Below, in pieces: positions 1 to 36,198 of a DNA stretch of 36,198 nt. Position 1 is the first letter of the stretch, and every line of letters begins with the position of its first letter. A program made the translations under genes and the position numbers. Below the pieces are notes generated by a model. That model worked only from the letters and a program-made list of their open reading frames with translations, was not told the origin of the DNA and ran no database searches. Source of the DNA: a virus (lineage: Duplodnaviria; Caudoviricetes); IMG/VR virus record IMGVR_UViG_3300025608_000047, positions 1 through 36,198 of that record; one strand, 5' to 3'.

Positions 1-8
1 AATGCCAC

Positions 9-374
9 ATGATTGGGTTAGTCACAGCTATCACGAACTTGGCAGGTACATGGGTCAGTGCCAAGGCGGAATCAACCAAGGCCACCGCAGAGGCCAAAGC
101 CACCGCACTGAAAACAGCGGCACAGTCCACAGCGGATTGGGAACGCATCATGGCCGAAGCATCCAAGAACTCGTGGAAAGACGAGTGGTTAACGATAGTG
201 TTCAGCATACCTCTGATACTTGTCTTTATACCAAGCATGGTAGGACATATTCAGCAGGGATTCAACGCATTGGCAACTTTGCCGATTTGGTATCATGAGA
301 TTCTCATGGTAATTGTTTTAGCCTCATTCGGTGTTAAGGCCGGTAAAGGCGTTATGGAGATGTTAAAGAAATGA
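9..374 (+). CDS. Putative holin (3TM-holin-like)
   Basis: 121 aa; SWKDEW motif followed by hydrophobic segments (LTIVFSIPLILVFIP; ILMVIVLASFGV) and a basic C-terminus. Confidence 0.65.
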   Translation: MIGLVTAITNLAGTWVSAKAESTKATAEAKATALKTAAQSTADWERIMAEASKNSWKDEWLTIVFSIPLILVFIPSMVGHIQQGFNALATLPIWYHEILMVIVLASFGVKAGKGVMEMLKK

Positions 375-535
375 TGTATGGTAAAAAGAAAACAGCACCG
401 AAGAACAACGCCCGGCGTAAGACTCCGATTGTGGATGCCCCTACGCCAATCCTCTGTGCAGGCTGTACTACCCCTGACACCTGTACAGCACAGGGTCGTT
501 GCCGTAAGTCTGGTCAGCGTTTGGATACAATCTGA
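371..535 (+). CDS. Small basic Cys-rich protein, 54 aa (not in ORF track)
   Basis: Hand translation MMYGKKKTAPKNNARRKTPIVDAPTPILCAGCTTPDTCTAQGRCRKSGQRLDTI; ATGA overlap with the holin stop and TGATG overlap with the next ORF. Confidence 0.7.
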   Translation: MMYGKKKTAPKNNARRKTPIVDAPTPILCAGCTTPDTCTAQGRCRKSGQRLDTI

Positions 536-663
536 TGCCTTACAGCAAGTACAGCCCTAAGCAAAAGAAACTAGCGGCAGTAGCTCCACCACGGAAGAAG
601 ATTACTGGTGCTGATCTGAAGAAGGTGAAGAAGCGTGGCAGTCAAAAGACAAGCAAAAAGTAA
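535..663 (+). CDS. Small Lys-rich protein, 42 aa (not in ORF track)
   Basis: Hand translation MPYSKYSPKQKKLAAVAPPRKKITGADLKKVKKRGSQKTSKK; coupled start at TGATG. Confidence 0.7.
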   Translation: MPYSKYSPKQKKLAAVAPPRKKITGADLKKVKKRGSQKTSKK

Positions 664-826
664 AGTCAATGAAGCTGGGAACTATACCAAACCTACAATG
701 CGAAAGAACTTATTTAATAAGATCAAAGCAGGAGGCAAGGGAGGTAAACCCGGACAGTGGAGTGCAAGAAAGGCTCAAATGCTTGCCAAAGAGTACAAAG
801 CTAAAGGTGGAGGCTATAAGTCATAA
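635..826 (+). CDS. Small basic protein (DUF5872-like N-terminal half)
   Basis: GTG start after AAGGTG; KGGKPGQWSARKAQMLAKEYKAKGGGY motif. Family name recalled, not searched. Confidence 0.7.
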   Translation: MAVKRQAKSKVNEAGNYTKPTMRKNLFNKIKAGGKGGKPGQWSARKAQMLAKEYKAKGGGYKS

Positions 827-1074
827 TGAAAAAGCCACAACTGTCACTGAAAAAGTGGACAAAACAGAAATGGCGTACCAAGAGTGGCAAGCCATCTACA
901 CAAGGCTCCAAAGCTACCGGGGAGCGTTATCTACCGGAGAAAGCTATCAAGGCGCTTTCCGCAAAAGAATATGCGGCTACGACAAGAGCTAAACGAAAAG
1001 CAACTAAAGCAGGGAAGCAAGTTGCTAAACAGCCTAAGAAGGTTGCACAGAAGACTGCAAAGTATCGTAAGTAA
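826..1074 (+). CDS. Small basic protein (DUF5872-like C-terminal half)
   Basis: TAATG coupling; SLKKWTKQKWRTK...GERYLP motif; very Lys/Arg-rich. Confidence 0.7.
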   Translation: MKKPQLSLKKWTKQKWRTKSGKPSTQGSKATGERYLPEKAIKALSAKEYAATTRAKRKATKAGKQVAKQPKKVAQKTAKYRK

Positions 1075-1075
1075 T

Positions 1076-1104
1076 TTGACATTTAACATATTTTCTGGTA
1101 TAAT
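1076..1104 (+). promoter_or_regulatory. Consensus sigma70 promoter
   Basis: TTGACA (1076-1081), 17-nt spacer, TATAAT (1099-1104) with an extended TG. Confidence 0.85.
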
Positions 1105-1107
1105 ACA

Positions 1108-1452
1108 ATGGCTACAAAAAGATCAGTTGGTGCGTTACTAACAACCTCTTTAACAGATATCTACGAAGTACCGGCTAACAAACGTGCTGAATGGGTTTTA
1201 GTGTATATCACCAATACGTCAGGATCGAACGAAACCTTTAACCTCACGTATTACAAGGCATCTACTACCACAGCGTTAGCTATATTAGATGGTAAAACGC
1301 TGTCATCGAAAGATGTATTTCAGATCGGCGGTAACTACAACGAGTTTATTATGATGGAAGCCGGTGATAAAATTCAAGCGTCTTCAACACACTCTGCTAC
1401 AATCCTAATCTCTGTCATTGAACACAACGCTACAGCGGTCAGAGGTGAATAA
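1108..1452 (+). CDS. Small beta-rich putative virion protein
   Basis: 114 aa; IYEVP...ITN pattern resembles 30756-31064 (VYTVP...VAN). Confidence 0.6.
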   Translation: MATKRSVGALLTTSLTDIYEVPANKRAEWVLVYITNTSGSNETFNLTYYKASTTTALAILDGKTLSSKDVFQIGGNYNEFIMMEAGDKIQASSTHSATILISVIEHNATAVRGE

Positions 1453-1739
1453 TGGCAACGAAGAAAGATCCCAGATTAGCTCGTGCAGGTGTTTCAGGTT
1501 ATAACCAGCCCAAAAGAACCCCTAGTCATCCAAAGAAGTCTCATGTTGTAGTTGCTAAAGTAGGCGATCAAGTAAAGACTATTCGGTTTGGTCAACAAGG
1601 TGTTAAAGGGGCTGGTAAAAACCCGGCATCCGCTAAAGACAAAGCACGTAAGAAGTCGTATTATGCACGACATAATGCTCAAGATTCATCCCCATCGAAG
1701 CTTTCAGCTCGATATTGGTCACATAAGGTGAAATGGTAG
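1452..1739 (+). CDS. Small basic conserved phage protein
   Basis: 95 aa, Lys/Arg-rich; KSHVVVAK..TIRFGQQG..YARH..SARYWS; coupled start. Confidence 0.7.
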   Translation: MATKKDPRLARAGVSGYNQPKRTPSHPKKSHVVVAKVGDQVKTIRFGQQGVKGAGKNPASAKDKARKKSYYARHNAQDSSPSKLSARYWSHKVKW

Positions 1740-2386
1740 TGACATACTTAGAACTGGTAAATTCCGTACTAATCAGACTACGTGAGCGTGAAGTTTCTGC
1801 CGTTACAGAAAACAGTTACTCTAAGTTAGTCGGTCAGTTTGTTAACGATTCAAAGCGTCAAGTTGAAGATGCGTGGAACTGGAATGCGTTACGAAAAACA
1901 TTAACAGCCAATACACAGGCCGGTGTTTTTAACTATGAACTCAACACTGCAGGTAGCCGCTTTCGTGTTTTAGATGTTGTGAATGACACTTCAAATTGGT
2001 TTATGGAACAGCGTTCATCAACTTGGTTTAACGATGCGTTTCTTAACAACCCCACTGTGCAGGAAGCACCACGCTACTACAGCTTTAACGGAGTTTCTGC
2101 TGACGGGGATACACAGGTTGATATATTCCCTATCCCCGGTGCAGAATACACAATTCGGTTCAACATTGTTGACCCCCAAGACAGCTTAACAAATAACTCT
2201 GATACGCTTCTATGCCCTTCAGAGCCTGTTATTTTAGGCGCTTATGCCCGTGCTGTTGCTGAACGTGGTGAAGACGGTGGTATCGCTTCACAGGAAGCCA
2301 CAGGGTTGTATACACAGTCTTTATCAGACCATATTGCAATTGAAGCGAACCATTTCGCTGATGAGCTTGTTTGGAGAGAGTTTTAA
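1733..2386 (+). CDS. Tail tubular protein A / head-tail adaptor
   Basis: 217 aa; TYLELVNSVLIRLRE start and WNWNAL motif typical of podovirus adaptors; precedes the nozzle-like gene. Confidence 0.7.
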   Translation: MVVTYLELVNSVLIRLREREVSAVTENSYSKLVGQFVNDSKRQVEDAWNWNALRKTLTANTQAGVFNYELNTAGSRFRVLDVVNDTSNWFMEQRSSTWFNDAFLNNPTVQEAPRYYSFNGVSADGDTQVDIFPIPGAEYTIRFNIVDPQDSLTNNSDTLLCPSEPVILGAYARAVAERGEDGGIASQEATGLYTQSLSDHIAIEANHFADELVWREF

Positions 2387-3915
2387 TGGCGGGGTCACTG
2401 CAGGCTGTTACTCTCGCCGCACCGGGCTTTTATGGTCTAAACACCCAAGAGTCTGGTATTACCATTTCCAATGGATTTGCGCTAGAGGCAACAAACTGTA
2501 TTATTGACAAGTTCGGACGTATCGGTAGCCGAAAAGGATGGACAAAGTTAAATGGTACAGCCTTTACTGGACAAGTACGCTCCATTGCTGAATACACTAA
2601 ATCAGATGGTACGTTAGAAGTTCTATATGCCGCTAACAATGCATTATGGCGCTTAGAAGAGAATGGAACGTCTACAGAGCTTACAGACGCAGACGCCACA
2701 GACATCACCATCACTGATGATGATTGGCAGATTATCTGCTTCAACAACTATGCAGTATTTGTACAGCAAGGTCATCAAATGGTGTACTACGATGGTAGTG
2801 CAGACACATACAATGAATATAGCTCTGCACCCGGTTCTACAACCCCTAGCTGTGGTGCGGCTTGCTTTAATCGTGTTTGGGTTGCTGATGACTACACTCT
2901 TTATTGGTCTAAGATTTTAGAACCTCAGTCTTTCTCAGGGACTGGTACAGGCTACTTAAATGTACGTGAGATCTTCGGTGAAGACGACACTATCACAGCC
3001 GTCACAGCCTATAACAATCGCCTAGTAATCTTTGGGCGTAGAAACATTGCATTCTTTGCAGGAGCTGAAGACCCAACAGGTACAGCTTTTCAGATGGTAG
3101 ATCATATTAAAGGCGTTGGCTGTATCGCTAGGGACTCTGTACAGAATGTAGGAAGTGATGTTGTATTCCTCTCTGCAGACGGTGTACGCACGATTGGACG
3201 TACTATCCAAGAAGTTTCTTCACCAATCGGTGATGTATCACGGAATGTCCGGGATGAAATTGTACAGTACATTGCCAGTGAATCAGAATATCGAATCAAA
3301 GGTGTTTTCTCCCAGACAAATGCGTTCTATCTACTTACTTTACCAGCCACTGGGTACACGTATTGCTTCGACATGAGAGCCTCTTTACAAGACGGTAGTA
3401 GACGGGTAACACTCTGGACTGAGATTACACCATCAGCGTATGCAGTACGAAAGAATGGGAATTTATTAGTTGGTCAAAATGGCTATGTAGGGCGATATAA
3501 CGGCTATACAGACAATGGTACAACCTACCGTATGTCTTACTTCACCAACTACTTCGACTTCGGTAACTCAGCTCTTGAAAGTATCCTTAAAAAAATACGA
3601 TTAGCTGTTATCGGAGCCACAAATCAAGATGCCTCATTGAAATGGGCGTTTGATTACAATATCGATTATAGTTCTACATCGTTTGTACTGTCTGAAGGTA
3701 TTACATCTGAATACAACGTAGATGAGTATTTCTCAGATGACGATACAGACAACGAAGCGGAATATTCATCTGGTATTATTCTTGATAATATTTCATTAAA
3801 TATCGGTGGTAAAGGCGCTGTGGTACAAATTGGTATTGAAGCAGATATTCAAGGCGGTGCATTGTCACTGCAGAAGATGGACATTTTCGCAAAGAATGGA
3901 AAACTGGTGAGTTAA
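2386..3915 (+). CDS. Tail tubular protein B / nozzle (P22 gp10-like)
   Basis: About 509 aa, beta-rich, GVGCIARDSV motif; likely start is the TAATG-coupled ATG at 2386. Confidence 0.7.
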   Translation: MAGSLQAVTLAAPGFYGLNTQESGITISNGFALEATNCIIDKFGRIGSRKGWTKLNGTAFTGQVRSIAEYTKSDGTLEVLYAANNALWRLEENGTSTELTDADATDITITDDDWQIICFNNYAVFVQQGHQMVYYDGSADTYNEYSSAPGSTTPSCGAACFNRVWVADDYTLYWSKILEPQSFSGTGTGYLNVREIFGEDDTITAVTAYNNRLVIFGRRNIAFFAGAEDPTGTAFQMVDHIKGVGCIARDSVQNVGSDVVFLSADGVRTIGRTIQEVSSPIGDVSRNVRDEIVQYIASESEYRIKGVFSQTNAFYLLTLPATGYTYCFDMRASLQDGSRRVTLWTEITPSAYAVRKNGNLLVGQNGYVGRYNGYTDNGTTYRMSYFTNYFDFGNSALESILKKIRLAVIGATNQDASLKWAFDYNIDYSSTSFVLSEGITSEYNVDEYFSDDDTDNEAEYSSGIILDNISLNIGGKGAVVQIGIEADIQGGALSLQKMDIFAKNGKLVS

Positions 3916-4548
3916 ATGAGCGATTATACTAAAGCAACCAACTTTGCATCTAAAGACAATTTACCAGTTGGTGATGCAAACAAGAAGGTTAAAGGGGTTG
4001 AGATTGATAATGAGTTCAATGCAATCTCCAATGCAATTTCAACAAAGGCTAATTTACAGTCTCCAGAGTTTACTGGAGCGCCTACAGCGCCGACTGCTGT
4101 GGCAGGAACTAGCACTACGCAGTTAGCGACAACAGCCTTTGTTACAACTAACTCAGTACCTTCAGGGGCTATTTTACTGTGGTCAGGAAGCACAGCATCA
4201 ATTCCAACAGGGTTTGTTCTGTGTGATGGTACAAACAGCACACCAGACCTTCGTAATCGCTTTGTAGTTGGAGCAGGTGATACGTATGCAGTAGACGCTA
4301 CAGGCGGTAGTGCAGATGCTGTTGTAGTATCTCACACGCACACTGTTACTGATCCGGGACACAACCACTCTGTACCAAACTCTGGTAGTCAGAATAACTC
4401 GTTTGACTCTGGTACTACTGTTGGTAATGATGTCACCGGTACATCAGGGACGGCCACCACAGGGATTAGTATTGCATCCGCTGGTGAATCTGGTACAAAC
4501 AAAAACTTGCCTCCGTATTATGCGTTGGCATACATCATGAAGACTTAA
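3916..4548 (+). CDS. Short tail fibre / tail-collar domain protein
   Basis: SPEFTGAPTAPT repeat; collar motif PSGAILLWSG..IPTGFVLCDG..PDLRNRFVVGAG; HTH/HNH motifs; NLPPYYALAYIMK end. Confidence 0.75.
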   Translation: MSDYTKATNFASKDNLPVGDANKKVKGVEIDNEFNAISNAISTKANLQSPEFTGAPTAPTAVAGTSTTQLATTAFVTTNSVPSGAILLWSGSTASIPTGFVLCDGTNSTPDLRNRFVVGAGDTYAVDATGGSADAVVVSHTHTVTDPGHNHSVPNSGSQNNSFDSGTTVGNDVTGTSGTATTGISIASAGESGTNKNLPPYYALAYIMKT

Positions 4549-4560
4549 TAGGAAGTTACT

Positions 4561-5457
4561 ATGTGGGGAGCAATTGTTGGGGGAGCTATATCAGCATACG
4601 GTGCTTATAAAAGCTCTAAAGCACAACAGGCAGGGGTACAAGCTCAGATAGCGGCAGAGCGTGAAGCTCGTGCGGCGGCTGAAGAGGCGGCTAAGTTTCG
4701 TGCGGTAGGCTTTACCAGCCCTTATGGTGCGATGCGTACAGAAGTCGATGCGGAAGGTCGTCTAACTGATGTTGGGTTTGACCTAGATCCTCGATTCCAG
4801 CAACGGGCTGACATCTATGCAGGTATGGGTGAGCAGATGCTAGGTGGCATTGATGTTGACCCTATGGCGGCGGCGCAGGCTCGTACAGCACGGTTGGAAG
4901 CATTAGCACAGCCCGGTAGAGAGCTTGCACAGGAACGGATGTTCAGCAACCTAGCCTCTAAAGGCTTAACAGGGCTTGGGGTTGACATAGGCTACGGTGG
5001 TGCGGCTAACCCTTATGCTATGGCACTAGCACAGTCTGAAGAGGCTCAAAGAGCAAGAACAGCCTCTGACAGCTATGATCTAGCACGGAGAGACATTACA
5101 GCAGACATCGCCCTCGCAGATACACTGTTCGGACAAGAGCGTGGTATCTACGACATTGGTCGAGCTGAAATGGATTACGGCATTAATCTCGCTGATACAG
5201 AACGTATGCGTAGGCTTGAAGCGGCAGGTAGATCTGCGACAGCGGCTCGTAACATTGCAGGTTACCAAGCCCAGGCAGGTAACATCGCCGCAGGCCGTAC
5301 AGAGGCGCTACTTAGCTCTCTAGGTCAGCTTGGCGGTAGAGCCTATGATGCAGGGTTGTTTAGTGGTGGTTCAGGTGCTGTACAGCCTTACTATGCTAGT
5401 GGTGGTCGAGTAGGTTCCGTCACAGCCGGGGCTAACCCTCTTGAATACATGCCGTAG
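4561..5457 (+). CDS. Putative internal virion (ejection) protein
   Basis: Ala/Gly-rich with a hydrophobic Gly-rich N-terminus; first of three ORFs after the tail genes. Confidence 0.55.
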   Translation: MWGAIVGGAISAYGAYKSSKAQQAGVQAQIAAEREARAAAEEAAKFRAVGFTSPYGAMRTEVDAEGRLTDVGFDLDPRFQQRADIYAGMGEQMLGGIDVDPMAAAQARTARLEALAQPGRELAQERMFSNLASKGLTGLGVDIGYGGAANPYAMALAQSEEAQRARTASDSYDLARRDITADIALADTLFGQERGIYDIGRAEMDYGINLADTERMRRLEAAGRSATAARNIAGYQAQAGNIAAGRTEALLSSLGQLGGRAYDAGLFSGGSGAVQPYYASGGRVGSVTAGANPLEYMP

Positions 5458-5465
5458 GAGATATC

Positions 5466-7163
5466 ATGGCAGACTCACAAATTTTAGGACTATTCGCAAG
5501 CCCACGTAGCGTTGAAGACGCTGTTCGGAATCAGATTCGCCAAACTGCCCCACAGTTTGAGAATGCCCCTAATCAGCGGCTGTTCAATGCGATTGCAGAG
5601 GCTGGTGCGGGTTTTGATCCACGTGTACAGCAGGCGAGAGATCAGCAGGAAGTTGCAAAAAATGTACCCGGTGAATTTGGTTCATCTCAGTATTACTACG
5701 ATCTTGCTGAACAGTTTCGCCAACGTGGAATGTTACAATCTGCGGTTGTAGCGGCTGATAAAGCTAAACAGATCGATAAAGACTTGATGGATAAAGCGAC
5801 TGCAAAGTATGGTGCAATTAGCTTTGTTCAGTACGGTAGCCAAGCGACTAACATTCGCAGACTGATTATGCAAATCGAACGTGCTAAAGAGCCGGGTGTC
5901 AAAATAGCTCTTCAGAAAGAGTTAGAGGAAGCTTTCAAGAAAGGTGCGGAAGAAGTTGCTAATCGTGAAGCACAAGAGGCTGGTAAAAAGAAAGCCGCTG
6001 AGTTAGACGAAGAGCGCCGTGATAAATCATTAAACGATGTTAAAGAACAGTTCGAAAAAGCAAACACGAATGATGAAACAATCTTTACCTTAAAGAATGG
6101 CATTTTAAACAATCTGCAAAACATTAACACTGGCTTCGGTTCTAGTGTCATTACAGGCTTCCAGCAGTTTGCACGTGCGTTAGGAATCACAGAAGCTGAC
6201 TCTCGTTGGAGTGTACTGTCTGCGAATACACAGGCGGCACAGTCTATCATCGGGCAGTTAATGCTCAAGCAAATTAAGACTCTTGGTACAAACCCATCAA
6301 ACGCTGACCGTGAGTTCTTGATGAAGACTTTACCAGATATGTCAAATGACCCCGAAGCGATTCGTAAGATTGCGGCATTCTTAGAAGCTAAAGCAATATT
6401 CTTGCGTGAAGATGCACGGGCTAAGTTGAAGCATCTTCGAAGCGGTAACAACGACCTAGTCGATTATGAGACTCCTCAAGAAGTCTTTGACAAGCTAGAA
6501 AAGTTCTATCGTGATGCAGGCGTTACAGCTTCACGGGATGAGATTCCTGATGAAGAATTAGAGGATATGCCAAACACTTATGGGACACCTGAGCCAGCCG
6601 CTATCCAACCCTCTACAGAAATCGAATCTCAGCAAGGGGTTGATGGTGAAGCTACAGTGACTCCTGTTGAGCCTGCTCCGGAAGTAGCGGCACAGCCTGA
6701 GTCAATCGTTCCCCCTGTCACGGAAAGAACACCAGAGCAGACCGAAGTAGCCCCAGCTCAACAAACAGTGGTAATTCCACAAGGATTAAGAGAGCCTGCA
6801 GAAACTTCTGAAGGGATTGCGACACAGCAAGCTGAACTCAGACAACTATTAGAAAGTGATTCAGATTTTACTGCCGCTGAGAGAGCCGCTATTGCGGGAC
6901 AAATTAGTCGATTAGGTCAGGCTAAAACACAACTACAACAGCAAGAAACTCAGATATTTAATACCGCCCTTGATGCGATTGTAACATCAGCATTTCCGAC
7001 ATCATTTGGTGCTGAGCAACGTCTTGCAAACATGACTCGTAAGCAAAAACTTGAGTATGCGTATCGTTTTATGACATTGAAAATGAATAGTGGACGAGAA
7101 ATGAGTCAGGTAGAACTGAAGATGTACCGGCAAATCATTGCTGAATTAGAGGCACAACTGTAA
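5466..7163 (+). CDS. Putative internal virion (ejection) protein
   Basis: 565 aa, helical, GTNPSNADREF motif, Pro/Glu-rich linker; GGAG RBS. Confidence 0.55.
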   Translation: MADSQILGLFASPRSVEDAVRNQIRQTAPQFENAPNQRLFNAIAEAGAGFDPRVQQARDQQEVAKNVPGEFGSSQYYYDLAEQFRQRGMLQSAVVAADKAKQIDKDLMDKATAKYGAISFVQYGSQATNIRRLIMQIERAKEPGVKIALQKELEEAFKKGAEEVANREAQEAGKKKAAELDEERRDKSLNDVKEQFEKANTNDETIFTLKNGILNNLQNINTGFGSSVITGFQQFARALGITEADSRWSVLSANTQAAQSIIGQLMLKQIKTLGTNPSNADREFLMKTLPDMSNDPEAIRKIAAFLEAKAIFLREDARAKLKHLRSGNNDLVDYETPQEVFDKLEKFYRDAGVTASRDEIPDEELEDMPNTYGTPEPAAIQPSTEIESQQGVDGEATVTPVEPAPEVAAQPESIVPPVTERTPEQTEVAPAQQTVVIPQGLREPAETSEGIATQQAELRQLLESDSDFTAAERAAIAGQISRLGQAKTQLQQQETQIFNTALDAIVTSAFPTSFGAEQRLANMTRKQKLEYAYRFMTLKMNSGREMSQVELKMYRQIIAELEAQL

Positions 7164-9367
7164 TGGCAATTACACAGGCAGAACTTCAAGAGTTACTAGG
7201 AACCTACACTACTCCAAGGGATCAACGTAACAAGCGTAAGCAGGATGTTGAACAAGCCGCTGTACGGTCTGCTCCAGTCGAAGATGTCTTTGCATCTGCG
7301 GCAAAGAGCATTATCGGCGATGACGGTGTAAACTTCCTATCTAGCAACTTCGGTAAAGGTGGTCGTTTTGATATCACTCAAACTATTGCTGGTAAAGGGC
7401 TGTTAAGCGGTGTTGCCGGTATCGGTAGTCTTGGTGTGGAGCTACCACGTTTGGCTGAAATGGGCTACGAGTACGCTACAGGCGAACAAGTAGACTTGCC
7501 TGAGATTGGTTATTCATACGATGAATTGGCAACACGATTAGATGCTAAACTGCCTGAAGACGCAACAGAGGCAGACAAGCTCCTGTACTACGGTATGGAA
7601 GCACTTCCTATGTTGGGCGGTGGTGGCCTACTACGCTCCGGTGCTAGGACGGCTCAGGGAGCTTTAGCAGGCCGTCTAGGCGAAGAAAATGCTTTGCTTG
7701 GTATGGCTGTTGGGGTAGCACCAGAAGTTCCTAAAGTTCCAAGTATACCCGGAGCTGGTCGAGGAGCTGGTGCAAGCACTCGTGTAGACGCTATTGACTC
7801 TGATGCTCGCAGGCTTGGTGAGCAAATGGCGAATGAGTTTGGTATTCAAGAGACTCGTGGGCAGATGCTCTACCGGGCGGCAGTAAACGAAACAAACCCA
7901 GAGCTTCGTATTAAGAAGATGGCTGAAGCAGAGCGTGTACTCGCCTTAGAAGAAGCCGGAAGACAATATGATCCTACACTGGATGTGAAGGGTGTTCGTA
8001 CCAACACAGCGTTATGGAAAGAAAATGACGTTAAGCAAGCACAGCAGATCGAAGAAGCGATGCGTAGAATTGCCGGTGTTGAGAAAGGCGCTAAAAACCC
8101 TGCTGAAGTCAAAGATAAAATCGTTAACGCTTACAAGAATTGGTCTAAAGGGCGTATGGAAGCATTCCGTAAAGCCAACACCGAAGACTTTGGACAGCTT
8201 GATCGTGGTATTAAGTTTGACCTTGAAAACGTAGTTGATGAAATCGACGCGCTGATTGGCGAGTTTGACTTAACACAGAGATTACAGGATTCACCACGTA
8301 ATACACTGTTAAAGATTCGTAACAAAATCTTAACAGAGAAAGGACAGGTGCGAGAGTTATCTGCACCAGAGCTTCAGTCTATCTTACAAGACCTTGGTAC
8401 AATCGCTTGGAAAGGTAGTATTCAAGGCTTAGATGATTTGAATCCCGGTGTTGCTAAAACAGTAGCCCGTAAGATGATTAATATTTTCGGTAACTCATTA
8501 GACAACATCGCTAAAAGCTCTGATTCGTTATCAGCAGAACAGGCCCAGTTGCTCAAACAAGCACGACAAAACTTTAAAGCGAGAGTAACAGCCCTACAGG
8601 ACGAATCCTCCGGTACGCTGTTGCAGTTCTTTACGTTAGAGCCTGAATATGCTACACCAAGCGAGCTTCTGAACAAGTTTGATGCTGTTAAAGACGATCC
8701 CCGACAGGTTCGTATTATGAGTAGCATCTTACAGTCTGAAAATCCCGGACTGTGGGAAGAAGTCAAAACAACACTGTTCAATCGTGAGATGGACAAGCTT
8801 CGTGATCGTAGCGGTAACTTAGATCTAGTAAAGCTCCGTCAGGCGGCTTCGAAACTAAGCACCAATGAGCTACTGTTCGGTGACCAACAAGCCGCCCAAG
8901 GTCTGAAGCAATTTGATAAATTTCTTGATAGTTTGGAAGGTATCTTCCAGCGTATCGATCCAGTCGATGTAGCTGAAATGACCTCCGGGAATCTGTACAG
9001 AAAGGCAAAGCTAGGTAGTGAGATTGCAGGTAGCTTAGGAGGGCCGAAAGGACGCTATGTCTCTGAAGCGGCAACTAAGCTAATGCTCATGATTAAGGGC
9101 GGTCGTATTCCACCAGAGGCGGCGGCGTATGTTGCTATGAATCCTAAAGCTCAGAGCGTCCTAACAAAGGCGCTTAAAGGCAAGGCTAACGCACTAACGC
9201 CTAAAGAGATGAAGATGCTACAGACTATGGTTGGTTTAGGGCGTTTACAAGTCTCTGTAACCCTACCATCCATCTACTTCGCTAGGGATGAAGAGCAAAC
9301 TACACAGAAAGGAATAGAGTTCGTTCAGGGAATGTTTAGTGACGCTATCCAAGCTGTGACAGAATAA
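7163..9367 (+). CDS. Putative large internal virion (ejection) protein
   Basis: 734 aa, helical, Gly-rich hydrophobic patches; last gene of the plus-strand arm. Confidence 0.55.
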   Translation: MAITQAELQELLGTYTTPRDQRNKRKQDVEQAAVRSAPVEDVFASAAKSIIGDDGVNFLSSNFGKGGRFDITQTIAGKGLLSGVAGIGSLGVELPRLAEMGYEYATGEQVDLPEIGYSYDELATRLDAKLPEDATEADKLLYYGMEALPMLGGGGLLRSGARTAQGALAGRLGEENALLGMAVGVAPEVPKVPSIPGAGRGAGASTRVDAIDSDARRLGEQMANEFGIQETRGQMLYRAAVNETNPELRIKKMAEAERVLALEEAGRQYDPTLDVKGVRTNTALWKENDVKQAQQIEEAMRRIAGVEKGAKNPAEVKDKIVNAYKNWSKGRMEAFRKANTEDFGQLDRGIKFDLENVVDEIDALIGEFDLTQRLQDSPRNTLLKIRNKILTEKGQVRELSAPELQSILQDLGTIAWKGSIQGLDDLNPGVAKTVARKMINIFGNSLDNIAKSSDSLSAEQAQLLKQARQNFKARVTALQDESSGTLLQFFTLEPEYATPSELLNKFDAVKDDPRQVRIMSSILQSENPGLWEEVKTTLFNREMDKLRDRSGNLDLVKLRQAASKLSTNELLFGDQQAAQGLKQFDKFLDSLEGIFQRIDPVDVAEMTSGNLYRKAKLGSEIAGSLGGPKGRYVSEAATKLMLMIKGGRIPPEAAAYVAMNPKAQSVLTKALKGKANALTPKEMKMLQTMVGLGRLQVSVTLPSIYFARDEEQTTQKGIEFVQGMFSDAIQAVTE

Positions 9368-9389
9368 AAAAAGCCCCTGTGAAGGGGCT
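9366..9389 (-). terminator. Intrinsic terminator at the convergence of the two arms
   Basis: AGCCCCT-GTGA-AGGGGCT hairpin (9372-9389); the A-run to its left is the U-tract for the minus strand. Confidence 0.8.
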
Positions 9390-9409
9390 AAACACTCACT
9401 GGAGAGATT

Positions 9410-9601
9410 CTATTCATACATCTCAAAGACATCCCCGATCATAATCTTAACAAAGGGGATGTTAATGACGAAGCCATCAAAGAAGAATACATCTGCTTGC
9501 TCAATAGTTTCATCTTGTTTCCAACCCAACACAGGCTGACTCTGCACTGTCTCTACTGACAGGCCAAATACATTATGGAATTTTGCCGCTACCATCCCCA
9601 A
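9410..9601 (-). CDS. Hypothetical protein
   Basis: 63 aa ORF overlapping the nrdB stop and ending just before the terminator. Confidence 0.6.
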   Translation of the reverse strand: MGMVAAKFHNVFGLSVETVQSQPVLGWKQDETIEQADVFFFDGFVINIPFVKIMIGDVFEMYE

Positions 9602-10542
9602 TCATCCCCTTTTAATCCATGTGCGTTATAGTCTGTTACCCGTTTCTCAAAGAAATTAGAAATCGAGGAACCACCCAAAAGCTCTTCCATCCACGGTAAA
9701 GGGTTCTCCTTAACCTTCCAGTTCGTCTTGAGGCCAAGTTGGAGTAGTCTGCGGTCTGCGAGGTAGCGAATGTACTGTTTGACATCTGTCGCTGACAGAC
9801 CTTCCAAGTCACCCATCTCATACGCAAGATCAATAACTTTGTCTTCAAGTTTGACTGCAGTACGAAACATTTCGTATATATCTTTCTTAAAATCATCATT
9901 AACAATGCGTGGATGTTCATTACAGAACTCTCTAAATAACTTAGCCATGCCTTCAGCGTGTTGGCTCTCATCTCTAACAGACCATTCTACAACCGTACAC
10001 ATGCCCGGCATCTTGCCGAATCGCTGATAGTTCAACAGCATCGCAAAGGCACTGAACAACGACATACCTTCATTCAACACTGAACGTGCAATTGCAAGGG
10101 CTGTACCGCTGATAGAATTTACGTCTAATCCGGACATGAACTCCAGTTTTGCAGACATTTGCTGATACTCTAAAAATGCTGTGAACTCCTCTTCAGGAAG
10201 TCCAAGAGTGTCATTGAGTAAGGCGTATGCTCGTTGATGGATGAACTCACGTGAAGCAAAGGCTGTGAGCATGGCTCTGATTTCATTGTTCTTGAACTTG
10301 GGAATGTAATACTCAAGATAGTTTGTTCCAACCGCCACGTCCGTTTGTGTAAATAACCGCAGGATTTGGGTGATATGGTTTTTCTCTGCCTCCGATAACA
10401 CCCCTGATTTCCAGTGATTGACATCTGTCTGTAACTCCAGTTCATCTTCAATCCAATGAATACGCTCATGCTCTGTGGCGTATGTGACTGCCCAAGGGTA
10501 AGCAAAGGGCTTGTATGTTGTGTTACTCTCCAGTAGGGGCAT
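9589..10542 (-). CDS. nrdB: Ribonucleotide reductase class I beta subunit
   Basis: YKPFAYPWA; ligand motifs FTQTD, EFIHQRAY (radical Tyr), EGMSLFSAF, DESQH; NFFEKRVTDY. Confidence 0.95.
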   Translation of the reverse strand: MPLLESNTTYKPFAYPWAVTYATEHERIHWIEDELELQTDVNHWKSGVLSEAEKNHITQILRLFTQTDVAVGTNYLEYYIPKFKNNEIRAMLTAFASREFIHQRAYALLNDTLGLPEEEFTAFLEYQQMSAKLEFMSGLDVNSISGTALAIARSVLNEGMSLFSAFAMLLNYQRFGKMPGMCTVVEWSVRDESQHAEGMAKLFREFCNEHPRIVNDDFKKDIYEMFRTAVKLEDKVIDLAYEMGDLEGLSATDVKQYIRYLADRRLLQLGLKTNWKVKENPLPWMEELLGGSSISNFFEKRVTDYNAHGLKGDDWGW

Positions 10543-10735
10543 CTAAGTTCTCCAGTTCTGTTTGATTCTGATATATTACATTCATCAGGTTATTGTTATG
10601 GTATTGAAGTCTTTCTATCTCGCTGTATGATTTTTGTAAGATCGTAAAACAATCATTCAGTAATCGTCTGTTAAAGGGGTCAGAGTCCTTAATGATATCC
10701 AGTCTTTTAATTAGATTGCTTATTTCTTCTTTCAT
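10523..10735 (-). CDS. Hypothetical protein
   Basis: Probable start MKEEIS after GGAGG; overlaps the nrdB start. Confidence 0.6.
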   Translation of the reverse strand: MKEEISNLIKRLDIIKDSDPFNRRLLNDCFTILQKSYSEIERLQYHNNNLMNVIYQNQTELENLDAPTGE

Positions 10736-10961
10736 GTGCTTCCTCCTCTTGCTGTGAGCCTTTAGCAATTTCAACCAAATCTTCTTTAGTCGTATGTTTA
10801 AGCTCATAGCCCTCCTCCTTGTTTATCGCCAGCTTTAGCAAATGTGTCAGTCCTACCTCAACCAACAACCGTGTAGCCTCTACATCTGTTTCAATCTCTA
10901 GGTTAGCAGACCCGTCTTCATTCTCTTCCAATCGTTTAACTTGGATCATTCCGGTTTCCAT
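10707..10961 (-). CDS. Hypothetical protein
   Basis: Probable start METGMIQ after AGGAGA; EENEDGSA motif. Confidence 0.6.
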   Translation of the reverse strand: METGMIQVKRLEENEDGSANLEIETDVEATRLLVEVGLTHLLKLAINKEEGYELKHTTKEDLVEIAKGSQQEEEAHERRNKQSN

Positions 10962-11083
10962 ATTTTCTCCTTTGCATAGGAATACTATGCATAGATAATT
11001 ACATTTTATGTAATGTACTTCCACTTTTCTTCGGATATTATGTTATCTATTTAGCGTTTTCTTAACACGTTATAGACAATATG

Positions 11084-12841
11084 TTATCCTTGACAACTCA
11101 CACAGACTTCATCATCTTCAAAGTCCTTCAGAGCATTGCGGTCTACCTTAGTTCCAACTTTCTCTGCTGTAACACCCGCAGTCGTTCTAAGATAATATAA
11201 TCCTTTAAGCCCTTCCTTCCATGCCTTGAGATGTACCTGATTGACAATAGCCTTGTCAGTACCCGCCGGGAAGAACACATTAACCGATTGTCCTTGACAA
11301 ATGAACTCTTGTCTTTTGGCGGCATGCTCAACAACCCATGTCTGATCCAGTTCAAACGCTGTTTTAAATACAGCCCTCTCGTCATCGGATAGGAACTCCA
11401 AGTGCTGTACAGAGCCTTCATTCTCAAGAATGCTTTGCCACACCTTCTTTGTGTTCTGATTATACTCATCTAAGAGTTCCTCCAAGTACGTATTGCGAAC
11501 AGTATGACTGCCAGCCCTAGTACGATGCACGTAGCAATTTGATATACGGGGTTCAATACTAGCAGAACACCCACATAAGATGCTAGAATTAGCGTTAGGA
11601 GCAATAGCCAACAGATGCATATTTCTAACACCATAACCCACCCCATCAGGACATTCAGAACGCTCCACAGCGAGTGAGTAGGTAGCCTCGACAGCTTGGG
11701 CTTTGATTTCTTTGAAGATGTTGTAGTTTTCACTAGCGGCCTGCCATGACTCCCAAGCTATGCCTTTGCTTTGGAGGTATCCGTGGAATCCCATTGCTCC
11801 CAAACCGATTGAACGCTCTCTGTAAGCTGAGTAGACAGCTTTTCCAAGTTCTTCTGGTGCGTTGTCGATAAAGTATTGAAGCACGTTGTCCAAGAATCGC
11901 ACAAGGTCTGCAACCATGCTACTTGTTCGCCACTCATCGTACTTTTCGAGGTTGACGGAGCTGAGGCAACAGACTGCTGTGCGTTCTTCACTTGTTGCGA
12001 GATGGATTTCGTTGCAGAGGTTACTGCCATTAATTGACAATCCAAGTTTTCTTTGAGCTTCTGGTAAGCCTCGTCTGGCTGTGTCGATAAAGTTAAGGTA
12101 AGGACTGCCAGTTCTGAAGCGAGCTTCAAGTATTCGTTGCCAAAGTTTGCGAGCTTTGACTGTATCTCTGACAATTCCTGTACTTGGATCTGTAAGGTTC
12201 CATTCTGTATCATTGATTACTGCCTCCATAAAATCATCTGTGATGTTCACAGCGTTAAAAAGATTAAAACATTTGCGATTGATGTCACCACCGGTCGCTA
12301 CTTTAAAAGAAACAAACTCCTCGATGTCGGGATGGCTTACGTCTAAGTAGGCGGCGTAGCTTCCCTTCCGTGTTTTACCTTGCTTGTAGGCTGTCATCTG
12401 AGCGTCAACAACCTTCATAAATGGGATAGGCCCGGGAGCTTTGTCACTGACTCCACGAACATCACCCCAATGACCTCCAACACCTCCGCCTTTAACAGAC
12501 AGCCATGCTACCTCAGCATTATGCTCAATAAGGCTATCAAGATTGTCGCCCACGTAAGTAAGGAAACAACTAATAGGCAAGCCCCGATTGTTTCTGCCAT
12601 GTTCAGGTGCGTTCGAAAGCACAGGTGACGCAAACATAAACCAACCTTTCGAAGCATAATCATAAATCCTTTGAGCAAGATCGAGATCACCATCGCAGTA
12701 AGCCACTGAAGCCCTTGCAAAGGCTTGCTGAGGAGACTGTTCATGATCGAGCATGTAGTAGTCATGCATGAGTTTAATTGCTTGATCACTGAGTCTAAAG
12801 TCTCTTTCATAATCAATCGTTATCCCAAGGTATTGTGTCAT
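11084..12841 (-). CDS. nrdA: Ribonucleotide reductase class I alpha subunit (no ATP cone)
   Basis: ASPVLSN, PISCF, SNLCNEI, AIAPNANSS, GLYYLRT, C-terminal CVSCQG; likely start MTQYLG after GGAG. Confidence 0.95.
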   Translation of the reverse strand: MTQYLGITIDYERDFRLSDQAIKLMHDYYMLDHEQSPQQAFARASVAYCDGDLDLAQRIYDYASKGWFMFASPVLSNAPEHGRNNRGLPISCFLTYVGDNLDSLIEHNAEVAWLSVKGGGVGGHWGDVRGVSDKAPGPIPFMKVVDAQMTAYKQGKTRKGSYAAYLDVSHPDIEEFVSFKVATGGDINRKCFNLFNAVNITDDFMEAVINDTEWNLTDPSTGIVRDTVKARKLWQRILEARFRTGSPYLNFIDTARRGLPEAQRKLGLSINGSNLCNEIHLATSEERTAVCCLSSVNLEKYDEWRTSSMVADLVRFLDNVLQYFIDNAPEELGKAVYSAYRERSIGLGAMGFHGYLQSKGIAWESWQAASENYNIFKEIKAQAVEATYSLAVERSECPDGVGYGVRNMHLLAIAPNANSSILCGCSASIEPRISNCYVHRTRAGSHTVRNTYLEELLDEYNQNTKKVWQSILENEGSVQHLEFLSDDERAVFKTAFELDQTWVVEHAAKRQEFICQGQSVNVFFPAGTDKAIVNQVHLKAWKEGLKGLYYLRTTAGVTAEKVGTKVDRNALKDFEDDEVCVSCQG

Positions 12842-12992
12842 CGAATTGGCTCTCCAGAGTTTCGTATTGTTCTTCAATCAAATCAGCGCATCGATTTACG
12901 ATGTCTTCTGAGGTTAGCTCTAACAGTTCTATTAAAGAAACCTCGTCCAACTGCTGTAACTTTTCTTTCAGTTCTTCTATCGTTAACGACAT
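12813..12992 (-). CDS. Acidic hypothetical protein, 59 aa (not in ORF track)
   Basis: Hand translation MSLTIEELKEKLQQLDEVSLIELLELTSEDIVNRCADLIEEQYETLESQFDDTIPWDND; fills the gap before nrdA. Confidence 0.7.
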   Translation of the reverse strand: MSLTIEELKEKLQQLDEVSLIELLELTSEDIVNRCADLIEEQYETLESQFDDTIPWDND

Positions 12993-13007
12993 GCGGAACC
13001 ATCCATT

Positions 13008-13262
13008 TTAATACAACTCAATCAGTTTGTCAAGATAATGTCGAGCCTTTTTAAGATCAGTCTTGCCACCTTTCTCATCACATCTCGCTACGTACTTGAT
13101 AATGTTACCTTGAAGATATCCTAAGAATTTTTCTTCCGACATCCACGATTCCATTGCATCCCAAGGTTGAATGGATTTGCTTGTATAGTGATCACCTGCA
13201 ACTTGATGATCTCTAGCAAAGTTACAATCAAACTCTTCAGCCATTTCATTCAAATCAATCAT
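13008..13262 (-). CDS. DUF3310 (SaV-like) protein
   Basis: QVAGDHY, GYLQGNIIKYVAR, DLKKARHYL motifs. Confidence 0.85.
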   Translation of the reverse strand: MIDLNEMAEEFDCNFARDHQVAGDHYTSKSIQPWDAMESWMSEEKFLGYLQGNIIKYVARCDEKGGKTDLKKARHYLDKLIELY

Positions 13263-13681
13263 TTCTTTACCAGCTCCATAAAGTGTTCCAAATCTACAAC
13301 AGCAAGAGGCTTCGCCCGGTCTTGTTTTAGGACGAGTAAAGGTTCATAGTCTCCGTGGCCTGTTGCTTGCTCATAGTGCTTGTAGATCGATATCTTAGCA
13401 AGGTTCTTACACTCAATACAGTATGGCATCAACTTTCGTGCCGCAGGTGACAACTGAACATCTTCACCCCCTGCACCCATCGATGTACTACGTACATCAT
13501 CAGCTTCCAGTGCAGGGAAGGCAGAGAGGATAGAATCTCTAACAGTCTGTTGGAGTCTCCTACCTTTCGCTTTCGCTGACTGTGGGCTGATACCTGTACT
13601 TCGTGTAGCCTTTCTTTTGCTCTTTCTTGCGGTCTGTGAAGACCTTGGCTTTGTTGAACTTGGCATGGTGTTTATGTACAA
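13259..13681 (-). CDS. Putative Holliday junction resolvase (PD-(D/E)xK)
   Basis: KAKGRRLQ, SMGAGGEDV, IECKN, PLLVLKQDR; exact start uncertain. Confidence 0.75.
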   Translation of the reverse strand: MYINTMPSSTKPRSSQTARKSKRKATRSTGISPQSAKAKGRRLQQTVRDSILSAFPALEADDVRSTSMGAGGEDVQLSPAARKLMPYCIECKNLAKISIYKHYEQATGHGDYEPLLVLKQDRAKPLAVVDLEHFMELVKK

Positions 13682-14358
13682 AGTTCCTGTGGCGGTGCGA
13701 ACGTGTCATCTTGATGTCTCAACATATACAATAAGTGACCGTTCTCAACAGCACGGTCATAGCCAAGCAGATCAACACAGACTTCCCACATTTGGTCTTC
13801 TGTCTTACCTGCTAATAACTTTTCCGCTTTGACTTCACCGATACCCCGTACACCAACAATGTTGTCCACACGATCCCCTGTTAGCATTTGCTTGTAGAAT
13901 CTAAACAAACCCTCAGCAGGATCAATATGGTACAACGATTTCTTAGAAAAATTATAATGCCAACCGGGGACTTGATCGAGGTCTTTGTCAAGACTGACGA
14001 TCACGCTAGATTCACCTAGCTCAGTCGCCCGGATAGCCAACATATCATCTGCTTCGATACCTTGTGACACTGTGGCCGACCAAGAGTCAACTAAGTATTC
14101 CCGGAGCAGGTGATAGTGTACAGGCTTTGCCGTACCTGTACGATTGCCCTTATATGGTGCAGTGACAGCAATGTCATTGCGGAAATTATCTTTACCAGTT
14201 AGGTGAAGTTCCCATGTCTGAACCTCTGTTAAGTCCACTAACAGCAAGTCTTCCAAGAAGTGAGCCATCGTAGTGATGACTACACTCTCAGATTCTTCAT
14301 TGCATGCGAACCCTATACGGTAGTTCAGGATATCTGCATCAATCAGGGCATGTTGCAT
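13672..14358 (-). CDS. 5'-3' exonuclease (T7 gp6-like)
   Basis: LIDAD, NFR, YKGNR, EADD, DKDLDQVPG, GDRVDNIVGVRGIGEVKA. Confidence 0.9.
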   Translation of the reverse strand: MQHALIDADILNYRIGFACNEESESVVITTMAHFLEDLLLVDLTEVQTWELHLTGKDNFRNDIAVTAPYKGNRTGTAKPVHYHLLREYLVDSWSATVSQGIEADDMLAIRATELGESSVIVSLDKDLDQVPGWHYNFSKKSLYHIDPAEGLFRFYKQMLTGDRVDNIVGVRGIGEVKAEKLLAGKTEDQMWEVCVDLLGYDRAVENGHLLYMLRHQDDTFAPPQELCT

Positions 14359-14780
14359 TATAAGATCTCGTCATCGTCCATTGCAACAGCTTCGTCAGAG
14401 GCATCGCCTTCATACGAAACCAACTCAGTGATGACAAGCTTCTTCAGCGATGGGCTACGTCCTGCCTTGTTCTTCCAGTTCCAATCATAGAACCCAACAA
14501 GCGCAACAGACTGCGAACCATTACCGATGCCAATCCCATCGATGACCTCACCATTGGAGTCATAAGCACGGATAGGATTGTTAGATTTACAAGTGATAAA
14601 ATATCCCTTGCCATCTTTTTGACCCACTGCCAGCCCCATTGATTCTAAGGCAGACACAGCAGAGTCGGAGAGATTGCACAGATCGACCTGATATTTGTTG
14701 GACATCTCGTTCTTACGATCCATGTATGCCCACATAACGTCAGCCTTAATCTTTACTTTTGAAGTATCATTCATAGTCAT
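14358..14780 (-). CDS. Putative single-stranded DNA-binding protein
   Basis: 140 aa, KYQVDL, IGNGS, acidic tail DDDEIL; lies between pol and exo and has its own promoter. Confidence 0.7.
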   Translation of the reverse strand: MTMNDTSKVKIKADVMWAYMDRKNEMSNKYQVDLCNLSDSAVSALESMGLAVGQKDGKGYFITCKSNNPIRAYDSNGEVIDGIGIGNGSQSVALVGFYDWNWKNKAGRSPSLKKLVITELVSYEGDASDEAVAMDDDEIL

Positions 14781-14806
14781 TATCCTCTATTGGTGACTAA
14801 AGTAAT

Positions 14807-14834
14807 ATTATAACACACTGTTAATGTGTGTCAA
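14807..14834 (-). promoter_or_regulatory. Sigma70 promoter for the SSB-exo-RNR genes
   Basis: Minus strand TTGACA-16-TATAAT with an extended TG; the -35 lies in the last codons of the polymerase gene. Confidence 0.75.
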
Positions 14835-16488
14835 ACCAATTTTTACCGATTTTTGATTCGGCATCTACTGGGCATCGAAAGCCCAAGGTAATCCCGGCTT
14901 GTGAGGCCGCATCGCACATGATTTGTGCAACGTCTTCACCATATCTCTCCGCTGTTTCAATTTGTATTTCGTCATGGACGAACGCAACCTGTTTGACAGG
15001 GATTCGTTTCTGTTGCAATTGTTTGTGCGCTTCAACACACCATTGCTTGGCAATAATAGCACCGCACCCTTGAAGTAGGCTGTTGAGTGCGGCGTGGTCG
15101 TATCTGACCAAAATTCTTCGACCATCAAGGCCCGGTACATACCCTTTTTTCGCCACTTTCGAAACCTTTTGCATAAGCTCAGAGAGTGCAGGGGTGTTAG
15201 AATAAAAACGAAATAAGATTTCATTCCCTTCTTTCGCCCCGCCTCCAACAATACTGCCAACTTTCCTTGGGCCAGCCCCATAAAGCGTGGCGTATATAAG
15301 CGTCTTCGCTTGAGGCCTAGTGATACCTGCGGCATCTGCATTCTTCTGATGGATGTCCCCATTTAACAGTTCCTCTGTCCATTCATCATCCTGCATGTAG
15401 TGTGCAAGACATCTTAATTCGATCCCTGCAAGATCTGTGCCAACAAGTACATTACCGTCATCCACTGTAAACAGTTTACGGCACTCTGCTCCGTAGGGGC
15501 TGTTAACGCTAGGCACTTGTCCCAAATTGGGATTACGATGCGTCATACGTCCTGTAACAGCTCCATTAGTGATGATACCCCCATGTACACGATTGTCCGA
15601 TTTATCGACATGTTTTAACCATGAGTCGATTAGACCGACACGTTTCTGAAGCATGAGATACTCAGCAATAAGCTGGGCTTCCGGGATATCAATTCCCTTC
15701 AACGTCCCTTCGTCCACAATTGGTTGGCCTTTCTCCGTATGCTTTGTTGGCTTCCATCCTAGAGTCATCAGACGCTCAGATATCTGCTTACGTGAAGCAA
15801 GGTTGAAAATTGTGACTTTATCCTTCAGTCTTTTACCAGTCTTTTCAGACCAACGCTCTTCTGTAATCGGCGGGAAAACTGATTGAACCTCGTCTTCAAT
15901 AATTCCCATTCGATCCGACAGTTCAGCACGAAGAGTCTCAGCATTACTAACATCCAGTTTGAAACCGTTGTCTTCCTGTCGTTTACAGATAACTGCGATG
16001 TCGTGTTCCAATAGTATACTCTGCGAGGAATCACGCCATTCTTTAAAGCCTTGTAACAGGTGACGATAGAGCGTCCTAGTGAGTTTGACATCTTGAATAC
16101 AGTAGTCCTGCATTTCTTGAGTAAGTCCACTATCAAAGTCCTCATAGTTAAATTCAATCTTCTGATCGCCAAGACGTTGACCCCATGCCTTCAGGCTGTG
16201 GCCGCCTTCTAGCTGTGGATTCAAAAGCCTTGAAAGTATCAACGTGTCTACCGCTTTCGATTTCGGTATCCCAATGTTCCAAACTTTCCGCAACACTGGT
16301 GCATCGAAACCAATTAAGTTGTGACCGATGATTTGATCGTATGCCTTTACCAGTGGAGCTAGCGTTGACGGATCTGTATGACATAGTATCTCCTGTGTCT
16401 CAACATCCTGCGTTACACAAAGCCAAATCGTGCTGTGGACACTGTTCGTCTCGATGTCCAGTATCAGTTGTTTGGTTGCGGTATTCAT
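14821..16488 (-). CDS. polA: Family A DNA polymerase (T7-like)
   Basis: Exonuclease motifs DIET, GHNLIGFD, YCIQD; polymerase motifs TGR, DLAGIELR, KTLIYATLYG, VHDE. Confidence 0.95.
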   Translation of the reverse strand: MNTATKQLILDIETNSVHSTIWLCVTQDVETQEILCHTDPSTLAPLVKAYDQIIGHNLIGFDAPVLRKVWNIGIPKSKAVDTLILSRLLNPQLEGGHSLKAWGQRLGDQKIEFNYEDFDSGLTQEMQDYCIQDVKLTRTLYRHLLQGFKEWRDSSQSILLEHDIAVICKRQEDNGFKLDVSNAETLRAELSDRMGIIEDEVQSVFPPITEERWSEKTGKRLKDKVTIFNLASRKQISERLMTLGWKPTKHTEKGQPIVDEGTLKGIDIPEAQLIAEYLMLQKRVGLIDSWLKHVDKSDNRVHGGIITNGAVTGRMTHRNPNLGQVPSVNSPYGAECRKLFTVDDGNVLVGTDLAGIELRCLAHYMQDDEWTEELLNGDIHQKNADAAGITRPQAKTLIYATLYGAGPRKVGSIVGGGAKEGNEILFRFYSNTPALSELMQKVSKVAKKGYVPGLDGRRILVRYDHAALNSLLQGCGAIIAKQWCVEAHKQLQQKRIPVKQVAFVHDEIQIETAERYGEDVAQIMCDAASQAGITLGFRCPVDAESKIGKNWFDTH

Positions 16489-16990
16489 TCATTGCCTCTT
16501 TAATTACAGGGATGTACGTTTTAAACCATTCACCTTTACGATCAAAACACTTAGGGTGTTTCTCTAACAGTCTGTGAATTTCACTCTCTGCCATGTGTCT
16601 GTTATCGAAATGTTCTGAATAGCATAACACATAATCACGGAATGGTGAAGAGGTTTGATAACCATTTAATCGATCTTCTGCACTCACAGCCTTACCGACT
16701 TTATACCAATCAGTCCACGCACTGTTGCGAATGATGTAAACCTCACCCTGTGTTGACTTTGTGTCAATCTCTGTATGGCTCCATGCATCATCTAAAGTCT
16801 TAAACCGTCCAGGCTTCCATAACGGGTGTGACTTCGGTATAAATTTTCCGTTAATATAGCATCGTTCATCGTTCTTTTGCTTTTTACAATCAAAGCAATA
16901 CCATTGTGGGCGATTTCGTGCATGGTGAAAATGAAACCGATCCAACGGTAATTCTTTTTTACAGCCTGAGCAGACCTGAGTATCTGTCAT
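16400..16990 (-). CDS. GIY-YIG / T5orf172-like endonuclease with N-terminal Zn finger
   Basis: CSGC...CFDC; GEVYII..WYKVGKA..RLNGYQTSSP..ESEIH..GEWF. Confidence 0.75.
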   Translation of the reverse strand: MTDTQVCSGCKKELPLDRFHFHHARNRPQWYCFDCKKQKNDERCYINGKFIPKSHPLWKPGRFKTLDDAWSHTEIDTKSTQGEVYIIRNSAWTDWYKVGKAVSAEDRLNGYQTSSPFRDYVLCYSEHFDNRHMAESEIHRLLEKHPKCFDRKGEWFKTYIPVIKEAMNEYRNQTTDTGHRDEQCPQHDLALCNAGC

Positions 16991-18603
16991 AATGCTTCCT
17001 CATCAATTTCTTTCATGCGTCCGGTATCTGCACTATACAGCAATGCACAGGCTTTACCAGTCGTACCGCAGAATCGGTTCTTCAACACACGGACGTAGGT
17101 TGTATTACGCTCTACCAGATCATCGGCTTGACCATTACGCTCTAAGCCAATCACCATGTCAGAGAGCTGTGCAATGGATCCAGAGCCTCTGAGCTGTGCG
17201 AGTGACGTTGCCGCACCCTCTTCATGTCCTCTAGATTCTGGACGTTTGAGGTGTGATACTACAATGAGGCTGATACCCGTTTCCTGTACCAGCATCCGTA
17301 GCTTGGTCATGATCTCATCTATCGCTTTACGCTCATCCCCGTTAGACTGAGCAGAAACAATGATACTGATATGATCAACAAACACATAATCACATCGAGC
17401 GACTTTGGCAAGGTAGCGAACACGACTGATGATATTATCAACATTACTGGAACCGAAATGATCAAAGAGATACAGACGATCTGTACCAAGGGTTTGATTA
17501 AAGGCATCGTCTTTTTCCTGTTGGGTTGCTAGAGTGTCTGGTAAATGCAAAGGCTTGTTAGCCGCTAAAGACATCAACGACAGTCCAGTCTTCCGGGTTG
17601 ACTCTTCTAAGAACATCATACCGATGTTGGCTGTGGTGTTCTGAATGATATGCCAGATCACCTCACGTAAGAACTGTGACTTACCTAGACCAGATCCTGC
17701 TGTCACAGTGACTAGCTCTTCCTTACGAAGTCCATAGGTTAGCTTATTCAGTCCTCCAAATGGGTAGTCTACGTCAGACTTCTGTACCGGCCTCATCACC
17801 TCCTCATAGAGATTAGAGCCTGCTACAATCCCGTCAGGAGTCCAACGCTCTGCTTTCCGCACTGCATTGATATACTCTGCTGAACGATTGTTCTGTAAGA
17901 AGTCTGATGCATCCTTCAGTCCATTAACAGCAACAACACAGGATGCTTTGTGACTGAACAGCTCTGCACACTGTGACTGAGCTTCTAAGCCCGGTTGATC
18001 AGAGTCAAAGTGAAAGACAACATGATCAAAGCTATCTAGATACTCATAGTTCGCTTCACAGTCCTTTAGAGCTGACTGCGCTCCGTTTCTAACAGAGACA
18101 CAGGCGACCTTACTCGCTGTGAGCATCTGATAGGCTGACATCGCATCAAACTCACCTTCAGTGACAATAATCGTTTTACCGCCTGAAGGGAATTTATCCT
18201 GTCCGAAGAGATCTGTACCAGCACTCCATTGACCCTCAATCTTAAACTTCTTTTCAGACTGGTTACGGATCTTAGCGGCTTGATTACGATTGTAAGGAAA
18301 GACAATATCATCGCCTCTTAAACCAACACCATAGACCTCACACGTATGATAGTTAAGTTTCCTATCACGTAAGTCAGTGTAAATTAGCCCCTGAGACGCA
18401 TTGTAAGCCTCTGTATCGGACGATCTCTGTTTAGGTGATGATACCCTACCACGCATAGGTATTACCTCTGCTGTTATCCCTGAATTTTCAGGAGGGATGT
18501 TAGAGCCACAGCTAAAGCAGTGACCCCAACCGTTATCATTGATTGCGAATGCATCGGAGCTGTTACATTTAGGACAGCCGATGTGTGTGTCAACGAACGC
18601 CAT
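16987..18603 (-). CDS. Primase-helicase (T7 gp4-like)
   Basis: Zn finger CPKC/CFSC, TOPRIM EGEFDA and FDSD, Walker A AGSGLGKS, VDH, VSHL, LRGSGSIAQLSD, KNR. Confidence 0.95.
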   Translation of the reverse strand: MAFVDTHIGCPKCNSSDAFAINDNGWGHCFSCGSNIPPENSGITAEVIPMRGRVSSPKQRSSDTEAYNASQGLIYTDLRDRKLNYHTCEVYGVGLRGDDIVFPYNRNQAAKIRNQSEKKFKIEGQWSAGTDLFGQDKFPSGGKTIIVTEGEFDAMSAYQMLTASKVACVSVRNGAQSALKDCEANYEYLDSFDHVVFHFDSDQPGLEAQSQCAELFSHKASCVVAVNGLKDASDFLQNNRSAEYINAVRKAERWTPDGIVAGSNLYEEVMRPVQKSDVDYPFGGLNKLTYGLRKEELVTVTAGSGLGKSQFLREVIWHIIQNTTANIGMMFLEESTRKTGLSLMSLAANKPLHLPDTLATQQEKDDAFNQTLGTDRLYLFDHFGSSNVDNIISRVRYLAKVARCDYVFVDHISIIVSAQSNGDERKAIDEIMTKLRMLVQETGISLIVVSHLKRPESRGHEEGAATSLAQLRGSGSIAQLSDMVIGLERNGQADDLVERNTTYVRVLKNRFCGTTGKACALLYSADTGRMKEIDEEAL

Positions 18604-18785
18604 TAAAGTTTCCCTAGATAGTATGTGAGTTTGTTGATTGCGTCAGTGATTGAGCCAGAGATACTGTCCAACTCGTCATCTTCAACATCACCTGTGTCGC
18701 TGATTAGTTTGTCAGCGCCTTCTAGTTCTTTAAGAGCCTGTTTGAGCAAAGGCTCCATCGCTCTTCTAACTCTGATATCAATCAT
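18603..18785 (-). CDS. Hypothetical protein
   Basis: 60 aa, overlap-coupled on both sides. Confidence 0.65.
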   Translation of the reverse strand: MIDIRVRRAMEPLLKQALKELEGADKLISDTGDVEDDELDSISGSITDAINKLTYYLGKL

Positions 18786-18970
18786 ACCTTAATACCTCTG
18801 TCATTTAATACGCCTTCTATCATGTCCAAGTGATATTGTTGCATATATTTGTTTGGATTGTGATAGCAACGTATCAGTGTAACATCATCCATTGCCCTAA
18901 GCAAGCGAAGATACTCACCTGCCACTTTAGTGCTTTGATGCATCACCTTGTATGGCGCTGATTGATTCAT
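18782..18970 (-). CDS. Hypothetical protein
   Basis: 62 aa, ATGA overlaps, GGAG RBS. Confidence 0.6.
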   Translation of the reverse strand: MNQSAPYKVMHQSTKVAGEYLRLLRAMDDVTLIRCYHNPNKYMQQYHLDMIEGVLNDRGIKV

Positions 18971-19167
18971 GATGGCTCCTTTAGCTCATTCAGATATTCT
19001 TGGTATCGAACTTCAACGTCAACACCGAATATCGAATAGTATATTGACTCGACTGCAAGCTTGTCAAGTTCTTTCACACGATGGATCTCTTCGATGATCT
19101 CTTCGATACAGAACTTCAACGCCTCATCGTAGTTGTCATCACATCCGGTTTGTGGATCAACTGGCAT
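18967..19167 (-). CDS. Hypothetical acidic protein
   Basis: 66 aa, overlap-coupled. Confidence 0.6.
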   Translation of the reverse strand: MPVDPQTGCDDNYDEALKFCIEEIIEEIHRVKELDKLAVESIYYSIFGVDVEVRYQEYLNELKEPS

Positions 19168-19354
19168 TTGGAAACGCCTCTTCTAAAGTTTCATCGTACA
19201 AAGTCGTCAACTGAGCTTGGAAGTCTTGTAGCATGTCCAACATCGTAACGTCATCTAAGTTGTAAAATTCATCACTTAGTAAAATCCAACCTTCACCAAC
19301 ATTATTGTTCCACATGAGTTTGATAGGCGCTTCACTACCTGTTTGAATGTTCAT
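19157..19354 (-). CDS. Hypothetical acidic protein
   Basis: Probable start MNIQTG (ATGA overlap, AAGGA RBS). Confidence 0.6.
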   Translation of the reverse strand: MNIQTGSEAPIKLMWNNNVGEGWILLSDEFYNLDDVTMLDMLQDFQAQLTTLYDETLEEAFPNAS

Positions 19355-19467
19355 GACATTAGTATCCTTTTCAGTTCTGGTATTGTTAACCCTGTCCAAC
19401 CACTGAGTTGCTTCAGTGTGATGTTGGGATTGCTGTCATACAGCTCGATGATTTCTTCAGCTTTCAT
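19351..19467 (-). CDS. Small HTH-like protein, 38 aa (not in ORF track)
   Basis: Hand translation MKAEEIIELYDSNPNITLKQLSGWTGLTIPELKRILMS; GGAG upstream; coupled to the next gene. Confidence 0.65.
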   Translation of the reverse strand: MKAEEIIELYDSNPNITLKQLSGWTGLTIPELKRILMS

Positions 19468-19681
19468 TCTCGAAATGCTCCATATTGTCCTGAACACGTT
19501 GCAGTATCACATCAGTGTATTCTTCTAACACTGATTGTAATGCTTCTTTCAGCGCCTGTACAGACTCTTCAGTGACGTTGCACAGACAGTCATCGTTGCC
19601 ATCGTAGTAGAACACACGTTTGTCCAGCTCTCTGACTAGGATGATGGTGCTGACGTTATCTAATCCGTAGACTGAGTCCAT
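19457..19681 (-). CDS. Hypothetical protein
   Basis: 74 aa, AAGGA RBS, overlaps neighbours. Confidence 0.6.
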   Translation of the reverse strand: MDSVYGLDNVSTIILVRELDKRVFYYDGNDDCLCNVTEESVQALKEALQSVLEEYTDVILQRVQDNMEHFENES

Positions 19682-19905
19682 TTCAGTATTTCCTTTTCCA
19701 GTTTGTTAGAGTGAAACGATGACACGGTTGCCTTGCCCTCTACAGGTTCTAACGACTCAGCCATCGATTTAAATACATCGTACAGCAAAGGATCATCAGA
19801 GTCAAACAAATAATGCTCTGCTACAAACAAAGCCCATTTGTATGCTGACTCACCGGTCAAGCCTCCACTGATCATGTCACGCTGTACTGTTGGAAGTTTA
19901 GTCAC
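19660..19905 (-). CDS. Hypothetical protein
   Basis: 81 aa, GTG start after GAGG. Confidence 0.6.
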   Translation of the reverse strand: MTKLPTVQRDMISGGLTGESAYKWALFVAEHYLFDSDDPLLYDVFKSMAESLEPVEGKATVSSFHSNKLEKEILKWTQSTD

Positions 19906-19913
19906 TATATAGC

Positions 19914-20010
19914 CTCTTTAATAGCTCTATGTACATAACTTTAATATCTCTTTAACAGTTCTATGTATTAATAATACTTAAAGCTGTTAAAGCTAAATAG
20001 CTATTTAGCT
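19914..20010. repeat. AT-rich spacer with a direct repeat and a perfect palindrome
   Basis: CTCTTTAAtAGcTCTATGTA (19914-19933) and CTCTTTAAcAGtTCTATGTA (19948-19967); AGCTAAATAGCTATTTAGCT (19991-20010). Confidence 0.8.
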
Positions 20011-20041
20011 GAATAGCTACTTAGTCTATATAGAGAGGGTA

Positions 20042-20227
20042 TCATTGATCTTCGTAGCTGTCAACCTCATCTTCAACATCCATTAAGTCATATCTTTCAA
20101 TGGCTTGGATATCATTGCTGACAGCTCTGTAACAAGTGTTACACAGATCTAAGAACTCGCCTGTAATAGAACTTTTCCGTGTTGACTCAAAATCATTGAG
20201 TTCAACATTGCATGCTTTACATCTCAT
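20042..20227 (-). CDS. Small Zn-finger protein
   Basis: MRCKAC...DLCNTC, acidic tail; first gene after the leftward promoter. Confidence 0.7.
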   Translation of the reverse strand: MRCKACNVELNDFESTRKSSITGEFLDLCNTCYRAVSNDIQAIERYDLMDVEDEVDSYEDQ

Positions 20228-20264
20228 GGGGTTCACCGTCCCTTTGTTTGTTAGTGAGGTGTGT

Positions 20265-20293
20265 ACTTTAATGGACTGGTAAAGAGGTGTCAA
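20265..20293 (-). promoter_or_regulatory. Sigma70 promoter driving the replication arm
   Basis: Minus strand TTGACA-17-TAAAGT with an upstream A-tract (UP-element-like). Confidence 0.8.
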
Positions 20294-20415
20294 CATTTTT
20301 TTTTACTAAGGGTATCACAGTCCCAATATCATGGGCCTCGCTGTCCCTTAGATATATATGTTATACACTTTATTTTCTATATCCTGAAATTTCCAAATCT
20401 CTGAAGAGGGGAGAG

Positions 20416-20432
20416 CGCACCGGATTGGTGCA
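20416..20432. promoter_or_regulatory. NtrC-type palindromic box
   Basis: CGCACCGGATTGGTGCA versus the consensus TGCACCA-N3-TGGTGCA. Confidence 0.55.
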
Positions 20433-20550
20433 TCTTTCGTTCGCTATCGATACAGGCTGATCGATTGAAAAATGCAATTGTAGGATCGCTGGAAGTATGG
20501 TTTCAAAAATGCTATTTTTAGCGCCTCGAAACAAACAAGGAACAAACAAC

Positions 20551-20895
20551 ATGAAAACGCAAACGCAAACAAACAAGTACATGGAAGCGGCGCTGGCTGT
20601 TCTATGCGCTGATGGGCCTCAAACAGCGTGGAAAATTAAAGACGCTTATTGGGGCCTTCGCTCAACTAATAAAGAATTAGAAAAAGCGATTACTAATACT
20701 TCCTCTAGTTTGGACGCCGCTATTGATAACGCCACAGACTTTTTAGGTAATCCGCTAAAGGATGAAAAATTATTCCAGAGCGTGTTCGCATTTATGTATA
20801 TCGAACGCGCCGCACTAATTAGGGACGGTTTCATATTAGATATGGATCGTTGCTATACCGCCGCTGAACAGCGGTTTTCAGAAACCATCGCATAG
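20551..20895 (+). CDS. Hypothetical protein (putative early gene)
   Basis: Probable start MKTQTQ after AAGGA in an A/C-rich leader. Confidence 0.65.
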   Translation: MKTQTQTNKYMEAALAVLCADGPQTAWKIKDAYWGLRSTNKELEKAITNTSSSLDAAIDNATDFLGNPLKDEKLFQSVFAFMYIERAALIRDGFILDMDRCYTAAEQRFSETIA

Positions 20896-20907
20896 GAGCG
20901 ATAAATT

Positions 20908-21138
20908 ATGATTAAGTTTCAACTATTCAGCCTAAAGGCCTCCGATGTTCAAAACGGACGCATCCGTTTCGATATGTACATATGTAACAAGCGCATTGCA
21001 GGCCTCATCGGTTTACGTGCTAAAAAGTATCGTTTCGGGTTCGATGGTGGCGATACTTTCAAACAAGCGCACCTAGGCAAAATCACTGTCGGTGTTGAAA
21101 AGCGCAAACCAGCTCGTCAACTCTGGAACTGGGTTTGA
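20908..21138 (+). CDS. Hypothetical basic protein (putative early gene)
   Basis: 76 aa, AGGAG RBS. Confidence 0.65.
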   Translation: MIKFQLFSLKASDVQNGRIRFDMYICNKRIAGLIGLRAKKYRFGFDGGDTFKQAHLGKITVGVEKRKPARQLWNWV

Positions 21139-21182
21139 GTATTAATCAACTATTGCGGCCTCCGGGCCGCTAAGGATCTAAC

Positions 21183-21884
21183 ATGCGTTTACTTTCAATC
21201 GATGGCAACTCGAAAATTGCCAAGACTAACAAGGCCGCCAAAGGCCGCTATCTATTTGCAGGCCTTTCATTAATGCCAGCCGATGACGTATGCCCGGGCG
21301 CTAAGGCCGCTGGATGCATGGAAACTTGTTTGCAGTCTGCAGGCCGGGGAATATTTAAGAATGTACAGGCCGCTCGCAAATCTAAGGCCGACTGGTTCCG
21401 GTGCGATAAAGACGGGTTTTTGGATCAACTTCGAAAGGATCTACATGCGCTTGAGCGTAAGGGTAAACGTGAAGGCCTTCAGCCTGTAGTGCGTCTTAAT
21501 GTGTTATCAGATATCGCATGGGAAGCTTATGGAATCCCCCAGGCATTCCCGGACATTCGGTTCTATGATTACACTAAACGCCAAGGCCGCATCGGTTCCA
21601 AGTTTATGCCCGATAACTACCATTTGACGTTTAGCTATTCCAATCAACCGGGATATTCCAATCAAGTGATTCGGGCATTGCATAAAGGCGCAAATATCGC
21701 TGTGGTTTTCTCGAATGGTTTACCTGCCAAGTTTCTAGGCCGCCCGGTAGTTGATGGTGATTTGCACGATATCCGCATTGACGACCCATCGGGAATCATT
21801 ATCGGCCTACGTGCTAAAGGTAAAGCGAAGAAACAGCCGAATAATTTTGTCGTTCCGAATCCAGAGGTCATCGCCTCATGCTAG
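21183..21884 (+). CDS. Gp88-like protein
   Basis: NSKIAK, CPGAKAAGCMETCLQSAGRG, VRLNVLSD, FYDYTK, NYHLTFS, VDGDLHDIR, GLRAKG. Confidence 0.8.
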   Translation: MRLLSIDGNSKIAKTNKAAKGRYLFAGLSLMPADDVCPGAKAAGCMETCLQSAGRGIFKNVQAARKSKADWFRCDKDGFLDQLRKDLHALERKGKREGLQPVVRLNVLSDIAWEAYGIPQAFPDIRFYDYTKRQGRIGSKFMPDNYHLTFSYSNQPGYSNQVIRALHKGANIAVVFSNGLPAKFLGRPVVDGDLHDIRIDDPSGIIIGLRAKGKAKKQPNNFVVPNPEVIASC

Positions 21885-21943
21885 AACTCATTGAAATCGG
21901 CCTAGCTATCGGTCTTTTATGTTACGTAGTTTTCGAACTATAA
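21878..21943 (+). CDS. Putative 21-aa membrane peptide
   Basis: MLELIEIGLAIGLLCYVVFEL; GAGG upstream; sits between the Gp88-like gene and the terminator. Confidence 0.45.
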   Translation: MLELIEIGLAIGLLCYVVFEL

Positions 21944-21967
21944 CGGCCTACTCAATTCCCTCAATTC

Positions 21968-21995
21968 AGCCCGGTTTATTCCGGGCTTTTTTTTT
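21968..21995 (+). terminator. Intrinsic terminator
   Basis: AGCCCGG-TTTATT-CCGGGCT with a run of 9 T. Confidence 0.9.
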
Positions 21996-22116
21996 GCCTG
22001 CAGTGTATGTATCGCATCCCTCAAAAGCATTAAGCAGCATATGCCTGTAACGCATTCTAAGCGCCTACAAGCGATTCAGCCGGTAAAGTAATACCCTAGT
22101 CTATGCCAGCATGTTG

Positions 22117-22325
22117 CAGGCTGTTACAGGCCTTTACAATCGGTCGTAGTGCTACAGGCTTTTCAGGCTGTTTTAGACTTCAAAGGATCCTTGACAGTCT
22201 CACACACTTCGTCATCTTGACAGCCTGCACCGGCGCAAAAACAGCGCCACAGCCTGCCCAGCCTGCACAGTAAACCGGCGCTTTACAGCCTGCACAGCCT
22301 GCACCATTATAGTGCGACAGCCTGC
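22117..22325. repeat. CAGCCTGC short-repeat cluster
   Basis: Six direct copies (22221, 22250, 22259, 22286, 22295, 22318) and inverted CAGGC(TG) copies at 22117-22170. Confidence 0.85.
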
Positions 22326-22358
22326 ACCGTTCTGGTGCGTCTGCACCGCTTTGGTGCG
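22300..22358. promoter_or_regulatory. Three tandem NtrC-type boxes
   Basis: TGCACCATTATAGTGCG (22300), TGCACCGTTCTGGTGCG (22323), TGCACCGCTTTGGTGCG (22342). Confidence 0.6.
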
Positions 22359-22499
22359 TCACTGCCCTACCCTGCTTTAAAGGCCCGGGGAGGGGCTACA
22401 GGACTTTAATATTATTATAGTACCTACACAGACTTGCAAGAGGGCAAAATAGAACTTAAAAGCTATAAAAAAGAGCGTTTTTATAACTTTTATGTGATA

Positions 22500-22515
22500 T
22501 ATCAAGCTTTTGATT
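22500..22515. promoter_or_regulatory. Overlapping IHF consensus matches
   Basis: TATCAAGCTTTTG (+) and AATCAAAAGCTTG (-) both fit WATCAANNNNTTR, in AT-rich DNA. Confidence 0.5.
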
Positions 22516-22523
22516 CTACAAAG

Positions 22524-22540
22524 AATGTTATATTATAACG
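22524..22540. promoter_or_regulatory. Zur-type (Fur-family) palindromic box
   Basis: AATGTTATA-T-TATAACG versus the consensus GAAATGTTATA-N-TATAACATTTC. Confidence 0.55.
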
Positions 22541-22545
22541 CTCTA

Positions 22546-22562
22546 TGCAGGATCTATGCCAA
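22546..22562 (-). promoter_or_regulatory. Sigma54 -24/-12 element
   Basis: Minus strand TTGGCATAGATCCTGCA with exact GG-N10-GC spacing. Confidence 0.55.
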
Positions 22563-22567
22563 ATTGG

Positions 22568-22596
22568 TTGACTTTGCACTGTTTTTGTGCTAGACT
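22568..22596 (+). promoter_or_regulatory. Sigma70 promoter for the packaging genes
   Basis: TTGACT-17-TAGACT with an extended TG. Confidence 0.75.
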
Positions 22597-22627
22597 ATGA
22601 AGCCTATGGATAAAACGGTGTAGTTCC

Positions 22628-23014
22628 ATGACTGAAACAGTAAAAAGAGGCCCGGGTAGGCCTAAAAAGGGCGAAGTTGTTGCTAAAAAAGAAGGCAACA
22701 GAGGTGTTAGAGGTCGTCCTCCCGGTGATGCCGCTATTATTAATGAATACAAAGCAAGAATGTTAGCATCTCCTAAGTCTGGTAAAGTCATGGATGCGAT
22801 ATTTAATGCGGCGTTGGATGATGAGCATAAAAATCAAGCGGCGGCTTGGAAGTTGCTGATGGATAGGATGTTACCTGTTAGCTACTTTGAGAAAGACAAG
22901 ATGTCACAGGGCAAGAACAGTGTCTCTATCACTATTACCGGTGTTGGTACACAAGCCTCTGTGCAGAACGATGATGACATTATCGATATTGAACCGGTGG
23001 AATCGGATGACTGA
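22628..23014 (+). CDS. terS: Putative terminase small subunit
   Basis: GRPKKG and GRPPG motifs, ALDDEHKNQAAAWKLLMDRMLP, acidic tail; first gene of the operon containing TerL. Confidence 0.7.
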   Translation: MTETVKRGPGRPKKGEVVAKKEGNRGVRGRPPGDAAIINEYKARMLASPKSGKVMDAIFNAALDDEHKNQAAAWKLLMDRMLPVSYFEKDKMSQGKNSVSITITGVGTQASVQNDDDIIDIEPVESDD

Positions 23015-23447
23015 AGAGCTGTTTGAACAGATTAAACTAGATTTAACAAAGCATGAAGGCTGTAAAACTGATGTGTATCTTTGTTCGGAAGGAATCCCTA
23101 CCGCTGGCATAGGTCATGCACTGTTAGGTGATGAAGAGCTTCCTGTTGGTACTACAGTGTCGATGGAACAGGTGTTAGATTGGTTCAAAGAAGACTGTGA
23201 AGAAGCTTTATCAGATGCAAGAGCTTTGTTTTTAAACTTTGATTCTTTACCAGATCAAGTAAAACGAGTGTTAGTCAATATGGCGTTTAACCTTGGACGC
23301 TCTCGTTTAGGGAAGTTTAAAAATTTAATTAGAGCTGTTAATGAAGGGAACTGGGTTAAAGCCGCTGATGAGATGGTAGACTCTCGTTGGTACAACCAAG
23401 TTGGTAATCGCTCTGTAGAGTTAGAGAACTGGATGAGAAATGTCTGA
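23007..23447 (+). CDS. Endolysin, phage lysozyme (GH24-like)
   Basis: HEG..YLCSEGIPTAGIGH (E-C-T triad), LVNMAFNLG, EMVDSRWYNQVGNRS; likely start MTEELF. Confidence 0.9.
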   Translation: MTEELFEQIKLDLTKHEGCKTDVYLCSEGIPTAGIGHALLGDEELPVGTTVSMEQVLDWFKEDCEEALSDARALFLNFDSLPDQVKRVLVNMAFNLGRSRLGKFKNLIRAVNEGNWVKAADEMVDSRWYNQVGNRSVELENWMRNV

Positions 23448-24381
23448 GATAGAAAAAAATATTCTACTTAACAAATTAGGCGCTGGTATTCGAAATCGTG
23501 CAAGACAGCGCATGACAGGCGAACAGTATCGTAAAGGAATTCAAACATTACAAAAAGAAAATCCTAGTTTGTTTGCTCAAGTGCAAGAAGAGAATACCAA
23601 AGCTCAGACTGAACTGCTTAATAAACTACAATTTGACTTTGAACCTTTAATACCCGGCCTTGATGAAAAATTAGCAGAGGAAGCAATCTATAACATATCA
23701 ATCCCTTATGGGGATGAGACATCTGATATAGGGGATATTAGTACGTTTAGAGGATTTGTTGATCCTAAAGAACCAAACAAAGGCTATGTAGGAGGCCCTA
23801 CTAGCGAAGAAGACATGCAGTCTGTATTAAATACAGCATTACATGAGGCATTGCATTTAGTCGATGTAACAGCTCCCGGAAGAATATCACATAAAACAGC
23901 AAAAGATAAACGAGTCGATCCAGAAGTATTAGCACGTTCGTTTGATATGGTAAGGGCGTTTTTAACAGATGACGAAGCTCTAATGAATAAAACAAAAAAG
24001 AAAGCTAAGCAGAGCTTAAAGTACGGTATCGGTGATAGCTATTTAGTTAGTGTTGCTTTACGTTCCTTGCCTCAGCTATTTAAAATGGGAGCTATTCAGA
24101 TTCCAGAAGACAGTATACCTACGATACAACAAGCGCTCACTGAGCTAGATAAAGATGAACAAGGGTTTGTTGACTGGATTATAGGGGATAGACCTGAAAA
24201 GCTCAAACAAATTGGATATAGAGCTTCTGAGTTAAGCCCTATTGATTACAACAAAGAAGTGATTGCAAGATTAATTAAATTAGCCCCAGCTTTGACTACT
24301 TTGCCAAGAAATTTAGGCTCTGGTGAGTATGAATGGAGTATAGACCGTACTGGGTTTGAAAACGAACTGTTGAATGACTGA
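23440..24381 (+). CDS. Hypothetical protein with HExxH motif
   Basis: 313 aa, TALHEALHLVD; overlaps both the lysozyme and TerL genes. Confidence 0.7.
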   Translation: MSEIEKNILLNKLGAGIRNRARQRMTGEQYRKGIQTLQKENPSLFAQVQEENTKAQTELLNKLQFDFEPLIPGLDEKLAEEAIYNISIPYGDETSDIGDISTFRGFVDPKEPNKGYVGGPTSEEDMQSVLNTALHEALHLVDVTAPGRISHKTAKDKRVDPEVLARSFDMVRAFLTDDEALMNKTKKKAKQSLKYGIGDSYLVSVALRSLPQLFKMGAIQIPEDSIPTIQQALTELDKDEQGFVDWIIGDRPEKLKQIGYRASELSPIDYNKEVIARLIKLAPALTTLPRNLGSGEYEWSIDRTGFENELLND

Positions 24382-25630
24382 ACTCAAAGTAGAGCTGTTA
24401 CCGTGGCAACAAGAAGTATTTGATAGCCCAGTACGATTTAAGATTGTTGCGGCTGGGCGAAGAACTGGTAAAAGCCGATTAGCGGCATGGATGCTAATTA
24501 TTAATGCACTGCAGACTGATAGAGGGCATGTATTCTATGTTGCCCCTACACAGGGTCAAGCACGTGACATTATGTGGAACACTTTGTTAGAACTTGGTAA
24601 CCCTGTTGTTACATCGTCTCATGTCAACAACATGCAAATCAAGCTCATCAATGGAGCTACGATTAGCTTAAAAGGCGCTGACAGACCAGAGACGATGCGT
24701 GGTGTCTCTCTGAAGTTCCTTGTGTTGGATGAATACGCAGACATGAAACCGTCTGTATGGGAAACTGTACTACGCCCTGCACTGGCTGACCAGAAGGGAT
24801 CTGCGATGTTCATTGGGACACCGCTAGGACGTAACCACTTTTACGAGCTGTATAAGTATGGTGAGTTGTCTGATGACCCGACATACAAGGCATGGCACTT
24901 TACCAGTTATGATAATCCCCTACTAGACCCAGAGGAGATTAACACTGCAAAGCAAAGTATGTCGAGCTATGCATTCCGTCAGGAGTTTATGGCGAGCTTT
25001 GAAGCACTTGGTTCAGAGATCTTCAAAGAGGACTGGATTAAGTTCACTGATGAAGAACCTAGTGATGGTGAGTATTACATCGCTGTTGACTTGGCGGGTT
25101 TTGCTGATGTGGCTGGTAAAGCTACCGGTAAAAATGCAAAGTTGGACAAAACAGCGATTGCGATTGTTAAAGCGAATACTGACGGTTGGTATGTCGCTGA
25201 CATTGTCTATGGGCGTTGGGACATCAAGAAAACAGCCCGTAAGATATTTGAAGCTGTACGGGAATATGAACCAGTCGCTGTAGGGATTGAAAAAGGTGCA
25301 TTGCGTAACGCAGTGTTGCCATACCTGACAGATTTAATGAAATCCGGGCAGAGATTCTTCAGAGTGGAAGAGTTGACGCACGGTAACAAGAAGAAGACAG
25401 ATCGTATCGTGTGGGCGTTACAAGGACGTTTCGAACACGGGAATATTCATCTGGCAGAAGGGGAATGGAATACAGAGTTCTTAGATGAACTATTCCAGTT
25501 TCCTAATCCGTTAGTGCATGACGATTTAGTTGATGCACTGGCATATATTGATCAACTTGCTAAGGTTAGCTATTACGTTGACTTTGAGGAAGAAGAGTTT
25601 GAATTTATTGATCCAATCGCAGGGTACTAA
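24374..25630 (+). CDS. terL: Terminase large subunit
   Basis: Walker A GRRTGKS, Walker B LVLDE, GTP coupling motif, nuclease AVDLAG and HDDLVDA. Confidence 0.95.
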   Translation: MTELKVELLPWQQEVFDSPVRFKIVAAGRRTGKSRLAAWMLIINALQTDRGHVFYVAPTQGQARDIMWNTLLELGNPVVTSSHVNNMQIKLINGATISLKGADRPETMRGVSLKFLVLDEYADMKPSVWETVLRPALADQKGSAMFIGTPLGRNHFYELYKYGELSDDPTYKAWHFTSYDNPLLDPEEINTAKQSMSSYAFRQEFMASFEALGSEIFKEDWIKFTDEEPSDGEYYIAVDLAGFADVAGKATGKNAKLDKTAIAIVKANTDGWYVADIVYGRWDIKKTARKIFEAVREYEPVAVGIEKGALRNAVLPYLTDLMKSGQRFFRVEELTHGNKKKTDRIVWALQGRFEHGNIHLAEGEWNTEFLDELFQFPNPLVHDDLVDALAYIDQLAKVSYYVDFEEEEFEFIDPIAGY

Positions 25631-25632
25631 AT

Positions 25633-27588
25633 ATGGATTATGAAAATCGTTCACTAATGTTAGCTGGCCTAGAAAACTGGGTGATGAACAAATGCGATCA
25701 GTGGCGTGACCACTATGAAGCAAACTATGAATCAAAGTTTGATGAGTATTATAGACTGTGGCGTGGTATCTGGGATCCTTCAGATAAAATGCGAGAGTCA
25801 GAGCGTTCACGACTGATCAGCCCTGCATTGCAACAAGCGGTAGAGTCTGCTGTTGCTGAAGTGGAAGAAGCGACATTTGGGCGTGGTGTTTGGTTTGATA
25901 TTAAAGATGACTTAGGTGATCAAAACCCTGTAGATGTCCAACAGCTCCGTCAGCAATTAGCAGAGGACTTTCAGAAAACACAGGTACGTAAAGCTGTTGC
26001 AGAGTGTGTATTGAATGCGGCTATCTTTGGTACAGGGATGGGCGAGATTGTACTGACTGAAAAGAAAGAGATGCGTCCAGCAACACAGCCTGTACTCGAT
26101 GGTGCTATGGCGGCTTACGGTGTGATGGAAACAGATCGCTATGTTGTAAAGCTACGCCCTATCTTGCCACAGAACTTCCTCATTGATCCTGTAGCAACCT
26201 CCGTTGAAGAAGCACTAGGTGTGGCGATTGACGAGTTTGTACCCCGTCATCTCGTGCAGGACGGTATTGAAGCCGGTATCTACCGCAACATTACATTAGA
26301 GAATACCTATACTGACGTAGATTTAGAAGCAGACAAGCAGTTAGTGATGTACGATGAAGACAAGATTCGTCTCACAAAATACTACGGCTTAATCCCATCA
26401 GAGTTATACGTTGAGGCAATCTCTGAAGGATTGTCGGAAGAAGAAATCGAAGATCTGGATACACCAGACACAGAGTATGTCGAAGCAATTGTTGTTTTGG
26501 CTAACGGCGGTCAACTGTTAAAGGTTGAAGAAAACCCCTACATGATGAAAGATCGCCCTGTTGTTGCATTTCCTTGGGACGTTGTACCGGGTCGCTTCTG
26601 GGGTCGAGGTATTTGTGAAAAAGGCTACAACGCACAGAAAGCGTTAGACACTGAACTCAGAGCTAGAATTGATGCGCTTGCGCTTACTGTACACCCTATG
26701 CTTGCTGTTGATGCTTCACGCCTACCTCGTGGAGCAAAAATGGAAATTAGACCCGGCAAGACCATCCTTACGAATGGCAATCCCGCAGAGATCTTACAAC
26801 CCTTCAAGTTCGGGGCGTTGGATGGGAACACCTTTAATCAAGCATCCGCTTTGCAACAAATGGTTCAGATGGCAACCGGTGCTATTGATGCCGCAGGAAT
26901 CCCCGGATCAATCAACGGCGACTCAACAGCCGCTGGCATCTCAATGAGCCTTGGAGCGATCATCAAGCGTCATAAGCGTACCCTGATCAACTTCCAAGAA
27001 GCTTTCTTACTTCCGTTCGTTGAGAAAGCCGCATATCGTTACATGCAGTTTGATCCTGAGCTATATCCTGTACAAGACTACAAGTTTGTTGCATCAAGCT
27101 CATTAGGCATCATCGCTCGTGAATATGAAGTCACACAACTTGTACAGCTTCTACAAACGATGGGGCAAGACTCACCGATGTATCCGATGTTGATTGAGTC
27201 TATCGTAGATAACATGAACCTGTCGAATCGTGAAGCAATCATCGAAGGGCTTCGTCAGGCGAATCAGCCTAACCCAGAAGAGCAACAAATGGCTCAACAG
27301 GCTCAACAGATGCAAATGGCTACACAGCAAGCTCAGTTAGATCTCTACACTGCTCAGGCAACTGAAGCAATGGCGAGAGCTAGAAAGAATGCTGTAGATA
27401 CTCAATTCACCGCTTACGAGGCTGAAACAGATCGATTAAAAGTTCTAGTTACAAACCTTGAACCCGGTGATGAGGATGAAAAGGAATTTCAACGGAGAGT
27501 GAAGATGGCAGAGTTGCTGTTAAAGGAACGTGCTATCGCCTCCGATGAAAAAATTGTCGATAAACAAATGAGGGAAAATAATCAATGA
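25633..27588 (+). CDS. Portal protein (P22-like)
   Basis: 651 aa after TerL; IFGTG, FLIDP, FWGRG; Gln-rich C-terminal coiled coil. Confidence 0.9.
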   Translation: MDYENRSLMLAGLENWVMNKCDQWRDHYEANYESKFDEYYRLWRGIWDPSDKMRESERSRLISPALQQAVESAVAEVEEATFGRGVWFDIKDDLGDQNPVDVQQLRQQLAEDFQKTQVRKAVAECVLNAAIFGTGMGEIVLTEKKEMRPATQPVLDGAMAAYGVMETDRYVVKLRPILPQNFLIDPVATSVEEALGVAIDEFVPRHLVQDGIEAGIYRNITLENTYTDVDLEADKQLVMYDEDKIRLTKYYGLIPSELYVEAISEGLSEEEIEDLDTPDTEYVEAIVVLANGGQLLKVEENPYMMKDRPVVAFPWDVVPGRFWGRGICEKGYNAQKALDTELRARIDALALTVHPMLAVDASRLPRGAKMEIRPGKTILTNGNPAEILQPFKFGALDGNTFNQASALQQMVQMATGAIDAAGIPGSINGDSTAAGISMSLGAIIKRHKRTLINFQEAFLLPFVEKAAYRYMQFDPELYPVQDYKFVASSSLGIIAREYEVTQLVQLLQTMGQDSPMYPMLIESIVDNMNLSNREAIIEGLRQANQPNPEEQQMAQQAQQMQMATQQAQLDLYTAQATEAMARARKNAVDTQFTAYEAETDRLKVLVTNLEPGDEDEKEFQRRVKMAELLLKERAIASDEKIVDKQMRENNQ

Positions 27589-27728
27589 TTACCCAACATG
27601 ATATGAATAAAATTTTAAAAGAACTGAACTCAGTGTTAGAAACAATTAACAATCGCTTAACGGCGTTAGAAGAGCAATCTAACAAGCCTAGTGCGACTGC
27701 AAAGAAGAAAGAACCTGTACAGTCTTGA
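27585..27728 (+). CDS. Small coiled-coil protein, 47 aa (not in ORF track)
   Basis: Hand translation MITQHDMNKILKELNSVLETINNRLTALEEQSNKPSATAKKKEPVQS; ATGA overlap with portal. Confidence 0.7.
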   Translation: MITQHDMNKILKELNSVLETINNRLTALEEQSNKPSATAKKKEPVQS

Positions 27729-27753
27729 CTTTTGGCATAATTTATGCTAGAAT
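27725..27753 (+). promoter_or_regulatory. Sigma70 promoter with a nested sigma54 element
   Basis: TTGACT-17-TAGAAT with an extended TG; TTGGCATAATTTATGCT (GG-N10-GC) occupies the spacer. Confidence 0.75.
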
Positions 27754-27786
27754 AAACTATATAGACAACGCACCATCAAGGAGAAT

Positions 27787-28038
27787 GTGTTGACCAAAGA
27801 AGACGAAAAGTATTACGAACGATACTTTGATCTGTTTGTTCAGCCCGGTTGGAAACAGCTTTTAACAGATCTAACAGAAAGTTTAAACTCTTACCGAATA
27901 GAGGATATTAAAGACGAAGCCTCGTTGAATCTGGTAAAGGGTGAAAGAGCAGTTCTTCATAGACTAATCAATTTTGAAACCTCTATGAAAGAAACATACG
28001 ATATGATTTTGGAGTCAGAACGTGTTGAAACGGTTTGA
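27787..28038 (+). CDS. Hypothetical head-module protein
   Basis: 83 aa, AAGGAG RBS, GWKQL and KGE motifs. Confidence 0.7.
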   Translation: MLTKEDEKYYERYFDLFVQPGWKQLLTDLTESLNSYRIEDIKDEASLNLVKGERAVLHRLINFETSMKETYDMILESERVETV

Positions 28039-28231
28039 TTTCAAATGCACAGAATGTAATCACATTGAAGAACAGTGGGTAGACTCTGAGGATAAACTAG
28101 CCACCTGTTATGAATGTGGACATACCGCCGTGAGGATAATCTCTCCGATCCGAACACATTACAAAGGCTCCGGTTGGCCGGACGCTGATGACAAGTGGGC
28201 TAAGGATCACGAAAGAGCCGCACGTAAATAA
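28022..28231 (+). CDS. FmdB-like zinc-ribbon protein
   Basis: FDFKCTECNH...CYECG..RIIS...KGSGW. Confidence 0.75.
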   Translation: MLKRFDFKCTECNHIEEQWVDSEDKLATCYECGHTAVRIISPIRTHYKGSGWPDADDKWAKDHERAARK

Positions 28232-28268
28232 TCACTTCCATAATGCTTTAACAGCACGGAGTAATAAT

Positions 28269-29075
28269 ATGGCAAAACTACTTGAGCGTTCTACAGAGGA
28301 CGACAACGAAGAGTATGCAACACTTGAGCAACCTGAAGAGGTCGCTGACGAAGTTCCTGAACAACCTGAAGAGGTAACTGAGCAGGAAGACGAAATTCCA
28401 GACAAATACAAGAACAAGTCTATTCAAGAGATTGTTCAGATGCACCAAGAAGCTGAAAAGCTTGTCGGTCGTCAAAGTTCTGAAGTTGGTGAGTTGCGTA
28501 AAATCGTTGATGACTTTGTTAAAACACAACTTGAGACACAAAAACAAAGCCCACAAGCACAGCAGGATGATAATGAAGACATTGATTTCTTCTACGATCC
28601 TGAGCAGGCTGTTAGAAAGGTAATTGACAGTCATCCGAAGATTAAAGAAGCTGAGGAATATACCAGACAAGCGAAGCAAGCATCAATCATCGGTAAGATT
28701 GAGCAGAAACATCCAGACTTCAAAGATATCGTCAATGACGAAGCATTTGCAGAATGGGTTAAAGCTTCAAAAGTCAGGACAGAACTTTACATTCGGGCTG
28801 ACCAACAATTTGACTTTGACAGTGCTGATGAGCTTCTAAGCCTCTGGAAAGAGCGCAGACAAGCTGTATCAAACACTGCAGATCTGAATAAAGCAGATCG
28901 TCAACGTCAGGCGAGAGCCGCCTCTACCGGGACTGCAAAGGGATCTGGCGAAGCGCCAAGTCGAAAGATCTATCGCCGTGCTGATATTATTGAACTCATG
29001 CAGAAAGACCCTAAACGGTATAATGCGATGTCTGATGAAATCATGGCCGCATACGCAGAGGGTCGTGTTAAATAA
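28269..29075 (+). CDS. Scaffolding protein
   Basis: Acidic and helical; PDKYKNKS, EVGELRK, AYAEGRVK end; directly before capsid; start after GGAG. Confidence 0.85.
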   Translation: MAKLLERSTEDDNEEYATLEQPEEVADEVPEQPEEVTEQEDEIPDKYKNKSIQEIVQMHQEAEKLVGRQSSEVGELRKIVDDFVKTQLETQKQSPQAQQDDNEDIDFFYDPEQAVRKVIDSHPKIKEAEEYTRQAKQASIIGKIEQKHPDFKDIVNDEAFAEWVKASKVRTELYIRADQQFDFDSADELLSLWKERRQAVSNTADLNKADRQRQARAASTGTAKGSGEAPSRKIYRRADIIELMQKDPKRYNAMSDEIMAAYAEGRVK

Positions 29076-29100
29076 CCTAAAGCATTAAGGAGCTTTAAAA

Positions 29101-30051
29101 ATGGCACTTGGTACTAACCATGTCACCAATACTACTGGGGCTACTTTCATCCCAGAGATTTGGAGTGACGAAATTGTAGCGGCATACGAGAAATCACTCG
29201 TACTTGCCAATCTTGTAAACCGCATGCCTATGACTGGCAAGAAAGGCGATACACTTCATATCCCTAAGCCTACTCGTGGCGATGCATCTGCTAAGACTGC
29301 TGAAGCTCAGGTCACCCTGATTGCGGCAACTGAGTCAGAAGTACAAGTCTCTATCGACAAGCACTATGAATACTCACGCTTGATCGAAGACATCACTGAT
29401 GTACAGGCGCTTGCGTCATTGCGTCAGTTCTACACTTCAGACGCAGGCTATGCACTTGCAAAGCAGGTCGATACTGACCTCTTTACACTTGGTAAGCGTC
29501 TTGGAGACGACAACGGTTCTGGTTCCGACTGGATTCACAGCAACTCATTCTACATGGATGCTTCTACAGGCCTCACAGCCTATGCAGTAGACACTGTAGT
29601 TCCTGCTGACATTTTCTCAGATGCAGGTTTCCGTGGCGCTGTCAAGCAGTTAGACGACAACGATGTTCCTATGGACAATCGTTTCCTCGTTGTACCACCT
29701 TCAGTCGTTCAGACTATCCGTGGTATCGACCGTTACAACTCTTCAGACTTCGTATCTGGACAGCCTGTAGCAAATGGAAACATTGGATCACTTTACGGTA
29801 TCCAAATCTATGTTTCTACTAACTGCCCTGTTACTGAAACAGCCGCTGAAAACGGCGCTACTGGTGGTGGCGAGTTGAAGGCAGGTATCCTTGGTCACAA
29901 AGATGCTATGGTCTTCGCAGAGCAAATGGGTGTTCGCACTCAAACTCAGTACAAGCAAGAATACTTGGGTGATCTGTTCACTGCAGACACACTCTACGGT
30001 ATTCAGGTATTGCGTCCTGAGTCAGCTTTGGCATTGATCTTCAACGCCTAA
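29101..30051 (+). CDS. Major capsid protein
   Basis: FIPEIWS, GDTLHIP, GYALAKQVD, DTLYG..LRPE; strong AAGGAG RBS; followed by a terminator. Confidence 0.92.
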   Translation: MALGTNHVTNTTGATFIPEIWSDEIVAAYEKSLVLANLVNRMPMTGKKGDTLHIPKPTRGDASAKTAEAQVTLIAATESEVQVSIDKHYEYSRLIEDITDVQALASLRQFYTSDAGYALAKQVDTDLFTLGKRLGDDNGSGSDWIHSNSFYMDASTGLTAYAVDTVVPADIFSDAGFRGAVKQLDDNDVPMDNRFLVVPPSVVQTIRGIDRYNSSDFVSGQPVANGNIGSLYGIQIYVSTNCPVTETAAENGATGGGELKAGILGHKDAMVFAEQMGVRTQTQYKQEYLGDLFTADTLYGIQVLRPESALALIFNA

Positions 30052-30059
30052 GCCCTACT

Positions 30060-30090
30060 GGGGAGTCTATTCAGGCTCCCCTTTCTTATT
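30060..30090 (+). terminator. Intrinsic terminator after the capsid gene
   Basis: GGGGAGTCT-ATTC-AGGCTCCCC followed by TTTCTTATT. Confidence 0.8.
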
Positions 30091-30109
30091 CTAATCTGGA
30101 GAGACTACA

Positions 30110-30751
30110 TTGGCTATCTTTCGTGGTACAGGTGGTGCAGGTGACGCTAGCGCAAATGTCACAATCAACCAAGTTACAGAGAAAGCATTAGAGGCAGAAG
30201 CCTCAGCAACCAGTGCCGCCTCTTCAGCCGCAGAAGCTCTTGCTTCTAAAAACGCTACACTCGAGTTCGGAGATGAAGTCAGTGTCAGCGCAACCACACT
30301 TTCTGAAGGATCGAGTGCTACAGTCTCTTATAATTCTGAGACGTATGCAATCTCCTTTGGTATCCCTACAGGTGCTACAGGCGCAACTGGCCCTCAAGGT
30401 GAGCAGGGAATTCAAGGTATCCAAGGCATCCAAGGTGAAAAGGGTGACACAGGCGATACTGGCCCACAAGGAATCCAAGGCGAAACAGGGCCACAAGGGC
30501 CACAAGGCATTCAAGGAATACAAGGCGAGACTGGTGATACTGGAGCTACTGGGCCACAGGGTGAACAAGGCTTACAGGGTATTCAAGGTATCCAAGGTGA
30601 AACTGGCCCCGCAGGCGCAGATGGTGCTGACGGTGTAGGTATTCCCGCAGGCGGTACTTCAGGTCAACTTTTAGTCAAAGCATCAGGCACTGATTACGAT
30701 ACAACATGGGCAGATGACAACGCTCTTGCATTTGCAATCGCACTAGGATAG
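30110..30751 (+). CDS. Collagen-like fibre protein
   Basis: TTG start after GGAG; long uninterrupted Gly-X-Y tract (GIQ/GPQ/GET); ends ALAFAIALG. Confidence 0.85.
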
Positions 30752-30755
30752 GACA

Positions 30756-31064
30756 ATGGCAAACACGTTCAAGAATTACACATCGGCATCTGTAGGCACA
30801 TCACCTGTGACGGTCTACACAGTGCCATCAGCAACCACTGCGGTTGTCATCGGGTGCAACGTAGCAAACCGCACAGCATCGTCCATTACTGTAGATGTAC
30901 AGCTAGGGTCTACCTACATCGTTAAAGGCGCACCAGTGCCTGCAGGATCAGCCCTGAGCGTACTGGACGGTAAGATCATTGCAGAGACTACAGAGACTAT
31001 TGTGGTGACATCTGATACCGCAAGCAGTGCTGACGTAATCCTGAGTGTACTGGAGCAAAGCTAA
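30756..31064 (+). CDS. Small beta-rich virion protein
   Basis: MANTFKN..VYTVPSATTAVVIG; located in the fibre module. Confidence 0.65.
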   Translation: MANTFKNYTSASVGTSPVTVYTVPSATTAVVIGCNVANRTASSITVDVQLGSTYIVKGAPVPAGSALSVLDGKIIAETTETIVVTSDTASSADVILSVLEQS

Positions 31065-31948
31065 TGGCAGGTTACATTGGTAAGTCACAGAGCGTAGTCT
31101 TAACAAACGAGAGTGATACGCTTGATGATGTTACTGCTCGTGGAGCTACGACAACCAACAACATAGATGTTGGCACAGTCACTGCGGATGGGTTGACTGT
31201 TGATACAAATACACTTCACGTTGATGCTACAAATAATCGTGTAGGGATTGGTACGACTAGTCCAGACCATTTATTAACAATTTCTGCAACAACTAGTCCG
31301 GTGCTTGAACTAGAGCAAACTTCAGGCGGGCCGTACAAAACAAACATTGTTCTCAACGGTAATGACACAGAATTTCGTGGAAGTAGTGGAAATATTGAGT
31401 TTTTTACTGGTAGCAACGATGGAGCATCTTCAACAGAACGTATGCGCATCGACGCCAGTGGTAGAGTAGGTATTGGAGGTGCAAGTGGTAAAGCGTGGAT
31501 TAGTTCAGACGCTAACGTAGGTTATTTTGGTGGTGATTCTGGGCAAGCAAACCATATATCTTTTTATGATGCTTTAGACCTTGTTCGTATTTATACCGCA
31601 GGTTCAGAACGCCTCCGAATCGACTCCAGTGGCAACCTCAAATTCAACTCCGGCTACGGCTCAGTCGCCACAGCGTATGGCTGTCGTGCGTGGATTCAAT
31701 TTAATATGAGTACCAGAGCAATAGCAAATTCTGGTGGCGTAACTAGTATCACTGATATTGCTGTTGGTCATTTCAGAGTTAATCTTTCTACTGCAACTCC
31801 TGACGCTAATTACTCAGTGCAAGTATCTGATAACTATGGACTGCCGTTTACTGAAACTTACACCACAAGCAATTTTAGAGTCAAAGCATACAACTCAAAC
31901 TTTGCACTGCGTGATTCGACTTTGTATATGGCCGCAATGTTTAGGTAG
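31064..31948 (+). CDS. Tail fibre protein
   Basis: RVGIGTTSP, repeated ER(M/L)RIDxSG, C-terminal CRAWIQFN domain. Confidence 0.75.
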   Translation: MAGYIGKSQSVVLTNESDTLDDVTARGATTTNNIDVGTVTADGLTVDTNTLHVDATNNRVGIGTTSPDHLLTISATTSPVLELEQTSGGPYKTNIVLNGNDTEFRGSSGNIEFFTGSNDGASSTERMRIDASGRVGIGGASGKAWISSDANVGYFGGDSGQANHISFYDALDLVRIYTAGSERLRIDSSGNLKFNSGYGSVATAYGCRAWIQFNMSTRAIANSGGVTSITDIAVGHFRVNLSTATPDANYSVQVSDNYGLPFTETYTTSNFRVKAYNSNFALRDSTLYMAAMFR

Positions 31949-31956
31949 GAAAAAAG

Positions 31957-32238
31957 ATGGCTCAACAAATTATTTACAAAACAGATGAAGGCGGTGTAGC
32001 AGTGATTATCCCAACGGATGAAGCATTGCAGTCTCACACCATTGAAGAAATCGCAGAGAAAGATGTTCCGGCAGGAAAGCCATACAAGATCGTCTCAGTG
32101 GATGACATTCCATCAGACCGCACTTTCCGCAATGCGTGGGAAGCAGACGAGTCAACACTGACTGATGGCACTGGTGGCGAATACGATATGTTTATCACTG
32201 ACCCTGCACATCCTGACTATGTGGAGCCAACAGAATGA
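31957..32238 (+). CDS. Tail-fibre-associated protein
   Basis: KDVPAG..IPSDRTFRNAW; follows the fibre gene. Confidence 0.6.
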   Translation: MAQQIIYKTDEGGVAVIIPTDEALQSHTIEEIAEKDVPAGKPYKIVSVDDIPSDRTFRNAWEADESTLTDGTGGEYDMFITDPAHPDYVEPTE

Positions 32239-32483
32239 TTACAGTGAATATGGACAAGGCACGAGAGATCAAGAAAGACATGATCCGTGCTGAACGCAAC
32301 CCAAAGCTAGCCGCATTAGATGTTGAGTTTATGCGAGCAGTAGAAGCAGGCGACACAGAAGCACAGGCTACCATTGCGGCACAGAAGCAAGCACTACGAG
32401 ACGCTACAGACGATCCTGCTATCGCAAGTGCTACAACACCAGATGAATTAAAAGCTGTTGTACCTACAGCATTGGCGGAGTAA
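32235..32483 (+). CDS. Tail fibre assembly-like protein
   Basis: IRAERNPKL..KQALRDAT pattern. Confidence 0.6.
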   Translation: MITVNMDKAREIKKDMIRAERNPKLAALDVEFMRAVEAGDTEAQATIAAQKQALRDATDDPAIASATTPDELKAVVPTALAE

Positions 32484-32486
32484 GAA

Positions 32487-32939
32487 ATGTCAGGTTACAT
32501 CGGTAACATCCCAGTCCCACAGGCTACCCAGACACGGGACAACTTCACAGCCACTGCAAGCCAGACTACCTTTACTACCTCTGGGTACACTCCGGGTTAC
32601 CTTGACGTATACCTCAACGGTGTACACCTAGACCCTACAGACTACACAGCCACTAACGGCACTGATGTGGTGTTGGCTACTGGAGCGACTGCAGGTGACG
32701 TACTATCAGTGGTGGCATTCACTACCTTTGAACTAGCAGGCCCGGCGGGTGCGGGATACTTCCTTGGTGAGAATGGTGCTACAGGCGACACTACGAATGG
32801 CCTAGGTGATATCTTCAGAGCGCATGAGGATGCACTAGACACTGCTGTAACGATCCCTGCTAACACGAATGCGATGGCGGCAGGGCCACTGACATTGAAC
32901 GCCGCAGTGACTGTCAACGGCACACTGACGATTGTATAA
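32487..32939 (+). CDS. Tail/fibre structural protein
   Basis: TASQTTF, VYLNGV, DYTATNG, AGP..TVNGTLTIV. Confidence 0.65.
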   Translation: MSGYIGNIPVPQATQTRDNFTATASQTTFTTSGYTPGYLDVYLNGVHLDPTDYTATNGTDVVLATGATAGDVLSVVAFTTFELAGPAGAGYFLGENGATGDTTNGLGDIFRAHEDALDTAVTIPANTNAMAAGPLTLNAAVTVNGTLTIV

Positions 32940-32948
32940 GGAACTGAG

Positions 32949-33464
32949 ATGGCTTCAGAGCTAATCGTACAAACACTCAAGGGGCCAACTAGCGGGGCCA
33001 ATGCGAACAAGATTCTGTTGGGGTCTGGTCAGGAACTTTATGCACCCGGTCATGTGATTCAGGTTGTTGAAGAAAGGTTTGGCACAACGCAACAAGATTT
33101 TACTGGTACAGCGTGGGCTGATTTTATGTCAGCATCAATAACACCTTCTTCAACATCAAGTAAGGTTCTTGTTCAGTTTAATATAGCGGGAATATATAAC
33201 AATAATACTGCCTCTCACGGATTGCGAGTAAGAATTAACAGAGATTCTGGAGATATGATTAGTCAAACACACGCTTATGTTAATTATCTTGGAACAAATG
33301 TGTCATTGATTGGTGATTGCTCACACGGCTTGTTAGATGCACCTACAACAACATCACAAGTAACATATGCTCTTCAAGTTTCCGCCACAACAGCTAATTT
33401 AATAAGGCTAAATGCTAATCTTGGTGATGTTAGTAGAATTTTATTAATGGAGATCGCAGGATGA
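32949..33464 (+). CDS. Putative receptor-binding/fibre-tip protein, paralogue 1
   Basis: GHVIQVV, ITPSSTSSKVLV, LMEIAG end. Confidence 0.65.
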   Translation: MASELIVQTLKGPTSGANANKILLGSGQELYAPGHVIQVVEERFGTTQQDFTGTAWADFMSASITPSSTSSKVLVQFNIAGIYNNNTASHGLRVRINRDSGDMISQTHAYVNYLGTNVSLIGDCSHGLLDAPTTTSQVTYALQVSATTANLIRLNANLGDVSRILLMEIAG

Positions 33465-33961
33465 CAACACTCTATGTAGACAACATCGCCCCGAATCTCC
33501 AGAGTAAGATCAGTGCGCCTAACCTTCAGCTTCCTAGTGGGAGTGTGATTCAGGTTGTGGAGGCAAGTACATACACCATCACAACTACTACTGGCACTTC
33601 TTTTGTAGACTCAAATATAGAGGCCACAATTACACCGTCTTCAACATCTAATAAAATATTAGTTTGGGCTTCAACTACAGTCGGTAAAAACGCTAATACA
33701 TATCTTGCATTTCGGTTTACAAGGAATGGCACTTCTTTAGGCTATTTGGGTGACCTATTGCAATTTACAAGTGATAGTAGTTGGTCTGCTACCCAAGCTA
33801 GTTTTATGCAAATAGATAGTCCAAATTCGACATCTGCATTAACGTACAAATTGCAGTTTGCAAACGAGGGCAATGCAGGTACAGCTTATACACAAGTTGA
33901 TGCAAGTGGCGATAGTGAACGTGGGCGTGGGCAAATTATCTTAATGGAGATCGCAGGATGA
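33461..33961 (+). CDS. Putative receptor-binding/fibre-tip protein, paralogue 2
   Basis: GSVIQVV, ITPSSTSNKILV, LMEIAG end. Confidence 0.65.
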   Translation: MTTLYVDNIAPNLQSKISAPNLQLPSGSVIQVVEASTYTITTTTGTSFVDSNIEATITPSSTSNKILVWASTTVGKNANTYLAFRFTRNGTSLGYLGDLLQFTSDSSWSATQASFMQIDSPNSTSALTYKLQFANEGNAGTAYTQVDASGDSERGRGQIILMEIAG

Positions 33962-34479
33962 GCAGTATTATCAAAGTAGATACCATCCAGACTGCGGCAG
34001 GTGGTACGCCAACAGCGGCTGACTTGGGGATCAATACGACAGGTAGTGTGTTGCAGGTTGTTCAGGATACTCAAACAACACAGGTTGTTGTGTCTGCTAC
34101 ATCTTTTATAGCATCTCCCTTGTCTGCGACGATAACTCCCTCTGCTACTTCATCAAAAATATTAGCAGTAGTTTCGTATCATGGCGGTCCTGTTAACAGT
34201 AGTGCGGCAGATGCAAACGCTACTTTTGCGCTTTCAAGGGACGCCGGTTCTACTTATTTAGCTTTTAATGGAATTCGTGGATATGATTATGGCGGAAGCG
34301 GAACAATCGTGTTTACCACAAATACTATGGTGTACTTGGACTCTCCATCATCGACATCATCTTTAACTTACACCGTATACCATAAGAAAAATGACGGTAA
34401 CTCTTTGTATTTATGTCCTAACGACTTAGACAACAGAGACACTCTGTCGTCAATCACCCTAATGGAAATCGCAGGCTAA
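33958..34479 (+). CDS. Putative receptor-binding/fibre-tip protein, paralogue 3
   Basis: GSVLQVV, ITPSATSSKILA, LMEIAG end. Confidence 0.65.
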   Translation: MSSIIKVDTIQTAAGGTPTAADLGINTTGSVLQVVQDTQTTQVVVSATSFIASPLSATITPSATSSKILAVVSYHGGPVNSSAADANATFALSRDAGSTYLAFNGIRGYDYGGSGTIVFTTNTMVYLDSPSSTSSLTYTVYHKKNDGNSLYLCPNDLDNRDTLSSITLMEIAG

Positions 34480-34490
34480 AGGAGAAACAC

Positions 34491-34964
34491 ATGAAGGTCT
34501 GTGCAAAATGCAACATAGAGAAATCTACAGATGCGTTTAGCGTAGAGCTTTATAGATCGGGTCACTTGAAGCCGTACTGCAAGCAGTGTTGTGCAGAGTA
34601 CGCAAAGCAGTACCGCAAAGACAACAAAGAGCGTGTAGCGCAATACAAGGCTAGTATCAAAGATCGTACATCTAAGTACAATAGGCAATACAAGCAAGAC
34701 AACCTAGCGGCGGTTGCAAAGAACGAAGCAAAGCGCAGAGCCAATAAACTAAACGCAACACCTGCGTGGCTCACAGAAGACGATAACTTTATCTTCAATG
34801 AGGTGTACGAAATGGCGAGAATACGGAGTGAAAATACAGGTGTACAACACCACGTTGATCACATCGTACCTCTACAAGGAATTGAGGCCAATGGGCTTCA
34901 TGTTTGGTGGAATTTGCAGATCATCCCTGCAAGTGAAAACTTGAGTAAAAGCAACAAACTTTAG
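34491..34964 (+). CDS. HNH endonuclease with N-terminal Zn finger
   Basis: CAKC..CKQC; HVDHIVPL..GLHVWWNLQIIPASENLSKSN. Confidence 0.9.
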   Translation: MKVCAKCNIEKSTDAFSVELYRSGHLKPYCKQCCAEYAKQYRKDNKERVAQYKASIKDRTSKYNRQYKQDNLAAVAKNEAKRRANKLNATPAWLTEDDNFIFNEVYEMARIRSENTGVQHHVDHIVPLQGIEANGLHVWWNLQIIPASENLSKSNKL

Positions 34965-34973
34965 GAGAATATT

Positions 34974-35360
34974 ATGGCTAGTGTATCACAGGCACTGTCT
35001 GAACTAGGCATCACAGAATGGGTTCTCCGTGGAGAGCCTACAACAGAGGCAGAGTTCAACGAAATGTTCCGCAAGGTCACTGGAGCAGACGCTAATGGTT
35101 CAGCCATTGAGTCAGCTAACTCAGCAGACTGGGGCGTAACGTGGACTGAAGTTTCAGCCAAGGTCACTGAACTCACAGCGGCAGAGCCTATGAAGGCATT
35201 GCGTGAAGAGCGTAACCGCCGTATTGCTGAGACAGACTGGTGGGCATCTTCTGATCTGACCATGACTGCTGAGCAAACTGCATACCGTCAGGCACTGCGT
35301 GATATCACAGACAGCGCAACTTCTTTAGATGACGTAACTTGGCCTACAAAGCCGGAGTAA
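34974..35360 (+). CDS. Tail fibre assembly chaperone
   Basis: LREERNRRIAETDW..YRQALRDIT..WPTKPE. Confidence 0.8.
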   Translation: MASVSQALSELGITEWVLRGEPTTEAEFNEMFRKVTGADANGSAIESANSADWGVTWTEVSAKVTELTAAEPMKALREERNRRIAETDWWASSDLTMTAEQTAYRQALRDITDSATSLDDVTWPTKPE

Positions 35361-35363
35361 GAG

Positions 35364-36198
35364 ATGACTCGTGCAAGAGACTTAGCCAACTTATTAGATG
35401 CGACTGGTGACGTAGTAGCAGATGCGTTAGATAACGCTCCGCCATCACAAGGCAAGAATCTCATTCTGAACGGTGCGATGCAGGTTGCACAGCGTGGGAC
35501 GAGTGCTGTTGACCCAAATGCATCATATGAATACCCAGTAGATCGACACAGAGTTTATGCTCAGGCTTCTGGTGATTTAACAGCACAACAAAGTACAGAT
35601 GCGCCTTCAGGATTTAAAAACTCCTTGTCAGTTACATCTTCTGCGGCAACAACGCCATCAGCATCAGACATTTATCTTTATAACTATTCTTTTGAAGGCC
35701 AAGATGTTTCAAGTATTGGCTTTGGTACAGCATCGACTAGGGATTTTACATTATCGTTCTATGTTAAATCGTCTTTGACAGGTACATTCACGGGGACATT
35801 TAGGAACGGAGCAACAGTAACGCACACTTATGGTTTTTCGTATACCATTAACTCTGCAAACACTTGGGAGCGCAAAACAATAACAATATCCCAAGCGGAC
35901 ACATCTGCTATCAGTTTTGCCGATGATAATAGATTAGGTCTTTCTTTGTCTTTAGACTTAGGATGTGGATCAACATACCAAGCCGCATCAACAGGATCAT
36001 GGTTGTCAGGAAATGACCTAGCAGTTACTGGTGGCACTCAGTTGATTGGAACTTCTGGAGCAACTTGGCAAATCACCGGAGTCCAACTAGAAGTCGGCTC
36101 TGTTGCCACACCATTTGAACACCGCAGTTACGGTGAGGAGCTTGCGTTGTGTCAGAGGTATTATTGGCGATTAGCGGCTGATGATAGTCCAGACGTTC
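35364..36198 (+). CDS. Tail fibre protein with putative carbohydrate-binding domain (truncated by window end)
   Basis: MTRARDLA..KNLILNGAMQVAQRG..ITGVQLEVGSVATPFEHRSYGEELALCQRYY; runs off the window. Confidence 0.75.
   Translation, partial: MTRARDLANLLDATGDVVADALDNAPPSQGKNLILNGAMQVAQRGTSAVDPNASYEYPVDRHRVYAQASGDLTAQQSTDAPSGFKNSLSVTSSAATTPSASDIYLYNYSFEGQDVSSIGFGTASTRDFTLSFYVKSSLTGTFTGTFRNGATVTHTYGFSYTINSANTWERKTITISQADTSAISFADDNRLGLSLSLDLGCGSTYQAASTGSWLSGNDLAVTGGTQLIGTSGATWQITGVQLEVGSVATPFEHRSYGEELALCQRYYWRLAADDSPDV

Follow-up and report, generated by a model that had tools for sequence, protein, structure and literature searches.

Interchangeable arrays of predicted host-protein sites within an inferred T7-type terminal repeat of an uncultured podophage and its relatives

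The uncultured podophage IMGVR_UViG_3300025608_000047, whose whole 36,198-nucleotide stretch was analysed and is called here the window, carries upstream of its late genes a dense group of motifs that we interpret as selected binding sites for host proteins lying inside a terminal repeat of the T7 type, an interpretation to which we assign a probability of about 0.9. The original prediction had read the same region as one combined device of NtrC, KOPS, IHF, Zur, sigma54 and sigma70 sites. All the motifs that it named were found at their positions, with support that differs from motif to motif, and the region holding the NtrC boxes is more aptly described as a single slot with exchangeable content than as a sensor of several signals.

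Results

Gene arrangement of the window

The matches of this phage come mostly from marine runs. Its gene arms are divergent: the minus strand encodes a T7-like DNA polymerase, a primase-helicase, an exonuclease, an ssDNA-binding protein and a ribonucleotide reductase, and the plus strand carries the genes for endolysin, the large terminase (TerL), portal, capsid and tail. Comparison of the 51 ORFs of the record, which may be incomplete, with PHROGs identified neither an integrase nor an RNA polymerase, in agreement with the prediction of a phage devoid of its own RNA polymerase; the single-subunit enzyme by which Autographiviridae are recognised is hence missing from these ORFs, and the phage has a T7-like end but is outside Autographiviridae as filed. 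The phage collection held no close isolate (full-length TerL matches were best near 28%, partial ones reached 44% and polymerase matches 46%), and the family is abundant, with an estimated 3300 or so viral stretches matching terL patterns.

The array region sits in a 740-bp gap between the GP88 gene with its terminator and an ORF of 128 residues (Table 1). This ORF, the probable small terminase subunit (TerS), had no match in PHROG and Pfam searches, its structure model was of low confidence (pTM 0.29) and its fold matches to annotated small terminases were non-significant (E 0.84 or worse). A genome scan for the host of the phage returned 7 records from unrelated taxa, mis-binned or chimeric; L205, in which a bacterial gene is abruptly joined to the phage gene, was taken as chimeric.

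Table 1. Features of the array region and its flanks, in window coordinates
Feature	Positions	Strand	Basis or remark
GP88-family gene, last early-side gene before the repeat	21183..21884	+	PF17338 E 1.7e-44; phrog_1617
Intrinsic-terminator-like hairpin and T run, 3' of the GP88 gene	21968..21997	+	Sequence
Motif U, early-side repeat boundary (T7 right end read inward)	22182..22205	+	Inferred cut 22189; 22184 by T7 alignment
Inferred direct terminal repeat, 232 bp	22189..22420		Analogy with the repeats of G001, G002 and VB_Ship_A7
Linker repeats of ACAGCCTG type, 6 core copies, missed in the original prediction	22220..22324	+	Also in DnaA-array relatives
Degenerate box, unsupported as a site	22232..22248		7/14 to NtrC consensus; 4/10 closest loci among the matches listed
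NtrC-type box 1	22300..22316		12/14 against published consensus
NtrC-type box 2	22323..22339		12/14 against published consensus
NtrC-type box 3	22342..22358		12/14 against published consensus
Reverse KOPS-like octamer, nearest clade only, probably incidental	22365..22372	-	6/10 closest loci among the matches listed
G-tract, end signal of the T7 type some 34 nt ahead of the cut, often with KOPS octamer	22384..22395	+	Relatives and cultured T7-like phages
Motif D, terminase-side repeat boundary (T7 left end)	22416..22439	+	Inferred cut after 22420
IHF-type site, single, pseudo-palindromic	22500..22515		About 60-100 nt past D, conserved
Zur-type palindrome	22522..22544		16/22 to the box in the available text of PMC4219657; some close relatives only
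Sigma54 -24/-12 site pointing towards the repeat	22547..22561	-	9/12 against the consensus in the available text of PMC8743547
Sigma70-type late promoter with extended -10	22568..22596	+	Promoter search; family logo
NtrC-like site in the late-promoter spacer, missed in the original prediction	22575..22591		10/14
First late gene, 128 residues, probable terminase small subunit by position only	22628..23014	+	Upstream of endolysin, terL, portal

A terminal repeat of the T7 type

Relatives were gathered by terL and terS scans (the best 80 of at least 596 confirmed viral loci in each) and by a G-tract pattern that added 35 loci, one unrelated locus being dropped. Profiles on 204 oriented loci placed a motif D in 176 and both a motif U and a motif D in 142; clustering at 80% identity then left 77 repeats of 117-361 bp, of which 69 served for the statistics after removal of 8 that came from a scan with the NtrC pattern. 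Upstream of terS these relatives share a constant frame made of motif U, a variable slot, a G-tract and motif D.

The ends of the repeat were located from records that begin or stop within this frame. The starts of L017/G001, L141/G002 and L018 share one register inside motif U, and the whole records G001 (40,151 bp) and G002 (37,296 bp) end just before the TACC/TAGG of motif D. Their end repeats, of 295 bp in G001 and 251 bp in G002, both contain the slot and the G-tract, the two copies in G002 differing over the last 30 nt; records G003 and G004 had no usable ends. Transfer of the G001 and G002 registers by profile gives for the window a repeat at 22189-22420. The same three elements are found when the T7 right end is read inward, an alignment that suggests a U cut 5 nt earlier, and in Shigella phage VB_Ship_A7 the repeat, of 177 bp, stops ahead of a sequence that fits the D consensus of the family. 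The anatomy of U, G-tract and D is common to T7, Ship_A7 and phiEap-1 as well as to the loci of the family; in 56 of 68 loci the distance from the start of the G-run to D is 33-35 nt. A direct repeat at both fixed ends is observed in relatives G001 and G002 and is assigned to the window by analogy; among the assembled contigs of four runs (contigs, not reads) no end signal is listed for the window genome. We infer that the array region is a T7-type terminal repeat extending over about 22189-22420, which agrees with the terminal location originally proposed. By analogy with T7, the D end would be the one that enters the cell first, together with the early genes.

Not all the motifs in and around this repeat belong to an array. 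The KOPS octamer, which we take to be GGGNAGGG, matches at 22387(+) and 22365(-), and both matches had been counted as FtsK-KOPS sites. The first belongs to the G-tract, whose position some 34 nt ahead of the terminal cut is fixed and which is best read as an ordinary packaging-end signal of the T7 type: the octamer is present in 51 of 69 G-tracts (40/58 without the 11 loci fetched by that very pattern) and missing from the other 18 and from most cultured T7-like ends, and a G-run devoid of it occupies the corresponding position in T7, T3, BA14, K11, K1F, SP6 and gh-1. The second occurs in 6 of the 10 closest loci among the matches listed, none of them DnaA-array phages, and within all 69 slots the octamer was counted twice for a shuffle mean of 1.9, so that it finds no support as a site.

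The two IHF sites of the original prediction, matched at 22500+ and 22503- with a consensus that we assume to be WATCAANNNNTTR, are one and the same pseudo-palindromic site. That site is well conserved, since a match with at most one mismatch occurs 60-125 nt past D in 54/69 loci (shuffle mean 10), and an exact one in 15 (shuffle 0.5). An IHF site is expected beside a terminase site, as in lambda cos, and we read this one as probably an ordinary packaging-end element. The sigma70 promoter TTGACT-17-TAGACT was also recovered, and we read it as an ordinary late promoter, the late promoters of the family having an intact -10 in 55 of 65 cases. The GG-N10-GC element by itself is uninformative (present in 2615/3000 shuffles), but its full -24/-12 frame scores 9/12, and the spacing together with the -24 element is kept in all 10 closest loci among the matches listed, where the spacer varies; the site was not found in most distant relatives. 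As for the Zur palindrome, the consensus in the available text of PMC4219657 is a 23-bp box, GAAATGTTATA-N-TATAACATTTC, of which the window has a perfect core that arose in 0/3000 shuffles of 22220-22600, but the palindrome is kept in just 4/10 closest loci among the matches listed. It may instead serve a Fur-family paralogue.

NtrC-type boxes in the window

The three NtrC-type boxes lie between the two conserved cut motifs, and as consensus matches this part of the predicted array is confirmed. Each agrees at 12 of 14 positions with the 17-bp consensus TGCACCA-N3-TGGTGCA given in the available text of PMC8743547, keeps its fixed spacing, and more than one site of this quality was seen in 0/3000 base shuffles of 22220-22600. 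The more degenerate box at 22232 that had been grouped with them does not hold up as an NtrC-type site. Two further elements had been overlooked together with the cut motifs, namely the NtrC-like site in the late-promoter spacer and the linkers, and a further NtrC-like site (12/14) lies at 20416, beyond the aligned part of the relatives.

The arrangement of the boxes is not that of an NtrC-dependent sigma54 enhancer. A cooperative NtrC enhancer is a pair of boxes upstream of a sigma54 promoter with a spacing of about 30 bp; here the boxes are downstream of the 22547-22561(-) site, gaps between NtrC boxes are 19-23 nt in 9 of 15 instances, and the NtrC array is absent from sister phages that retain the sigma54 site. 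Nor does the region resemble an oriC-like origin, the window slot having no DnaA box and the phage its own primase-helicase and polymerase.

Contents of the slots in relatives

Examination of the 69 slots (10,940 nt) identified 94 sigma54, 98 DnaA and 14 NtrC sites, the DnaA-box consensus being that of the available text of 10.1101/866236, as compared with 0.2, 1.4 and 0.4 in dinucleotide shuffles (20 rounds). The reversed patterns gave 0, 1 and 0 matches and coding sequence of equal length 0, 0 and 0. Under the fixed patterns the classes Fur, SlmA, LexA and Zur showed no enrichment in these slots (2, 1, 0 and 1). With fixed consensuses, two or more sites were present in 43/69 slots excluding sigma70 and in 45/69 including it (shuffle mean 0.15); with patterns added post hoc (dead sigma70 and Fur variants) the number rose to 55/69 (shuffle mean 0.21, maximum 2), and fewer than two recognised sites remained in 14/69, post-hoc patterns included. 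Slot sequences are related, and the site counts are to be taken as non-independent events. Four slots (L118, L125, L137, L145) have repeats of no recognised kind. This enrichment of predicted sites in the relatives' slots supports the proposed landing pad for host proteins, and the clustering of the motifs upstream of terS, on which the original prediction had asked to be judged, came out strongly.

The sites are organised and sharply delimited. Sigma54 sites stand in tandem, up to 9 per slot and mostly without an NtrC array, and 17/69 slots have at least two DnaA boxes. Half-site spacing is, as protein binding would demand, exact in 95 of 101 sigma54 pairs and equal to 7 nt in 25 of 26 NtrC arm pairs, and in 14 of 20 distinct NtrC boxes the inner arm positions pair. 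Orientation is biased for sigma54 (74:20) and balanced for DnaA boxes (52:46). The densities of sigma54 and DnaA sites fall about 20-fold, from 8.6-9.0 per kb in slots to 0.3-0.5 in the non-coding flanks, and the outermost sites keep a median distance of 47 nt on the U side and 56 nt on the D side.

Many slots in which these sites are missing contain sigma70-like elements. Of 58 distinct -35 elements lying wholly in slots, 32 are followed by TGnTA at the distance of a -10 element (tail-shuffled control 0.36), and the last T (-7) of the -10 hexamer is present in 1 of the 58, compared with the 55/65 of the downstream late promoters. The -7 T is needed for efficient opening of a promoter. Because it is missing, these elements are likely to bind polymerase without firing.

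Turnover of the arrays

In relatives whose TerS is 91-95% identical to that of the window, the NtrC boxes have given way to 5-9 DnaA boxes, and several of these close DnaA-array relatives have also lost the Zur site. Labels were mapped on a terS tree of 77 rows and 130 columns, in which many forks are open and the NtrC-scan loci are included. The sigma54 label changes 13 times, at least 10 of them forced by well-supported branches, and the NtrC label 5 times, at least 4; the DnaA label changes 14 times, a number that 362 of 500 shuffled labels matched or undercut. Identical terS rows are found with different arrays. Mixed arrays also exist, two loci (L182, L187) combining NtrC, DnaA and a Zur-type palindrome inside the repeat and a third (L171) NtrC, DnaA and Fur-like sites.

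This turnover makes a single integrated sensor of nitrogen and zinc with FtsK loading, as first proposed, highly improbable. NtrC, Zur, sigma54 and IHF matches do co-occur in the window, and NtrC boxes accompany a Zur-type palindrome again in L182 and L187, but even the ten closest loci among the matches listed do not all share this combination, the only sigma54 site has the closely spaced boxes downstream of it, and the KOPS octamer is dispensable at the G-tract. It is also very unlikely that the repeats bind a protein of the phage, for instance its terminase, that they form RNA or ssDNA hairpins, or that they are products of neutral slippage resembling host sites by chance. Such an origin would suit the linker repeats common to NtrC- and DnaA-array phages, the unrecognised repeats of the four slots mentioned above and the short repeats of T7. 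It would have to produce, however, matches to several unrelated host consensuses at exact spacing and at tens to hundreds of times the chance level, sigma54 and DnaA sites that are not palindromes, NtrC boxes of which only 14/20 have pairing inner arm positions, and different arrays beside identical terS sequences.

Cultured T7-like phages and other lineages

A query for DnaA arrays identified cultured T7-like phages with DnaA boxes in the repeat, namely Ship_A7 (4), phiEap-1 (5), P483 (5) and ZK1 (6), and the repeats of T7, T3, BA14, Berlin, Kvp1, K11, K1F, SP6, phiKMV and gh-1 contained no array by these patterns. Cultured carriers thus include P483, nasanit, Ship_A7 and phiEap-1, with BA14 and Kvp1 as same-genus non-carriers; phiEap-1, Ship_A7 and P483 encode their own polymerase. 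Scanning of the cultured T7-like phages whose repeat could be read, T7 included, showed no array in about 9 of 13 (phage 285P, whose record apparently does not start at the terminus, was excluded from the count), and the array is therefore optional in Autographiviridae. With regard to the idea that an array takes the place of a RecBCD inhibitor, an insensitive search with a 52-residue query for gp5.9, the RecBCD inhibitor, matched T7, T3, Berlin and Kvp1 and neither the array carriers nor BA14, K11, K1F, SP6, phiKMV, gh-1 and 285P. Neither the window repeat nor a sigma54 array gave a meaningful BLAST match among cultured phages.

Tandem NtrC boxes occur in an estimated 340 or so viral stretches, of which 120 were retrieved; a TerS match was found in 21 of 80 with long flanks, and among five records chosen for boxes close to an end or for their length two (G157, G158) had no TerL match and one (G160) a weak one. 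Other phage lineages may carry NtrC arrays likewise. DnaA-box-like matches were also seen in records of microviruses, which are circular and so devoid of ends. In 151 Pseudomonadota genomes the NtrC pattern matched more often than its reversed control, but the matches listed are mostly GC-rich and chance-like; two of 10 hand-picked bacterial regions precede glutamine synthetase (one of them also a PAS histidine kinase), one a Gcw_chp gene, and the remaining ones unrelated or unannotated genes.

Discussion

What short T7-like repeats contain between their cut signals, and for what reason, is not explained in the papers that we found. Three roles had been put forward for the landing pad; coating of the DNA end fits our results best, titration of host regulators is possible and sensing of nutrients fits worst. 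Our preferred explanation, held tentatively and at somewhat less than even odds, is that the array is a passive coat of host protein shielding both DNA ends. The slot would recruit whichever host protein binds tightly, and in relatives the same job would fall to DnaA boxes, to sigma54 sites or to sigma70 promoters that are not likely to fire. Once injected, the linear DNA would probably be protected by the coat against nucleases or sensors of the host directed at free ends. Such ends are at risk because RecBCD destroys part of lambda DNA, about 40% of it at MOI 1 according to the available text of 10.1101/2021.07.08.451572. Taken together, the confinement of the sites to the only segment present at both ends, the indifference to which protein is bound and the disabled promoters point to occupancy rather than signalling, and the natural series of swaps among unrelated host proteins argues likewise for selection on occupancy. 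Several considerations weigh against a coat, as the tips stay bare over 47-56 nt (medians), the orientation bias of sigma54 sites would be needless, most cultured T7-like phages scanned do without an array and DnaA-box-like matches occur in microviruses devoid of ends; moreover, RecBCD reportedly pushes proteins off DNA.

A related proposal, which we regard as doubtful, is that T7-supergroup phages have here a gene-free anti-defence module, in which interchangeable sites cap both ends on entry and are swapped as hosts or defences change. Its binders would be NtrC, DnaA, sigma54 or sigma70 polymerase on disabled promoters, Fur and SlmA, and were it true a lacO array would do the same job. The type of array may also hint at the set of regulators of the host.

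The arrays could alternatively control the state of the host by acting as sponges while genome copies increase in number, DnaA titration halting host replication and titration of NtrC/sigma54, Fur or Zur altering nutrient responses, or NtrC could repress the late promoter until titrated away. The sites are true consensus matches; DnaA-box-like matches in phages without ends speak for a sponge, and so do the CtrA sites in phage repeats that regulate promoters in the available text of PMC9437464. The NtrC-like site of the late-promoter spacer is moreover kept in 5 of 6 NtrC-array loci and in 0 of 4 DnaA-array loci (the 10 closest among the matches listed), a link that may reflect the shared ancestry of one small clade. 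Against this, arrays swap between proteins of unrelated outputs in near-identical phages, site density collapses at repeat boundaries where a sponge need not stop, and titrating sigma70 polymerase would presumably harm a phage that depends on it. In most lineages with DnaA or sigma54 arrays the vicinity of the late promoter is devoid of a corresponding site, and a general model in which the array titrates a late-promoter repressor was rejected for these missing downstream sites. We consider regulation by titration unlikely.

The position of the array relative to the leading end admits another reading, in which host proteins act as anchor or ratchet and hold the first 50-230 bp in the cell until transcription pulls in the rest. 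Any binder would suffice for it, no more than about 230 bp separate the array from what by analogy with T7 is the leading end, and the T5 model with DnaA at the injection stop (10.1101/866236, available text) is similar; the 250 nt beyond U belong also to the leading end, yet are about 20-fold poorer in sites, and cultured T7-like phages scanned mostly have no array, which makes an anchor quite unlikely.

Finally, bound proteins could delay the motor, or a polymerase, on the stretch from one cut motif to the other and in this way promote terminal cutting or duplication of the repeat. T7 has at its repeat a paused phage polymerase, which such an aid to packaging would replace. The slot is placed exactly between U and the G-tract/D, the window family is without an RNA polymerase, sigma54 sites are mostly in the direction of T7 phiOR transcription and a conserved IHF site adjoins D. 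Arrays are nevertheless found in the polymerase-bearing phiEap-1, Ship_A7 and P483 and absent from their close relatives Berlin, BA14 and Kvp1, and we hold a packaging role to be distinctly unlikely; a stricter form, the array as stand-in for the phage RNA polymerase, was discarded because carriers with their own polymerase exist.

Comparison with known systems

The window has in common with Autographiviridae an AGGG-8nt-AGACAC-type motif at one repeat boundary, a G-run about 30-35 nt before the other and a cut motif of the TAG/GAGA^TA..CACTCAG type. T7 itself has no recognised host-site array and carries its own short repeats at that place, and the T3 record has the host sigma70 promoter A0 annotated within its repeat. 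The available text of PMC8743547 describes an NtrC/sigma54/IHF architecture whose 17-bp consensus is matched here, with sigma54 and IHF sites nearby, but the window boxes are downstream of sigma54, 19-23 nt apart and dispensable in sister phages.

The statement that no described system resembles this one was too strong, since host-protein sites are known from the terminal repeats of two other groups of phages. The T5 injection stop signal has eight DnaA boxes in the terminal repeat (10.1101/866236, available text) and is like the slot in being an array of host-protein sites in a terminal repeat with a proposed physical role, not an origin. T5 differs in its long repeat, the fixed geometry of its DnaA boxes and its two-step injection, whereas here the repeat is of 117-361 bp and the protein changes freely; fixed paired boxes and a long repeat are not seen, and A1/A2 are absent among the PHROG hits shown. 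The swap series makes the unproven DnaA model of T5 testable in one experiment, and cultured carriers of DnaA arrays exist. In alphaproteobacterial phages CtrA sites are located in terminal repeats and gap regions and control promoters (PMC9437464, available text), and they resemble the slots in that regulator sites are concentrated in terminal repeats and turn over among close relatives. They involve a single regulator and promoter control, a similar pattern for DnaA not having been found in that study; in the slots, several proteins unrelated to one another take turns and the promoter-like sites seem disabled. A search of the available literature found no paper on DnaA boxes in Autographiviridae terminal repeats and none on NtrC binding to phage genomes near the terminase. 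Arrays of host-protein sites in phage terminal repeats being known from T5 and the CtrA phages, what would be new here is a delimited slot whose content is swapped and the promoter sites that lack the -7 T.

Host-protein-type sites in the slot and around the terminal repeat

The variable segment (slot) between motif U and the G-tract is filled by arrays of sigma70-like sites in several of the viral loci compared with the window (L020, L025, L048, L121, L122, L133, L134, L169 and others). These sites have a perfect -35 and a TG and lack the T at -7, they occur in both orientations, and in several of those on the minus strand the -10 falls on the U cut, the early-side end of the repeat. Other slots are filled by repeats that match no recognised type (L137, L144, L153; L118, L125, L131, L132; L145, L157; L116; L107), which may be considered candidate sites for additional host proteins. 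Fur-box-like repeats were observed inside the terminal repeat or adjoining it in L041, L171, L012 and L107.

We also observed SlmA-like 12-mers, interleaved with NtrC boxes in other viral contigs and present in some repeats of the family as well (L241, L249, L295, L298, L317, L323; also L206, L220, L236, L265, L269). A parS-like palindrome lies immediately 5' of the probable small terminase gene (terS), downstream of motif D, in the distant relative L204. Within the window, the NtrC-like palindrome (Table) scored as a hairpin too and falls outside the part aligned in relatives.

Table. Positions of site arrays and genes
Feature	Record	Position	Remark
NtrC-like palindrome, 12/14	window	20416-20432	near early minus-strand promoter at 20506
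Endonuclease VII / T5orf172-type ORF	window	16403-16990
Endonuclease VII / T5orf172-type ORF	window	34491-34964
DnaA-box array in terminal repeat	NC_048180 (L370)	1-177	cultured T7-like phage
DnaA-box array in terminal repeat	NC_028772 (L371)	1-195	cultured T7-like phage
DnaA-box array in terminal repeat	NC_028822 (L385)		cultured T7-like phage
DnaA-box array in terminal repeat	OK625527 (L384)	1-200	cultured T7-like phage

Other genes and assembly junctions

Both endonuclease VII / T5orf172-type ORFs, one of which sits between the helicase and the polymerase, are possibly homing endonucleases. The ORF at 23440-24381, between the endolysin and terL, gave no match in the family search, and in the close relative L087 an ORF unrelated to it takes its place; this interval is a variable gene slot.

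At the C1 ends of the related record G002 (L159, L160) the repeat copies are identical over about 220 nt and then differ across the final 30 nt before D, a difference that may represent an error, a chimera or genuine end variation. In the 390-kb bacterial contig L205 a bacterial gene abruptly joins phage terS with the repeat absent between them, and this junction looks like an assembly chimera rather than integration.

DnaA boxes in cultured phages

The terminal repeats of the four cultured T7-like phages tabulated carry 4-6 DnaA boxes each. The array query also matched small circular microvirus records of the phage collection (PQ006258, PQ006781, OQ686952, MG945667), which have no genome ends. 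Scanning the terminal repeats of Berlin, BA14 and Kvp1, congeneric with two of the four carriers, found no DnaA boxes, and carriers and non-carriers within one genus thus provide a test system already at hand.
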